Shown one piece after another: positions 1 to 64,000 of a stretch of 64,000 nucleotides of DNA. A model generated the notes under the pieces. It did not search any database and had not been told where the DNA came from. It saw only the letters and a program-made list of their open reading frames with translations. The translations under genes and the position numbers were made by a program. Source of the stretch: an uncultured Colwellia sp. Its GTDB lineage: Bacteria; Pseudomonadota; Gammaproteobacteria; Enterobacterales; Alteromonadaceae. Numbering within the stretch: position 1 is the stretch's first letter; every line of letters starts with the position of its first letter. The stretch spans positions 48,975 through 112,974 of the forward strand of contig CBDHCJ010000002.1 in assembly GCA_965261045.1 (NCBI GenBank), read 5' to 3'.

Positions 1-1
1 G

Positions 2-3000
2 CAGAATCTTAGTCAACATGATGGCTCTGTTCCATCAGGCGTTACCGATGGTAGCCTAACAATTGATCCCCGTTTTGCTTATCGCTCAAACATAGAGACT
101 GAAAACAACTATCTGTCCATTGATCTAGGTGCTTTCTATCATATTGACAGTGTCAACGTTTATGCGTTTAGTACGGCTAGCAATACTAATTTTAAAGAAA
201 TCAGCAATCTAGCTATTTTTGCCAGTAAGCAAGATCTTAGTCACAAGAGCTATAACAATTTATTAAATGATCGAAACGCGATTAACCTAGGCGGTACAGG
301 TGCGTCACCTGTTTATAAAACCAGCTTAATTTCACCTGTTATTACTGATGACAACACACTGACCTTGTCAGGCATATTAACCGCTGCCCTAGGCGCAAAT
401 GAAGAGCTAGCTATTTATGATGGCACAAAGAAGCTTGATGTGGTTACCTTTAGTGGCGATAGTGGCGATAATTCATGGACATTCACTACACCAGTGTTAC
501 CAGATGGCTCATATACGTTTAAAGCGGTTATTCAAGCGGTGGCTGAAACCAATATTGCCAATGCTCGGGTGATCAGCGCTGCCAACACCATTACCCTTGA
601 TACTAGCCTCATCAAGGTTACCATTGATACTGTGACTGATGATGTCAGCATTCATGGCAGTGTTATGGGTGATTTGGTGATGGGTAGTACAGACGATACC
701 ACGCCTACATTAACTGGCACACTGAGTGCTGCGCTTACAGCTAGCCAAGTGCTGGCGATATATGATGACCATGACGGTAGCATGACAAAACTAGGTGACG
801 CGACGGTGACAGGCACAGGCTGGACTTACACACCAAGTGTATTATTACCCCCAGGCAGGCATAGTTTTACCGCTAGGGTTGATGACTCGGCTAATAATCC
901 ACCGCGTACAGACAGTGCCGCCCATGTGGTTAACATTTATAGCGACATTGAGATGATCATAACCGATGATGCGGGTATCGAAACAGGCATTACTCCTCAG
1001 GCGCGTTATATTCTGCTCAAACAAACAGGCGCTCTAAGTGGCACCCTGGCGGTTGGTGAAGTTGAAGTTTTCTCAGATGGCGTTAATGTTGCCTTAGGTA
1101 AAAACGTCCTTGGGCAAAATAATAGTGCTGTAATAAACGAACGTTTTCCATCAGGCATTACTGATGGTAGCCTAGCAGCAGATGATTCTTATTCCTCATC
1201 CATACCTAATACTGTAGACAACTGGCTACTCATTAATCTAGGCGCTTCCTATCTCATTGAGCGTGTCAACCTTTATGCGCGTGAGGATAACTTTCTTGGT
1301 CGTTCACACATCAGAGATCTAGCTGTTTTTGCCAGTAACAAAGATCTTCGTGCTCTGAGCTATGCCGACTTACAGGATAATGCCAACGCGATTAACCTAG
1401 GCGGTACGGGTAGGAGCCCTTCTTATAAAACCAGCTTAGCAACCCATGTTATTACCGACGACCAGACACCGACCTTGTCAGGTACCTTAATCACTGCCCT
1501 AGGCGCAGATGAAGAGCTAGCTATTTATGATGGCACCACTCTCACCGCTAAAAAGCTTGGTGTCGCCACCGTTAGTAACAATAACGCATGGACATTCACG
1601 CCTACGACAGTGTTACCAGATGGCGAGCATACGCTTAAAGCGGTTATTCAAGTGGTAGGTGAAACCGCTATTACCAAGGGTCGGGTGATCAGCACGGCAA
1701 ACACCATTACCGTTGACACTTTACCGACACAAACCGCTACTATTGCAACGGTAAGTGATAATGAGAACACCCATGGCGGTTTTACGGGTAATTTGGAGTC
1801 AGGTGTTAGTACCGACGACACCACGCCTAGATTAGCTGGTACACTGAATGCTGGGCTTACTGCTGGCCAAGTGCTGGCAATATATGATGACCATGGCGAT
1901 AGCACGACAAAACTAGGTGAAGCGACGGTAGCAGGCAGGGGTTGGACTTACACACCGAGCGCATTACCAGCGGGCAACCATAGTTTTACCGCGCAGGTTG
2001 AAAGCCCCTTTGGCGCTCTGGGTACGGCAAGTAGCCCCCATGTGGTCAACCTTCATAGCGGCATTAGCATGAGTGTAACCGATGATGTGGGTGTCGACAG
2101 GGGAGTGCTTGCTTCTGGTGTCACCACAGACGACAGCACACCGACCTTCTCAGGCACCTTAACCGCTCCGCTAGACGTGGGTGAAGCGCTAGCTATTTAT
2201 GATGGCACCACTCTCGCCGCTAAAAAGCTTGGTGTGGCTACCGTTAATAGCGATAACACATGGGCATTCACGCCTACAACAGTGTTACCAGATGGCGAAC
2301 ATACGCTTAAAGCGGTTATTCAAGCGAAAGGTGAAACCGCTATTGCCGAGGCGCGTGTGATCAGCGCTGCAATCACTATTACCGTTGACACTGGCGTTAC
2401 TGCTGCATCTACACAGGGGGCACAAGCATCCGCAGCGCCACAAGAAGCTATATATTCAAGTTTCGCTTCATCTCTTGAAGCCACCTTGACTATGCAGGTT
2501 AATGATGATGTCGGAGCATTGACAGGTAAGATCAGTGCGGGTACTGATACCGATGATTCAACGGTGAGTTTGACTGGTACTGTGACTAATTTTGACACGG
2601 ATGGATCCGTGCGGGTTTATGATGGTGCGACCTTATTAGGTGATGCCACCATAGGTAGCACGGTAAATGGGGTGACAAGTTGGAGTTACACGCCAACAGC
2701 GTTAGCGATAGGTAGCCATACAATAGCAGCATTCTTTGTTGACGGTGTGGGTACATCTAGTACCAACAGCGCCAGTACCAGCTTTACTGTGACGGCAACG
2801 GACACTACCTTCTCGGCAATTGCAACAACAGATCCAATTAGTGGGCTGTCAGTTCAAACATACAGTTTGGCATCAACCGCGATGGATCAAACCCTTGATT
2901 TTTCTGGTACTCATCCTGAGATCAATGTGGTTAATATCGCAGGCTCTGGCGCTAATACGGTGAAAATTCAGTTAGACGATGTGTTACAAAGTGGCATAAA

Positions 3001-3268
3001 TCTATTTAATGATGCCAATGGCTGGGTAGGTTTAGTTGGCGCAGGTAAGCACCAACTTGTGATAAACGGTGATGCTGATGATACGGTTGTGCTTGATTCA
3101 ATTGCGCTTGATTCGATGACACAAGCGGGAAATTGGATAAAAGAAGAAGCTACGACGACTAACTCGGGTCATACTTATCTTGTTTATAGCTTGGATTCAG
3201 GTAATGCTGATGGTGTATCACAAGTGTTGATAGATCAAGACATGATCCGTGATGGTGTCATCCTTTAA
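2..3268 (+). CDS. Giant Ig-repeat (Big_3-like) adhesin with discoidin/F-type-lectin-like domains and a non-RTX T1SS-type C-terminus; 5'-partial
   Basis: Frame is open from base 2 (QNLSQHDGSVPSGVTDG...), so the track start at 365 is not the real start. Repeated TDDTTPTLSGTL...W.FTP...LPDG.H.L Ig units, two lectin-like domains, and C-terminal GSGANTVKIQLDDVL...LVINGDADDTV...VLIDQD pattern of T1SS-type adhesins. Confidence 0.85.
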   Translation, partial: QNLSQHDGSVPSGVTDGSLTIDPRFAYRSNIETENNYLSIDLGAFYHIDSVNVYAFSTASNTNFKEISNLAIFASKQDLSHKSYNNLLNDRNAINLGGTGASPVYKTSLISPVITDDNTLTLSGILTAALGANEELAIYDGTKKLDVVTFSGDSGDNSWTFTTPVLPDGSYTFKAVIQAVAETNIANARVISAANTITLDTSLIKVTIDTVTDDVSIHGSVMGDLVMGSTDDTTPTLTGTLSAALTASQVLAIYDDHDGSMTKLGDATVTGTGWTYTPSVLLPPGRHSFTARVDDSANNPPRTDSAAHVVNIYSDIEMIITDDAGIETGITPQARYILLKQTGALSGTLAVGEVEVFSDGVNVALGKNVLGQNNSAVINERFPSGITDGSLAADDSYSSSIPNTVDNWLLINLGASYLIERVNLYAREDNFLGRSHIRDLAVFASNKDLRALSYADLQDNANAINLGGTGRSPSYKTSLATHVITDDQTPTLSGTLITALGADEELAIYDGTTLTAKKLGVATVSNNNAWTFTPTTVLPDGEHTLKAVIQVVGETAITKGRVISTANTITVDTLPTQTATIATVSDNENTHGGFTGNLESGVSTDDTTPRLAGTLNAGLTAGQVLAIYDDHGDSTTKLGEATVAGRGWTYTPSALPAGNHSFTAQVESPFGALGTASSPHVVNLHSGISMSVTDDVGVDRGVLASGVTTDDSTPTFSGTLTAPLDVGEALAIYDGTTLAAKKLGVATVNSDNTWAFTPTTVLPDGEHTLKAVIQAKGETAIAEARVISAAITITVDTGVTAASTQGAQASAAPQEAIYSSFASSLEATLTMQVNDDVGALTGKISAGTDTDDSTVSLTGTVTNFDTDGSVRVYDGATLLGDATIGSTVNGVTSWSYTPTALAIGSHTIAAFFVDGVGTSSTNSASTSFTVTATDTTFSAIATTDPISGLSVQTYSLASTAMDQTLDFSGTHPEINVVNIAGSGANTVKIQLDDVLQSGINLFNDANGWVGLVGAGKHQLVINGDADDTVVLDSIALDSMTQAGNWIKEEATTTNSGHTYLVYSLDSGNADGVSQVLIDQDMIRDGVIL

Positions 3269-3295
3269 TCAGTTTAATCAGTCTGCTGATTAAAT

Positions 3296-3321
3296 GCCTC
3301 ACCGCGTGTTTGCGGTGAGGC
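3296..3321 (+). terminator. Intrinsic terminator-like hairpin after adhesin
   Basis: gcctcaccgc-gtgttt-gcggtgaggc perfect 10-bp stem followed by gttaactttt. Confidence 0.75.
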
Positions 3322-3360
3322 GTTAACTTTTAAAGATGAAAATGGCTTATTGTGCGGCTT

Positions 3361-3414
3361 ATATACTCATGATACTTCAAAATGTCTGCTTCAGAACATC
3401 TGAGCAATTCATGA
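3361..3414 (+). mobile_element. Truncated ERIC-like MITE end (copy A)
   Basis: 54 bp matching 50279..50332 with 4 mismatches; begins TATAC..ACTTCAA like ERIC/MITE termini. Confidence 0.65.
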
Positions 3415-3540
3415 AACAGGTTAAACCTTATGTTCTTGCCCTGCCCTGTTAGGCAAAGTTGACTTGAAATATCTTTAACTATATCTGGAACTTCATCATC
3501 ATCAGATAAAGCTAATTCGGCACCATCAAAATAAAATGTT

Positions 3541-3867
3541 TCATAAAAAATTAAGTAAAAATATATTCATAAACGTTCCAGCTAAAATACTGAGCAGAGG
3601 TTTACGAAAGAAGTGTTGCATTGTGATAACCATACAAACGCTAATCAAATACGGGAATGCTGCTCCTATGGATGTGTAATCGACAGATGTTAAGCTATAG
3701 AAAACCAAAATAAGCATAATTCCAGCAGGCATAGTTTTGCCTAAAAACGAAATAAAGGAGTTATTCTTCAAGTGTTTTATTGCCAAAAATGGAAAGCATC
3801 TTAAAGCAAATGTACATAATGCCATTATAATCATCGCATAGATGAGATATTCATTAGTCATTAGCAT
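3541..3867 (-). CDS. azlD: AzlD-family branched-chain amino acid exporter small subunit
   Basis: Hydrophobic 108 aa, TFALRCFPF...LGKTMPAGIMLILV pattern; overlaps upstream AzlC-like frame. Confidence 0.8.
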   Translation of the reverse strand: MLMTNEYLIYAMIIMALCTFALRCFPFLAIKHLKNNSFISFLGKTMPAGIMLILVFYSLTSVDYTSIGAAFPYLISVCMVITMQHFFRKPLLSILAGTFMNIFLLNFL

Positions 3868-4150
3868 TAACCCTTTGTTTGATAAATAACAAAATAACGA
3901 ATAAAGTCATAGCGATACTTATAAATTGAGCACTTGATATTGTAAGAGCCAAAATAGCGGAGATAAAAGCTAAACCTATTGAGGTAAAATTCTTTTTTTT
4001 ATAAAAGTGTTCTTGAGCTAAAACTATGAATAAAGCTGTTAGGGCAAATTCGATACCAAGGATAGATTTAGGAATGAACTGTGAAAGCAAAGCACCAAGG
4101 AGAGAGCCAAGAACCCAATAGGAATGACTTAATATTTGAATATATAACAT
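3854..4150 (-). pseudogene. azlC: AzlC-family permease, C-terminal fragment only
   Basis: SHSYWVLGSLLG...GIEFALTALFIVL is the AzlC C-terminal half; the N-terminal half is absent and upstream frames are closed. Confidence 0.75.
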
Positions 4151-4393
4151 GAGTTTTTGGCTTAAATAAAGGCTCTAGAGCGATAAATAAAATCAGCTTT
4201 AAGGTACTTATCTTCTTTTAAGTTATGAAAACTGTTATGAAAACTATTTTTCAGAAAATCTGTGATATTTTCTTTATTTTCAACAATACTAAACACTATT
4301 ATCTCCTTATGGTAAAAAGTAGAAGAAATTATAGTGATGTTAATTGAGGTATTATTGTGAAATATTGCTCATTTTTTTGTAAATAATTGCTCT

Positions 4394-4799
4394 TTAGCTA
4401 ATAGATGACTTGATGCTATGAATAGTTCGTGTAACGCCAAACTGTTCCCCCAAGTTAAATGCCAAACAATTAACAAGTAATTGATTTAAAATAATATCTT
4501 CGCTATCAGACCAAGATGATAATACTGCATGCTTTTGGGCATTCTTAAAGTAACACGCCCACTAAAATCATCATTTTCTAGATAGGTGAAGGCATTACCT
4601 TTCCTTGCTCAGCTAAAGCTTCAGCGGTTATTTCAATACTATCAATCGCAAGCAAATATGCATCTTCGTATGATTCTGCATACTCAGCTACATCAGGTAA
4701 TTCTTTTACTTTGGCTTCAAAGAAAACTTCGCCATCGAAATTTCCTTTTCGTACAGTGATATTGTATAGACTCGCATCAAACATTTTTTCACTATCCAT
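4394..4799 (-). pseudogene. hicB: HicB-family antitoxin broken by two frameshifts
   Basis: N-terminal HicB fold (FEAKVKELPDVAEYAESYEDAY) stops at 4578; other frames continue ENDDFSGRVTLRMPKSM and VLSSWSDSEDIILNQLLVN (RHH-type tail) to TAA at 4394. Confidence 0.75.
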
Positions 4800-4977
4800 T
4801 TCTTTTCTCCAAGTACTCAAAGCTGTATTGTTCTTTCTGTTCTTTGATTTTTGCTTGCTCGATTCGCCATTTTTGTAATTCAGCATAGTAGTGATCCCAC
4901 ACACAAGGGTTACAAGCACCACCGCCACAGCAGTCATCATCAGCAGGGGGGGAAGGTTTTTCTATTTGTTCAATCAT
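4792..4977 (-). CDS. Oxidoreductase-like domain small Cys-rich protein
   Basis: KPSPPADDDCCGGGACNPCVWDHYY motif of the Oxidored-like family; start taken at MIEQIEK. Confidence 0.75.
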   Translation of the reverse strand: MIEQIEKPSPPADDDCCGGGACNPCVWDHYYAELQKWRIEQAKIKEQKEQYSFEYLEKRNG

Positions 4978-5031
4978 GTTACATCTCGTTCTATCACTGA
5001 TGCCATAGTATGATAATTTCAGTGATGAAAC

Positions 5032-5059
5032 AAAAAAGCTCTGCAAATGCAGAGCTTTT
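5032..5059 (-). terminator. Bidirectional intrinsic terminator downstream of accC
   Basis: aaaaaagctctgc-aaat-gcagagctttt. Confidence 0.8.
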
Positions 5060-5075
5060 ATATCGTTTGACTCGC

Positions 5076-6422
5076 TTACTCAAGTTCAGACAGCTTTTTC
5101 TCTAAGTAGTGAATATTAGCACCACCATTAACAAAACCTTGATCATTTAAGATATCTTGATGCAAAGTAATGTTAGTTTTGATGCCATCAATGACTAACT
5201 CTGATAATGCATTACGCATACGTGCAATGGCAACATCACGATTATCACCCCAAGTGATTAGCTTGCCAATCATAGAATCATAATGTGGTGGCACAGAATA
5301 ATCAGCATAGATGTGAGAATCCCAACGAACGCCTAGACCACCTGGTGGATGGAAACGTGTAATTTTACCTGGTGAAGGAATGAAAGTACGTGGGTCTTCA
5401 GCATTGATACGACATTCAATTGAGTGGCCGGCAATTTTAATATCATCTTGTCTGTAAGATAATGGTAAACCAGCAGCAACGCGTAATTGTTCTTTGATTA
5501 AATCAACGCCAGTGATCATTTCTGTTACTGGGTGTTCAACCTGAATACGGGTATTCATTTCTATGAAATAGAACTCACCGTTTTCATATAAGAACTCAAA
5601 CGTACCAGCACCGCGATAATTAATTTCGATACAAGCATTGCAGCAACGTTCTCCAATTTTGATGCGCATTTCTGGGGTAATGCCTGGTGCTGGAGCCTCT
5701 TCAACAACTTTTTGATGGCGACGCTGCATAGAACAGTCACGTTCACCTAAATGAATGGCACTACCTTGCCCATCGGCAATAATTTGAATTTCAACATGAC
5801 GAGGGTTTTCAAGGAATTTTTCCATGTAAACCATATCATTTTTGAAAATAGTACCCGCTTCTTTTTTGGTTAACGCAATTGATTCTGTTAGCTCCTCTTC
5901 CGAGCGAACTACGCGCATACCACGACCGCCGCCGCCGCCAGAAGCCTTGATGATTACTGGATAACCAATGCGTTTAGCATGAGCTTTATTTTTAGCTTCG
6001 TTATCAGTTAGTGGCCCATCAGAGCCAGGAACACAAGGCACACCAGCACTCTTCATGGCATAAATAGCAGATACTTTATCACCCATCAAACGGATGCTTT
6101 CTGCCGTTGGCCCAATAAAAGCAAAACCTGACCTTTCAACTTGCTCGGCAAAATCAGCATTTTCAGCTAAAAATCCATATCCTGGATGAATAGCTACAGC
6201 ATTTGTGACTTCCGCTGCGGTAATGATAGTTGGAATATTAAGATAACTATCAGGTGCCGGTGCTTTGCCAATACAGATGGTTTCATCGGCTAATAATACA
6301 TGCTTTAAGTTTTTGTCGGCTGTAGAGTGCACAGCAACAGTTTTGATGCCTAACTCTTTACATGCGCGCAATATTCTTAAGGCAATTTCGCCACGGTTGG
6401 CGATAACAACTTTATCTAACAT
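5076..6422 (-). CDS. accC: Acetyl-CoA carboxylase biotin carboxylase subunit
   Basis: [35 protein letters not shown] motifs. Confidence 0.98.
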
Positions 6423-6454
6423 GGAATGACCCTTATGTTTGGAAATATACGGGC

Positions 6455-6895
6455 TTATTCAATGATGAATAGCGGTTGGTCAAATTCAATTGCATCTTCA
6501 TTTTGCGCAAGAACTTCTTTAATAATACCTGATTTATCTGCTTCAATTTGGTTCATCATTTTCATTGCTTCGATAATACACAGAGTGTCGCCAGCATTAA
6601 CATGCTTGCCAACTTCTGCGAAAGCAGGGGCATCTGGTGAGGCAGATGCGTAGAAAGTTCCCACCATAGGAGAGCGAACTATATGACCGCTAATTACAGG
6701 TGCCGCAGTTCCCGCTGCCGCTAAAGGTGCGGCCACAGGCGCCGCAATAGGTGCCGCTTGTATCATAGGAGCTGCTGTAACCATAGGTGCACCACGACAG
6801 ATTCGTACTGACTCTTCACCCTCAGAAATTTCTAATTCGTTAATGCCAGACTCTTCGACTAGCTCAATAAGTTTTTTAATTTTACGAATATCCAT
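6455..6895 (-). CDS. accB: Biotin carboxyl carrier protein
   Basis: [25 protein letters not shown] biotinylation motif. Confidence 0.98.
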
Positions 6896-7037
6896 TGTAA
6901 TACCTTAATCTTTAAGTTAAATGTTTTTTGAGTTTCTAGTGCCAAGTTTCGCTGCTTAGTTATGCAGTTGTTGCCAGCTCGGTACTAATCGGGCTTATTC
7001 AACACCCGAATAAGGTGTCGGCTGCGCCACCCCCATT

Positions 7038-7505
7038 CTATTTGTTATCTGTTTTTTCTAAATACTCTTTTGCGTATTCAAGTGCATAACTATAGCCTTT
7101 AGCACCTAATCCACAGATAACACCGTTAGCAACATCCGATAAATAGGAATGCTGTCTAAATTTTTCTCTTGTATGCACATTAGATAAATGCACCTCAATG
7201 AAAGGGATATCTACGGCTAACAATGCATCTCGAAGCGCTACGCTGGTGTGAGTAAAAGCCGCTGGGTTTATAATAATAAAATCGATTTTTTGAAATGCTT
7301 GATGAATAGTATTAATCAATTCATGCTCAGCATTTGATTGCACATGAGATAACTCAATTTCTTGCGTTTGTGCTTGTTGTGTTAATTGACTGATTATTTC
7401 ATTTAATGTTTGCGCACCATAAATTTCAGGTTCACGCTTACCTAACATGTTTAAATTCGGGCCATTTAAGACTAAAACTTTGAACTTTGTGGTCATCTTC
7501 GTCAA
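7038..7505 (-). CDS. aroQ: Type II 3-dehydroquinate dehydratase
   Basis: [29 protein letters not shown]. Confidence 0.97.
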
Positions 7506-7862
7506 AAATACCTATAAAATTAAATCGCCAATAATAATTACACAAAACCATGCAAGAGTGAACTAAAAAAACGATTTTTCTGATTTAGGCGATTATTATA
7601 GTGTTTTCGCAGAATATAACAGCAAAATACTGGTCTTATCTGTTTAGTGATGTTGAAAAGTTGGTTTTTTCATCAATTGTTTATTACATTACAAAGAAGT
7701 TACATTTTTTAAGGTGTTGTTTTTAATGGGTTATATCTTTTTAAATCATTAGTTTTAGAAAGAGGCGCTAGTGTTTTACTCACTGAATCTCAAATGGTTA
7801 TTGTAAGACCTAAGCAGAAAAGCAGCCAATGACGACTGCTTGGCTATGTTAAAATAAATTAT

Positions 7863-9749
7863 TTAAAAGATAGAATTTATATGAGCACTAAATTCTTCAG
7901 CCGCCATAAAGCCGGTAACGCGTTGCTGGCTTAACTCTTCACCTTGTAAATCAAAAAATAGAATCGAAGGTAAGCCAAAAACATTGAAATGTTCCATTAA
8001 CTCAATGTTTTTCTTAGCGCCAGTGTCAGTTAAATCTATTTGTATTAACACCGAGTTAGCTAAAGCTTGCTGTACCTTGCTATCAGAAAATGTATATTTT
8101 TCAAATTCTTTACAGGCGATACACCAATCAGCATATAAATCTAGCATAACAGTTTTACCTTGGCTATTGGCTTGGGTAATTGCTGTTTGTAACGCTTCTA
8201 GTGTTGTTAGCTGCGTAAAGTGTTGTATTTCTTTATTGGTGTTTGATTCCCCAGCAGGTAAGTTTTTGTCAGGCACAACAAGTTGATACGCCATATTTGC
8301 ACCAACAAATAACATTAAGAATATGACTAATGAACGAGCACCAAACCAGAGCCCCCTACTGTTACCATTAATATTGGCAACATAGAAATAACTAGCAGCG
8401 GCTAATAATAACAAGGCCCACAGTGCTTGGCTGGCAATTTCAGGGATAAAGCGTTCAAGTAAAAATATAGGTACTGCCAAGAGTAATAACCCAAAAACAT
8501 TTTTGATGATATTCATCCAAGAACCCGCTTTAGGCAATAACTTTCCACCAGAGCTACCCAGTATTAATAAGGGTAATCCCATGCCTAAACTTAATGCGTA
8601 TAATGCTGATGCACCTAATACTACATCCCCAGTTTGAGAAATGTATAATAAAGCCCCAGTAAGTGGCGCGGTTGTACAAGGAGATGCCACTAAGCCAGAA
8701 ATGATACCCATCATCACTACACCAGCGATAGAGCCTCCTTTTTGCTTATTACTTAAATTATTTAACTTGTTTTGCCAGCTAACGGGTAATGCCAAATTAA
8801 AAAGACCAAACATAGAAAGTGCTAAATAGATAAATAACACGCTTAGTGCAATTAGTACAAAGGGGTGTTGAAATACGGCTTGAAATTGTGCGCCTGCCAA
8901 GGCAACAACGATACCAAGTAATGTATAAGTTACTGCCATACCTTGTACATAGAAAAAAGATAATGTGAACGCCTTTTGGGTGGTCAGTGTTTTACCTTGA
9001 CCGACAATAATTCCTGTTAAAATTGGGTACATAGGGAAAACGCAAGGGGTAAAAGATAACAATAAGCCACCGACAAAAAAAGCAACTAGGGTTAATAATA
9101 AGCTATCTTGTTTTAACATATCGGCCAGTTGATGTTGCTCACTGCTTGCTGTTACTTGAGCACTGCCATCATTTTTCTGTATCGATTTTTTTTGCATAGA
9201 GAATGTAGCGCTATCATTTTTTTCAGTCAGGGCTGAAAATATCGCGGAAGCATCATTCGATGTGCTATCTGCAAGTACAGTATCTAGTGTTATTACTTGC
9301 TTAGTTGGCGGGTAGCACAGGCCTTTATCAGCACAACCTTGATAACGAATGGTGATACTGGCGTTTTCGTCAGCTTGTTCAATATTAATAGTAAAGTTTA
9401 GCTTCTCTTTATAGATTTGCTGAACACCAAAAAATTCATCTTCATGATCTATACCTGTTGCTAGGTCAATTTTTGAATGACGGGCATTTTTAGCGGTAAA
9501 CTTAAATTGATGACGATATAGATAATAACCTTCGCTGATATCGAAGCTGATATGTAACTGATCGTTTTGCTGATCAAAATTGAAAGAAAAAGCTTGGTCT
9601 ACTTTCAAAAACTCATCATCATTGCTAAATAAAGACGCATTCGAGATATCAAAAATAGATTGTTGAGCATGGCTAGTTGTTGGCAATAGGGTTACTAAGG
9701 TAAAAATTAGACCAAGACTTAAGTTAAGAAACAAAGATAATTTTTTCAT
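7863..9749 (-). CDS. dsbD: Thiol:disulfide interchange protein DsbD
   Basis: QGCADKGLCYPP, TPCVFPM, SPCTTAP, ADWCIACK. Confidence 0.97.
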   Translation of the reverse strand: MKKLSLFLNLSLGLIFTLVTLLPTTSHAQQSIFDISNASLFSNDDEFLKVDQAFSFNFDQQNDQLHISFDISEGYYLYRHQFKFTAKNARHSKIDLATGIDHEDEFFGVQQIYKEKLNFTINIEQADENASITIRYQGCADKGLCYPPTKQVITLDTVLADSTSNDASAIFSALTEKNDSATFSMQKKSIQKNDGSAQVTASSEQHQLADMLKQDSLLLTLVAFFVGGLLLSFTPCVFPMYPILTGIIVGQGKTLTTQKAFTLSFFYVQGMAVTYTLLGIVVALAGAQFQAVFQHPFVLIALSVLFIYLALSMFGLFNLALPVSWQNKLNNLSNKQKGGSIAGVVMMGIISGLVASPCTTAPLTGALLYISQTGDVVLGASALYALSLGMGLPLLILGSSGGKLLPKAGSWMNIIKNVFGLLLLAVPIFLLERFIPEIASQALWALLLLAAASYFYVANINGNSRGLWFGARSLVIFLMLFVGANMAYQLVVPDKNLPAGESNTNKEIQHFTQLTTLEALQTAITQANSQGKTVMLDLYADWCIACKEFEKYTFSDSKVQQALANSVLIQIDLTDTGAKKNIELMEHFNVFGLPSILFFDLQGEELSQQRVTGFMAAEEFSAHINSIF

Positions 9750-9754
9750 TTATA

Positions 9755-10066
9755 CTACTTTAATGATTCTGTTATCCAGTTTAAATAATGCGTATCACCT
9801 TGCTGGATGTTCAAGGCAATCACTTCTACTACATCAAAGGGATGTAATTCATTTATTCGAGCATTTAATTGTTCAAATTTTGCACTGTCTGTTTTAATCA
9901 GTAATTGTACTTCATGGTCATATTGCAGCTCAGCCTGCCAAATATAAACTGAAGTAACATGGGATATTATATTGACACAAGCAGCTAATTTTTCTGTCAC
10001 TAAATGTTGAGCAATATTTTGGGCGATATCTTTATTCGGGCAAGTAGATAAAACTATTTGATACAA
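9755..10066 (-). CDS. cutA: Divalent-cation tolerance protein CutA
   Basis: LAACVNII..SVYIWQ...EVQLLIKT; coupled to dsbD. Confidence 0.95.
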   Translation of the reverse strand: MYQIVLSTCPNKDIAQNIAQHLVTEKLAACVNIISHVTSVYIWQAELQYDHEVQLLIKTDSAKFEQLNARINELHPFDVVEVIALNIQQGDTHYLNWITESLK

Positions 10067-10149
10067 ATTTTATTCCTAATTCATTTCTAATAACTAAGTA
10101 ACTTAACATTCTCTTAAAAAATCTCTCTTAAAAACGTAGCAATGCCAGC

Positions 10150-10200
10150 ATTTAAGACATTAGTATTTAAGACATTAGTATTTAAGACATTAGTATTTAA
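10150..10200. repeat. 15-bp tandem repeat x3 (atttaagacattagt)
   Basis: Three exact copies plus a partial fourth, cutA-fxsA intergenic. Confidence 0.95.
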
Positions 10201-10238
10201 GGCATGGTTGCTAACAAGTGTGCTAACAAATAATTTGC

Positions 10239-10264
10239 CTTGAAAAAGACCCGTTCAGCCCAAT
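10239..10264 (+). promoter_or_regulatory. Putative sigma-32 promoter of fxsA
   Basis: cttgaa-N14-cccaat versus consensus CTTGAA-N13/14-CCCCAT. Confidence 0.55.
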
Positions 10265-10293
10265 ATAAGTTTCATAGAAAATAAGGAATTATT

Positions 10294-10860
10294 ATGTTTC
10301 GTGTATTATTTGTACTTTTTATTATCATCCCTATTATTGAAATTAGTGTGTTAATGCAAGTAGGTGAGTTACTAGGAATGTGGCCAACTATCGGTATTGT
10401 TATTTTTAGTGCTTGGCTAGGCGCAAAATATGTCCGTCAACAAGGCATAGCAACGCTACAGTCGGTGCAAGCTAAAATAGCACAAGGCGAAATACCATCA
10501 AATGAAATTGTTACAGGGCTGATGTTGCTCGTTGCTGGGGTGTTATTAGTTACTCCTGGGTTTGTTACCGACGTTTTTGGTCTGTTGTTACTTGTACCTA
10601 ATGTTCGTCAAGCAATAGCAATTAGTGTGCAAAAACATATTAAAGTTAATCCTTATGTTACCAGAAGCGGTGCAAGATCGAGCTTTAATACGGACAATAC
10701 CTACACGGACAATACCTACACGGACAATACCTACACGGGCAATACCTACGAACATCAAGCTAGCTCTCAAGCATCAAACCAAGACAGTCACAATATCTCT
10801 CATCATCAAGGTGAAACAATTGAAGGTGAATATTCTCGTAAAGATTCTTGTAAAGAATAA
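10294..10860 (+). CDS. fxsA: FxsA family membrane protein with an in-frame (TDNTY)n expansion
   Basis: IIPIIEISVLMQVG...LLVTPGFVTD...TIEGEY; 15-bp unit x4 at 10690..10749. Confidence 0.93.
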   Translation: MFRVLFVLFIIIPIIEISVLMQVGELLGMWPTIGIVIFSAWLGAKYVRQQGIATLQSVQAKIAQGEIPSNEIVTGLMLLVAGVLLVTPGFVTDVFGLLLLVPNVRQAIAISVQKHIKVNPYVTRSGARSSFNTDNTYTDNTYTDNTYTGNTYEHQASSQASNQDSHNISHHQGETIEGEYSRKDSCKE

Positions 10861-10876
10861 AAAAATAACCTGTAGG

Positions 10877-10902
10877 CTTGTGAATAATTATTTTATCCCC
10901 AC
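10877..10902 (+). promoter_or_regulatory. Putative sigma-32 promoter of groESL
   Basis: cttgtg-N14-ccccac upstream of groES. Confidence 0.6.
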
Positions 10903-10948
10903 TTCTAGTTCTAGTTATAACAAATTAAACATCCTCAGGAGAAAATAA

Positions 10949-11239
10949 ATGAGCATTCGCCCATTACATGATCGTGTAATCATAAAACGTAAAGAAGTTG
11001 AATCAACATCAGCCGGTGGCATTGTATTAACAGGTAGTGCCGCTGAGAAATCTACTCGCGGTGAAGTTATTGCTGTAGGTAATGGCCGTATTTTAGACAA
11101 TGGTGAAGTACGCGCTTTAGACGTTAAAGTTGGTGACCAAATTATCTTTTCAGAAGGTTATGGCGCTAAAACTGAAAAAATTGATGGTGAGGAAGTACTG
11201 ATCCTTTCTGAGTCAGACATTCTTGCTATTGTTGATTAA
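10949..11239 (+). CDS. groES: Co-chaperonin GroES
   Basis: [14 protein letters not shown]...[14 protein letters not shown]. Confidence 0.99.
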
Positions 11240-11262
11240 TCTCAATAATAATTGAACTCTAA

Positions 11263-12966
<1,704 letters not shown>

Positions 12967-13004
12967 TCATCCTTTGATTATTTCATAAGAACTCATAAGG
13001 TTTC

Positions 13005-13042
13005 AAAAAGCCCGTAAAGATATGCTGTACGGGCTTTTTTTT
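13005..13042 (+). terminator. groESL terminator
   Basis: aaaaagcccgta-N11-tacgggctttttttt. Confidence 0.85.
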
Positions 13043-13119
13043 ATGCTTGATATATCTATAAAATAGGTATAATAGAATTAACTCAGCGCTAAATTTTAAA
13101 TAAATAAGTACAGCTAACT

Positions 13120-14121
13120 ATGACAGTAAATACACCACAACCTGATAATCAATTGAATAAGAGCCAAAAATCAGAGCTACTTAAATTGAAAGATCGTTTT
13201 AATTCGTCACTTTTGGATATTATGAATACGTCAGGAAAATATAATGCTAACTTAGATTTGCTTAAAGTATGGCCTGAAACGAATAATTTACCTGAACTTT
13301 ATAGTCAGCTAACCGAGCTAAAAGAGTGTCTTAATAGTTTTAGACCGCTTAATCCAAACATGGTAAAAAACTTAAACAAAGAACTCGACATTAAATATAC
13401 CTACGAATCAAACTGTATCGAAGGAAATTCATTAACGCTAGGTGAAACAGACCAAGTAATTAATACAGGCCTAACCATTGGTGGTAAGCCACTTGTAGAC
13501 CATTTAGAAGCTATTAACCATCAAGAGGCTATCCAATACATTCGTGATTTGGCTAAGGATGAAATTGAGTTTTCAGAGCATGAAATTAAAAATATTAACT
13601 CGCTTATACTTAAAGGTATTCAAAACGAACATAAAGGTCAATATAGGCAACAACCTGTATTTGTAATGCAGCAAGATGGCAGCAAACACCAGTTTCCACA
13701 GCCTTATATTTTGCCAAAATTGATGGAAGATTTTTTTCTGTTTTTTAATAAAAACAAAAATACGTTACACCCTGTTGAAATGGCAGCACACCTTCATCAA
13801 AAGCTGGTAAATATTCACCCTTTTATTGACGGAAACGGGCGTACTTCAAGATTAGTTATGAATTTATACTTATTTCAACATGGCTACCCAGTAACAGTTA
13901 TTGATTCTGAAATGAGTAAACGCAAAGCATATTACACCGTATTATCAAATTATCGTGGTGTCATCAGTGGTGGTGACAGTAAACCATTTCAATTATTTGT
14001 TGCTCAAAAAGCAAAAGAATCACTAATTGAACAAGTAAACTTTTTTTCTCAAGATGGTACCGATGAAGGAAAAGAAAAAGGTTATGAATTCTTTAAAAAA
14101 ATTGAACATTTACTTATGTAA
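13120..14121 (+). CDS. Fic family protein with intramolecular inhibitory helix motif
   Basis: Canonical HPFIDGNGRTSR; upstream SNCIEG matches (S/T)xxxE(G/N). Confidence 0.92.
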   Translation: MTVNTPQPDNQLNKSQKSELLKLKDRFNSSLLDIMNTSGKYNANLDLLKVWPETNNLPELYSQLTELKECLNSFRPLNPNMVKNLNKELDIKYTYESNCIEGNSLTLGETDQVINTGLTIGGKPLVDHLEAINHQEAIQYIRDLAKDEIEFSEHEIKNINSLILKGIQNEHKGQYRQQPVFVMQQDGSKHQFPQPYILPKLMEDFFLFFNKNKNTLHPVEMAAHLHQKLVNIHPFIDGNGRTSRLVMNLYLFQHGYPVTVIDSEMSKRKAYYTVLSNYRGVISGGDSKPFQLFVAQKAKESLIEQVNFFSQDGTDEGKEKGYEFFKKIEHLLM

Positions 14122-14355
14122 GATTTTAAACACTCAAGGGTATAATGTGGGGTATTTAAAGCACTGTTCACTTTAAGTTGTTTACATCTGCTTACGGTGT
14201 GGTGAGCAGCATGATATAGCCAAAGCAAGGTTAACAACGCGTAGCAATTATCCGAGTAAACGTGATAAAACCATTTTATCAAACTAATTAACATTTATTG
14301 ACAATATTAGTAGCCGAGATAAGGTCTAATAACAATGTACTGTTCATAAGAGAAT

Positions 14356-14892
14356 ATGCTAATGAAAAAATTAACAATTGTTTTACTGGTTATGTCTACC
14401 TTTGTTTCATTACTCAATGTTGCTTATGCAGCGACATCAGAAATAACTTGGACCGACCATAAAAAGTATCGAGATATACACCCTGGTAACGAAAGTCGCA
14501 AACATTTTCGTGAGCGTACTTTTAAACAGTTTGAAAAGCACTTTGCTAAATTGGCAGAAAAACTGCCAGAAGGGCAAATCTTAAAAATTAATGTTACTGA
14601 TGTAGATTTAGCTGGTGCTACTTATATTGGTGGTACTTATATTGGTGGTATTAATCAATTACGCATTATTAAAGATCTTTATTTTCCTCGAATGAATTTT
14701 TCTTACGAATTAGTCAATGTTGATGGCAGTATAGTTACTTCCGATGAAATCGTTCTTAAGGATATGAATTTTATGATGGCTGCCAGTTTAAAGTACCGCA
14801 ATAGATCACTAGGTTATGAAAAGAAAATGTTGGATGATTGGTTTGCTGAAACTTTCGAAAAACATATTGTTAGCCAAAAAAGAGTTCATTAA
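14356..14892 (+). CDS. DUF3016-like exported protein
   Basis: Signal peptide; I.VTDVDLAG...LRIIKDLYFPRMNFSY...EKKMLDDWF; TYIGG duplicated in frame. Confidence 0.8.
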   Translation: MLMKKLTIVLLVMSTFVSLLNVAYAATSEITWTDHKKYRDIHPGNESRKHFRERTFKQFEKHFAKLAEKLPEGQILKINVTDVDLAGATYIGGTYIGGINQLRIIKDLYFPRMNFSYELVNVDGSIVTSDEIVLKDMNFMMAASLKYRNRSLGYEKKMLDDWFAETFEKHIVSQKRVH

Positions 14893-14966
14893 CATAAATA
14901 ACGATAACTTTTTATAGGCACGATAAAGACTGAGCAAATATTTAGTCTTTATCGTTTATGATTGTT

Positions 14967-15275
14967 TTATTGACTATGACTCTGTTCAAACCCTGCAAGT
15001 ACAGTAAACAGTTGTTCAATTTTTTTTACTAAAGGAATTAACCGTGTTTGTTGCGTTTTATTTTCTTGCCAATGCAATAAATCATCAGCAATTTCTTGCA
15101 CATAAGGTTGAAAAGTATTGGCGGTGCATTTAAAACCAGCAGCCTTTTTAAAAACGGCTTCAAAACTGGCTTTTTTCTTATCACGTAGATCGGCTAAAGT
15201 AGCATCTGCGGTTAAAGATTTTTTTAAAATTACCGAAATATTTTCTATTAATTGTTGTTCTATGGCTTTGGTCAT
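14967..15275 (-). CDS. Small hypothetical helical protein
   Basis: 102-aa ORF with RBS-like spacing, convergent on the hairpin at about 14920-14955; no function assignable. Confidence 0.6.
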   Translation of the reverse strand: MTKAIEQQLIENISVILKKSLTADATLADLRDKKKASFEAVFKKAAGFKCTANTFQPYVQEIADDLLHWQENKTQQTRLIPLVKKIEQLFTVLAGFEQSHSQ

Positions 15276-15309
15276 GTTGTCGTTTTCTTACTTCAATATA
15301 TTGTAGGGA

Positions 15310-16398
15310 TTATGTCAGATCTATCGGAATTTTGTTAGCTGCACCAGCAATTTCTCTTACCAGTCGTGGCATTAAGAACCCTGGTAATGTTGCTAGCATG
15401 TCTTTAACTATCGCAACAGCATCTTGCTCTTTTACATCAAAGTGTGCCGCGCCTTGTATTTGATCAAATAAGTGCAAATAATAAGGTTGAATGCCCGCAT
15501 CAAATAGCTGTTCACTTAACTCAATTAAGGTTTGGCTATTATCATTAATGCCTTTTAGTAAAACACTTTGATTAAAGAGTGCAATACCTGCAGATCTTAA
15601 GGGTTTTAATGCCTTGATAAAATCACTATCAATTTCATTGGCATGGTTAATATGCAGTACCAACACTGATTTTAACCGACTACTTTTTAATAATTGAACT
15701 AAATTCATGGTGATGCGACGGGGAATTACCACAGGTAAACGGCTATGAATACGCAAACGTTTTATATGATCAATTTTTTCAATTTGCTTAATAAGCCAAG
15801 CTAAATGATCATCACTGGCCATTAATGGATCACCACCACTAAAAATAACTTCAGATATTTCATTGTGCTGATAAATATAATCAAGCGCTTGTTGCCAGCG
15901 TTGCTTATTTGGACTGTTATCCTGATAAGGGAAATGGCGACGAAAGCAGTATCGACAATTAATGGCACAACCTGCTTTAACTATCATTAGCACACGATTT
16001 TTGTATTTATGCAATAATCCTTCTGCGACTGTATCGTGTTCCTCTAATGGGTCGGTAACAAACCCGTCAGTAATAATAAACTCATTTGATAATGGCATCA
16101 CTTGTTGTAAAAGTGGATCGTTAATATCGCCTTTTTTCATCCGTTTAATAAAAGGCAAAGGCACTCGTATAGGAAACAGTTGCCGCGCTTTAAAATGCTG
16201 TAAATATTGCTTAGGGTCAATATTAACTAAGGAGAGTAGTTTTTCTGGCTCAGTAATAACTTTTTGCAAATCTTTTTGCCATGAATTTTGCTCACAAAGA
16301 TGCAAATCTGTGTCTATTTGGGTTATTATCTGCGGCAATTCTAATTTCAATGGGTAACCTCTACTCGTTATGGCTTGTAGTTTAATGGTTATCAACAA
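15310..16398 (-). CDS. epmB: EF-P beta-lysylation protein EpmB (lysine 2,3-aminomutase-like radical SAM); true start probably downstream of track start
   Basis: CAINCRYCFRRHFPY, SGGDPL, QPYYLH; divergent from efp. Confidence 0.95.
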   Translation of the reverse strand: MLITIKLQAITSRGYPLKLELPQIITQIDTDLHLCEQNSWQKDLQKVITEPEKLLSLVNIDPKQYLQHFKARQLFPIRVPLPFIKRMKKGDINDPLLQQVMPLSNEFIITDGFVTDPLEEHDTVAEGLLHKYKNRVLMIVKAGCAINCRYCFRRHFPYQDNSPNKQRWQQALDYIYQHNEISEVIFSGGDPLMASDDHLAWLIKQIEKIDHIKRLRIHSRLPVVIPRRITMNLVQLLKSSRLKSVLVLHINHANEIDSDFIKALKPLRSAGIALFNQSVLLKGINDNSQTLIELSEQLFDAGIQPYYLHLFDQIQGAAHFDVKEQDAVAIVKDMLATLPGFLMPRLVREIAGAANKIPIDLT

Positions 16399-16417
16399 TT
16401 AATAAAAGAGCACAATT

Positions 16418-16987
16418 ATGGCTAATTTCAGTACTAACCAATTTAAAGCAGGGCTTAAAATCATGCTTGATGGCGAACCATGTAACATTATTGAAAATGA
16501 ATTGGTTAAACCAGGAAAAGGGCAAGCCTTTAGTCGCGTTAAAATTCGTAAACTAGTTTCTGGTAAAGTATTAGAAAAAACATTCAAATCGGGTGAGTCA
16601 GTTGAAGGTGCTGATGTGATGGAAGTTGAGTTGGCGTATCTGTATGCTGATGGTGAATTTTGGCATTTCATGAACAATGAAACCTTTGAACAAATTGGCG
16701 CTGACGAAAAAGCTGTTGCTGACGTAGTAAAGTGGTTAGTAGAAGGTGATATTTGTACTATTACTTTATGGAATGGCACCCCCATTTTGGTAACACCACC
16801 TAACTTTGTTGAAATTGATATTACCGAGACGGATCCAGGTTTAAAAGGTGATACTGCTGGTACTGGTGGTAAACCTGCTACGTTAGCTACTGGCGCAGTA
16901 ATACGTGTGCCATTATTTGTGCAAATTGGTGAAAAAGTTAAAATTGACACTCGCACAGGTGAGTATGTATCACGCGCAGCAAGGTAA
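16418..16987 (+). CDS. efp: Elongation factor P
   Basis: KPGKGQAF loop; [20 protein letters not shown]. Confidence 0.99.
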
Positions 16988-17068
16988 TTCCGTTATTAAT
17001 ATATACTCAAGGGATGTTGTGGCTTATATTCTTACTTGTTATTCAAGATCTTTTTTAGGGTTTACCTA

Positions 17069-18091
17069 ATGAAAGAAAAAGCGACTTCTTTTGATATTGC
17101 CTACCAAGCAGGTGTTTCTCAATCAACCGTATCTAGGGCGCTACGCAATAGTCCTTTAGTGAATGAAGAAACTCGACAAAAAATTCAGGCTATAGCCAAA
17201 GAGTTAAACTACAAGGTGGATAAAAACGCCAGTAATTTACGTTCACAACACTGTGATACTATCGCTTTGTTATTATTTGAAGATCCCACCAATGATGATT
17301 CAGCTATTAATCCCTTTTTTCTTTCTATGTTGGGTAGTATAACCCGCGTTTGTGCCGATAAAGGTTATGATTTGTTGGTGTCATTCCAACAAGCAAGTAA
17401 TGATTGGCATGCTGACTTTGAAGATAGTAATAGAGCCGACGGTCTGATTTTATTAGGTTATGGTGATTATGTTGATTACGAAGAAAAGTTAATTAAGCTA
17501 AATCAGCAAGGTACGCATTTTGTTCGTTGGGGCGCAGAAGTACAAGGCCTACCGATAGTCTCTATTGGTTGTGATAATTTTCTAGGTGGTAAAGAAATTA
17601 CTAAACATGTAATAAAGCAAGGTAAAAAGCACTTTGCCTTTTTAGGCAGTGCGTCAAGCCATGCACCAGAATTTTTTGATCGCTACAAAGGCCACTGCCA
17701 AGCATTAAAAGAGAATGGTTTAGTCGTGAATGATAACTTACAGTTCAATGCTTTTTATACCGAAGAGGCTGGCTATGAAGCGGCCGTTAAATTAATTGAT
17801 AGCGGTGAAAAATTTGATGCTATTTGCGCTGCCAGTGACTTAATTGCTATTGGCACTATGCGGGCATTAACAGAGCGTAATATTACGATACCAGCACAAG
17901 TTGCCGTAGTCGGGTTTGATGATATTGCTATTGCGAGTTTTACTTTTCCACCATTAACGACAGTGAAACAAGATACTAAGCTAGCAGGAGAATTATTGGT
18001 GAATACTTTGCTTGAGTCTATTCGCGGTAATGATATATCGACGACGTTGATCACACCAGAATTGGTTGTTAGGAAATCTTGCGGTGCATAG
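17069..18091 (+). CDS. LacI-family regulator of the maltose/alpha-glucan locus (MalR-like)
   Basis: ATSFDIAYQAGVSQSTVSRAL HTH; sugar-binding domain; start at MKEKATS. Confidence 0.9.
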   Translation: MKEKATSFDIAYQAGVSQSTVSRALRNSPLVNEETRQKIQAIAKELNYKVDKNASNLRSQHCDTIALLLFEDPTNDDSAINPFFLSMLGSITRVCADKGYDLLVSFQQASNDWHADFEDSNRADGLILLGYGDYVDYEEKLIKLNQQGTHFVRWGAEVQGLPIVSIGCDNFLGGKEITKHVIKQGKKHFAFLGSASSHAPEFFDRYKGHCQALKENGLVVNDNLQFNAFYTEEAGYEAAVKLIDSGEKFDAICAASDLIAIGTMRALTERNITIPAQVAVVGFDDIAIASFTFPPLTTVKQDTKLAGELLVNTLLESIRGNDISTTLITPELVVRKSCGA

Positions 18092-18163
18092 AAAAGAAAT
18101 ACTCTTTACGCTAAACACATTATTAAGAACTGCTCTTATAAAAAACTGTTCTTATAAAGACTT

Positions 18164-19633
18164 TTAAGCGGCTACTTTATCTTTAACAAAATATACCGAC
18201 AGTGCCGCTAAAATCATTGAACCACCAGCAAGCATAATAATATAAATTGCTTGGTTATCAAATATGGCGGTTAATATCCAACCAGCGAAAATACCAGAAA
18301 CAATTTGTGGTGCGGCAATAGTAAAGTTAAAGATCCCCATATAAACGCCCGTTTGTTTAACAGGCAAAGAACCAGCCAAAATAGCATAAGGCATAGCTAA
18401 AATAGCAGCCCAAGCCATACCGATACCAACCATAGGTAAGAATAAATCGACCGCACCTTGAGGTACCTCAATTTGTGTAATAACCAAATTAACCAATGTA
18501 AGTTCAGGGTTGTGCATCAGCATAATGCTTAAATAGCCGATACCACCAGCAAGTAATGAGAATGAATAAGTGAGCTTACGGCCAATTTTATTAGCGACTT
18601 TGGCCATCACTAATGAAGCAATGGCAGCAAATAATGAATAAGCAGCGAAAATAATACCAACCCAATCACCCGCGCTACCTTTCGCTTTGGCAATGTGTTC
18701 TGGAATAGTACCAACAGATTCTAAATAATGTGGATCAAACCATTTAGCATCAATATCCCATATGTGCTGCGCGATAGCTGGCATGGTATAAACCCACATA
18801 ATAAATAAGGCAAACCATGAGAAAAACTGCACTAACGCTAATTGTTTCATTGTGCTTGGCATGGTTTTCATTAACCCAAAAAATGCTGATAATTTTTCGC
18901 CAAGCGCGCGCTCGGTATCACTTTTTTCTAACGGCGATAAGCCATTAGTGCCAGGGGCATATTCTTTCGTTCTAAAGACGGTCCATAATACCGATCCTAA
19001 CATCACAGAAGCGCCAATATAAAATGCCCAAATAACGGATGGCGCAACTGAACCGGTACTAGCTGTATTTTCTAAGCCAATAACATTGGTTAGTACAAAG
19101 GGTAAAATTGAACCAAAGACTGCGCCGATATTAATTAAAAATGACTGAATAGAATAGCCGACATTACGCTGTTCGGCAGGAACCATATCGGATACTAAAG
19201 CGCGAAACGGTTGAAATGCTAAATTAAATGAAGCATCCATTAAAGCAAGCATCATAGCGCCAAAAAATAACGGAGTAATAAAACTTGCCAAGGTAGCTGA
19301 ATTTGGCATTAACAACATACCAATAGCGGCAGCAAAACCACCAGCTAATATATAAGGATTACGACGACCTAAACGGTTCCATGTTCTATCGGAAGCAGAG
19401 CCGACAATAGGCTGAATGAGCAAACCCATAATAGGGGCGACTAACCAGAATAACGATAAAGAATGTAAGTCTGCACCTAAATCTGACAATATTCGACTAG
19501 CATTGGCATTTTGTAAAGCAAAACCAAATTGAACACCAAGAAAGCCAAAACTGACATTCCAAATTTGCCAAAAATTCAACCGAGGTTTATGTTGAGGGAT
19601 GATGGTACTTTCACTGATATTGGTTGTGATCAT
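18164..19633 (-). CDS. MFS (GPH/SUC-like) maltose transporter
   Basis: FWQIWNVSFGFLGVQFGFALQNAN...SDRTWNRLGRRNPY; start taken at MITTNIS. Confidence 0.88.
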   Translation of the reverse strand: MITTNISESTIIPQHKPRLNFWQIWNVSFGFLGVQFGFALQNANASRILSDLGADLHSLSLFWLVAPIMGLLIQPIVGSASDRTWNRLGRRNPYILAGGFAAAIGMLLMPNSATLASFITPLFFGAMMLALMDASFNLAFQPFRALVSDMVPAEQRNVGYSIQSFLINIGAVFGSILPFVLTNVIGLENTASTGSVAPSVIWAFYIGASVMLGSVLWTVFRTKEYAPGTNGLSPLEKSDTERALGEKLSAFFGLMKTMPSTMKQLALVQFFSWFALFIMWVYTMPAIAQHIWDIDAKWFDPHYLESVGTIPEHIAKAKGSAGDWVGIIFAAYSLFAAIASLVMAKVANKIGRKLTYSFSLLAGGIGYLSIMLMHNPELTLVNLVITQIEVPQGAVDLFLPMVGIGMAWAAILAMPYAILAGSLPVKQTGVYMGIFNFTIAAPQIVSGIFAGWILTAIFDNQAIYIIMLAGGSMILAALSVYFVKDKVAA

Positions 19634-19703
19634 ATAGCAGACTCTTAGATTAAGGATGTTTAATTTGAAAAATTTAACAATATTTTCAATATCATCAATA
19701 TAC

Positions 19704-20693
19704 TCATGATGTCTGAAACAAAAAAGCTGCAGCACCCAACAAGCCAGGTTGCTCTTCGGTAATGATATAAGTTGGTGTTCTTTGTGTTAGGTGTGAAAGT
19801 CTTCCTTTGGCTTCAAAACGCTCTCTAAAAGCACTGTTTTTAAGATAATCAACAAATCGTGGCACTATGCCACCAGCGATATAAACACCACCTTGAGTAT
19901 TCATTGTTAACGCTAAGTTACCAGCAAAACTTCCAAGTATTTTACAAAATTGAGTGAGTGTTTGTTGGCAAATAAAGCATGATCCTGCTAGTGCCCGTGA
20001 GCTTATTTCTGCCGCGACAAGTTTATCGCCAGCATGAGAATTTATAATACATAAGGCTTGGTATATTTGTACTAAACCGTAGCCAGAAAGTAATTGTTCG
20101 TATGAAACCCGCGCTTTGATGTTTTTTAATTGCTGTAAAATTTTGATGTCAATTTCGTCAACGGCAGCAAAATCTACATGCCCAGCTTCACCACTAAAGC
20201 AGTGCCATTTATTCACCCCAGAAATAGAGACAGGTACTAAATTGGCAACACCAAGTCCAGTGCCTGGGCCGCATACCGCAATAGGTGCATTTTGAGTGAT
20301 TTCACCACCACCAACTTTTACCTTTTGTGCGTCGCTCAATAAAGGGATAGCCATAGCAATGGCGGTGTAATCATTAATTAGCGTTAAATTATGTAAATTT
20401 AGCTGTTCTTTTAAGGTGTGCTGAGAAAACTGCCAAGGTAAATTAGTCATTGAAATGATATCAGTATCAACAGGACAAGCAATTGCTAAGCAGGCATCAA
20501 TCCTAGCATCAGCTAGCTGCTTACTGTCTATATAGAGCGCAATAACTTCGGCTAAACTGGCGTAATCAGCACATTGATAAGTTTCTATTTCGATATAATT
20601 ATCATCGCTTGACGAATCGGCTAGTGCGAGCCGAATGTTGGTGCCACCAATATCGGCAATTAAATTTATGGTCTTTGCTACCGTTGTATTCAT
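19704..20693 (-). CDS. glk: Glucokinase
   Basis: ADIGGTNIRL, GPGTGLG, GGVYIAGGIVPR; start taken at MNTTVAK. Confidence 0.93.
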   Translation of the reverse strand: MNTTVAKTINLIADIGGTNIRLALADSSSDDNYIEIETYQCADYASLAEVIALYIDSKQLADARIDACLAIACPVDTDIISMTNLPWQFSQHTLKEQLNLHNLTLINDYTAIAMAIPLLSDAQKVKVGGGEITQNAPIAVCGPGTGLGVANLVPVSISGVNKWHCFSGEAGHVDFAAVDEIDIKILQQLKNIKARVSYEQLLSGYGLVQIYQALCIINSHAGDKLVAAEISSRALAGSCFICQQTLTQFCKILGSFAGNLALTMNTQGGVYIAGGIVPRFVDYLKNSAFRERFEAKGRLSHLTQRTPTYIITEEQPGLLGAAAFLFQTS

Positions 20694-20710
20694 TGAAAAT
20701 GCGTACCTAA

Positions 20711-22165
20711 TTATAGTATATCGACTGTTAATGCTTGATGTTGCCAAGCGAATTTAACGATTAATATTTTTGTTTTTTTATCCCAATTCAATTTATCCCA
20801 ATTCAATTGTGTGGCTTCTTTGCCACCAAGGGTAAAGCTTGTTGGCTGGCTTGGCCAATTATGAATGGCTAAGGTCATTTGTCTGCTTTGAGGCATACCA
20901 ACATAATGAGTATCATTTCTTGATAAACGAATACTTAACTTGCCACCTTGTTGATTGGCTTCAAAAGATAATAACTCAAAAAGCCCTTGAGCGTTAGCTT
21001 GAAACATTTCACCATCATCTTCATACATTTCGTAGTTTGCTGAGCTAACTGATTTGTCAGCATAATAATGTAAGGTTAGTGTGCTATTGTCATAATTTAA
21101 AGTGGATTTAATATCATCAATCATCGGAATGAAAGAGCCCGCACGCACTAAAACGGGTAGTGTTTCTAAGTTTGTTGCCATTTCAATCGTTTTATTGCCT
21201 TGATGCTTAGCTTCAGTAAAGTAATCAAACCAAACGCCTTTAGGTAAGGTCACTGATACTGATTTTACCCCAGCATCAACAACAGGGGTTATTAAAAAAG
21301 CATCACCCCAAAGGTAACTTTTAGCATTGTCTATTAGCGTACTATCAAGCTCATTTTCAAAGAACATTGGACGCATTAACGGCATACCTGTAGTGCTGTT
21401 TTGATACGCTAATGTGTAATTATAAGGCAGTAAGTTATACCTGAGTTTGATAAATTTTCGTAAAATGTCTTGAGTTTCTTTATCATGAAATACCACCTCT
21501 GAAGCGATGTTATCTTGGCCGTGTGGACGATAAATCGGTTGAAATACCCCGTATTGTAACCAACGTATATACATTTCCTTATCAAATTTTTCACCACCGC
21601 CTAATAACTTTTCATTTTTACTTAAATGAAAACGAAAACCTTGCACCTCATATTGCTTATCATTGTCTAGCCTTGTACCAGAAAAATAGCCTGATTCTTC
21701 AGCTAATAATAACTGTCTTTCTTGCCCTTGAGTGTTATAAAAAGCAATATTAAAGGGGGCTTTGGTAATAACGGCGGTTAACCTATCGCTGGAAAACTCT
21801 AAGACATCAGCTTTGTTGGTTAACATAAAGCTGGATTCAAGTAATAATTGTTTAGCAGCGCCTTCTTTGATGGCAAATGAAGATAACTTAGCGGCGTTTT
21901 TCGCTAAAGCATTAAGGTTTTTGTTTGTTATGAAATAGTGCACTTCAATGGCTTGCTCACCATAAGCGCTCAAGCTCACTTTACCTTGCTCAGTTGTTAC
22001 CACCAAACGGTTAGCTGTTAATTGATGGCTTATATAGTTATTACTTGAATCCAGCCTTGCCCTTGCTAAATTCGTGTGGCTAAAAGCAGCCGTTTGCATC
22101 AAAAATAAAAGGAATAATATGATTGTTTTTACTGACGAAAGTAAAGTCAAAATGGAGACCCTCAA
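20711..22165 (-). pseudogene. Exported GH31 alpha-glucosidase with apparent in-frame deletion of most of the catalytic barrel
   Basis: N-terminal domain ending EKLLGGGE is fused directly to the late-barrel segment KFDKEMYIRWLQYGVFQPIYRPHG; no WxDxxE nucleophile segment in between. Confidence 0.75.
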
Positions 22166-22221
22166 CTAAAGCTAATATTGTTATCCTTTGATAATAACCT
22201 TGTCCGCTTTACCCCGCATCT

Positions 22222-22264
22222 TGAATACGTATGCAATGACATTATTTCTGTGCATACGTATGCA
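22222..22264. promoter_or_regulatory. Two LacI-type operators between divergent GH31 and GH13 genes
   Basis: Perfect palindrome tgcatacgtatgca (22251..22264) and one-mismatch copy tgaatacgtatgca (22222..22235). Confidence 0.7.
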
Positions 22265-22380
22265 AAGACTATTACCATTTTCATTTATTACGTATTCTTA
22301 TTTCAACGTTAAAAATAACAATAAGCAGATTGCTTAAAAGTTTACTAGAAAATGTACGGAGTTATAGAATGAGTTATAGG

Positions 22381-24012
22381 ATGAGTGAAAAAATGTGGTG
22401 GCATGGTGCGGTTATTTATCAGGTATATCCACGCAGCTTTTATGATGCTAACCAAGATGGAATTGGGGACTTAGCTGGTATTATTAGTAAACTTGACTAC
22501 ATTGTCAGCTTAGGTGTTGATGCTATTTGGATTTCACCGTTTTTTAAATCCCCAATGAAAGATTTTGGTTACGATATTAGTGATTATCGCGATATTGACC
22601 CGATTTTTGGTACCTTAGCCGATTTTGATGAATTAATAGCAAAAGCCCATATCCGTAATATTAAGGTTATGATTGACCAAGTGCTCAGTCATACTTCTGA
22701 TCAGCACCAATGGTTCATTGACAGCCGTGAAGATAAAACCAATGACAAAGCTGATTGGTATGTTTGGGCTGATGCCAAGGAAGATGGCACTGCGCCAAAT
22801 AATTGGCTATCCATTTTTGGTGGCTCGGGTTGGACATGGGAACCACGTCGTCAACAATATTATTTGCATAATTTTCTTTCAAGTCAGCCAGATCTTAACT
22901 TCCATAGCCCGCTAGTACGTCAAGCGGTACTTGATAATGTTGAGTTTTGGTTAAAACGTGGCGTTGATGGTTTTAGGCTTGATGCCATTAACTTTTGTTT
23001 TCATGATACGCAACTTCGTGACAACCCAGCTAAGCCGAAAGCATTAAGACAAAATATCGGTTTTGATGAAAAAAACCCTTATGCTTACCAATACCATTAT
23101 TTCAACAATACCCAAGATGAAAATTTAGCGTTTATTGAAGATATTCGTGCATTATTAGATCAATACCCTGGCGCAGTAGCCTTAGGAGAAATATCTTCAG
23201 AAGATTCTCTAAAAACCATGGCAGAATATACTCAAGGGAATAGCCGATTACATATGGGTTATAGCTTTGATTTATTAACCGATGAATTTTCGGCCAGCTA
23301 TATTAAACAAGTAGTGCAGTCATTAGAAACACATGTTGCCGACGGGTGGCCTTGTTGGGCAATCTCAAATCATGATGTACAGCGCGTGATGACTCGTTGG
23401 GGGAAAAGCCAACATGCAGAGCATAATAGCGACTTAGCTAAAATGTTGTTTGCGATGATATCCTCTTTACGTGGAAGTGTTTGTAGTTATCAAGGTGAGG
23501 AGTTAGGGCTAACTGAAGCAGAGATAGCTTTTGAAGATATTCAAGATCCCTACGGTATTACTTTCTGGCCGCAATTTAAAGGCAGAGATGGCTGTCGCAC
23601 ACCACACCCTTGGCGACATAAGCAAGTCAATGCCGGTTTTAGTAAAGTAAAACCTTGGTTACCTATGCCAACAGATCATATTGAAAAGTCGGTTGATTCA
23701 CAAGAAAGCCAAGAGAATTCAGTATTAAATAGTTATCGTTATTTTAATCAATGGCGTAAGCAGCATAGTGCTCTACTTTATGGTGACATTGAATTTCTTG
23801 ATACACCAGAGCCTATACTCGCTTTTATTCGACAAGAGAGCGGTGAAAAATTACTGATGTGTTTTAATTTTAGTAATCAGCAACAAGATGTTTCTTTTGA
23901 TTTGTTACTCGATGATTTACGAGTCATCACGGATCATAAATTAACCACAGCTGATCTCATTGATGGTCATATTGCGTTGCCTGCATTCGGCTGTTTTTAT
24001 GCCTCGTTATAA
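22381..24012 (+). CDS. GH13 alpha-glucosidase
   Basis: WWHGAVIYQVYPRSF, DFGYDISDY, GVDGFRLDAIN, GEI, SNHD; start at MSEKMWW. Confidence 0.95.
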   Translation: MSEKMWWHGAVIYQVYPRSFYDANQDGIGDLAGIISKLDYIVSLGVDAIWISPFFKSPMKDFGYDISDYRDIDPIFGTLADFDELIAKAHIRNIKVMIDQVLSHTSDQHQWFIDSREDKTNDKADWYVWADAKEDGTAPNNWLSIFGGSGWTWEPRRQQYYLHNFLSSQPDLNFHSPLVRQAVLDNVEFWLKRGVDGFRLDAINFCFHDTQLRDNPAKPKALRQNIGFDEKNPYAYQYHYFNNTQDENLAFIEDIRALLDQYPGAVALGEISSEDSLKTMAEYTQGNSRLHMGYSFDLLTDEFSASYIKQVVQSLETHVADGWPCWAISNHDVQRVMTRWGKSQHAEHNSDLAKMLFAMISSLRGSVCSYQGEELGLTEAEIAFEDIQDPYGITFWPQFKGRDGCRTPHPWRHKQVNAGFSKVKPWLPMPTDHIEKSVDSQESQENSVLNSYRYFNQWRKQHSALLYGDIEFLDTPEPILAFIRQESGEKLLMCFNFSNQQQDVSFDLLLDDLRVITDHKLTTADLIDGHIALPAFGCFYASL

Positions 24013-24034
24013 CTGACTTTAGGAAATATAGATA

Positions 24035-25804
24035 ATGAAAATATTATTAGCGATTTACTGTTTCTTTGCCTTGCATAATGTTGTTAGCGCACAGAGTTTT
24101 TCCACAGACAAAAAACAAAAGCTCACTGCCAAAGCCGTCAAATTAGCACCTTACGCAAAACGTGATTTTCAAGAAGAAGTGTTTTATTTTGTTTTACCAG
24201 ATCGCTTCTATAATGGTGATAAAAGCAATGATCTAGGCGCTGCCGCCAACGATAAAAAGCGTGCATTGTCTCATGGTGGTTTTGATAAAAGTCATAAAGG
24301 TATGTATCACGGTGGTGATTTAGCTGGTTTGACGCAAAAGTTACCTTATTTAGATAATCTGGGCATTACCGCCATTTGGTTAACACCAGTCTTACGCAAT
24401 CAAGCGATGCAAGCCGATAGCTCAGGTTATCACGGCTATTGGATTTTAGACTTTACGGAAATTGATCCACACTTTGGCAGCAATGCTGATTTAAAATATT
24501 TTATCGACCAAGCCCATCAGCGCAACATTAAAGTGTTTTTTGATATTATTACCAACCATACCGCCGATGTAATTAAAAATAAAGAATGCCATGGTGAAGA
24601 TGGCTTAGGTTGGATTGTTAAAGGCAATGATTGTCCTTTTAAATCATTAGCTCAAATGGCTAAAGGTGATGCTTATACGCCGTTAATACCCGCAGGTTTA
24701 GAGAACATTAAGACACCAGCCTGGCTTAACAATGTAGCGGCTTATCATAATCAAGGTGACTCAAACTGGGTGGGTGAAAGCTCAATTCGTGGTGATTTTT
24801 CTGGCCTTGATGATGTTGATACTAATCAAGATAAAGTCGTTAATGGCATGATAGATATTTATAAAGCCATTATTGATGAATTTAAACCTGATGGTTTCCG
24901 CATTGATACCGTGAAACACGTTAATATGGAATTTTGGCAAGATTTTTCACCAGCATTAATGCAGCATGCTAAAACCTTAGGTATCAATAACTTCTTTATG
25001 TATGGAGAGGTATATAATGTCGAACCTGAAATCTTAAGTACATATACCCGAGAAGGAAAAGTTCCATCGATATTAGATTTTGCTTTGCAAGATACGTTAC
25101 ATAAAACCTTGGTTGAGCATGCAGGTACTGACGTATTAGCTAGGTTGTTTGCTCAAGATTATTTTTATCAAACAAGTCATAAAGACATCAGCAATACTGA
25201 CGCCAATCAATTAGTCAATTTTACTGGTAATCATGATATGGGACGTTTTGCTTATGCCTTAAAAGAAAGCAAATATCATTACAATGAACAAGAGCAAATT
25301 CAACGAAACTTATTAGCACATGCTTTTGCTTTTTTTAGTCGTGGCGTGCCAGTGATTTATTATGGTGATGAGCAGGGTTTTGTCGGTGATGGTGGCGATC
25401 AAGCCTCTCGTCAAGACATGATGCCATCAAAAGTTGCTAGTTATAATGATGATGATCTTTTAGCAACTGATAAAACTACCGCTGATGATAATTTCGATAC
25501 GAGTCATTTGTTTTATCAAACTTTTGCTCAATATGCTGAGCTATATCAGCAATACCCAGCACTGCGTTTTGGTCAGCAAATACCGCTTTATTCACAAGAT
25601 AAACCAGGTATTTTTGCTTTCCAAAGAGCTTATACTTCTCAAGGAGAAGAGCAGACGTTGATACTCGTTTTTAATACGGCGACACAAGTACAAGGACTTG
25701 ATATTATTGAAAACAACAAAAACAGTGAGTTACTTTATCAATCAATTGCTAATGATGATGGCAAGATCGCTCCATTGAGCTTTATTATTTATGACATGAA
25801 CTAA
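24035..25804 (+). CDS. Exported GH13 alpha-amylase/cyclomaltodextrinase-like hydrolase
   Basis: Signal peptide; FYFVLPDRFYNGD, GYHGYW, DGFRIDTVKH, GEV, NHD. Confidence 0.92.
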   Translation: MKILLAIYCFFALHNVVSAQSFSTDKKQKLTAKAVKLAPYAKRDFQEEVFYFVLPDRFYNGDKSNDLGAAANDKKRALSHGGFDKSHKGMYHGGDLAGLTQKLPYLDNLGITAIWLTPVLRNQAMQADSSGYHGYWILDFTEIDPHFGSNADLKYFIDQAHQRNIKVFFDIITNHTADVIKNKECHGEDGLGWIVKGNDCPFKSLAQMAKGDAYTPLIPAGLENIKTPAWLNNVAAYHNQGDSNWVGESSIRGDFSGLDDVDTNQDKVVNGMIDIYKAIIDEFKPDGFRIDTVKHVNMEFWQDFSPALMQHAKTLGINNFFMYGEVYNVEPEILSTYTREGKVPSILDFALQDTLHKTLVEHAGTDVLARLFAQDYFYQTSHKDISNTDANQLVNFTGNHDMGRFAYALKESKYHYNEQEQIQRNLLAHAFAFFSRGVPVIYYGDEQGFVGDGGDQASRQDMMPSKVASYNDDDLLATDKTTADDNFDTSHLFYQTFAQYAELYQQYPALRFGQQIPLYSQDKPGIFAFQRAYTSQGEEQTLILVFNTATQVQGLDIIENNKNSELLYQSIANDDGKIAPLSFIIYDMN

Positions 25805-25903
25805 AAATATTCAGGATTGATATTAACTGACAGATTAATTATTATTTTTATAACCTATTGAAGATGAAGTACTATCACCATATCCCGTTGAATTTCCTAC
25901 AGT

Positions 25904-26388
25904 GTGAAGGGGAAATCCTTTCCACGCCCTAATAAACTTCTGCAATTTGCCAAATTATTAAAGTTAGGTTTTGCTGAACTTGTTATCAACGAAGAGCCAC
26001 ATGCTCCCGTTATAGCTTTTAGAAAAAAAGCGGGCTCTAAAACTAAAGACCACCATGTTAAAAAAGCACCTAAAAGAAAATAATAAGGGTGCTGGTTTTG
26101 TTCAAACAGTAACAGATATGCCATTGTTAGACGCTCGAAGTATCCACTCCGAGTTGACTTAATGCCCCAGTCTAAAATTTTAGTTGTTTCCCTGTCATAA
26201 GTAGAAAACAAAAAAAAGCGATTGAAAGTACCTTTTAATTCATCTGGGATCATGTTCAAACAGAATTGCCAGGACCATCAAAAGTAGATGCTTTATATAT
26301 TGCTTATGCTCTTGAATTAGGAATACCAGTGGTTACTGATGATCAAGATATGACGGAACTTGCTACAGCATTGGTAGTTGACGTCTGA
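25904..26388 (+). pseudogene. Remnant of a two-gene XRE-HTH-type DNA-binding protein + PIN-domain cassette
   Basis: Fragments SFPRPNKLLQFAKLLKLGFAELV...PVIAFRKK; TDMPLLDARSIHSELT* overlapping (TAATG, 26160..26164) MPQSKILV; then SRKQKKAIESTF*FIWDHVQTELPGPSKVDALYIAYALELGIPVVTDDQDM. Confidence 0.65.
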
Positions 26389-26518
26389 TAGGTTATTGAT
26401 TTTTACGCAAGTCATGCAAATGGATAGTTTTACCTTACGCCAGAGGCGTTATAATGAGGAGAGTTCATTGATATAGGCTAAAAAACAGGCTAAAAATGAA
26501 CTCCGAAACTTGATTTAG

Positions 26519-28030
26519 TTATAATAACGAGGCAATAAACTTTGTAAAAGAAGCGATATCTTCTCTTACACTAGCTGATTCAAGTGCCTGCGTATAATCA
26601 TCTCTGCGCTCAACGGGTACAACTGTCCATGGGTACCCACCTGATGCCATCATTAAGTTCATGATGAATCTACCCATACGGCCATTACCATCAAAATATG
26701 GATGTATATAAACAAAGAGAAAATGACCTAAGATAACTCTTACGGCTGGATTGTCCTCTTCCATCAATAGATCAAAAAATGCAGGCATCATATCTCGAAT
26801 AGCTTCTCGACTTGGCGGTGTATGCATCGACTTTCGGATATAAACAGGAGCTGTTCTATAACCAGCCAAATCAGATTGTTTAACAATACCTGCGGCAACA
26901 CTTGGCCCAAATAACGCTAAGTACCAATCAGCATGAGTAGCCTCTAATACATCACCAGGGTTTTCACCATTTAGCACTTTTTCTACGGCAAGTTTTACTA
27001 GCTGAAAAGCATCCCAATAGCCTTTTGCCGCCATAGCGTCTAAATGCTTTTTGCTTTCATCTGATTGTTCTATAAGCCAATTTCCATAACGCACCTGTTC
27101 AATCATCTCATGTGTGACACGATAGCCTTCAATTGATAATGAATGATACGCATCTGTCACAAATTTATCTTCTAACTCAGCTAAGTATCCTTGAGTATCA
27201 ACTGATCCCGTTGGTGCTTCAGGAAAATATTCAATTACGCTCTCTCGCATACTGTGCCACATCAAGCGCATACGATTAACATAAGGCGAGACTTCACGGC
27301 GACTAAAAGTGATTTCAGTTTTATCTTCAAAAGGGTCTATTTCTTTGACTCTATAATCAATCGCATCCATACCTTTGATGATGTTGTCGGCAATCAAGCT
27401 TCTGCCTATATTTCTAAAGCCTCCAGCTAAACGACCAGCACTGGTGACATGACCACCCTCAAGTAATACCATAAGCACATCTGATGCATCAGTTATCATT
27501 GAAAGCAGTGTTCGCATTTGAATCGGTTTTTGCATAAAGTTGTTTTTTGAACAATGCACAAGGCTTGCTGCCAAGCTGTAAACTCGCAAGCCGTCAATTA
27601 TTGATAGTTGCTCTGCACTTGGAAGCTCCATGCGAATATCAAAAACCGAAGTATTATAAATAAGCTTAGTTGGCTTATTTCGCCCTTTAGGGGAGCGTAC
27701 TAGTAATTGTGGAGGTACCGTTTTATCGCCAATATGAAGTTGAATAGATTGCTCTGGTGATAAGCACCAATTTTGATCAAGGCGCTCATCGAGATAAGAA
27801 GCACAAAAGTCCCAAAATGAAGTATACCAATCGGTACTATCACCCTGTTTTTTATCAGGGCTTGAGGGGATGTACCAGCCACGCATTACTTCATGAATAA
27901 AACCGTGTTTAGTTAAGCGTTCTCTATCACTACGCTCAAGCATTTTAGACTGTACAGCCACAACACCTTTATCTTGTAATTGCTTTAGCTTCCCCAATGA
28001 ATGTGCTAACTTTTCTGAGACTTTATTCAT
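26519..28030 (-). CDS. Long Fic family protein with extended N-terminal (possibly wHTH/AbiEi-like) region
   Basis: HPYFDGNGRMGR motif, SLSIEG inhibitory motif; start at MNKVSEKL after ggtggt RBS-like site. Confidence 0.9.
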   Translation of the reverse strand: MNKVSEKLAHSLGKLKQLQDKGVVAVQSKMLERSDRERLTKHGFIHEVMRGWYIPSSPDKKQGDSTDWYTSFWDFCASYLDERLDQNWCLSPEQSIQLHIGDKTVPPQLLVRSPKGRNKPTKLIYNTSVFDIRMELPSAEQLSIIDGLRVYSLAASLVHCSKNNFMQKPIQMRTLLSMITDASDVLMVLLEGGHVTSAGRLAGGFRNIGRSLIADNIIKGMDAIDYRVKEIDPFEDKTEITFSRREVSPYVNRMRLMWHSMRESVIEYFPEAPTGSVDTQGYLAELEDKFVTDAYHSLSIEGYRVTHEMIEQVRYGNWLIEQSDESKKHLDAMAAKGYWDAFQLVKLAVEKVLNGENPGDVLEATHADWYLALFGPSVAAGIVKQSDLAGYRTAPVYIRKSMHTPPSREAIRDMMPAFFDLLMEEDNPAVRVILGHFLFVYIHPYFDGNGRMGRFIMNLMMASGGYPWTVVPVERRDDYTQALESASVREDIASFTKFIASLL

Positions 28031-28042
28031 GCCAACCACCAT

Positions 28043-28119
28043 TAGCTTTTGATGAAAGTAATTGTTAGCTTTTAATGTAACCCATAACTAGCTTTTAGCG
28101 CAAACAAAAAATAGCTTTT
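28043..28119 (-). repeat. Four AAAAGCTA boxes at exact 23-bp period upstream of the Fic gene
   Basis: tagctttt on + strand at 28043, 28066, 28089, 28112 with 15-bp non-conserved spacers. Confidence 0.9.
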
Positions 28120-28332
28120 AATGTTTTCTATTGTCATTTTATAGTGGTGGCCTTTGTTATTCTTATATTCCTTAGATGCACTTACTATGTGAATCTAAGT
28201 TTTATAAAGCCTTATCGTGAGACATACTTTTTAAATAAAAGCGCGTAAATGCTAAAGATATTTACAGATAATAACGTTAAGATAGCAGCCATATTTGTTA
28301 TTGAGTATTGTAGAGTGTTATAGGGTGTTAAT

Positions 28333-28965
28333 GTGAATTCAATCGAACGTTTAACTGGTATATTAATGCGTTTAGCTATAGAGGCAACGCAAACCGATGC
28401 TATGAATGCGCAAAACAAATCTCATCGCTTAATTGAAAATAACAATTTATTCTCTTCCACACTTTTTGTTAGTCAAAGTGATCGTTTTCTCCCTTACGTT
28501 AAAGAAGTCGAGCGTAGATTGGTTGAATTTACCCGTTTAGTAGCAGCCAATAAAATCGAATTATCGCAGGCATTATTACAGCAGTTAGAACAACAAATAT
28601 CCGCAATATCAAATGCATTACATGCGAATTCAACTATGCATCAAGCAGCAAAGCTAAGCTTTGATGCTAATTATAAAGTAAGAATAAAAAAAGCTAAGGC
28701 TAAACAAGCTAATAAATATCGTAATTTGACCAAAAAGTTGGTGTTGAGTAGCCATCAGCTTTATCAAAAATTAACCGAGCATCACGAATTTGAACAACGT
28801 TTAATGGATATGCTTATAGAGAAAGAGCGACAAAGACTGAAATGCAAAAGTCATGAAAATGAAAAGTTATCTACTGAAGTCTTAACGCTACACCAGCGCC
28901 TTGGTCGCTGTCGTAAAGCCATTTCAACTATTGAACGTGATATTGAGTTAGCTGAAAAGCGCTGA
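28333..28965 (+). CDS. priC: Primosomal replication protein PriC family
   Basis: LFSSTLF.SQSDRFLPYVKE; C-terminal HQRLGRCRKAISTIERDIE. Confidence 0.8.
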   Translation: MNSIERLTGILMRLAIEATQTDAMNAQNKSHRLIENNNLFSSTLFVSQSDRFLPYVKEVERRLVEFTRLVAANKIELSQALLQQLEQQISAISNALHANSTMHQAAKLSFDANYKVRIKKAKAKQANKYRNLTKKLVLSSHQLYQKLTEHHEFEQRLMDMLIEKERQRLKCKSHENEKLSTEVLTLHQRLGRCRKAISTIERDIELAEKR

Positions 28966-29112
28966 TGCTACCTAAATACTCACATTTTACCCACACCATT
29001 TTACCTACACCAAGGTTACTCTTTGATTAATGTAACCCTGGTGTGTCATCTTTGTGGTGTCTAAATCGAGCACCTTGCGTTTAAGTTACCAATATTTATA
29101 GTGAAGGGTATA

Positions 29113-29188
29113 TGGCGCTTCATGCAGGAGTCGAACCTGCGCATCCAGCTTAGGAGGCCGGCACTCTATCCAACTGAGTTAATGAAGC
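29113..29188 (-). tRNA. tRNA-Arg (anticodon CCT)
   Basis: Cloverleaf GCTTCAT/ATGAAGC, D-arm ACTC/GAGT, anticodon loop CT-CCT-AA, T-arm GCAGG-TTCGACT-CCTGC, encoded CCA. Confidence 0.93.
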
Positions 29189-29474
29189 ATGGGAGGTACT
29201 ATACTAAATTAATAATCAACAAGAAGCTATTCCTCTATTACAAACTAATCAAGCAGGTGGTAAGTTTTATACTCACGCAATAAAATTGATGAAATTATCA
29301 CTAAATGTGAGTTAGCTTATGCAAAAGTTGAAATGTTAATATCTGTTTATCAAAAGAAAGTCCTTCTTAGTTTTTTTTATCGTAGACTTATCGAGTTAAA
29401 TTTATGTTAAGCTAATACGGCTTTTCTGCACTTTATTTAAAAAAAAAATTAGTCATTGCAAGGAATTAGACTCT

Positions 29475-30248
29475 GTGAATTTATCTATATTTCAATGTTC
29501 TCGCACGCTTGTATTATTATCTGTTATTTTTATATCAGCTTGCTCGGCAACTTCTGCAGATAAAAGTATTAATGACTCTAGAGATCCACTAGAAGTTATT
29601 AACCGGCCACTTTGGACTTTTACTTGGGATTATGCTGATAAGTATGTTGCTAAACCCGCATCTGAATTATATACCGCTTATACCCCCCCGTTTTTACGCA
29701 CAGGTTTATACAATATGGCTCTTAACCTTAATGAGCCGTCAAGTGCGATTAATAATCTTTTGCAGTTAAAGTTTACTGATGCGGCAAAAAGTACCAGTCG
29801 CTTTGTACTAAATTCAACGATAGGTTTATTGGGCTTTTATGATCCTGCGAGTGATTTTGACTGGTCTGGTGAACAAGAGGAGTTTGGAGAGGTATTGGGT
29901 AGTTATGGCGTTGGTGATGGCCCTTACCTTGTTGTACCTGGCCTAGGGCCTAGCTCAGTCAGAGAAGAGGTAGGTGATTATGTTGATGGTTTATATTGGC
30001 CTTTAGCTTTTATTGATTTTTGGCCAAACTTGGTACGTTTAGGAGTACTTGGTTTAGAGAAAAGAGCGGCAGTTCGTGATCAAGAACAATTAGTGATTGA
30101 ATCTACAGATCCTTATGAATTTATCAAAAATGCCTACTTCCAGAATATGAACTATCGTTTATATGACGGTAATCCTCCTATCGTTATCGATGAAGATGAA
30201 GAAGCTGAAATTGATGCCTTATTAGAAGAATTTGATGACATTGATTAA
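29475..30248 (+). CDS. mlaA: MlaA/VacJ lipoprotein
   Basis: Lipobox ISAC; RDPLEVINR, NSTIGLLG, GDGPYLVVPGLGPSSVR. Confidence 0.93.
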   Translation: MNLSIFQCSRTLVLLSVIFISACSATSADKSINDSRDPLEVINRPLWTFTWDYADKYVAKPASELYTAYTPPFLRTGLYNMALNLNEPSSAINNLLQLKFTDAAKSTSRFVLNSTIGLLGFYDPASDFDWSGEQEEFGEVLGSYGVGDGPYLVVPGLGPSSVREEVGDYVDGLYWPLAFIDFWPNLVRLGVLGLEKRAAVRDQEQLVIESTDPYEFIKNAYFQNMNYRLYDGNPPIVIDEDEEAEIDALLEEFDDID

Positions 30249-30375
30249 TTTCAGTATATATTTTAGCAAAGTGAATAAACATATACCGAAGTTAAGCACA
30301 ATTTGCTAGAATTGCGACAATTTTTTACTTATGCCAAATTTAGCTTTGGCTAAATTATTTATTGGAAATTTTTAG

Positions 30376-30840
30376 ATGAATATCATTGAAGGTTCATTTG
30401 AGGCAAAAGGCAAAAAATTTGCCATTGTTGTGTCTCGTTTTAATCACTTTATTGTTGATAGTTTATTAGACGGTGCCGTTGATGCACTTAAACGCCATGG
30501 TAGTGTTGCTGATAACGATATTACTATTGTCCGCGTTCCTGGAGCTTATGAGTTGCCATTAGCCGCAAAAAAAGTTGCAGCAAAGGCCGAGTATGATGCG
30601 ATTATTGCTATTGGCGCTGTTATTCGTGGTGGTACTCCTCATTTTGATTTCGTTGCTGGTGAATGTAATAAAGGTTTAGCGCAGGTTTGTTTAGAATCCG
30701 AAATACCAGTTTCTTTTGGTGTTATAACCACAGATTCGATAGAACAAGCGATTGAACGCGCAGGAACTAAAGCTGGTAACAAAGGAGCCGAAGCGGCTCT
30801 TAGCGCTTTAGAAATGGTTAACGTTTTAGCTCAACTGTAG
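30376..30840 (+). CDS. ribH: 6,7-dimethyl-8-ribityllumazine synthase
   Basis: [25 protein letters not shown]. Confidence 0.98.
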
Positions 30841-30850
30841 GATATTTATT

Positions 30851-31267
30851 GTGAAACCTTCACCTAGACGAAAAGCACGGGAACTTGCGTTTCAAGCTGT
30901 TTTTTCATGGCAAATTAATCAAAACCCAGTGAACGATATTGAAGTTAACTTTATAACGGATAACAGTAAACGTCGATTTGATATTGAGTACTTTCAGCTA
31001 TTATTACGTGGTGTTACTAGCAATGTCAAAGCGTTAGATCTTGCTATTTCTCCCTATGTAGATCGTCCCATTGATGATATTGATCATGTTGAAAAGGCCA
31101 TTTTACGCGTTGCTGTTTTTGAATTAAGTGATTGCCAAGATGTGCCTTATCGAGTGGTTATCAATGAAGCAATTGAATTAGCCAAATCATTCGCAGCTGA
31201 TGATAGCCATAAGTTCGTTAATGGTGTGTTAGATAAAGCCGTTAAATTGATCCGTCCTCAAAACTAA
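30851..31267 (+). CDS. nusB: Transcription antitermination factor NusB
   Basis: RRKARE; INEAIELAKSF; FVNGVLD. Confidence 0.97.
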   Translation: MKPSPRRKARELAFQAVFSWQINQNPVNDIEVNFITDNSKRRFDIEYFQLLLRGVTSNVKALDLAISPYVDRPIDDIDHVEKAILRVAVFELSDCQDVPYRVVINEAIELAKSFAADDSHKFVNGVLDKAVKLIRPQN

Positions 31268-31290
31268 TTAACAAAGCGTATTTGTAGTAT

Positions 31291-32256
31291 ATGAAAGAAT
31301 TTGAGCTGATAAAGCATTTTTTTACCGAGCAAATAGTCAACAGAAAAGATGTTTTACTCGGCATTGGTGATGACTGTGCTGTTGTTGCTAGTACAAAAAA
31401 TCAAGACATTGTTGTTACTACTGACACTTTAGTTGCTGGTGTTCATTTTCCTTTAGGGACTTCACCTAGAGCAATTGGTCATAAAGCCGTAGCAGTTAAC
31501 TTGTCTGATATTGCAGCGATGGGAGCGAAACCAAGCTGGTTGTCTCTTGCTATTACTTTGCCTGAAGTCAATCTTGATTGGCTTGCCGAGTTCTGTGTCG
31601 GCGTGTTTGAATTATGTGAATATTATAATGTTCAGCTTATTGGTGGTGACACTACACAAGGCCCGTTAAGTATTACCATCACAGCGCAAGGTTTAACCCC
31701 AGAAGGCAAGTATTTATCTCGTTCTGGTGCTAAAGCTGGTGATTGGCTTTATGTTACAGGGGAATTGGGTGATGCCGCGCTAGCTTTACAGCATTATAAA
31801 GAGCAAGTTACTGTTAATAGTGATTTTGTTGAGAAAATACAGGCTAAGTTAGACTACCCTAAACCTCGTGTACTTGCAGGCCAAACTTTACGTGAATATG
31901 CGTCTGCGGCTATTGATATATCTGATGGTCTACTTGCTGATTTAGGCCATCTCTGCCAAGCATCTAATGTTGGTGCTAATATTGTACTTGATGCTATTCC
32001 ATTATCTGACATTATGTGTGACACCTTATTATTTGACGATGCGGTTAATCTCGCTCTTAATGGTGGTGATGATTATGAGCTATTATTTACTGTGTCTGAA
32101 GATAACAAGGTCGGTATAGAAACCGCTTTATTTCATGCTGGCACCCCTGCTATATGTATAGGTCAAATAAATGCATCGAAAACTATTTCAACAACCTTGA
32201 ATAATAAACCTGTGCCGATGAAGAATGCTGGTTTTGAACACTTTTTTGCAAAATAA
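31291..32256 (+). CDS. thiL: Thiamine-phosphate kinase
   Basis: EFELI, GIGDDCA, NLSDIAAMG, DISDGL, GGDDYELLF. Confidence 0.97.
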   Translation: MKEFELIKHFFTEQIVNRKDVLLGIGDDCAVVASTKNQDIVVTTDTLVAGVHFPLGTSPRAIGHKAVAVNLSDIAAMGAKPSWLSLAITLPEVNLDWLAEFCVGVFELCEYYNVQLIGGDTTQGPLSITITAQGLTPEGKYLSRSGAKAGDWLYVTGELGDAALALQHYKEQVTVNSDFVEKIQAKLDYPKPRVLAGQTLREYASAAIDISDGLLADLGHLCQASNVGANIVLDAIPLSDIMCDTLLFDDAVNLALNGGDDYELLFTVSEDNKVGIETALFHAGTPAICIGQINASKTISTTLNNKPVPMKNAGFEHFFAK

Positions 32257-32284
32257 TTACTTTAAGCTTTTATCGCAATAATTC

Positions 32285-32764
32285 ATGAAACATATCAACA
32301 CTAAAGTTACTTTTGATTTAACACAACCTATACAGTTTTTAGCCTTAGGGTTTGGTAGCGGTTTAGCACCTAAAGCACCCGGAACATTTGGTACTTTAGC
32401 GGCTATTCCAATTTTCTGGTTATTAACGATGTTAATGCCAACGCCATTGTCTTATGCTATCACTGTGATCGTTTTAGGCTTTGCTGGTATTTATATTTGT
32501 GGTAAGGCTGCAAACGATGTTGGTGTTCATGATCATCCGGCTATTGTTTGGGATGAATTTATTGGCTTTTTTATTACCATGTTTATGGTGCCAGTGACTT
32601 GGAAAACTATTCTTGTGGGTTTTTTACTTTTTCGAATATTTGATATTTTAAAGCCTTGGCCAATCTCTTTTATTGATAAAAAAATGACAGGTGGTTTAGG
32701 TATTATGTTTGATGATGTACTTGCTGGAATCTTTGCTTTAGTTATCATGCAGTTAATTTTTTAA
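32285..32764 (+). CDS. pgpA: Phosphatidylglycerophosphatase A
   Basis: GFGSGLAPKAPGTFGT; DHPAIVWDE; GIMFDD. Confidence 0.97.
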   Translation: MKHINTKVTFDLTQPIQFLALGFGSGLAPKAPGTFGTLAAIPIFWLLTMLMPTPLSYAITVIVLGFAGIYICGKAANDVGVHDHPAIVWDEFIGFFITMFMVPVTWKTILVGFLLFRIFDILKPWPISFIDKKMTGGLGIMFDDVLAGIFALVIMQLIF

Positions 32765-32989
32765 GCTTTTATTTATTCTTTTTTTTGTCCATTTATTGAC
32801 CTGTATCAATAGTCTTTCCTCTTGTTTTAAGCTACTTTTAAGTTTGGGGAGAGGGAAAATAAATATCCTAAAAGCTTGTTTTTTATTTTTCTACCCTCAG
32901 CTATTTATTAGGGCAAAGAACATTTAATCATAATGCTCTGATTGCTAGCTCACCGTACTTGTGTAAAGTAATTGTTAAAAGGAATACCT

Positions 32990-33346
32990 ATGAAAATAAA
33001 TCTTTCTGGTCACCATGTAGAAGTTACTGATTCAATTAGAGAACATATAGAGGAAAAATTTTATAAAGTCGCTAATCACTTTCCAACGTTAATCACCTTA
33101 GACGTTATTATTTCAAAAGAACACAACATGTATCAAGTTGAACTGACGACAAACTATGAAGGTGGGAGAATATCAGCTAAAGGCTCTGATAATGTTATGT
33201 ACCCTGCTATTGCTACTGCGGCTAAAAAATTTGATGCTGCACTGAAACACCGTAAAGGCCAACGAAAAGCACATTTACATGATAAACCAATAAGTACCGC
33301 GCCCAAAATTGCTCATGAAAAAGTACAAGAAATGAATTTGTCATAA
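32990..33346 (+). CDS. raiA: Ribosome-associated inhibitor / hibernation factor
   Basis: MKINLSGHHVEVTDSIREHI...MYPAI. Confidence 0.85.
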   Translation: MKINLSGHHVEVTDSIREHIEEKFYKVANHFPTLITLDVIISKEHNMYQVELTTNYEGGRISAKGSDNVMYPAIATAAKKFDAALKHRKGQRKAHLHDKPISTAPKIAHEKVQEMNLS

Positions 33347-33371
33347 TGGTTAAGACTCCTTAATGCTATTT

Positions 33372-33403
33372 AAAAGCGGTGAATTTTATTCACCGCTTTT
33401 TTT
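33372..33403 (+). terminator. Terminator after raiA
   Basis: aaaagcggtgaat-ttt-attcaccgcttttttt. Confidence 0.85.
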
Positions 33404-33578
33404 ATGTCATCTGCCCCGTCCTGAAGCAGACATTTTGAAGTATCATGGCTATATAATGAAAACAGCAAAAACACTTATCAATAAACTAGGGATAGAAGGT
33501 ATTTGCTGTTATTATGCGCCCATTCACTTTCCCTTGAACGTTTTATATCCTAATTCTGAAAATATAGAGGTATCGATC

Positions 33579-35015
33579 TTGAGTGCATCAATCAATAATG
33601 ATAAGGCGACATTAGCTTTTTCTTCTTTAAACTTACATAAAAGTTTATTGAAAAATTTATCTACGCTTGGCTATCAGGAAATGACACCGATTCAAGCCAT
33701 GAGTTTACCTGAAATGTTAGTAGGCAAAGATGTTATTGCTCAAGGAAAAACTGGCTCGGGTAAAACGGCTGCTTTTGGTTTGGCTTTACTTGAAAAGTTA
33801 CAAGTAAAACGTTTTCGTATTCAGTCTATGGTGTTATGTCCAACGCGTGAACTTGCTGATCAAGTGGCTAAAGAAATACGAAAGCTTGCACGTGCTGTGC
33901 ATAATATTAAGGTATTAACCTTGTGTGGCGGAACACCTTTTGGTCCTCAAATAGGCTCGCTAGAACATGGTGCTCATATTATTGTAGGTACGCCAGGTCG
34001 GATTGAAGAGCATGTTATTAAAGGTACGCTTAAACTAGATGATTTAAACTTGTTAATCCTAGATGAAGCAGATCGTATGTTAGAAATGGGCTTTGAGGCT
34101 GCGCTTGATAATATCATTGAGCGTACCCCTATTGACCGTCAAACGTTGTTATTTAGTGCAACCTTTCCAAAACAAATTCAAGCGATCAGCGAAAGTATTA
34201 TGACTGAGCCAGTGATGGTAAAAGTCAGCGCAAGTGAAGATCAATCTAATATTAATCAGCACTTTTTTCATGTTGAAGATGATACTCAGCGGTTTACAGC
34301 GTTACGTTTATTATTACTCGCTAATCCTGTTGAATCGACTGCTATCTTTTGTAATACCAAAAAAGAAACGCAAGCAGTTTGCAATGCTTTACATGAAGAT
34401 GGCTTTAGTGTTTTAGCTTTACATGGTGATTTAGAGCAAAGAGATAGAGATCAAACACTGTTACGTTTTGCTAACAAAAGTGTGGCAATTTTAGTTGCCA
34501 CTGATGTTGCTGCTCGTGGGTTAGATATAAATGCGCTTGATTTGGTGGTTAATTATCATATTGCCCATGACAGCGAAGTGCATATTCACCGTATTGGTCG
34601 TACTGGTAGAGCAGGTGCTCAAGGTATGGCATTATCCTTATTTAGTGATAAAGAGACTTATAAAGTGGGTTTAATCGAAGATATTCTTGAACAAACGATC
34701 AAGCCAGAGTTATTACCATCTACCAAGGTACTAAAAAATGCTAGGCATCAGGCTAAAATGGCAACAATTCAAATTGATGGCGGTAAAAAACAAAAAGTTC
34801 GTCCTGGTGATATTTTGGGCGCACTAACCGCGAAAAATTCAAATGCAAAAAACACTGGTGCAGACATTAGTGCTCAAGATATTGGGAAAATTAATATTCT
34901 TGATATTAAAGCCTATGTTGCAGTAAATAAAAAAATATTGAAATTAGCATTACGAAAATTAACTAATGGTAAAATGAAAGGTCGTAGTTTTAAAGTGCGC
35001 CATTTAACCGTATAA
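33579..35015 (+). CDS. dbpA: ATP-dependent RNA helicase DbpA
   Basis: GKTGSGKT, DEAD, HRIGRTGR, C-terminal GGKKQKVRPGDILGAL; TTG start at 33579 after gaggt. Confidence 0.95.
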   Translation: MSASINNDKATLAFSSLNLHKSLLKNLSTLGYQEMTPIQAMSLPEMLVGKDVIAQGKTGSGKTAAFGLALLEKLQVKRFRIQSMVLCPTRELADQVAKEIRKLARAVHNIKVLTLCGGTPFGPQIGSLEHGAHIIVGTPGRIEEHVIKGTLKLDDLNLLILDEADRMLEMGFEAALDNIIERTPIDRQTLLFSATFPKQIQAISESIMTEPVMVKVSASEDQSNINQHFFHVEDDTQRFTALRLLLLANPVESTAIFCNTKKETQAVCNALHEDGFSVLALHGDLEQRDRDQTLLRFANKSVAILVATDVAARGLDINALDLVVNYHIAHDSEVHIHRIGRTGRAGAQGMALSLFSDKETYKVGLIEDILEQTIKPELLPSTKVLKNARHQAKMATIQIDGGKKQKVRPGDILGALTAKNSNAKNTGADISAQDIGKINILDIKAYVAVNKKILKLALRKLTNGKMKGRSFKVRHLTV

Positions 35016-35027
35016 ACCAATTTCTAG

Positions 35028-35070
35028 TATACCTAAACCACTTCAAGATGCAGGATCCTGCTGGAATTAG
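35028..35070 (+). mobile_element. ERIC-like MITE terminus (copy C)
   Basis: tatacctaaaccacttcaagatgcagg resembles the TATAC..ACTTCAA start of copies A and B. Confidence 0.45.
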
Positions 35071-35183
35071 ATGATGGGCAATGGCAACCTTTTGTGGTTT
35101 TTTAAGAGAAAAGTAATTATAGCAAGCTTGTTATAAGTTGCGAGTAACGAAAAACATACCGCTATCTTCGCAACTCGCTATTT

Positions 35184-36686
35184 TTATTTCATGCTAATGC
35201 TAGTATGAATTTCAGTACCCTCTTGATGATCAGGTTCAAACCAACGGGTAGTCACTGACTTAGTGTAAGTCCAAAAGCTTATTACTTGTTTACCGTTAGG
35301 TCCTAAGTCACCTAGTTTAGAGCCACGTGAGCCAGTAAAACTGAAATAGGCTACTGGTACAGGAATCGGCACATTAATACCTACTTGACCAACATCAATA
35401 TCATTTTCAAACTTACGTGCAGCCCATCCAGAAGAGGTAAATAAAGAGGTACCATTACCATTTGGATTCCCATTGATTATCTCAATCGCTTCCTCTAATG
35501 TTTCAGCTTCTAATACACACAAGGCAGGACCAAAAATTTCTTGTGTGTAAATATCCATATCAGTTGTTACGTTAGTAAATAACGTTGGCCCGACAAAATT
35601 ACCATTTGGATAACCTTCAACTTGGCAATCTCTGCCATCAACAAGCAAGGTAGCGCCTTGTTCAACGCCTGAATCTAACAGACTAATAATACGAGCTTTA
35701 GCTTGTGGTGATACTACTGGACCTAAGTCAGCATCATGTTGTGTGCCTGGACCAACTTTCATTTGTTTAGCTCGTTCAACAATTTCAGATAACCAGTTGC
35801 GTGCTTCGCCCACTAAAATGGTTACTGGGTTAGCCATACAGCGCTGTCCTGCGGCACCAAAAGCTGAGCCAAGTAAATCATTAATGGCTCTGTCTTTATT
35901 TGCATCAGGCATGATTACCATATGGTTTTTTGCGCCCATCATTGATTGGGCACGTTTGCCATGCTTACTGGCATGATTATAAACGTGTGTACCAACCCCC
36001 GTTGAGCCAATAAAAGAAACTGCTTTTACCGCATCCGCTTCGATTAATTGATTAACTACATCAGCGCCACCATGCACAACGTTTAATACACCAGCAGGAA
36101 TACCTGCTTTTAGTGCTAATTCAACCAGTAGGATGGTTGATGAAGGATCTTGCTCTGATGGTTTTAAAACAAAAGTATTGCCACAAGCGATGGCAGGTGG
36201 AAACATAAATGATGGCAGCATTAATGGAAAGTTGAACGCTGTGATACCAACCCCAACACCGAGTGGTTTATTCAATGTGTAAGTATCTATGCCTGTTGCG
36301 GCATTGTTGGCCATTTCACCCAGTTGTAAACGAGTAATTGAACAAGCATTTTCAATGGCCTCTAATGAACGCCCTACTTCGCCTTCAGCGTCGGGTAGTG
36401 TTTTACCGTGTTCCAAAGTGACTAATTTGGCAAGCTCTTGGCTATGCTCTCTAACTAATTGTTGGAAATTCAACATAATACGCATACGGTTGGTTAGTGA
36501 AACCTTTGACCAAGATTTAAACGCCTCAGCAGCACTAGCTATTGCGGCGGCAACTTCTTCTTTAGTTGCCATAGGTACGCGAGCGACTACTTCTTGAGTA
36601 GCAGGGTTTAAAACATCTAACCAAATATCTGTAGTTGAACGAACTTTTTCACCATTAATGATCAGTGGAATTTCTTTGATTGTCAT
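35184..36686 (-). CDS. mmsA: CoA-acylating methylmalonate-semialdehyde dehydrogenase
   Basis: [30 protein letters not shown]; start at MTIKEIP. Confidence 0.93.
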
Positions 36687-36815
36687 AACAAGCCTTAAAT
36701 AGATGTGAATAGAATTGAGAGTAAAATAGTCTTTTATCAATAATTGAGCAATACGCAAAAAGGCAGCAGGCATTGCACTTTTGCATTTACCTTTGAGTAT
36801 TGTTAATCTCTGAAG

Positions 36816-37718
36816 ATGAATTGGGATGATATTAAATTATTTTTAGAAGTTGCACGCAGCGAGCGTCTATCAATTGCCAGCAAGCGATTAACAATTGATG
36901 CCTCAACTTTGTCACGCCGGCTACACAAACTTGAAGAAAGTTTAGCAACCAAACTTTTTGAGCGTACGGTTGATGGCCATGTCTTAACGTCTGACGGCAC
37001 TAAGTTATTACAATATGCATGCCGTATGGAACTTGATGCCGGACAAGCTTTTGATGTTATTAAAGAGCAAAAAAACTTAAACAGTGGTCGAGTACGTATA
37101 GGAGTAACCGAAGCGTTTGGTAGCTTTTTTATCGCGCCTCATTTAAAACAACTCAAGCAAGCATTCCCTGATATACAAATAGAGTTAGTACATTTTTCCC
37201 GTGATGTAAAAATTAGCCGTAATGAAGCCGACATCGCTATCGCAGTGGAAAAGCCCAAAAGCACTTCTACTATTATTACTAAACTTTGCGATTATCAGTT
37301 GCAGTTATATGGTCATGCGAGTTACCTTGAAAACATTCCCAACGAAGTAGTGTTTAGTCAGTTAACTGATCATCAATGGGTTAGTTATGTCGATAATCTA
37401 TTATTCACCGAGCAATTGTCTTATTTAAAAGAACTTAGCGCTGCGCTGAGAGCAGATATTGTGCCTAGTTTTCAAAGCACCAGTATTACTAGCCAGTATA
37501 GCGCAATAAAAAGTGGCTTAGGAATCGGCATTTTGCCTTGCTTTTTAGCAGAGCAAGATGCTAGCTTAGTTAAACTATGTATTAATGATATTAAATTAGT
37601 GCGTAGCTTTTATCTTGTTACTCATCCAGAAAGTAAACGCTTATCACAGGTGAATACGGTTTGGCAGTACTTGAAGCAATTGGCACAAGAAAAAACTCAC
37701 TTACTCATGCCTAAATAA
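36816..37718 (+). CDS. LysR-family regulator divergent from mmsA
   Basis: [14 protein letters not shown]...[14 protein letters not shown]. Confidence 0.92.
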
Positions 37719-37762
37719 TTATAAGCATGAATAATTATAAGCATGAATAATTATAAGCATGA
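37715..37762. repeat. 16-bp tandem repeat x3 (ataattataagcatga)
   Basis: Three exact copies at the LysR stop. Confidence 0.95.
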
Positions 37763-37788
37763 ATAAAATTTAAAATATATAGGTAAAC

Positions 37789-38742
37789 ATGGATAGCTCA
37801 AATCAATCATTAGAAAAAAGCGATCAGGTAACTCAAAATAAAGCGTCATGGTCATTAATAATCTTTATTATTTTAGTGATTATTACTATCGGTATAGCAT
37901 GGCAATTTACTGGCGATAAGACTGAGCAAGTTGTTGCTGAGAAGTCGATCCCTGTAGTTGAAGCAATACCTGAAAAAGTGGACGAACTACCTGAGCCGAT
38001 AATTGAAATACCTGAAGTTACTATTACTGAAGAGATCATTGAAGAGGTCATTGAGCCAGTTGTAAATCCCTTACCTTTATTAGATGATAGTGATGATTGG
38101 TTAAAGATAAAATTACCTGAAATTACTTGGCGTAAAGAGTTACTTACACTTATCGTTGATGAAGATATGATCAGGCGGTTTGTCGTTTTTACCGATAACT
38201 TTGCTCAAGGAATTATTGCTTATGAGCATAGCCCTTTTATCTTACCAAAAGTGAAGTTTGCACCTAAAATTGATAGTATTAATTTTCAAAGCCTTGTTCA
38301 AAAGCAAGATCAAAGAACAACGTCTTCACAACACGCTTCTCAAGTAAAGCAAAATGTCTGGCAATGGGATATAAATTCAAGCCAACGCTTTAGCTTATAT
38401 GTCGATTTATTACGGTCAATAGACAGTGAAAGCTTGGTTCAATGGTATATAGAAATTAAACCCCTAATTGATGAAGCATATAGCGAGCTAGGTTATGATG
38501 ATGACTTTACTAACACCTTGCATGATGCCATAACCCGTGTTTTAGATATGGAATTACCCAAAACATCTATGGCATTAATACAGCCAAGTGTTATGTATAA
38601 ATTTGCCGATCCTGAACTTGAATCCTTACCAGATACCGATAAGTTATTACTTCGTTTAGGAAAAGGTAACCTGTTAGTGATAAAGTCTGCTTTGTTAGAG
38701 CTACATGAGAAATTAGCTCAGCAAGAAAATGGCGTTCGTTAA
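37789..38742 (+). CDS. DUF3014-like membrane-anchored protein
   Basis: N-terminal TM, Glu/Pro linker, LDDSD...IRRFVVFTDN...YKFADPELE...KLLLRLG. Confidence 0.8.
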   Translation: MDSSNQSLEKSDQVTQNKASWSLIIFIILVIITIGIAWQFTGDKTEQVVAEKSIPVVEAIPEKVDELPEPIIEIPEVTITEEIIEEVIEPVVNPLPLLDDSDDWLKIKLPEITWRKELLTLIVDEDMIRRFVVFTDNFAQGIIAYEHSPFILPKVKFAPKIDSINFQSLVQKQDQRTTSSQHASQVKQNVWQWDINSSQRFSLYVDLLRSIDSESLVQWYIEIKPLIDEAYSELGYDDDFTNTLHDAITRVLDMELPKTSMALIQPSVMYKFADPELESLPDTDKLLLRLGKGNLLVIKSALLELHEKLAQQENGVR

Positions 38743-38962
38743 TGGCATTTTACCTTGGTACTAACTTAGGATAATTAAGTAAGGCTTAAAGCAAATTTCA
38801 CGAAAATTAGAGCAAAAAATATTCAAGCAGTGTAGCACTATTAGAAAATAGCCAACTAGTGCTTGCATCCTAACGTTTGATTAGCGATAATTCGCGCCGC
38901 TAACCAATATATAGATTTATAATATATAGATTTATAAAATTTTGGTTCGCTCATTTCATTAT

Positions 38963-39075
38963 GGTGGCCTTTTCGGTCCCTTCGCAATGATACTCTGTGA
39001 ACTCGGCCAGATCTGGAAGGAAGCAACCGCAGCAGACGACTCATGTGCCGAAGTGTGGCTGGTTAGGTCGCCACC
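38963..39075 (+). ncRNA. ffs: Signal recognition particle RNA (4.5S)
   Basis: ggtggcc...gccacc terminal pairing; GGCCAGATCT-GGAA-GGAAGCAACC helix-8 core; GTGCCG distal motif. Confidence 0.88.
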
Positions 39076-39264
39076 CAATCTTGTTAAACCTATTGACGAA
39101 AATCTTTTGTCGTTGCAAAATCTCCATCTTACTTGTGCTTGCTATTTAACCACTATAGACTAACTTTAAGATATAAAACTAACTTTAAAATATAAAATTG
39201 GCTTAATTCTCTGACCTATAATCATAAAATCATGATTATAGTTACATTATAAGGTAGGTATATT

Positions 39265-39897
39265 ATGGAATTCATCGATATTATAAATATGTTAGCCCGT
39301 TGGGGGCATTTGCTCTTCGGTATAACTTGGATTGGCTTGCTATATTATTTCAATTTTATTCAAGGAGGGTATTTTAAGTCAGCAACACCAGAGGGTTTAG
39401 CGGATGGTAAAGCGAAATTAGCGCCAGCTGCTCTTTGGTGGTTTCGTTGGGGGGCAATGTTTACTTTATTAACTGGATTAGTGCTGTTAGTAAGTGTTCA
39501 CCATATGAATGTGATGAATGATTATATCATCGTCGGAGCAACAATGGGCAGCTTGATGTTCTTAAATGTCTGGTTAATTATTTGGCCTAATCAAAAAATT
39601 GCACTCGGCATGATTGAAGGTGATGCCCCAACGGCAGGAGCTAAAGCTTTGCTGGCATCGCGTACTAATACTTTATTTTCCGCACCTATGGCATTTTGCA
39701 TGATGGCAGGACCTCATTTTGCTGGTTATGGTATGGGGACTGGCTCAACTGCAATGTGGTTAGCGTTGGCAATTGTTGCCGCATTAGAAGTTAATGGCTT
39801 AATTGGTAAACAAGGACCAATGACAACAGTTCGTGGTGTAATAATAAGTAGCTTAGTTTTAACCGTGATAATTGTTGGCATCCTTAATCAAATGTAA
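39265..39897 (+). CDS. puuD: Urate hydroxylase PuuD-like membrane protein
   Basis: RWGHLLFGITWIGLLYYFNF, WWFRWGA, NVWLIIWPNQK, SRTNTLFS.PM. Confidence 0.85.
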   Translation: MEFIDIINMLARWGHLLFGITWIGLLYYFNFIQGGYFKSATPEGLADGKAKLAPAALWWFRWGAMFTLLTGLVLLVSVHHMNVMNDYIIVGATMGSLMFLNVWLIIWPNQKIALGMIEGDAPTAGAKALLASRTNTLFSAPMAFCMMAGPHFAGYGMGTGSTAMWLALAIVAALEVNGLIGKQGPMTTVRGVIISSLVLTVIIVGILNQM

Positions 39898-39971
39898 CTT
39901 TATTCTTGCTCCGTAGCGTTGACAATTATCTAGCTAAAAACTCACAGTGATGCTTTCTGAGGAGCAAAGAT

Positions 39972-41381
39972 ATGTCAAGTTATCGATTCGAAAGTGACTC
40001 ATTTGGCTCATTGGAAATTCCCGCCGCTAAATATTATGGCGCTCAAACGGCACGTTCATTAATTAACTTTCCGATAGGAGAGGAAACCATGCCTAAGCCT
40101 TTAATTAGAGCATTAGGCATAGTTAAATGTTGTGCAGCACAAGTGAATATCGATTTGGGGATGCTGAAACCAACCCTTGGTCAAGTAATCATCCAGGCAG
40201 CTGATGAGGTCATCAACGGTAAACTTGATGACCATTTTCCGTTGACGGTATGGCAAACGGGCTCTGGCACACAAAGTAATATGAACTGTAATGAAGTCAT
40301 TGCTAACCGTGCTATTGAAATACTCAAAGGGACTATCGGCAGCAAAATTCCAGTTCATCCAAACGATCATTGCAATATGAGCCAGTCATCTAATGATACC
40401 TTTCCTACCGCGATGCATATCGCTGCGGTTGAACAAATCACCCAGAGTTTAATACCAGCATTACAATATTTGCGGGATGAGTTGTTAGTAAAATCTAATG
40501 CTTTTAATCATTTGGTTAAAATAGGTAGAACTCATTTACAAGATGCAACTCCCTTGACATTAGGTCAAGAATTTTCGGGTTATGTTGCACAGATGGATAA
40601 TGCTATTCGTCGCGCTGAAGGAAGTTTACCCGCTCTGTATCAGTTGGCTCAAGGCGGTACCGCAGTAGGTACAGGGCTTAACACCATTACTTCTTTTGAT
40701 GTCAAATTTGCTCAACAAGTGGCCAAAAGAATAAAACTTCCCTTTAAAACCGCAACAAATAAATTTGAGGCAATAGCGGCTCATGATGCGATTGTTGAGG
40801 CAAGTGGTGCTTTAAATACCATTGCCGTTAGTTTAATGAAAATTGCTAACGATATCCGTATGCTAGGATCAGGGCCAAGGTGTGGCATTGGCGAAATTAG
40901 TCTGCCAGAAAATGAGCCCGGTTCGTCAATTATGCCAAGTAAAGTAAATCCGACACAATGTGAAGCTTTAACTATGATTGCAACTCAGGTGATGGGCAAT
41001 AATCTAACAATTTCGATTGCTGGTTCAAATGGTCATTTTGAGCTTAATGTTTTTAAACCTGTGATGATTTATAACCTATTGCAGTCGATCCGCTTGCTTG
41101 GTGATGGTTGTCAAAGTTTTACCACCAGATGTGTGGTTGGTATCACTGCTAATGAAGAACGCATCATTCAATTACGGGATGAATCATTAATGCTAGTTAC
41201 CGCACTGAATCCTCATATCGGTTATGACAATGCCGCCAAAATTGCTAAAAAGGCGCATCAGGATGGTTCGACATTGTTAGCTGCTGGCTTAGCACTTAAG
41301 TTGTTTACTACAGAACAGTTCAAGGCATGGCTTGTACCACAAAACATGACAGCACCAAAAAAAAACCTTTCAAGCCTTTGA
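39972..41381 (+). CDS. fumC: Class II fumarate hydratase
   Basis: [45 protein letters not shown]. Confidence 0.96.
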
Positions 41382-41473
41382 CCATTTAGGGAAAGTGTTT
41401 TAGCAGTTTAGATGCTAGGCTTCCCCAGTTACGGCACTGGCTCCCTGTTAGCTTTTTACTAAATAATCCAGCC

Positions 41474-41503
41474 ACAATCACAACCACAACCACAATCACA
41501 ATC
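41474..41503. repeat. Hexamer microsatellite (cacaa[t/c]) x5
   Basis: cacaatcacaaccacaaccacaatcacaat between convergent fumC and rnr. Confidence 0.75.
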
Positions 41504-41583
41504 TGACTAAATTTCATTATAGCGAGCGGGCTTTGTGCTATTTGATTTTTTCGCGTGACTTATCCCTGTCTGTTAAATTTATA

Positions 41584-43941
41584 TTACTTCTCTTTTTTAC
41601 GAGCGTTTTTACCTGGGCGTTTTTTGCGTTCACTACGCTTTTTCCCTTTGCTTTTTTCTTCTTTAAGCTGGGAAATTTTATTTTGTGGTGACTTCTTAGG
41701 CTTTTTATTTGCCGTTTGTGGTTTATCATCACCAACAGATTGCATGGCAAGGTCTATTTTCTTTTCATCTAAATTTACCGCCGCAACTTGCACTGTAACC
41801 ACGTCACCAACATGATATTTAACGCCACTATTTTCCCCCGTTAAGCACATGCGTACATCATCATAATGGTAATAATCACGTCCAAGAGAAGTAATATGCA
41901 CTAAGCCTTCGATATGTAGATCCTGCAAACGAACAAAGATGCCAAAATTAGTCACGGTACTGATAACACCCGTAAAGTCATCACCAACATGATCTTGCAT
42001 GAATTCACATTTTAACCAGTCGCTAACATCACGAGTCGCTTCATCAGCACGACGCTCTGTCATAGAACAATGCTCACCTAGCTCAATAACTTCTTCAAGT
42101 TTATAATCGTACAAACCCGCATTAGCTGCTATATCTTCATTTGAGTTATTCTGCTGTCTAAGAATATTTTTGATCACTCGGTGTACCACAAGATCAGGGT
42201 AGCGACGAATAGGTGAAGTAAAATGGCTATATGATTGTAGTGCTAAACCAAAATGCCCTAGGTTATCGCTTTGATAAACCGCTTGACGCATTGAGCGCAA
42301 TAACATAGTTTGAATGAGTTCTTGATCGGGACGATTAGCCACTTTAGCTAAAATATCGCAATAATCTCTCGGCTCTGGCTCTTCTCTTTTCGGCAATGAA
42401 ATACCGAGCTCAGCCAAATAACTAACAAAATTATTATATTTATCTTCACTTGGCTTATCGTGTACACGAAATAATCCTGGCTTTTTATGCTTCTCAATAA
42501 ACTTTGCCGTGGCAACATTGGCTAAAACCATACATTCTTCGATGATTTTATGGGCGTCATTACGAATAAGCGGTACGATACTTTCTATTTTTTTATCATC
42601 ATTAAAAAGGAATAACGATTCTTCAGTTTCAAAGGCAATAGCACCACGCTTATTACGGGCATCACTTAATGCCAAATACATCTCTTTAAGGTTTTCTAAG
42701 TCAGGAACTAATGTTTGATATTCAAGCCTTAACGCCTCATTACCATCAAGTATTTGAGCTACTTTACTATAAGTAAATCGCGCATGTGAGCGCATTACTG
42801 CTGGATAAAATTTACTGCCCGAAAGTTTACCGCCAGCGCTGATAGTCATCTCACACACCATACAAAGGCGATCTACATTAGGGTTTAACGAACATAAACC
42901 GTTGGAAAGTTTTTCTGGTAGCATTGGAATGACTTGGCTAGGAAAGTAAACAGAGTTACCGCGAGAAATGGCTTCATCATCAAGCGCGCTACCATGGCGA
43001 ACATAATAGCTAACATCCGCAATAGCAACCCACAAGCACCAGCCACCTGATTTTTTTGGTTGACAGTAAACCGCATCATCAAAATCACGGGCATCTTCAC
43101 CATCAATAGTTACCAGAGGTAAAGCTCTAAGGTCTTTACGAGGTAATTTTGCAAACTCTTCAACTTCATCACTAATGCTAGCAGCTTCCGCTTGAACATC
43201 ATGAGAAAATTGATGAGGTAAATCATGGGCTCGTAAAGCAATTTCAATTTCCATACCTGGTGCCATGTGCTCACCTAAAACCTCAACCACATGACCAATG
43301 GCATGCGAACGTTTAGTTGGCCTTTGCACTAGATCGACTACCACCATTTGACCATGACGAGCACCTAATTTTTCTTTAGGGTCAATTAAAATTTCTTGTT
43401 TTATTTTAGTGTCTTCTGGCACGACAGAGCAAACATGATGATCAACATAAAAACGTCCTACAATGGGCGCTTTTCTAGGCTCAATCACTGCTAATATTTT
43501 AACTTCTTTACGATCTTTTCTATCGGTACGATCAATCAAAATAGCTTGTACAATATCACCATGAAATACTCGCTGCATTTCATAAGAAGAAATATAAAAA
43601 TCTTTACCACGTTTGTCTTTCTGAGCTGGATCATTGGGAGCAAAAAAACCAAAGCCATCTCTATGTCCAATAACGTTTCCTGTTAATAAACTGCTTTTTT
43701 CTGGTATAGCATATTGTTTGAATTTATTGAAAATCAACTGCCCACTATTTTCCATCGCACGTAAACGGCGTTTCAAACCAACAAGCAAATGATCTTCTTG
43801 ATATTTTAATGTTTTAGCTAAGGTGTTAAATGTTGGCGGGGGTGAGCATTTCTCAATAATAGAGAGTAATAGCTCACGGGAAGCTACAGGCTTTTCATAT
43901 TTTTTCGCTTCACGTTTGGCGTGGGGATCTTTAAAAGTCAC
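41584..43941 (-). CDS. rnr: Ribonuclease R
   Basis: GHRDGFGF, TIDGEDARDFDDA, YSHFTSPIRRYPDL, S1 domain, basic tail. Confidence 0.98.
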   Translation of the reverse strand: MTFKDPHAKREAKKYEKPVASRELLLSIIEKCSPPPTFNTLAKTLKYQEDHLLVGLKRRLRAMENSGQLIFNKFKQYAIPEKSSLLTGNVIGHRDGFGFFAPNDPAQKDKRGKDFYISSYEMQRVFHGDIVQAILIDRTDRKDRKEVKILAVIEPRKAPIVGRFYVDHHVCSVVPEDTKIKQEILIDPKEKLGARHGQMVVVDLVQRPTKRSHAIGHVVEVLGEHMAPGMEIEIALRAHDLPHQFSHDVQAEAASISDEVEEFAKLPRKDLRALPLVTIDGEDARDFDDAVYCQPKKSGGWCLWVAIADVSYYVRHGSALDDEAISRGNSVYFPSQVIPMLPEKLSNGLCSLNPNVDRLCMVCEMTISAGGKLSGSKFYPAVMRSHARFTYSKVAQILDGNEALRLEYQTLVPDLENLKEMYLALSDARNKRGAIAFETEESLFLFNDDKKIESIVPLIRNDAHKIIEECMVLANVATAKFIEKHKKPGLFRVHDKPSEDKYNNFVSYLAELGISLPKREEPEPRDYCDILAKVANRPDQELIQTMLLRSMRQAVYQSDNLGHFGLALQSYSHFTSPIRRYPDLVVHRVIKNILRQQNNSNEDIAANAGLYDYKLEEVIELGEHCSMTERRADEATRDVSDWLKCEFMQDHVGDDFTGVISTVTNFGIFVRLQDLHIEGLVHITSLGRDYYHYDDVRMCLTGENSGVKYHVGDVVTVQVAAVNLDEKKIDLAMQSVGDDKPQTANKKPKKSPQNKISQLKEEKSKGKKRSERKKRPGKNARKKEK

Positions 43942-44023
43942 AATAATTAGATGTTTTTTAATAGTTTAATTGCCTTGCAGTATATCATAAACCCTCACTT
44001 AGTGATTGTTAACTCGATACTAA

Positions 44024-44067
44024 TAGCAGGAGACCTTTGCAAAGCTCTTTGCAAAGGTCTCCTGCTA
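44024..44067. terminator. 44-bp near-perfect palindrome downstream of the autotransporter
   Basis: tagcaggagacctttgcaaag-ct-ctttgcaaaggtctcctgcta (21-bp arms). Confidence 0.6.
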
Positions 44068-44113
44068 TATGCCATCAGTGGTGCAGCTAGCTCCCTCTTC
44101 TTCCAAAAAAGCA

Positions 44114-47100
44114 TCAAAAGTGAATTCTGCCCTCTAGCTGGATAGCCTGATCCGCTCCTCGGCTGCCCTCTAGATTGCCACTGCTTTCACGGCGTTCGCC
44201 AAACAGATGCAGATCGAAGCGAGCCGTACCCTGCCAGCGTATGCCCAGACGATAGCTATTGATAGTGCCTAGGGTTATTTCGCTGTAAGGGGTTAGCAAG
44301 CCAACTAGGCTGGGGGCAAGCAGCCCATAGCTTAGCCTTGCACCTAGGCGTGCGTCGTAGTCTGGTGCGCTATAGTCCACCGCACTGTTGTGCAGGTTGG
44401 ATTGGGGTAGGCTCTGTTGCCATAGGGCGCTGGTATCGCTACTACTCCCGTTATAGCCATAGCCTGGTCTTAGACTGAATGCCAGACCAAGCTTATCAGT
44501 GCCTGGATCTAGGCTGATCAAAGCCTGAATGCCCCATTCTTTATAGTTACCCTGTCCAACTAGGGCATGCAGGTTGCCTTCTAGCGTTAGGCCAGTCAGG
44601 TTGGCGTAGCGCATACCTGCCCCGAGCACTGTGCCAGTGCCGCTGTCACCATCATAGCGGGCACCTATTTCCAGCATGGGCTTGATGCTGCCACCGGATG
44701 CCAGTGTGTATTGCCCAGCTATTTCTAGCAGGAGTCTAAACCGTTGGCTGTCGATGGTTTGTTTGGCGATATTCATATCGGCTGCTGCGTTGATGTCGGT
44801 ACGCGCTAGCAATAGGTCGCTTTTGAGGCTTAGGCCAGATATAAGCTGCCCTTTGATGCCCGCCGCCAGAGATAGAAGGTTGGTGTCAGTGCTGTGGCTG
44901 TTGTCTTCTTGCTTGATGGTTAGATCACCCTGACCATAGCCTAGGCTGCCCCACAGGTTGGCGCGGGCGTTGTTCCATGCCAGATAAGGGTGGATACTGG
45001 TCATTTTGTGGTTGTAGCTGCCCTCATCACCTTCTAGGGTATAGTCGACATCGCCTTCGCTCCAGCTTAGCATGCCCCCCAGCAGTAGGTTATCTAAGCG
45101 CTTATCAAGGCCCAGTTGGTAGCTGCTTAGATCACCTTGCCAGTCAAGATCTGAGTCGTTTTCGCTTAGGCGGGTGTAATCACCACTGCCCCATAGCGCC
45201 AGTCCTGTGTTCGCAGCACTTGCTTGATCAGCACCTGTTTGGTCAGCACTGTTCAGTGGGATCAGGAAAGAGGAGTTAGTTAACAGCTGTTTCCAGTTTA
45301 TGTTGCCGTCTTTGTGGGAGCGGGTATAGCCAGCGAGTTTTTGTAGCAGATCAGCGGTCAGTTTTTCGGTTGTTGTGGTTTCGCTGTCAAATTGTATTTG
45401 ATAACCATCAAGCTGATAGCTTGCCGTTGTTTCTGCTGATGCAAAGGCACTGTCGACACGACGCTCTACCGAGGCGGCGCTGCTAGCGACTAGTGCTTGA
45501 GTCAGACGCGGCATAATGGCTAGGTTTAGCCGTTGGATATCTTCTTCGCTAAGCCCATCAGCTAATACGGTGATGCTGAAGGTCAAGCTGGCCGTATCCG
45601 TGGCGGCGGTGTTGGTGTCGCTATCGGCTGCTATGTAGGTGTAGCTAGTGCTGGCGGTCTCCGCCTCTGGTGTACCGCTGATGGTGCGACGGGTGGTGTC
45701 AAAGGTTAGACCCTGTGGCAGGATCGGGCTTAGGCTGTAGGTTAGGGCGCCATTACCACCAGTGGCCTTGGGTAAGGTGAGCACTGGGATAGCTGTGCCA
45801 GCGGTGTAGGTGTAGGACTTGTTAGCAATCGCGGTAATCGCAGCAGAGCCGAAACTCGGTGCTGTGTCTAGCGTGATGATAACAGCATCGGTTGCGTCTG
45901 ATGTATTGTCGGTGGCATCGGTTGCGGTTGCGGTGAATGTGTTGGCGCCATCATCTAGCGTTACAGCAAGCGACCAGCGAGTACCGGTTACACTTGCGGC
46001 ACCAATGGATGTTCCATCTTTGAGTACATCAACCGTGGCCCCAGCATCAACGATGCCAGCAAGGGTAAATGATGCTGTGTTGACCGTTTGTGCTGTGGTG
46101 CTAATGGCGACTGTCGGTGCGGCAGTGTCTAACGTGATGTTAACCGCAGCAGTTGCGTCTGATCTATTGCCAGTGGCATCGCTTGCGGTTGCGGTGAATG
46201 CGTTGGCGCCATCAGTCAGTGTTACGGCAAACGTCCAGCCAGTACCCGATACGATTGCGGCACCAATGGACGTGCCTCCCTTGAGTACATCAACCGTGGA
46301 ACCCGCCTCAGTGGTGCCTTCAAGGGTAAATGATGCGTCTTTGACCGTTTGTGGTGTGGTGGTGGTAATGGTTATTGTCGGTGCGGCAGTGTCTAACGTG
46401 ATGTTAACCGCAGCGGTTGCGTCTGATGTGTTACCTGCCACATCGCTTGCGGTTGCGGTGAATGTGTTGGCGCCATCAGTCAGTGTTACGGCAAACGTCC
46501 AGCCAGTACCCGATACGATTGCGGCACCAATGGACGTGCCATCTTTGAGTACATCAACCGTGGCATCCGCCTCAATGGTAACGGTGCCAGTAAGCGTCAA
46601 TGATGCGTCTTTGACCGTTTGTGCTGTGGTAGTAATCGCGACTGTCGGTGCGGCAGTGTCTAACGTGATGTTAACCGCAGCGGTTGCGTCTGATGTGTTA
46701 CCTGCCACATCGCTTGCGGTTGCGGTGAATACGTTGGCGCCATCAGTCAGTGTTACGGCAAACGTCCAGCCAGTACCCGATACGATTGCCGCACCAATGG
46801 AAGTGCCGTCTTTGAGTACATCAACCATAGCACCCGCCTCAACGGTAACGGTGCCTTCAAGGGTAAATGATGCTTCGTTGACCGTTTGTGCTGTGGTGGT
46901 AATGGCGACTGTCGGTGCATCACTATCCAGCGTGACGGTAACCGCAGCAGTTGGGGCTGACTTGTTCATTGCCACATCACTTGCGGTTGCGGTGAATACG
47001 TTGGCGCCATCAGTCAGTGTTACGACTTTCGACCAAGTACCACCCGACACGATTGCCGCACCAATGGAATTGCCGTCTTTGAGTACATCAACCATAGCAC

Positions 47101-50019
47101 CCGCCTCAACGGTAACGGTGCCTTCAAGGGTAAATGATGCTTCGTTGACCGTTTGTGCTGTGGTGGTAATGGCGACTGTCGGTGCATCACTATCCAGCGT
47201 GACGGTAACCGCAGCGGTTGCGTCTGATCTATTGCCAGTGGCATCGCTTGCGGTTGCGGTGAATACGTTGGCGCCATCAGTCAGTGTTACAGCAAGCGAC
47301 CAAGTACCACCCGATACGCTTGCCGCACCAATGGAAGTGCCATCTTTGAGTACATCAACCATAGCACCCGCCTCAACGGTAACGGTGCCTTCAAGGGTAA
47401 ATGATGCTTCATTGACCGTTTGTGCTGTGGTGGTAATGGCGACTGTCGGTGCATCACTATCCAGCGTGACGGTAACCGCAGCGGTTGCGTCTGATGTATT
47501 GTCGGTGGCATCGGTTGCGGTTGCGGTGAATACGTTGGCGCCATCAGTCAATGTTACGACTTTCGACCAAGTACCACCCGATACGATTGCCGCACCAATG
47601 GAATTGCCGTCTTTGAGTACATCAACCATAGCACCCGCCTCAACGGTAACGGTGCCTTCAAGGGTAAATGATGCTTCGTTGACCGTTTGTGCTGTGGTGG
47701 TAATGGCGACTGTCGGTGCATCACTATCCAGCGTGACGGTAACCGCAGCGGTTGGGGCTGATGTATTGTCGGTGGCATCGGTTGCGGTTGCGGTGAATAC
47801 GTTGGCGCCATCAGTCAATGTTACGACTTTCGACCAAGTACCACCCGATACGCTTGCGGCACCAATGGAATTGCCATCTTTGAGTACATCAACCGTGGCA
47901 TCCGCCTCAGTGGTGCCTTCAAGGGTAAATGATGCTTCGTTGACCGTTTGTGCTGTGGTGGTAATGGCGACTGTCGGTGCATCACTATCCAGCGTGACGG
48001 TAACCGCAGCGGTTGCGTCTGATGTATTGTCGGTGGCATCGGTTGCGGTTGCGGTGAATACGTTGGCGCCATCAGTCAGTGTTACAGCAAGCGACCAAGT
48101 ACCACCCGATACGCTTGCGGCACCAATGGAAGTGCCATCTTTGAGTACATCAACCATAGCACCCGCCTCAACGGTAACGGTGCCTTCAAGGGTAAATGAT
48201 GCTTCGTTGACCGTTTGTGCTGTGGTGGTAATGGCGACTGTCGGTGCATCACTATCCAGCGTGACGGTAACCGCAGCGGTTGCGTCTGATGTATTGTCGG
48301 TGGCATCGGTTGCGGTTGCGGTGAATACGTTGGCGCCATCAGTCAATGTTACGACTTTCGACCAAGTACCACCCGATACGATTGCCGCACCAATGGATGT
48401 GCCATCTTTGAGTACATCAACCATAGCACCCGCCTCAACGGTAACGGTGCCTTCAAGGGTAAATGATGCTTCGTTGACCGTTTGTGCTGTGGTGGTAATG
48501 GCGACTGTCGGTGCATCACTATCCAGCGTGACGGTAACCGCAGCGGTTGGGGCTGACTTGTTCATTGCCACATCACTTGCGGTTGCGGTGAATGCGTTGG
48601 CGCCATCAGTCAGTGTTACGACTTTCGACCAAGTACCACCCGATACGATTGCGGCACCAATGGAAGTGCCATCTTTGAGTACATCAACCGTGGCATCCGC
48701 CTCAATGGTAACGGTGCCTTCAAGGGTAAATGATGCTTCGTTGACCGTTTGTGGTGTGGTGGTAATGGCGACTGTCGGTGCATCACTATCCAGCGTGACG
48801 GTAACCGCAGCGGTTGCGTCTGATCTATTGCCAGTGGCATCGGTTGCGGTTGCGGTGAATACGTTGGCGCCATCAGTCAATGTTACGACTTTCGACCAAG
48901 TACCACCAGATACGCTTGCCGCACCAATGGAAGTGCCATCTTTGAGTACATCAACCATAGCACCCGCCTCAACGGTAACGGTGCCTTCAAGGGTAAATGA
49001 TGCTTCGTTGACCGTTTTTGCTGTGGTGCTAATGGCGACTGTCGGTGCTGTGGTGTCAACTACGTTTACAGTTCGAGTTGCTGTTGCTTGGTTCGTGCCA
49101 TCGGTTGCTGTGTAGGTAATGGTGTATGTGCCTACAACATCCATAAATGCAGATGAATCAATGGTTACCGTAGAGCCATCATCAGTTGTTGCGCCAAGCT
49201 CGGTGTAACCTGCACCCAACTCAATAGTTTGTGGGGTTGCACCGTTCAGGGTGATGATTGGTGCTGTGGTGTCCGATGCTGCATTAACAGTGATGGTGAT
49301 GGTGACCTCGGAGCTGCCTCCGGGATTGCTAGCTCTGATGGTGTAAATCTCCGCACTAGCGGACATCGTTGGTGTGCCAGAGATGGAACCAGTCCTGCTA
49401 ATATAGGACAGACCGGTGTTCTCAGTCAAAGTTTTACCATTCACGCCCGTGAGACTGAAGCCGGTAATGGATGTACCACCGCTATTGGTAATGGTGATGG
49501 GGTTAGTTGTAACGGGGATGCCTACGGTGAAGGTCAGCATATTGTGGTTGACGCTGATGTTGGGAGCAGACACTCCTGGCTGAACGGATAGGGTGAAATG
49601 GGCGTTATCGCTACCAGCGTCATTGGTAGCCGTGATTGTGTATCTGATACTACCACTGCTCGTCGATGGCGTGCCCGAGATGGTGCCCGTGTTGGGGTCA
49701 ATAGACAGTCCCGCTGGCAGGTTTGGGCTGATACTGTAGGTGGCTGTACCACCGCTATTGGTAATGGTGACGGGGCTAATGGCAGTGCCCGCGTTGGCGT
49801 TCAGGAAGCTGGGACTGGGGAACGCGGGAAGGTCGGGAACCGCCTGTTGAGCATCCTCTTGAGCATTTACTGGCAGAGAAAAAGCCAGACTTAAAATAAG
49901 GAGAGGGAGAGTGTTTTTGTAATTACAAAGATTGGCTAAAAACTGCCAGAATCGCGGGGGGGGGGGGGGGGAGTAACTACATGATTATTAAGCATTTTTA
50001 TTGAAAGCGATGATTTCAT
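44114..50019 (-). CDS. Giant autotransporter adhesin (putative-Ig domains, 12 Big_3-like repeats, C-terminal beta-barrel); frameshifted at a C16 tract, likely phase-variable and OFF
   Basis: ATG at 50019 with aggggat RBS; long frame stays open from the tract to 44114; signal peptide LLILSLAFSLPVNA-QE lies upstream of the track start 49573; beta-barrel ends LEGRIHF. Confidence 0.88.
45869..49057 (-). repeat. Twelve tandem Ig-like repeat units (9 x 267 bp, 2 x 261 bp, 1 x 264 bp)
   Basis: D(S/T)(D/A/T)APTVAITTT...VTLTDGAN.FTATA units; lengths sum to the 3189-bp span. Confidence 0.92.
49956..49971. repeat. G16 (C16 on coding strand) homopolymer in the autotransporter N-terminus
   Basis: 16 consecutive G; 14 or 17 would restore the frame. 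Confidence 0.9.
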
Positions 50020-50278
50020 TTGGAATATCCCCTAATTTTCTCTAGTTTGATGGGTTATTTACACGACTTATTTTGCGGAGTGTGTGTTGTATTTATTACT
50101 TGAATCCAGCAACACCTCACCGATAGCGTTACTATAGTATAGCTCATTGAAAATTGATAGATTGATAGATTGAAAATCCCACTCACTGAATGCTTGATTG
50201 GATGTGATCAACAAACTATTCACTATGTTTGCTAACAAGAAATGCTTGCTCATACAAGTATTTCTACCAGCCAAATAT

Positions 50279-50332
50279 ATATACTCATAATACTTCAAAA
50301 TATCTGCTTCAGGACATCTGAGCAACTCATGA
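50279..50332 (+). mobile_element. Truncated ERIC-like MITE end (copy B)
   Basis: 50/54 identity with 3361..3414. Confidence 0.65.
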
Positions 50333-50412
50333 TCAAGACGCATTTTTTTATTAATGGTTATGCACTTCAAGCTTGAGTCTGTCAGATAAAAAACTGTAAA
50401 GTATTAAAAAAG

Positions 50413-50766
50413 CTAGATAGAGAAAGAAGAGCCACAGCCACACGTTGTTGAGGCATTAGGGTTGTTTACCACAAAACGGCTACCTTCTAAACTGTTGAGA
50501 TAATCAACTTCGCCGTCAACTAGGTATTGTAAGCTCATTGGATCAATAACCATAGTTACCCCTTGTTTCTCAATGGTCATATCGCCATCATTTACTTTTT
50601 CATCAAAAGTAAAGCCATACTGAAAACCAGAACAACCACCACCAGTAACATAAACTCTAAGTTTTAATTCTGGATTTTCTTCTTCCGTGATCAAAGACAA
50701 CACTTTTTTAGCTGCGGCATCGGTGAACTTAATCGGTAATTCTGGATTTGAGATAAGATCAGACAT
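50413..50766 (-). CDS. erpA: Iron-sulfur cluster insertion protein ErpA
   Basis: [26 protein letters not shown]. Confidence 0.97.
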
Positions 50767-50859
50767 GGAACTCTACTTCTACTTAAAAAAAGGGGTAAAT
50801 AACATAAATCGCGGTAATTATCTTAAACCTGACTAATTTAATCAAGTATTATTCAGTTA

Positions 50860-51576
50860 TTACTCTAAAATCCAAGATTGAGCTTTATTAAGCTTTTGAT
50901 ATTTCTGCCATTTACTTTTGGTTAATATTGCCGATACTTGTATCTTTTCAGCAATAAAATCATCAGGCAAAGTAAAATCACCTGTTATGACTTTAAAATA
51001 TTTAAAGCTAAACGATAAAGTTTTTTTAGTCACAGTAGAAATGTCAGACAATTTTAATTGGCTTGGTTTATTTGCCAAACTGCCTGTTACCATTATTTCG
51101 ACATAACCTTTGGCATAGCGTTTTTTGAGCTGCTGCTGAACTAAAGTAATTTGAAAGTTATAATGATTAGGGCTTTGACTGGCTGTTATTTTTACATTAT
51201 CAATTACTAAGCCACCTGCTTCTTTCTCAGGTGCCATCACTTTTTCATAAAATGCCAGTTGCTTCTTAACCTGATAATGATCATCAGCCATTTTTTTTAG
51301 TATGACTTGCGCATTTTGATTAGCCAATTGCTCTACAGCCAATTCTACTTCCAAAGTGTGAATACGCTCAACTTGGCTCGCTTGCTCTTGGTATAAGTGT
51401 TCAAGCCGATTTTTTTGTTGTGTTAACGTGGTTATTTGAAAGTGGTGGTAAAAATTACCTACCCGATAACCAGTAAATAAACAAAGCGTCATCGAGATAG
51501 CTAAAAATAGTGCCGATTTAAATGGCCCTAAACGCTCAATAACCACGGTAAGATTTATTTTTGCTAACCAATTCAT
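50860..51576 (-). CDS. DUF6776-like conserved membrane-anchored coiled-coil protein
   Basis: LAFYEKVMAPE...LSFSFKYF...GDFTLPDDF; usual erpA neighbour by recall. Confidence 0.7.
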   Translation of the reverse strand: MNWLAKINLTVVIERLGPFKSALFLAISMTLCLFTGYRVGNFYHHFQITTLTQQKNRLEHLYQEQASQVERIHTLEVELAVEQLANQNAQVILKKMADDHYQVKKQLAFYEKVMAPEKEAGGLVIDNVKITASQSPNHYNFQITLVQQQLKKRYAKGYVEIMVTGSLANKPSQLKLSDISTVTKKTLSFSFKYFKVITGDFTLPDDFIAEKIQVSAILTKSKWQKYQKLNKAQSWILE

Positions 51577-51639
51577 GTGTAATGTATAATAACCTAATAA
51601 AAATGATGTGAACTGACACTAATCTAATTACCAATAATA

Positions 51640-53445
51640 ATGAAATATTTTCACACAATAAGAAAGCATTTGGCATTACCTAAAACCTCATGGCAAATTT
51701 GTTTGCTTGCCATAATTGGTGGCTTTGCATCAGCATTATTAGTTGTTTTGTTTACCTTAACTATTGAGGGGATCCAACAGCTATACCTAATTAAACGCGA
51801 CAACTATAACACCTTAGATAAAATAAGTCGTTTTGATTTGCCTATAGTTGGCGCACTAATTATTTTATTATTTGCTTGGTTAACTGGCTATAAATATTTA
51901 AGAACAGGTATTCCTTTTGTATTACATCGTTTAAAAGTAGCCCATGGCATTATTCCATTAAAAAACACCTTAAACCAATTTTTCGGCAGTGCCGTAGCGC
52001 TTGCTTCTGGGTTTTCAGTCGGCCGAGAAGGGCCAGCAGTACATTTGGGCGCTGCATGTAGTAGTTATTTGGGCAGCCTATTAAAGCTTCCCTATAATAG
52101 TATTCGTATTTTATGTGCTTGTGGCATTGCCGCGGGCATTGCCGCCACCTTTAACACTCCTATTGCGGCAGTGCTTTTTGTTATGGAAGTTATTATGCGT
52201 GAATATAAAGTGCATATTTTCATTCCCATCATGCTAGCTTCATTGGTTGGATCTTTAGTAACTAGCGCTATTTTTGAAACATCACACAACTTTGAGTATT
52301 TTCATAAAATTGAGTTAATCCACCAACATTATATTCCCTTAATTATACTCGCGATTTTATTGGGTGTACTTGCCGCCGCTTTTAATAAAAGCTTAGTGGG
52401 GGTAATTAAACACAGCGTAAAACTACATATAGTGCCAAAACTGATGTTAGCTGCCATGATCACCAGTAGTTTGGCTTATTTAATTCCTGAAGCAATGGGC
52501 ACAGGTGCCATTGATGTATCTTTAGCCAACAACTGGCATATCGGATTATTATTTAGTTTATTGTTGGCTAAGTTTTTAATGACTACATTTGCCTTAGGTT
52601 TAGGTATTCCAGGCGGTGTTATTGGTCCTATCATTGGTATTGGAGCGATTGCAGGCGCATTAGCAAGCGCTGTAGTTATGCAAATGTATCCAAGTGAACA
52701 TATTAGCAGTGATTTTATTTTAATGGGTATGGCTGGTTTTATGGCTGCTAGCTTAAATGCACCACTAGCGGCACTGTTAGCCGTTGTTGAATTATCTAGA
52801 CAACTAGAAATAATAGTACCCGCGATGATAGTAATCACCATTTCCAGCATAATATCTGGTCAATTATTTAAGAATCGCTCAGTATTTACTATGCAACTTG
52901 ATGTGCAAAATCTTGTTTATCGTACACCTCCCATCGAAAAAACCTTACAAAAAATCGGCGTGTTAGGGTTAATGATAGAAAAATTTGAACTGGTAGAAAA
53001 AGCATCACAACGCTCACTTGCTGGTCTTGTTGTTAGTAGTGATATAAGCGTACCTGTAATCAATAAAATTATTAGAAATACCATTGAAAGTACCGATAAA
53101 AAGAAAAACCTTGTAGAACAGGTGGATTATTTTTGGGCTGAATTTAGTGAGCAAATCCCTTTAGCTAGCAAGCCATTTAATAATACAGATGATGCACACA
53201 TGTTTGACGACACTGTTACCTATCAAATTTCAGAAAAAATGCGTTTACATCGACTTATACCTATATCTCATCAAGCTACATTAGCTGAAGCATACCAAGC
53301 ATTAATGACAAAACGTTGCGGTGGAGTATACATATATCAAAATAGTGTTAACAACATCATTGGGCTAGTTACCTTTGAACAAATTAGACAATATCTTGTT
53401 ACTGGTAAGTTAGTAACAGGAAAGTTACCGACACAAAGACATTAA
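51640..53445 (+). CDS. ClC family chloride channel/antiporter
   Basis: GFSVGREGPAVHLG selectivity motif; GIPGGVIGP. Confidence 0.93.
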   Translation: MKYFHTIRKHLALPKTSWQICLLAIIGGFASALLVVLFTLTIEGIQQLYLIKRDNYNTLDKISRFDLPIVGALIILLFAWLTGYKYLRTGIPFVLHRLKVAHGIIPLKNTLNQFFGSAVALASGFSVGREGPAVHLGAACSSYLGSLLKLPYNSIRILCACGIAAGIAATFNTPIAAVLFVMEVIMREYKVHIFIPIMLASLVGSLVTSAIFETSHNFEYFHKIELIHQHYIPLIILAILLGVLAAAFNKSLVGVIKHSVKLHIVPKLMLAAMITSSLAYLIPEAMGTGAIDVSLANNWHIGLLFSLLLAKFLMTTFALGLGIPGGVIGPIIGIGAIAGALASAVVMQMYPSEHISSDFILMGMAGFMAASLNAPLAALLAVVELSRQLEIIVPAMIVITISSIISGQLFKNRSVFTMQLDVQNLVYRTPPIEKTLQKIGVLGLMIEKFELVEKASQRSLAGLVVSSDISVPVINKIIRNTIESTDKKKNLVEQVDYFWAEFSEQIPLASKPFNNTDDAHMFDDTVTYQISEKMRLHRLIPISHQATLAEAYQALMTKRCGGVYIYQNSVNNIIGLVTFEQIRQYLVTGKLVTGKLPTQRH

Positions 53446-53455
53446 AGGAAAATTA

Positions 53456-53902
53456 ATGAACGAATTTATAATAAATCACATTTTATGGTTTAAAGCTTTT
53501 CATGTTATTTTTATGGTCGCTTGGTTCGCAGGTCTTTTTTATTTACCCCGTTTATTTGTAAATCATGCCGAAACTGCCTCGATAGAAATAGCTGAACAGC
53601 TAAAAGGCATGGAAAAACGTCTACTTTACTTTATTACTCCTTTTGCTATTTTAACGGTATTATTAGGTGTAATACTTATTTATGCCTATGGCTATGCTTG
53701 GTTTGTCACGGCAAAATGGTTACATATAAAATTATCTTTAGTGATTTTATTGCTCGGTTATCACGGCTACTGTTTTAAGCTAGTTAAAGTATTCCAACAA
53801 AACAATAACACTCGCTCTGGAAAGTTTTATCGAATATTTAACGAAATACCTGTGCTAGTATTATTTGTGGTGATTATTCTAGCTTATGTAAAACCATCCT
53901 AA
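53456..53902 (+). CDS. hemJ: Protoporphyrinogen IX oxidase HemJ
   Basis: KAFHVIFMVAWFAGLFYLPRLFVNH; RIFNEIP. Confidence 0.92.
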   Translation: MNEFIINHILWFKAFHVIFMVAWFAGLFYLPRLFVNHAETASIEIAEQLKGMEKRLLYFITPFAILTVLLGVILIYAYGYAWFVTAKWLHIKLSLVILLLGYHGYCFKLVKVFQQNNNTRSGKFYRIFNEIPVLVLFVVIILAYVKPS

Positions 53903-53996
53903 TTTTGGACAACATGGCTATCTAGCAGCTCAGAAAACTAAATGGCGATTTTAAAAAAAATTTTTTTATGCTATATTTCGGCAAATTTTTTCTCTA

Positions 53997-55019
53997 ATGC
54001 TTTTCAATATGATGAATTTTCAAGGCAGTCATATTTTGTCAGTTTCGCAATTTGATCGCGAAGCAATAGCCAGAATATTAAATGTTTCCGCACACATGGC
54101 GCCCTATGCTGCTCGCCAAAAGCGATGCACGGTTCTTGAAGGGGCTATTTTAAGTAATTTATTTTTCGAACCCAGCACTCGTACTAGAGTAAGCTTTGGC
54201 ACTGCCTTTAACTTACTAGGCGGCTATGTTCGAGAAACCGTAGGACAAGAAAATTCATCTCTAAGCAAAGGCGAATCTTTCTTTGATACGGCACAAGTGA
54301 TCAGTGGTTACTCTGATATTATCGCCATGCGTCATCCACAAATGCACTCAGTGGAGCAATTTGCCCAAGGTAGTACAGTACCGATAATTAATGGTGGCGA
54401 TGGTGCTAATGAACACCCAACACAAGCTCTATTAGATTTATTTACTATACAATCTGAAATGATGCACTTTCATAAAGCGCTAGATAAACTTGATATCGTC
54501 TTGATGGGTGATTTAAAGCACGGTCGCACAGTTCATTCATTATCAAAACTACTTAGTCTTTATAATAATGTCAAAGTAACCATGGTATCGCCCACTGCGC
54601 TGCAAATGCCTGACAGTGTTATTTCAACACTTGAAAATGCTGGCCATCAAGTAATTATCACCGATACCATGGCTGGGAACTTATCTTGTGATGTTATTTA
54701 TCAAACTCGTATTCAACAAGAGCGCTTTGCCAGCAAAGATGAAGCCGATTTATACCGCGGACATTTCAGTTTAAACAAAAACGTATATCAGCAATATTGC
54801 CGTGAAAACACCGTGATTATGCATCCGCTACCGCGTGATTCTCGCCCTGAAGCAAATGAATTAGATAACGATTTAGATGATTTAAACAGCTTAGCCATTT
54901 TCAGACAAGCACAAAACGGTGTTTTAGTCAGAATGGCATTATTTGCCTTAACTTTAGGTGTTGAAGATCAGCTAACCCAATATGAGAAAGAGGTAAACTG
55001 GCATACAAATAAGTGCTAA
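53997..55019 (+). CDS. pyrB: Aspartate carbamoyltransferase catalytic subunit
   Basis: FFEPSTRTRVSF, HPTQALLD, MHPLPR. Confidence 0.96.
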   Translation: MLFNMMNFQGSHILSVSQFDREAIARILNVSAHMAPYAARQKRCTVLEGAILSNLFFEPSTRTRVSFGTAFNLLGGYVRETVGQENSSLSKGESFFDTAQVISGYSDIIAMRHPQMHSVEQFAQGSTVPIINGGDGANEHPTQALLDLFTIQSEMMHFHKALDKLDIVLMGDLKHGRTVHSLSKLLSLYNNVKVTMVSPTALQMPDSVISTLENAGHQVIITDTMAGNLSCDVIYQTRIQQERFASKDEADLYRGHFSLNKNVYQQYCRENTVIMHPLPRDSRPEANELDNDLDDLNSLAIFRQAQNGVLVRMALFALTLGVEDQLTQYEKEVNWHTNKC

Positions 55020-55129
55020 TTACCTATTTACCTATTTACCACAACTAATATTAATTTGTATCTATTGACTGAGTGAAAATGAGTGAAAACCGACCTGTTT
55101 CAGATCAAATAAATTACAAATAACTTATA

Positions 55130-56461
55130 ATGAAAAAAATAAAGAGTGAACTTATGAACCAAACTGAAAATTTAATCACAAATAAGTCAGAACAGCTATT
55201 TGCTCAGGCAAAAAAAGTGATCCCTGGTGGCGTAAACTCTCCTGTACGTGCTTTTAATAGTGTTGGTGGTACGCCATCTTTTATTAAACGCGCTCAGGGT
55301 GCTTATATTTATGATGCCGATGATAATGCTTACATTGATTATGTTGGTTCATGGGGACCGATGATTTTAGGTCATAATCACCCTGCTATTTTAGACGCTG
55401 TCATCAATGCGGCACAAAATGGTTTAAGCTTTGGCGCACCAACAGAACTAGAAATCACCATGGCAGAAAAAGTACGTGAAGTAGTGCCGTCAATGGAATC
55501 ACTACGTATGGTAAGCTCTGGCACAGAAGCCACCATGAGTGCTATTCGCTTAGCACGTGGTTATACTAATCGCGATAAAATTTTAAAATTTGAAGGCTGT
55601 TATCACGGTCATGCTGACTCGTTACTAGTAAAAGCAGGCTCGGGAGCATTAACCTTAGGGGTACCAAACTCTCCTGGAATTCCCGCTGACTTTGCCAAGC
55701 ACACGTTAACCGTTAGCTATAATAATATTGAGCAAGTAAAAGAAATTTTTGCTAAATACCCTGATCAAATTGCTTGTATTATAGTTGAACCTGTAGCAGG
55801 CAATATGAATTGCATTCCTCCTATTGAAGGCTTTCTTGAAGGCTTACGTACTGTATGTGATGAATACAAATCTGTATTAATTTTCGATGAAGTAATGACA
55901 GGCTTTCGTGTCGCATTAGGTGGCGCTCAAGCATATTACAATATCAAACCAGATTTAACTACCTTAGGAAAGATCATTGGTGGCGGTATGCCAGTGGGTG
56001 CTTTTGGCGGTAAGAAAGAAATCATGGATCACATTGCACCCGTAGGGTTAGTATATCAAGCAGGCACACTTTCAGGTAACCCTATTGCTATGGCCGCAGG
56101 TCTAGCCTCGTTAACTGAATTAGCCCAAGGTAACAAACATGAACAACTAAATGCTACCACTGAAAAATTAGCCATGGGCTTAAAAGCAGCCGCAGAGCGA
56201 AATGGTATTAATTTAAGTATTAACTATGTTGGTGCGATGTTTGGTTTTTTCTTTACCGATGATGACCATCCAATTACTACTTTCGAACAAGTAATGGCAT
56301 GTGATAGTGATAAATTTAAACGTTTCTTCCATTTAATGCTAGAGCACGGTGTATATCTTGCACCATCAGCATTTGAAACAGGGTTTTTATCTACCGCTCA
56401 TAGCGATGATATTATCGAGAAAACCCTTGAAGCTGCGGCTAAGTGTTTTGCACAATTATAA
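55130..56461 (+). CDS. hemL: Glutamate-1-semialdehyde 2,1-aminomutase
   Basis: [41 protein letters not shown]. Confidence 0.98.
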
Positions 56462-56661
56462 CAAAGCTTATAACAAAGCCTATAAAAAATCCGAAAATGG
56501 TGAATTACCCCGTGACATCGCTTCGCTCTTATTACAGGGTTTTCTCGACAGATTTACCATAAAGTTTCTCATTTTTTATTTCTTGACCATGTATTCAAAT
56601 TTAACTAATATTTACAACAACTTTAATTTGTTCGAAAGAACGTTAATCATGAGGAAGTAAC

Positions 56662-58944
56662 ATGAATAATAATAAATGTGAACTTAAACGCATAAAATCA
56701 AATTTCATAAACCCAATACTGTTGGGCATTTTAATGTCTATTAATGGTCAAGTATTGGCTGCTGAGACTGAACAAAAAACAGAGGAAGCAGCCAAAGAAA
56801 ATGATCTTGAAGTCATAATGGTTACTGCCCGTAAACGCACAGAAAGCATATATGAAGTACCAACCTCAATTACATCAATGGGGGCTGAAGAAATGGAAAA
56901 AGCGAATATCAGTAATTTAGACGATATTGGTAAGTATGTGCCCAACTTAAATATTAGTCGTTACGGTGGCGGTAACTCAGCTCATGCTGCTGTATTTATT
57001 CGTGGTATTGGTTTACAAGATCACGTTATTACCACAGACCCAGGTGTAGGTGTTTATGTAGATGGCGTATATCTAGGTCGTCAAATGGGCGCTAATTTAT
57101 CTTTGCCTAATATTGAGCGTGTAGAAGTATTAAGGGGACCACAAGGTACCTTGTACGGTAGAAACTCTTTAGGTGGTGCCGTAAATGTAATCACTAAAAA
57201 GCCAGGTGATGAAGACGTTTTTTCAGTAACAGGGCAAGTGGGATCTCGTGGACGTTTCCTTGGTGAGCTTTATTATAATCAACAAGTATCTGATGACTTT
57301 TCACTTTCTGCTAGTACTAGTTATAAAGTACGTAATGGTGTTGGTAAAGCTGTAAACTTATCTGATCCTGAAAGAGAAATAGGTGAAGAAGAAGAATTGA
57401 GTGCGCGTTTAGCAGCAAAGTGGCAAGTAAATACCGATCTTTCTTTATTGCTTTCGTTTGATACTGTAGACAACGAGTCTGGACAAAGCCCATATACAAT
57501 AGAATTTACTGAGCCCGTTGATAGCACTAACGCCTTTAATGGTGACTTTCACTTATTAACACCAAATTTAATCCCTGACAATCCTGATGATTTAGGCACA
57601 ACGGTTGCAGGTCTTGAATCTACTGCTTCATCTGGCTGGGGTGCTTCATTAACTGCAGACTGGACTATTGATGATAGCTTAAGTGCTAAATTTATTGCCA
57701 GTGTACGTAATTCAGAATATGAAGGAGGTTTAGATGATGATGGTTCAGCATTAAATTTATCAGAATTTCCTGAAACAGGTGGAGCTGATCAATACTCATT
57801 TGAATTACAAGTAAATGGTACTTACGAAGGTTATGATTTTGTCTCAGGGCTTTATTACTTTAATGAAGATGGCTTTACTGAATCTGGGCCTTATGTCTTT
57901 AGCCCATTTAATACGCCAGATGGTGTATTAAATGATGGAATTAATGCTTCATTTGGTAAATATGGTTATTTTGATTTAAACCAAGAAACTAATGCTTATG
58001 CCGCTTATGTTAATGTTTATTATGATGTTTCTGAAGCATTTACTTTAGGTGGTGGTTTACGCTATTCAAAAGATGAAAAAGAAGCGAATGCACACTTTCC
58101 AACCTTTGACTTTTTACCACCAGCATTAGGGCGTAAATTTGTTGAGGCTAATTTTAGTGCCATAACATGGGATTTTAATGCCTCATATGCGTTTTCAAAT
58201 ATTTATAATGTTTACGGCCAAATTCAGAAGGGTTATCAAACAGGCGGATTTCCACCAAGACCTTTTGGTGGAGCAGATCAGTTTGTTCAGTTTGATGAAA
58301 CTACTGCAATTAACTATGAAATAGGTTTTAAAGGCCAACCGACGAATGATTTATCATTACTTGTTGCGCTATTTATTACCCAGTATAAAGATCTTGCCTT
58401 ACCTTTTTCAGACCCTACAGCAGGTGGTGGATTTGTAACTATTGTTGAGAATGCGGGGCGTTCGGAAGCAAAAGGTATAGAAATAGAAGCAACATATGAT
58501 GTTACTGATAACTTTCGTATTAAAGCAGCAATTGGTTACCTAAATGCTGAAATTACAGAAGTTGAAGATGGCGTTTTAGGTATTGCTGAAGGTGATTCAC
58601 CAGCATTAACACCTAAATGGACCTTCATGTTTGCACCATCTTATTATGTTGATTTAGACGACGGAGAAGTCATCTCTATTTCTGCTGATTATTCATTCAG
58701 AGATGAAATGCAAGGCCAGTCTAAGTTTAATGCAAATGAACAAATTGACTCAAGAGAACTTGTTGGCTTCAATGTTAAATACCAATCAGCAAAAGGTGAT
58801 TGGTCATTAAGCTTATATGGTCAGAACGTATTCAATGAAGTATATGACCAAGGTCGCTTACAGCAGCCAGGCTATGTTGGTATTGTACGAAGTAACGACC
58901 GTAGTGAGTTTGGCCTCAAATATAACAAGATATTTGATCTTTAA
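56662..58944 (+). CDS. TonB-dependent receptor
   Basis: Signal peptide, EVIMVTARKR TonB-box region, VEVLRGPQGTLYGRNSLGGAVN plug. Confidence 0.95.
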   Translation: MNNNKCELKRIKSNFINPILLGILMSINGQVLAAETEQKTEEAAKENDLEVIMVTARKRTESIYEVPTSITSMGAEEMEKANISNLDDIGKYVPNLNISRYGGGNSAHAAVFIRGIGLQDHVITTDPGVGVYVDGVYLGRQMGANLSLPNIERVEVLRGPQGTLYGRNSLGGAVNVITKKPGDEDVFSVTGQVGSRGRFLGELYYNQQVSDDFSLSASTSYKVRNGVGKAVNLSDPEREIGEEEELSARLAAKWQVNTDLSLLLSFDTVDNESGQSPYTIEFTEPVDSTNAFNGDFHLLTPNLIPDNPDDLGTTVAGLESTASSGWGASLTADWTIDDSLSAKFIASVRNSEYEGGLDDDGSALNLSEFPETGGADQYSFELQVNGTYEGYDFVSGLYYFNEDGFTESGPYVFSPFNTPDGVLNDGINASFGKYGYFDLNQETNAYAAYVNVYYDVSEAFTLGGGLRYSKDEKEANAHFPTFDFLPPALGRKFVEANFSAITWDFNASYAFSNIYNVYGQIQKGYQTGGFPPRPFGGADQFVQFDETTAINYEIGFKGQPTNDLSLLVALFITQYKDLALPFSDPTAGGGFVTIVENAGRSEAKGIEIEATYDVTDNFRIKAAIGYLNAEITEVEDGVLGIAEGDSPALTPKWTFMFAPSYYVDLDDGEVISISADYSFRDEMQGQSKFNANEQIDSRELVGFNVKYQSAKGDWSLSLYGQNVFNEVYDQGRLQQPGYVGIVRSNDRSEFGLKYNKIFDL

Positions 58945-59032
58945 GCTTACTTGCAGATACAGAAGAGTGGTTAATTACCACTTTTTTACTTTTTAATAAA
59001 ACAACAAAAATTATACCGTCAAAGGAACTCTG

Positions 59033-59938
59033 ATGATTATTTATAATTTTGGCTCGATCAATATAGATCATGTTTATCAGGTTGAACATTTTGTTCGTCC
59101 AGGTGAAACCCTTACCTCTACTCAGTATCGAAAAGTAATGGGAGGTAAGGGAGCAAATCAATCTATTGCACTTGCTAAAGCAAATAACAAGGTTGTTCAT
59201 ATAGGTGCTATTGGCAAAGAAGATCAACATTTACTGGCTGACTTTGCACAAGTGGGCATTGATACAAAACACACTAGCTGTCTTTCACAAGCAACAGGTC
59301 ATGCAATTATTCAAGTGAATGACAGTGCAGAAAATGCAATCGTATTATTTCCTGGTGCTAATAATTGCTTAACGCTAGATCAAATTAATAATGCTTTAAA
59401 AGAAGCAACCCCCAAAGATTGGGTGTTATTGCAAAACGAAACTAACCTTATTGATATTATTGTTAAAGAAGCAAAAAACAAAAATTTAACAATAGCTTAC
59501 AACCCTGCACCTATGAATAAAAAGTTAGTTGAACGTGTTATTCAGCATATAGATATTCTTATTGTTAACGAAGTTGAAGCAATGGATCTTTTTGAGGTTA
59601 ACAGCGAACAAGAAGCTCAAAATATTTTACAACATGACTATCCACATTTAACAGTAATAATAACTTTAGGCGCTAAGGGAGTACGTTATCTTTGTGCTGG
59701 AGAGTTAATTGAAGTGTTAGCTTTTAAAGTAAACGCTGTTGATACCACCGCAGCAGGGGATACCTTTATTGGCTACTGCTTAACTGGGTTAATGAAAAAA
59801 GAATCCCCAAAAGACGTATTAACAAGAGCTTGTGCTGCCTCTGCCATTTGTGTTTCTCATGCTGGTGCAAGTAATACCATACCAACACATGCTGAAGTAG
59901 ATCATTTTTTACAAGAGAACTCACATAATGTCACGTAA
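59033..59938 (+). CDS. rbsK: Ribokinase (PfkB family)
   Basis: GSINID, GGKGANQ, NEVE, DTTAAGDTF. Confidence 0.88.
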   Translation: MIIYNFGSINIDHVYQVEHFVRPGETLTSTQYRKVMGGKGANQSIALAKANNKVVHIGAIGKEDQHLLADFAQVGIDTKHTSCLSQATGHAIIQVNDSAENAIVLFPGANNCLTLDQINNALKEATPKDWVLLQNETNLIDIIVKEAKNKNLTIAYNPAPMNKKLVERVIQHIDILIVNEVEAMDLFEVNSEQEAQNILQHDYPHLTVIITLGAKGVRYLCAGELIEVLAFKVNAVDTTAAGDTFIGYCLTGLMKKESPKDVLTRACAASAICVSHAGASNTIPTHAEVDHFLQENSHNVT

Positions 59939-60872
59939 GATTATAATTGATACCGACCCTGGCATTGATGATGCTTTAGCGATTCTTTTTGCACTTAATG
60001 CTCCACAATTAGACGTATTAGCATTAACAACTGTTTTTGGTAATGTGCCTGTTGAATTAGCCACTAAAAATGCGTTGTCATTGGTTGAAATAGCCAACCT
60101 TACAGTGCCTGTTGCGACTGGTGTGAAAGCACCTTTATTCATTCCTTCATTACCCCATCCTGAGGCCGTGCATGGCAGTGATGGCTTTGGTAATATAAAT
60201 TTGGCTGAGCCTAAACAGCAGGCTGATAAGAGAAGCGCTGCTGAAATGATTATTGACCTTGTACATGCGCATCCTAACCAAATTAGCATTATTACTTTAG
60301 GGCCGTTAGGTAATTTAGCTGAAGTGCTAGCGTTAGATCCTATGATAACAACACTGATTGATGAGGTTATTATTATGGGAGGATCGGCAGCAACCCCTGG
60401 TAACATGTCTCCTGTTGCCGAAGCTAATATAATACAAGATCCTTATGCTGCCGATAAGGTATTTTCTGCCGACTGGAAAGTCACAATGATAGGTCTTGAT
60501 GTTACTCAGAAGGTCATTATGAATATGGGCTTGTTAGAAAAAATTAAGGAAGGCAATCAACAGTATGGTGAATTTCTTTATCAAATTACTCAATTTTATT
60601 TTGATTTTCATAAGCAAACACAAAATATGGATGGTTGTTATGTGCATGATGCATCAACCATTGCTTATGCCATAGAGCCTGATATTTTTACTAGTAAACT
60701 GGGAGCCGTACGAGTAGCGACAGAAGGCGTAGCGATAGGTCAAACCGTCATTGCACCACCCAATGCAAAATATTGCCTTGATCACTGGGATAGTACGCCT
60801 AAATCAAATATTTGTTTAGATGTTGATAGTGAGAGACTTTTAAACTTGCTGAAAACGACACTGACCATGTGA
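59928..60872 (+). CDS. Nucleoside hydrolase (IUNH family)
   Basis: IIIDTDPGIDDA, GPLGNLA, AEANI..DP, VHD; overlaps rbsK. Confidence 0.95.
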   Translation: MSRKIIIDTDPGIDDALAILFALNAPQLDVLALTTVFGNVPVELATKNALSLVEIANLTVPVATGVKAPLFIPSLPHPEAVHGSDGFGNINLAEPKQQADKRSAAEMIIDLVHAHPNQISIITLGPLGNLAEVLALDPMITTLIDEVIIMGGSAATPGNMSPVAEANIIQDPYAADKVFSADWKVTMIGLDVTQKVIMNMGLLEKIKEGNQQYGEFLYQITQFYFDFHKQTQNMDGCYVHDASTIAYAIEPDIFTSKLGAVRVATEGVAIGQTVIAPPNAKYCLDHWDSTPKSNICLDVDSERLLNLLKTTLTM

Positions 60873-60912
60873 AAAAATTCAGTGACTTCTGTTTGAGATA
60901 AACAAAGTTACT

Positions 60913-61075
60913 TATACCCAAGCCACTTGAATTTGCGTGTGTCAGGATGGCTGAGTAAATAAGGCTCAGCCAGTCTGAGACACCATTACCCGTCAACAAT
61001 TCATAAGCTGACGTTCCCTGATGTCTGCCTAGCGACGATTTCTCAGATTGTGCCTGGCTTTAAATAATTCAAATT
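60913..61075 (+). mobile_element. Degenerate ERIC-like MITE (copy D)
   Basis: Starts tatacccaagccacttgaa; internal ggctgag/ctcagcc hairpin; GC-richer than flanks. Confidence 0.45.
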
Positions 61076-61103
61076 TGTTACCCAAGTTTGATGGGTTCCT
61101 TTA

Positions 61104-62339
61104 TTAACATATATAACGATCAAATAATTGCACAGTTACAACTTCACCGGCACTGATCCGACCTTGCTCCGATGCTAACACAATAAAACAATTTGCTTGT
61201 GTTAAGCTCGATAAAATCCCCGAGCCTTGCGAGCCAGTTGATACCACAACATTTTCGCCCTGTTCATTTACACTCAGCACTCCTCGCTGAAAATCCATAC
61301 GTCCAGGAGATTTCCTTAAATCACTAGTACATTTTACTTGTAATTCCGTACGCTTTAGCGGCTGTGCATTTTGCATTTTAGTTAAAGCAATCAAGGCTAA
61401 TTGGTGAAAAGTCACTAATGCTGAAACTGGATTTCCTGGTAAACCAAAAAAGGCACTGTTAGGCAACTTTCCAAAGGCAAACGGTTTACCTGGTTTCATT
61501 GCAATTTTCCAAAAACCAATTTCACCTAATTCATCTAATACGGTTTTTGTATAATCAGCATCACCAACAGAAACACCACCAGATGAAATGACAGCATCAG
61601 CTTGTTCATCAGCACTAACAAAGGCTGATTTTATAGCATCAAAATCATCTTCAATCACACCAAAATCAATCACTTCTACATGCAATTTTTCTAACATACC
61701 CCGTAACACAAAGCTGTTACTTTCATATATGTCACCAGAATTTAATGCTTGTCCTGGCAATTTTAGTTCATCACCCGTCGCAATTAATGCCACCGTTAAT
61801 TTGCGATAAACGCACACTTCGCTAATGCCTAACGAGGCTAAGATACCAATATCCACCGCTGATAACTGATGACCTTTAGTCAGTACTTTTTGCCCTAATT
61901 GAATATCTTCACCTGCTTTACGCACATGAGAGCCTCGTTGCTTTTCCTTTAAAAAGGTAATGTCATTATCACTTACTTGCACATTTTCCTGCATTTCAAC
62001 GCTATCACAATCGTTTGGCATTTTAGCACCCGTCATAATACGTATACATTCACCTAACTTACATGCCCCTTCATAAGGCGCGCCTGCCATAGAGCGACCA
62101 ACTAAGGTCAATGTATTGCTTTGATGTAAACTGTCAAGCGCAAAAGCATAACCATCCATAGCTGAATTATCGTGGTTAGGTACATTAAGAGGGCTAGCAA
62201 TATTTTGTGCTAATACATAGTTCATCGCCTGTGTTATGTCTAGGTTAAGCCTTTCTGTAACAGGTGTTATTTGTGACAACATATTCTCTATAGCCTGTGT
62301 AAAAGGCAATAAATCAGGAGTAGAACAACAATCAGACAT
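61104..62339 (-). CDS. moeA: Molybdopterin molybdotransferase
   Basis: SAMDGYA, RIMTGA, SSGGVSVG, MKPGKP, GLPGNPVSA, QGSGILSS. Confidence 0.97.
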   Translation of the reverse strand: MSDCCSTPDLLPFTQAIENMLSQITPVTERLNLDITQAMNYVLAQNIASPLNVPNHDNSAMDGYAFALDSLHQSNTLTLVGRSMAGAPYEGACKLGECIRIMTGAKMPNDCDSVEMQENVQVSDNDITFLKEKQRGSHVRKAGEDIQLGQKVLTKGHQLSAVDIGILASLGISEVCVYRKLTVALIATGDELKLPGQALNSGDIYESNSFVLRGMLEKLHVEVIDFGVIEDDFDAIKSAFVSADEQADAVISSGGVSVGDADYTKTVLDELGEIGFWKIAMKPGKPFAFGKLPNSAFFGLPGNPVSALVTFHQLALIALTKMQNAQPLKRTELQVKCTSDLRKSPGRMDFQRGVLSVNEQGENVVVSTGSQGSGILSSLTQANCFIVLASEQGRISAGEVVTVQLFDRYIC

Positions 62340-62555
62340 AAGATACTCACATTAACTATTTTCAATGGCGCTAGTATCGCTCAATTTCCTAGTAAAGTAA
62401 TCGTGATTTACCTTTTTATCAGATTTTAATTGCGCATTTATTGATGTTAATCAAAATAAAAACTATTACACTACTTTTCATAAAATGAGATATACTTATT
62501 TACTGGCTATGTGGCTAGAATAAGCGGCTAGAATAAGTAGCTAAAATAAATATAT

Positions 62556-62708
62556 TACACCGAGCTGTAAATACTAAGGTCTTTTTAGACAATATCTACT
62601 AAAACTATGTATTTGTAAGCCGCAGCTAAACTGCTTGTTATAAAACAAGAAGTTAGTTGCCAGGGTTAACAAGGAAACACGTTAGCCTCCCGACATTTGG
62701 AAAGGTGA
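62556..62708 (+). ncRNA. Moco riboswitch-like leader of moaA
   Basis: acaccgagc...taagg...ccagggt...ggaaac...gcctcccg...ttggaaagg motif order directly upstream of moaA. Confidence 0.8.
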
Positions 62709-62709
62709 G

Positions 62710-63681
62710 ATGTTAACAGACAACTTCGGTCGCAAGTTTTATTACCTGCGCCTATCTATTACTGACGTATGTAACTTTCGTTGCCATTACTGTCTGCCTG
62801 ACGGTTATCAATGTGATCAACCGCGTGATTTTATGTCACTAACCGAAATAAAGCACTTAACTGCCGCTTTTGCCGGTTTAGGTACAGAAAAAATTCGCAT
62901 CACTGGTGGCGAACCCGCACTTCGTAAAGATCTGCCTGATATTATTGCCAGTTGCAAACAAACCCAAGGCATTAAAAAAGTCGCCATAACGAGTAACGGT
63001 TTTAAATTGCCAGAGCACTTACCTCTATGGTTAGATGCTGGAATTGATGCCATTAATATCAGTATTGATAGTTTAGATCCCCGTCAATTCCTTGCCATTA
63101 CCGGCCATAATAAACTTAAGACCATATTAAAAGGTATTGATATAGCACTAACCGATGGCCGCCCAAGCATTAAAGTTAATACGGTATTAATGCGTGAATA
63201 CAGTGGTCGAAATATTCAAAGCTATTTAGATTGGTTAAAAGAGACTCCTGTCACTTTACGTTTTATCGAACTTATGCAAACCGGTGATAATAAGAAGTTT
63301 TTTGATGCGCAACATGTACAAGGCTCTCGCATCAAGCAAAACCTGATTCTAGATGGTTGGTTGCCTGTGATTCAAGAGAAAGCCGCAGGGCCAGCACAAG
63401 AATTTTACCACCCCGATTATCAAGGGCGCATTGGCTTAATCATGCCGTATTCGAAAGATTTTTGTAATAGCTGCAATCGCTTACGAGTAAGTTCATCAGG
63501 TAAACTACATTTATGCTTGTTTGGTGAAAATGGTTTTTCTTTGCGAGAGCAAATGCAATCAGACAATATTGAGCCATTACAAGCAAAAATTTTATCTCTA
63601 TTAGGTGATAAGAAAGCGACTCATTTTTTACATGATAAGCTTACCGGCGCTACTAAACACTTAGCCATGCTAGGTGGTTAG
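62710..63681 (+). CDS. moaA: GTP 3',8-cyclase
   Basis: YLRLSITDVCNFRCHYC, TGGEP, FCNSCNRLR, C-terminal GG. Confidence 0.98.
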   Translation: MLTDNFGRKFYYLRLSITDVCNFRCHYCLPDGYQCDQPRDFMSLTEIKHLTAAFAGLGTEKIRITGGEPALRKDLPDIIASCKQTQGIKKVAITSNGFKLPEHLPLWLDAGIDAINISIDSLDPRQFLAITGHNKLKTILKGIDIALTDGRPSIKVNTVLMREYSGRNIQSYLDWLKETPVTLRFIELMQTGDNKKFFDAQHVQGSRIKQNLILDGWLPVIQEKAAGPAQEFYHPDYQGRIGLIMPYSKDFCNSCNRLRVSSSGKLHLCLFGENGFSLREQMQSDNIEPLQAKILSLLGDKKATHFLHDKLTGATKHLAMLGG

Positions 63682-63685
63682 TATT

Positions 63686-64000
63686 ATGACTAGCTGTTTA
63701 GGTGTAGTACTAGCGGGTGGGTTATCATCACGCATGGGAAAGAATAAAGCTAAGTTGTTGCGTAATAACATCGACATGCTTAAATTCTCCAAACAACTAC
63801 TGCTTAATTCGGGTATTAAAGATGTTGTGGTTAGTGGTGATAACTATGATATACCAGACAAAGTAAAACAGAGCGGTCCTGTTGGCGGTATTTATAGTGT
63901 GTTGTCGAGTTTTCCCTTGCATAAGTCACCAACAGCAATATTGATACTACCTATTGATTTACCGTTAATGACAGCTAAATATTTAACAGACTTACGTTTG
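63686..64000 (+). CDS. mobA: Molybdenum cofactor guanylyltransferase, 3'-partial
   Basis: MTSCLGVVLAGGLSSRMGKNKA...GPVGGI...PIDLP; not in ORF track, runs off the window. Confidence 0.88.
   Translation, partial: MTSCLGVVLAGGLSSRMGKNKAKLLRNNIDMLKFSKQLLLNSGIKDVVVSGDNYDIPDKVKQSGPVGGIYSVLSSFPLHKSPTAILILPIDLPLMTAKYLTDLRL

Follow-up and report, generated by a model that had tools for sequence, protein, structure and literature searches.

A family of AbiEi-like/Fic fusion genes preceded by a predicted autoregulatory operator array

The Fusion Gene and Its Fic Half

The window, that is the whole stretch of 64,000 nucleotides analyzed here, carries on its minus strand a gene coding for a fusion of an AbiEi-like protein with a Fic enzyme (26519–28030; 503 amino acids plus stop codon) and, directly upstream of it, a predicted operator array of four short boxes. 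The gene was delimited from its open reading frame and translation, and the homologues likewise have 503 amino acids. The open reading frame itself spans 26519–28042 and contains two in-frame ATGs, one at 28042, which abuts the last box of the array, and one at 28030. We took the latter as the start codon, since the homologues begin at the matching position and a Shine–Dalgarno-like GGTGG (28036–28040, minus strand) is found 5 nt before this ATG. At this Shine–Dalgarno-like position the sequence GGTG is conserved across the query clade.

The Fic core comprises amino acids 249–503 (26522–27286, minus strand), as judged from Pfam, from the sequence match to proteins in the PDB and from the fold. 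It runs to the C-terminus of the protein, and the DNA-binding-type module is N-terminal to it. The Pfam Fic model (PF02661) matches with a score of 46.3 bits (cut-off 24). The active-site motif HPYFDGNGRMGR (amino acids 443–454; 26669–26704, minus strand), whose residues are invariant in 23 homologues, fits the sequence HxFx(D/E)GNGRxxR required of class II Fic proteins. The translation and the homologue alignment further reveal the inhibitory-helix motif SLSIEG of class II Fic proteins (amino acids 297–302; 27125–27142, minus strand), which has the form (S/T)xxxE(G/N) and is located in the same chain on the N-terminal side of the Fic core. In this motif S297, L298, S299, I300, and E301 are invariant in the 23 homologues, and G302 is replaced by K or R in the Bacteroidota members. 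The initial annotation had counted about 280 amino acids N-terminal to the inhibitory helix and the Fic core; this has to be modified to the position of the motif given above and to a non-Fic N-terminal part of about 240–250 amino acids.

An AlphaFold2 (AF2) model of the full-length protein (pLDDT 90.4, pTM 0.86) predicts one compact two-module protein. When this model was used for a Foldseek search we obtained 47 Fic matches in the PDB at E ≤ 1e-3 with FICD as the best one, and also by sequence no solved structure is closer to the Fic half than FICD/HYPE (PDB 6I7G and others; E 8e-20, amino acids 225–505). FICD/HYPE is likewise a class II enzyme whose inhibitory glutamate is N-terminal; it is, however, a eukaryotic enzyme of the ER with TPR and transmembrane parts and has no DNA-binding module. 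By sequence and fold the protein is a predicted AMP-transferase of the Fic/Fido type, class II and glutamate-inhibited, with an intact active site.

The N-Terminal Half Resembles AbiEi

Since the Fic matches swamped the Foldseek results of the full-length model, a separate model was made of the first ~280 amino acids (AF2, pLDDT 84, above 90 over most of amino acids 10–230). This model shows in succession a helix, a short helix, the recognition helix, the wing and then a mixed alpha/beta domain. Amino acids 1–60 (27851–28030, minus strand) form a predicted winged helix-turn-helix (wHTH), which is supported by a pLDDT of ~90 in this part and by Foldseek. The predicted recognition helix (amino acids 33–41) is contained in the sequence ERSDRERLTKHG (27902–27937, minus strand), and the beta-hairpin strands of amino acids 45–55 make up the predicted wing. 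The following part (amino acids 61–225; 27356–27850, minus strand) resembles AbiEi's C-terminal domain with its nucleotidyltransferase-like (NTase-like) fold, as deduced from the Foldseek alignment to Rv2827c.

The top two matches of the N-terminal model in the PDB, both with a probability of 1.00, are Rv2827c (1ZEL; 267 aligned columns, TM 0.48/0.46, E 1.3e-4) and AbiEi (6Y8Q; E 1.4e-4), followed by the NTase-fold proteins 4OK0, 4O8S, and 5KQJ. The wHTH that the initial annotation had proposed for this part is thus predicted, together with an NTase-like domain. At the level of sequence, amino acids 1–277 gave no match in Pfam even at E ≤ 10, the AbiEi models included, which distinguishes the fusion protein from AbiEi itself; NCBIfam assigned no family to the first ~280 amino acids, and a profile of the N-terminal part found no PDB sequence at E ≤ 10. 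Only the fold comparison reveals the relationship to AbiEi, with a moderate match (TM 0.46–0.48). According to the models the protein is a complete AbiEi-like repressor/antitoxin module (amino acids 1 to ~240) that is connected by a linker to a presumably self-inhibited Fic enzyme.

A Periodic Array Upstream of the Gene

The predicted operator array (28043–28124, minus strand) consists of four AAAAGCTA boxes, which we number in the direction of the gene. Box 1 is found at 28112–28119, box 2 at 28089–28096, box 3 at 28066–28073 and box 4 at 28043–28050, with an exact period of 23/23/23; on the plus strand the box reads TAGCTTTT. These are the four identical 8-bp boxes at an exact 23-bp period described in the initial annotation, and we recovered them at the same coordinates. 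When the window was block-shuffled 200 times, no 8-mer ever occurred four times at equal spacing. The AAAAGCTA 8-mer itself is present 15 times in the window compared to 6.75 ± 2.5 times in the shuffles, and the pair AAAAGCTA-N15-AAAAGCTA has its sole occurrence in the 3.18-Mb genome in the array upstream of the fic gene. Two details have to be modified. The last box is separated from the ATG at 28030 by 12 nt and not by 13, and the spacers, which had been called unrelated, are not entirely so: boxes 1 and 3 have a 13-nt unit, ACATTAAAAGCTA, in common. Considering this common unit and the result of TRF (period 23 bp, match 72%), the array looks like an old tandem repeat of which only the box cores have been maintained.

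Conservation of the Array Among Homologues

A scan of species-representative genomes yielded 80 loci with 51–82% identity. For each locus we took the 130 nt preceding the start codon and determined the best autocorrelation lag over the range 8–40. Twenty-two homologue loci gave a lag of 23 and 55 a lag of 24, which accounts for all 77 that were scored, and the periodic boxes of the 23-bp type that had been expected upstream of the homologues are therefore present with a period of either 23 or 24. With de novo unit finding, 3–5 units were detected in 76 loci, among which are members with identities of 57% and 35%. Across the loci the array is always situated directly 5′ of the fic start codon and in a single orientation.

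The box sequence depends on the lineage, and AAAAGCTA, AAAACCTA, TTATAATTT, and AAGCGA are found across the family. In the query clade (G-box, G23) the extended box has the consensus CAyTAAAAGCTAA with a period of 23, and in the C-box clade (C24; Alteromonas/Shewanella/Rheinheimera-type) it is CAyTAAAACCTATAAA with a period of 24. Bacteroidota members have an ATATTATAATTTTG box with a period of 24, a single member at 57% identity has an ATAAGCGA box, and a copy with 35% identity that comes from the same genus has a box of the type GTTCGTAAyTAC with a period of 23. The alphaproteobacterial plasmid copies carry AAACCCTAA or AAAGCGAAAT boxes with a period of 24. The copy on p5482 of B. thetaiotaomicron is less regular (three boxes with spacings of 21 and 24), and at one locus (L077) the array is weak. 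The same arrangement of gene and array, which is apparently undescribed, recurs in this family across several bacterial phyla and plasmids.

Promoter Geometry and Proposed Autorepression

In 20 loci of the query clade the hexamer TTGCAT is conserved 5′ of the third-from-last box and TACACT 5′ of the next box, 18 nt apart. The respective sequences in the window are TTGCGC (predicted −35 hexamer; 28098–28103, minus strand) directly 5′ of box 2 and TACATT (predicted −10 hexamer; 28074–28079, minus strand) directly 5′ of box 3, likewise 18 nt after the −35 hexamer. The equivalents in the C-box clade are (T/G)TGACA and TATAAC, 17 nt apart, and in both gammaproteobacterial clades the hexamers have fixed positions in the two promoter-proximal units. 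With their 5′ part the extended boxes reach into the predicted hexamers. The spacer between −35 and −10 is taken up by box 2, box 3 covers the predicted transcription start (~28067), and box 4 is located in the predicted leader of ~37 nt beside the ribosome-binding site. A generic promoter scan pointed to another pair further upstream, ATGACA-18-TATTTT, which is not conserved in the homologues.

With box 4 and a part of box 3 being within the predicted 5′ leader, the repeats could be thought to act as RNA, either as a small-RNA array or as a structured leader. Most boxes, however, are upstream of the predicted start, and in the C-box clade the last box is 40–60 nt away from the ATG. Moreover, there is no Rfam match at E ≤ 1 and the predicted fold is weaker than that of shuffled sequences (z +1.09). 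These two results agree with the initial annotation, which had regarded a small-RNA array as the less likely alternative, and we consider an action as RNA extremely improbable.

As the predicted −35 and −10 hexamers alternate with the boxes, autorepression is implied, and because a filled array should exclude RNA polymerase we read the array as an autorepression operator. In the mechanism that we propose, each 23-bp unit would be occupied by one protomer, whose wHTH would read the core CAyTAAAAGCTAA, which is asymmetric. A head-to-tail row of three to five protomers would cover ~90 bp; once filled, the array would keep RNA polymerase out, and the enzyme, which may be toxic, would limit its own amount to a low level. 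Our best explanation is that the array is the cis-operator by which the AbiEi–Fic protein represses its own gene and that gene and array form a stand-alone, horizontally mobile one-gene module (see below); we put the probability of this explanation as a whole at roughly three in four. Within it we infer binding, repression, the ratio of one protomer per unit and cooperativity alike. The period of 23–24 bp does not correspond to an integral number of helical turns, and a simple cooperative binding on the same face of the DNA is not obvious.

Box Type and Protein Sequence

On a maximum-likelihood tree of 76 homologue proteins the box classes are near-monophyletic, with 5 changes compared to a mean of 35 after shuffling. 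The G-box and the C-box class alike include hosts from the Pseudoalteromonadaceae, Colwelliaceae, Alteromonadaceae, and Oceanospirillaceae, and the box type tracks the protein lineage and not the host. Only five of the 503 alignment columns cleanly separate the G23 from the C24 clade, namely M30Q, D35H, L84F, R117N, and L142I. All five are found in the AbiEi-like half (amino acids 30–142) and none in the Fic half, and two of them, M30 and D35, stand on either side of the point where the predicted recognition helix begins, flanking this helix or being part of it. This pattern is the one expected if the wHTH reads the box and suggests such a contact without proving it. The co-variation of boxes and N-terminal sequence that had been anticipated is thus observed, in that the box changes with the protein clade and the discriminating residues belong to the N-terminal module with its recognition helix, with the reservation that it is based on about five independent box changes and is confounded with phylogeny.

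The boxes might also be bound by a different regulator, encoded by the host or by a mobile element, and in some loci the gene indeed adjoins recombinase or toxin–antitoxin genes. Among the 80 loci, however, no flanking ORF family is common to more than 10, and the search for a conserved partner gene (a small antitoxin, XRE or AbiEii) in these loci found none. Given that the box type is independent of the host and that there is no common flanking gene, the specificity determinant must travel with the gene itself. Furthermore, the discriminating residues are in the protein's own wHTH and the array is present nowhere else in the genome. We therefore judge a foreign regulator to be improbable and retain the fusion protein as the most plausible ligand of the array. 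In that case box G together with M30/D35 and box C together with Q30/H35 would constitute a predicted specificity code, and the family would represent a natural system of orthogonal repressor–operator pairs.

Relation to Known Systems

AbiEi and Rv2827c are the antitoxin-repressors of type IV AbiE toxin–antitoxin and abortive-infection systems. The promoter of AbiEi from S. agalactiae has two 23-bp inverted repeats, each of which is bound by a monomer of this protein, and for Rv2827c from M. tuberculosis four 23-bp repeats are bound, spanning −1 to −131, about 130 bp (PMC7319586). The fusion protein shares with both the two-domain build of a wHTH and an NTase-like fold, and its gene has repeats of similar length (23/24 bp) over the predicted promoter, with negative autoregulation known there and predicted here. 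As AbiEi and Rv2827c bind with one monomer per 23-bp repeat, the 23/24-bp pitch fits one AbiEi-like protomer per unit. The systems differ in that the repeats are direct and contiguous here (period 23/24) whereas they form inverted pairs with gaps there, and in that the module has no AbiEii/DUF1814 toxin gene and is instead covalently fused to a Fic enzyme.

A combination of Fic and DNA-binding domains in a single protein has precedents. CccR from Yersinia pseudotuberculosis, a secreted T6SS effector, is a Fic protein with an HTH which represses its own promoter (PMC9755527). CccR and SoFic-type proteins have in common with the fusion protein the glutamate-inhibited Fic enzyme and a DNA-binding domain in one chain. 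In CccR, however, the DNA-binding domain is C-terminal and in an unrelated fold context, whereas it is N-terminal and AbiEi-like here, and the operator of CccR comprises a single pair of inverted repeats, each 10 bp long and separated by 26 bp, as opposed to 3–5 direct repeats here. The SoFic and PDC models of PADLOC match the Fic half only (SoFic amino acids 296–504). We rejected an assignment to SoFic, because the match is limited to the Fic part and there is no C-terminal HTH after the Fic core.

A pair of genes of similar composition, V21/V22.1, is found on ICEHptfs3 of H. pylori, where the partner of an AbiEi-like antitoxin gene is a Fic gene which replaces AbiEii (PMC12443045). The swap of the partner, AbiEi-like plus Fic, is the same, but there the two are separate overlapping genes for which no repeat array has been described and here they are one polypeptide. 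We found no description of the fusion or of the array in the searchable literature, and within this scope the module can still be called undescribed, as it was in the initial annotation. The module combines known kinds, namely AbiEi-type autoregulation and a class II Fic enzyme.

An alternative role of the array would be that of an assembly platform which sets the oligomeric state of the Fic enzyme and thereby its AMPylase/de-AMPylase activity, with repression being secondary; this would be compatible with the operator reading. The activity of CbFic2 from Coxiella burnetii is regulated by DNA binding via an HTH and is switched through dimerization (PMC10628234). By analogy CbFic2 may serve as a precedent for a coupling of DNA occupancy to Fic activity, although CbFic2, a host-directed effector, carries its HTH at the C-terminus and lacks a specific operator array. 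In the AbiEi–Fic family the strict pitch of 23/24 bp persists down to 35% identity, which suggests a structural constraint on the packing of protomers, and the single compact protein predicted by AF2 (pTM 0.86) also fits such a role. On the other hand, one array per genome could hold only 3–5 molecules per cell, and the promoter elements interleaved with the boxes already account for the position of the array. We consider it unlikely, though worth keeping in mind, that the array is chiefly a platform.

A more far-reaching version is conceivable in which the array is operator and template at the same time. The protomers, three to five in number, would line up on it head to tail, and the DNA-bound assembly would silence the AMPylase, resulting in an addiction or abortive-infection system made of one polypeptide. 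If the operator were lost or titrated away, active enzyme would be set free, the operator DNA of the gene would be the "antidote", and antitoxin, toxin, and sensor would reside in one chain; the trigger could be that the element is lost, that DNA is damaged or degraded under the action of a phage, or that incoming DNA acts as a competitor. This version is speculative, and we regard it as rather doubtful.

Fic enzymes are widespread, and in bacteria their regulation and their targets are mostly unknown. Under the preferred reading of the array as an autorepression operator, the conserved and co-evolving array offers an experimental handle, as it predicts binding site, promoter, and specificity code. 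The fusion would further indicate that an AbiEi repressor/antitoxin module can be joined to a toxin-type enzyme other than AbiEii, and it would extend the theme of type IV toxin–antitoxin and abortive-infection systems to single-chain modules.

Genomic Context and Distribution

In the window the module is situated between two GH13 amylase genes and priC. A C-terminal fragment of a PIN-domain protein adjoins it, as does a repeat of ~125 nt that is present in several copies in the genome, and the setting is consistent with a small accessory islet. An AbiEii (DUF1814) toxin gene adjoining the fusion gene is absent from the window, the neighbors being the amylases, the PIN fragment, and priC. For the ORF of 120 amino acids at 25897–26259 no family match was obtained with Pfam, NCBIfam, or PADLOC. 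The order amylase–fic–priC was considered as a conserved synteny of the genus and rejected, since in other genomes the flanks are found elsewhere.

Iterons are typically direct repeats of 19–24 bp, and the family is frequent on plasmids (79 plasmid records, 41 of them conjugative). The repeats might accordingly be iterons or a centromere-like site serving the replication or partition of a mobile element. The array is chromosomal here, however, and is not accompanied by a Rep, ParA, or ParB gene; in every case it immediately precedes the fic start codon on its 5′ side and has the same orientation, and the plasmid copies are far from typed replicon functions in the annotation seen. Based on the gene context we rejected the iteron, partition, and recombinase-site readings, and a role in replication or partition appears very improbable.

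A full-length copy is present in only ~6 of 41 genomes of the same genus. Between these same-genus copies the DNA similarity extends from the stop codon (window positions 26516–26520) to the outer edge of the array (28097–28124). As the DNA homology runs between the stop codon and the outermost box, we conclude that gene and array move as one unit, which is the part of our best explanation concerning mobility. The N-terminal module is represented by 1,234 representatives after clustering at 50% identity. In one search the family comprised at least 7,998 proteins (7,998 of 8,000 scored candidates at E ≤ 1e-3), and the annotated copies that were listed are all named just "Fic family protein".

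Recombinase-like genes adjoining members of the family

At locus L007, a homologue of the Fic gene taken with its upstream DNA from another genome, the DNA immediately 5′ of the Fic module holds a tandem pair of tyrosine-recombinase-like ORFs of 249 and 337 aa (L007:150-1866), both on the module's strand. The same pairing was found at eight or nine further loci of the AAAAGCTA clade, which groups homologues by the box sequence of their upstream arrays. We therefore suggest that in these genomes the Fic module is carried at one end of a mobile element with several recombinases. A small gene annotated as "recombinase family protein" adjoins the family members on two conjugative plasmids, p5482 of B. 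thetaiotaomicron (L096) and pSpoCB-3 of Sulfitobacter (L097). Plasmid p5482, carried by a model organism that is genetically tractable, would make a handy test bed.

Surroundings of the Fic module in Colwellia

Beside the Fic module of the window there is a 34-aa open stretch with a stop at its end (26284-26388, +). It aligns with the last part of the 120-position PIN domain model PF01850, on the C-terminal side (positions 92-118), with an E-value of 3.6e-4 and a score under the gathering score. This stretch is probably the leftover of a VapC-type toxin gene adjoining the module. Just 3′ of the fic stop codon follows a sequence of about 125 nt (26391-26526) with other copies of 75-94% identity on contig 1 of the same genome, near 429.8, 437.3, 907 and 2412.6 kb. 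It is present also in other genomes of the genus and resembles a small dispersed repeat or a MITE-like element.

On the other side of the module, an imperfect palindrome with 22-nt arms (28163-28207) separates the array from priC, and 3.5 copies of a TGTTATAGAG-like repeat with a 10-bp period (28296-28330) directly precede the priC start codon, a GTG at 28333. Between priC and mlaA lies a tRNA-Arg(CCT) gene (29113-29188, −), whose surrounding DNA (about 29111-29353) has many matches in every genome of the genus.

The Fic core has seven matches in the genome, which encodes several further Fic-domain ORFs, one of them in the window at about 13630-13914 (+; 337-aa open frame). Near-perfect short tandem repeats occur at three other sites, two of them built of 15-bp units, at 10150-10205 (3.7 copies) and 10690-10749 (4.0 copies). 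The third, at 37714-37766, consists of 3.3 copies of a 16-bp unit with 100% match.

Follow-up and report, generated by a model that had tools for sequence, protein, structure and literature searches.

A poly-C tract probably gates translation of an acquired giant autotransporter adhesin in an uncultured Colwellia

The locus lies on the reverse strand of a 64,000-nt stretch of DNA (the window) from an uncultured Colwellia sp., whose genome measures 3.18 Mb with a GC content of 38.7%. Its features are listed in Table 1. In the frame of the ATG, the run of 16 C is read into PPPPPRDSGSF, and a TAG follows directly. The body of the gene is found in a different frame of 1956 codons, which is open from just past a TAA-TAA pair at about position 49987. 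The earliest ATG, GTG or TTG of this long frame is GTG 49573, and none occurs before the predicted signal-peptide cleavage site (...SPPPPPRFWQFLANLCNYKNTLPLLILSLAFSLPVNA/QED, with the slash marking cleavage). The distance from 50019 to 49573 is 446 nt, or 2 modulo 3; thus the ATG frame and the long frame are one base apart, and their fusion gives a product of 1968 aa. Since the tract sits between the sole start codon and the gene body, a change in its length would toggle translation. An earlier sequence-only reading had described the start with its ribosome-binding site, the leader, the C16 and the TAG, and direct reading of the DNA agrees in every element. Frame translation likewise gave the offset, the one-base frame difference and the fusion length that it had calculated, and GTG 49573 as first start bears out its remark that ORF calling misses the N-terminus. 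Additional lesions were looked for in the gene body, and no further stop or frameshift was present across the 1956 open codons.

Table 1. Features of the adhesin locus, in 5′ to 3′ order of the gene
Feature	Position in window	Strand	Basis or remark
TATACTATAGTAAC motif with -10-like TATACT	50128..50141	-	Genome motif scan; ATG lies about 120 nt downstream
Conserved 5′ cassette: upstream region, RBS, leader, tract site, signal peptide	49840..50083	-	DNA matches
AGGGGA, Shine-Dalgarno-like	50028..50033	-	8 nt 5′ of ATG 50019; read directly
Start codon and conserved 16-residue leader MKSSLSIKMLNNHVVT	49972..50019	-	ATG = 50019-50017; read directly
Poly-C, 16 nt (G16 on the + strand), encoding poly-Pro	49956..49971	-	Putative frame switch
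TAG closing the ATG frame after 27 residues at the assembled 16 C (OFF)	49936..49938	-	
Rest of the extended signal peptide, long frame: RFWQFLANLCNYKNTLPLLILSLAFSLPVNA	49862..49955	-	No ATG/GTG/TTG inside
Passenger: He_PIG, Bact_surface_Ig-like and Ca_tandemer/Big_13/Big_6 Ig-like repeats	45617..49861	-	Pfam, NCBIfam
Tandem repeat of 267 nt (89 aa), twelve copies, 91% alike	45870..49048	-	Tandem Repeats Finder, score 4642
C-terminal linker and outer-membrane beta-barrel translocator, ending ...EGRIHF	44117..45616	-	TIGR01414, AF2, Foldseek
Stop codon of the long frame	44114..44116	-	ORF translation

Downstream of the tract, a basic/polar stretch leads into a Sec signal peptide, LPLLILSLAFSLPVNA/QE, as judged from sequence features, with cleavage predicted at VNA/QE. 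An in-frame tract is required to connect this signal peptide with the ATG, a state realised in the intact paralogue C1:2065450, where MKSSCTIKILNNHTVTPPHNTQALWQSLVNLCSYKTLFLLILSLAFSLPASSVSA is read in one single frame of 3465 aa. Through decay, the tract of that paralogue has shrunk to C7, after which the sequence is non-repetitive, and the uninterrupted reading of the paralogue confirms the N-terminus of leader, poly-Pro and signal peptide that had been proposed for the fused protein. An ESPR-type leader was considered and rejected, as the N-terminus of the intact paralogue did not match ESPR (PF13018) in Pfam at E values up to 10; the leader is long, but of a different type. The whole 5′ cassette is common to four paralogues (C1:275298, C1:2241711, C1:2230326 and C1:2065397; DNA identity 77–96%) and to loci of Ca. 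Spongiihabitans and Poriferihabitaceae. Immediately before the tract, a C-T pair is present in our gene (gttaCTC16), compared with gttaC11 in the closest paralogue. Further upstream, a simple scan recognised no canonical sigma-70 promoter. Variants of TATACTATAGTAAC precede five other paralogues at the corresponding position, namely four genes with the MKSS-type leader described below and the C1:67k gene, and the motif with its TATACT may serve as a promoter.

We next considered the protein itself. Within the passenger, NCBIfam model NF033510 (Ca_tandemer) matched 12 stretches with an E value of 2e-71. In the C-terminal 500 aa, the NCBIfam model TIGR01414 (autotrans_barl) scored 21.5 bits against a cutoff of 16 (E 1e-4), covering residues 53–334 of this piece (window 44615-45460). 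The Pfam model PF03797 gave no match to the present copy and matched 11 of 18 aligned relatives of the domain, with a best E value of 3.7e-14. All 18 relatives end in F or W, consistent with a beta-signal, and our protein ends in ...QLEGRIHF. The last 400 aa, without the linker helix, were modelled by AF2 as all-beta (pLDDT 71, pTM 0.66), with up to 18 strands assigned by DSSP; a classical type Va autotransporter has a barrel of 12 strands whose pore holds an alpha-helical linker. The top Foldseek match of the model was the BrkA beta-domain (3qq2, E 8e-6, TM 0.32/0.45); EstA, EspP and Hbp were matched as well, and the barrels of BtuB, OccK and BamA scored similarly. Neither the domain nor its profile found anything meaningful among PDB sequences. 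Eight copies of the beta-domain, 96–100% identical, are present in the Colwellia genome. On these matches, the product is predicted to be a divergent autotransporter, a surface adhesin of roughly 1970 aa with a passenger of Ig-like, Ca-stabilised repeats, in line with the original assignment.

The gene differs sharply from its surroundings. Its GC content is 53%, compared with 35–39% in the flanks, the RNase R next door shares 90% identity with Colwellia proteins, and in other Colwellia three different genes occupy the adhesin site. The leader and the beta-domain were absent from all 54 same-genus genomes searched. Taken from composition and gene order, the adhesin gene appears horizontally acquired, replacing the three genes of other Colwellia; the GC-rich, acquired gene in a Colwellia-like host that had been suspected thus found its support in all three comparisons with flanks, neighbour and relatives. 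No second strain with an orthologous locus was found. When looked up as an exact protein, the neighbouring ErpA gave no match, the flank of the adhesin gene was unmatched in a plasmid collection, and pattern scans of JGI metagenomes did not find the leaders, the three matches of the second scan being due to chance. One ENA contig (L009) is 98% identical and represents another paralogue type with its 5′ end cut off.

To compare tract lengths, we used the paralogues and four other genomes (Ca. Spongiihabitans, Poriferihabitaceae), whose copies are horizontally shared and not clonal descendants; the search for related loci was queried with six closer sequences of the family. All 13 leader copies listed carry a leader of the type MKSS.. 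IK.LNNH.V. Over the 110 nt before the tract, full-length matches to three sponge-symbiont loci (L035, L047, L053) reach 90–100% DNA identity, and other sponge-symbiont loci show shorter leader matches of 87–97%. At this conserved site the tract is absent, interrupted, or C6, C7, C8, C11, C14, C16, C16 or C21. Homologues with varying tract length, which the sequence-only reading had named as a check, therefore exist, spanning 0 to 21 C. In-frame read-through is seen in four copies, whose tract is short (C7), interrupted or missing. Uninterrupted tracts of at least 8 in MKSS-type copies are out of frame in six of six cases, for which the chance is (2/3)^6 = 0.09; this could hint at decay or at systematic consensus error. 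To restore the frame, some copies require a shift of +1 and others one of -1. Such opposite directions fit random slippage and do not fit a programmed recoding signal, and programmed frameshifting was rejected as the main reading on this ground. Tracts at the start of the gene also occur in more distant sponge-symbiont homologues, where C9 and C10 are in frame and C9 and C14 are out of frame, and a further homologue carries a G12 about 105 nt upstream of its ATG.

The run-length spectrum of the genome was then examined. There are 158 G/C runs of length 6, 28 of length 7, six of length 8 and none of length 9, a drop of about 5-fold per added base. Beyond this gap, 14 runs of 10–20 nt are present, compared with 0.39 expected. 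All 14 lie within the first ~140 codons of genes for predicted secreted or surface proteins: two MKSS autotransporters, a third autotransporter, seven giant paralogues (as poly-Gly, residues 122–139), one endonuclease I, two lipoproteins and one unknown protein. Together with one C8 paralogue, five of these genes are in frame and ten are out, and this 5:10 ratio is close to the 1:2 expected of free-running tracts. Loss of mismatch repair was rejected as the cause of the tracts: the MutS and MutL reading frames look intact, as judged by motifs and ORF length, which argues against a general repair defect behind the tracts. The 13 further 5′ tracts with their mixture of ON and OFF states, together with the 0–21 C at the leader site, support the contingency-locus reading proposed at the outset.

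We therefore favor, with a probability of roughly 70%, a poly-C slippage switch that gates the acquired adhesin and is OFF at the assembled 16 C. The poly-C would form part of a signal peptide extended at its N-terminus, with the 16-residue leader before the tract and the hydrophobic core after it, and slipped-strand mispairing during replication would alter the tract length. Only 14, 17 or 20 C would link the ATG to the 1956-codon body; at 16 C, translation would stop early and no adhesin would be made. Length changes would cost the mature protein nothing, since the C run encodes proline whichever frame is read and cleavage of the signal peptide would take the tract away. As one of at least 14 such loci, the switch would give the cells of a population differing combinations of surface proteins. 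We infer a useful switching rate, reversibility in Colwellia and 16 C as the true modal length.

The strongest competitor, though an unlikely one, is consensus error, in which a genuine tract was assembled with one base too many or too few, so that the gene is in frame and expressed in most cells. The OFF state would then be an artefact, and the tract would remain hypermutable. Long-read consensus is least reliable at long homopolymers. In PacBio HiFi metagenome assemblies, to which the present genome may belong, they can be one base off; related sponge-holobiont MAGs come from PacBio HiFi reads assembled with metaMDBG, partly from PCR-amplified ultra-low-input libraries (PMC12988363). The ten out-of-frame genes among the 15 bearing tracts would also fit. 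However, one-base mistakes cannot yield lengths of 8 to 21 at one leader site in five independent assemblies, and they leave the needed shifts in both directions unexplained. The ON:OFF ratio is that of free-running tracts, unlike that of truly in-frame genes with occasional errors, and the assembler resolved tracts of 18, 19 and 20 elsewhere.

We consider it improbable that the locus is a decaying pseudogene, that is, a redundant adhesin paralogue inactivated at a mutable tract without regulatory role. Decay is seen in the family: the neighbouring paralogue C1:2241764 has an interrupted tract and, within its signal peptide, a further frame break; loci L049 and L052 are out of frame and no longer have a tract; and paralogue B_2146k is cut down to 1093 aa. 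Against this reading, the body of the present gene is open throughout, its leader, RBS and signal peptide are intact with 96% identity to a paralogue, and long uninterrupted tracts are kept in many copies and several species, whereas neutral decay breaks tracts quickly. Least probable of all is that slipping RNA polymerase or frameshifting ribosomes rescue the reading frame at the C run, with a constitutive low-level product at any tract length. It is well established that polymerases slip on long homopolymers and that CCC-C proline codons can provoke +1 frameshifting, and at least five CCC codons would give either event many chances. However, the copies need opposite shifts, no conserved stimulator element is evident, and such rescue would turn OFF into leaky OFF without replacing the DNA switch.

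The proposed slippage switch resembles several known systems. In Neisseria opa and in Helicobacter pylori sabA, oipA and hopZ, repeats are located in the region encoding the signal peptide. As in our gene, the mature protein is unchanged, and the members of a multigene surface-protein family switch independently of one another, with combinatorial variation; unlike here, the repeats are CTCTT pentamers or CT dinucleotides, and the proteins are small beta-barrels rather than autotransporters. The Pmp proteins of Chlamydia pneumoniae form an autotransporter family with poly-G tracts. This family is likewise large and paralogous, with several members frame-shifted at poly-G, but its bearer is an obligate intracellular pathogen, and we know of no shared mobile leader cassette in it. 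Campylobacter lacks mismatch repair, unlike our Colwellia with its intact-looking MutS and MutL frames, and its hosts are vertebrates, compared with, probably, a sponge. C. jejuni/coli have autotransporter genes (capA and its relatives) and a poly-G/C phasome, with both decay and phase variation of these genes reported (PMC7168839, PMC8355987). Campylobacter resembles our genome in being AT-rich, with G/C runs otherwise rare and long poly-G/C tracts, a few dozen in number, in surface-structure genes including autotransporters. The closest parallel is found in NalP and MspA (AusI) of Neisseria meningitidis, where an intragenic poly-C of 6–15 nt has ON lengths confirmed by immunoblot (PMC3723659). 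These type Va autotransporters share with our gene a poly-C in the 5′ coding region and only every third length ON, and their tract lengths of 6–15 vary among strains (PMC3723659) as lengths vary among copies here. They differ in being single genes with serine-protease passengers in a human commensal/pathogen, whereas the marine Colwellia has a predicted switch in a giant Ig-repeat adhesin, with the tract in the signal-peptide extension and carried by at least three paralogues. The poly-C switching mechanism is known and its setting is new; our literature search found no paper describing such a switch in this setting.

The switch could also be part of a mobile module, with phase-variable adhesin heads shared among sponge-associated bacteria and translocators matched to the host, a proposal to which we give slightly less than even odds. 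The module would comprise the upstream region, leader, poly-C and signal peptide, together with passenger repeat blocks, and would be exchanged between distant lineages. Between Colwellia and the Ca. Spongiihabitans loci L035, L047 and L053, leaders matched over their full length share 98–100% DNA identity, and passenger blocks are up to 97% identical. The beta-barrels are 93–100% identical within a genome and 46–51% identical between Colwellia and the sponge-symbiont lineages. In each genome, the module would be grafted onto the resident beta-barrel, and concerted evolution would keep the barrels alike.

The result also bears on annotation. Gene calling predicts 1808 aa, compared with about 1970 aa for the fused adhesin. 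With tract genes truncated or split by gene callers, the adhesin repertoires of symbiont MAGs would be systematically mis-annotated.

Repeat-driven phase variation is textbook knowledge for vertebrate pathogens and is thought to answer adaptive immunity and transmission bottlenecks, and Colwellia is known mainly as a genus of free-living cold-water heterotrophs. Here, a Colwellia displays the full signature of phase variation, with a bimodal homopolymer spectrum, more than 12 tract genes, mixed ON and OFF states and multigene families, and the genes involved are common to Colwellia and uncultivated sponge symbionts. If switching proves real, bacteria living in animals without adaptive immunity would make general use of stochastic surface variation, possibly driven by phagocytosis by sponge cells, by phage or by rivalry for attachment sites.

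The sequence was re-read, and every number of the sequence-only reading (coordinates, tract length and frame offset) proved correct. In the ATG frame the poly-C tract encodes PPPPP, and translation terminates at TAG 49938-49936, giving a product of 27 residues. The long frame, offset from it by one base, starts behind a TAA-TAA pair (~49987), comprises 1956 open codons and stops at 44114-44116; upstream of GTG 49573 it is without any ATG, GTG or TTG. By its sequence features, the N-terminal part of this frame, SPPPPPRFWQFLANLCNYKNTLPLLILSLAFSLPVNA followed by QED, contains a hydrophobic core and an AXA-type cleavage site. As had been claimed, the gene track misses the N-terminus: the public gene call (P0001, 1808 aa; window 44114-49573) begins at an internal Met, so that leader, signal peptide and first He_PIG domain fall outside it. 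Gene calls of homologues in other assemblies are likewise shortened or split at their tracts.

Pfam and NCBIfam searches of the window protein detected He_PIG, Bact_surface_Ig-like and twelve Ca_tandemer/Big_13-type units, the latter corresponding to twelve tandem 267-nt repeats (45870-49048). The Pfam Autotransporter model did not match its C-terminus. The earlier assignment as an autotransporter was nevertheless borne out, with TIGR01414 (NCBIfam) matching the C-terminus at 21.5 bits vs a curated cutoff of 16, and PF03797 matching 11 of 18 aligned relatives of the C-terminal domain. AlphaFold2 modeled the last 400 residues as an all-beta barrel (pLDDT 71). The top Foldseek hit of this model was the BrkA beta-domain, with EstA, EspP and Hbp also listed, at low TM-scores and with other barrels close behind. 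The C-terminal residue is F. We classed the protein as an autotransporter of divergent type whose passenger is made of Ig repeats.

A census of homopolymers in the source Colwellia genome (3.18 Mb, two contigs, C1 and C2, 38.7% GC) revealed a bimodal spectrum of G/C runs, whereas A/T runs lack such a tail. Runs of 6, 7, 8 and 9 nt occur 158, 28, 6 and 0 times, respectively, and 14 runs of 10-20 nt were seen vs 0.39 expected. All 14 long runs fall within the first ~140 codons, and every gene concerned is predicted to encode a secreted or surface protein. When the C8 paralogue is included, 5 tract-bearing genes are in frame and 10 out of frame, and about 1:2 is expected of free-running tracts. 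The MutS and MutL reading frames are apparently intact.

Features of the window gene and tract-bearing genes of the source genome
Feature	Position	Tract	Remarks
Shine-Dalgarno-like AGGGGA	window 50033-50028, minus		upstream of ATG, read directly
Start ATG	window 50019-50017, minus		followed by sixteen codons, MKSSLSIKMLNNHVVT
Tract of window gene (MKSS-leader autotransporter)	window 49971-49956, minus	exactly C16, as assembled	directly after MKSSLSIKMLNNHVVT
Second MKSS-leader autotransporter	C1:275408	C11	
Third MKSS-leader autotransporter		C8	
Further autotransporter		C18	
Seven giant paralogues, 2000-2750 aa	C1:320912, 1052533, 1294799, 2146095, 2374162, 2713198; C2:246459	poly-G, 12-20 nt	outside window; poly-Gly at residues 122-139
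Secreted endonuclease I with PKD domain	C1:1570592	G10	out of frame right behind signal peptide
Lipoprotein	C2:273217	G15	tract before lipobox, out of frame
Exported protein reading M-T-Y-(P)n	C2:368475	C11	out of frame
Lipoprotein	C1:2438646	C12	ends (AP)n linker, in frame

The seven poly-G giants, 3 in frame and 4 out, all begin with MNILNG(T/S)TNGT..., contain PKD/Ig-like repeats and end in ...QVLVDQDMIRDGAIL. An N-terminal signal peptide is absent from them, and their Pfam and NCBIfam matches are only weak; a type I-like secretion route would be our guess.

Eight genes of this genome encode the same beta-domain at 96-100% identity, and the MKSS leader, a conserved 16-residue type of N-terminal peptide, is common to five of them. 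At C1:2065450 the leader is followed by only C7 and then non-repeat sequence, and ATG, leader, signal peptide and 3465 aa are read in one frame, which proves the fused architecture that the sequence-only reading had proposed. The 110 nt upstream of the tract have full-length matches of 98-100% identity in three Ca. Spongiihabitans loci (L035, L047, L053) and shorter ones of 87-97% in other sponge-symbiont loci. The proposed check for homologues with differing tract lengths was positive: at this one leader site the tract of the sponge-symbiont copies is absent, interrupted, C6, C14, C16 or C21. These length comparisons are between paralogues and sponge-symbiont copies. In leader copies with a continuous reading frame the tract is short, interrupted or absent, and all six with an uninterrupted run of at least 8 are out of frame. 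Among distant homologues with other leaders, C9 and C10 are in frame, and C9 and C14 out of frame. In L024 (2384-2395) and L037 (6179-6190; Ca. Spongiihabitans OZ242212.1), G12 lies ~105 nt upstream of the ATG of a homologous autotransporter gene, not in its leader, and is a candidate for a related design acting at promoter level. Separately, an insert of ~30 nt, gttgctggattcaagtaataaat(a/g)ca, was noted in the window gene's upstream cassette (50060-50110); it recurs upstream of another autotransporter gene (C1:67155-67209) and of the G15 lipoprotein gene (C2:273375-273407).

For some copies, decay has to be taken seriously as an alternative: C1:2241764 carries a second lesion, and two loci that lack a tract (L049, L052) are nonetheless out of frame; the window gene itself, however, has no defect besides its frame offset. 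Its C16 length is that of the assembly. Comparable sponge-holobiont MAGs derive from PacBio HiFi data, some from PCR-amplified libraries (PMC12988363), and a one-base error at a 16-mer is possible in such data; it would alter the state of the locus but not what kind of locus it is. Some leakage in the OFF state may arise from RNA-polymerase slippage or from +1 frameshifting at CCC-C. Programmed recoding is argued against by the six out-of-frame copies, some of which need +1 and others -1.

Spectrum, tract placement, paralogue and leader polymorphism point the same way, to a putative switch, and slipped-strand mispairing at the poly-C run is the best-supported candidate for its mechanism. Signal peptidase would cut off the N-terminal extension in which the tract lies, and CCC encodes proline in every frame, so that a length change would matter for frame only; the position is thus well suited to a switch. 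The leaders of opa and Helicobacter outer-membrane proteins follow the same logic. In Neisseria meningitidis, the poly-C tracts of NalP and MspA vary from 6 to 15 among isolates, and protein is made from every third length only (PMC3723659). Slipped-strand mispairing at poly-C is established there, whereas for the window gene it is proposed.

The earlier description of a GC-rich acquired gene in a Colwellia-like host was also supported. The gene has 53.4% GC (GC3 0.51) vs 35-39% in its flanks; the adjoining rnr has a GC3 of 0.27, and its product, RNase R, is 90% identical to Colwellia proteins. We compared the rnr-upstream interval (window 43942-50412) with L062-L065, erpA-bounded only where contigs extend that far. 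Three related marine MAGs and Ca. Colwellia aromaticivorans carry GGDEF/DUF484, HD-GYP and Sel1-repeat genes there, and the window gene stands in place of this trio. Neither leader nor beta-domain was found in 54 other genomes of the genus, and no second strain with an orthologous locus was found, including in these genomes and in metagenome pattern scans. Among 185,579 species genomes the only other carriers are five sponge-associated MAGs: three Ca. Spongiihabitans, one Ca. Poriferihabitaceae and one gammaproteobacterium.

Poly-C slippage is an already known mechanism, and we found no publication linking poly-C switching to sponge symbionts or Colwellia in the literature searched. A mobile switch-and-head module is a possible reading that would be more novel than the switch alone. 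Leaders and passenger blocks show 90-100% DNA identity across lineages, reaching 97-100% between Colwellia and Ca. Spongiihabitans. Beta-domain identity is 93-100% within the set of eight Colwellia paralogues and 96-99% among five paralogues of the Poriferihabitaceae genome, but only 46-51% between Colwellia and the sponge-symbiont lineages (L025-L058). Heads alike across lineages and barrels alike only within a genome suggest that heads and switch cassettes may be exchanged horizontally between co-resident bacteria, while the translocator would be homogenised inside each genome by concerted evolution.
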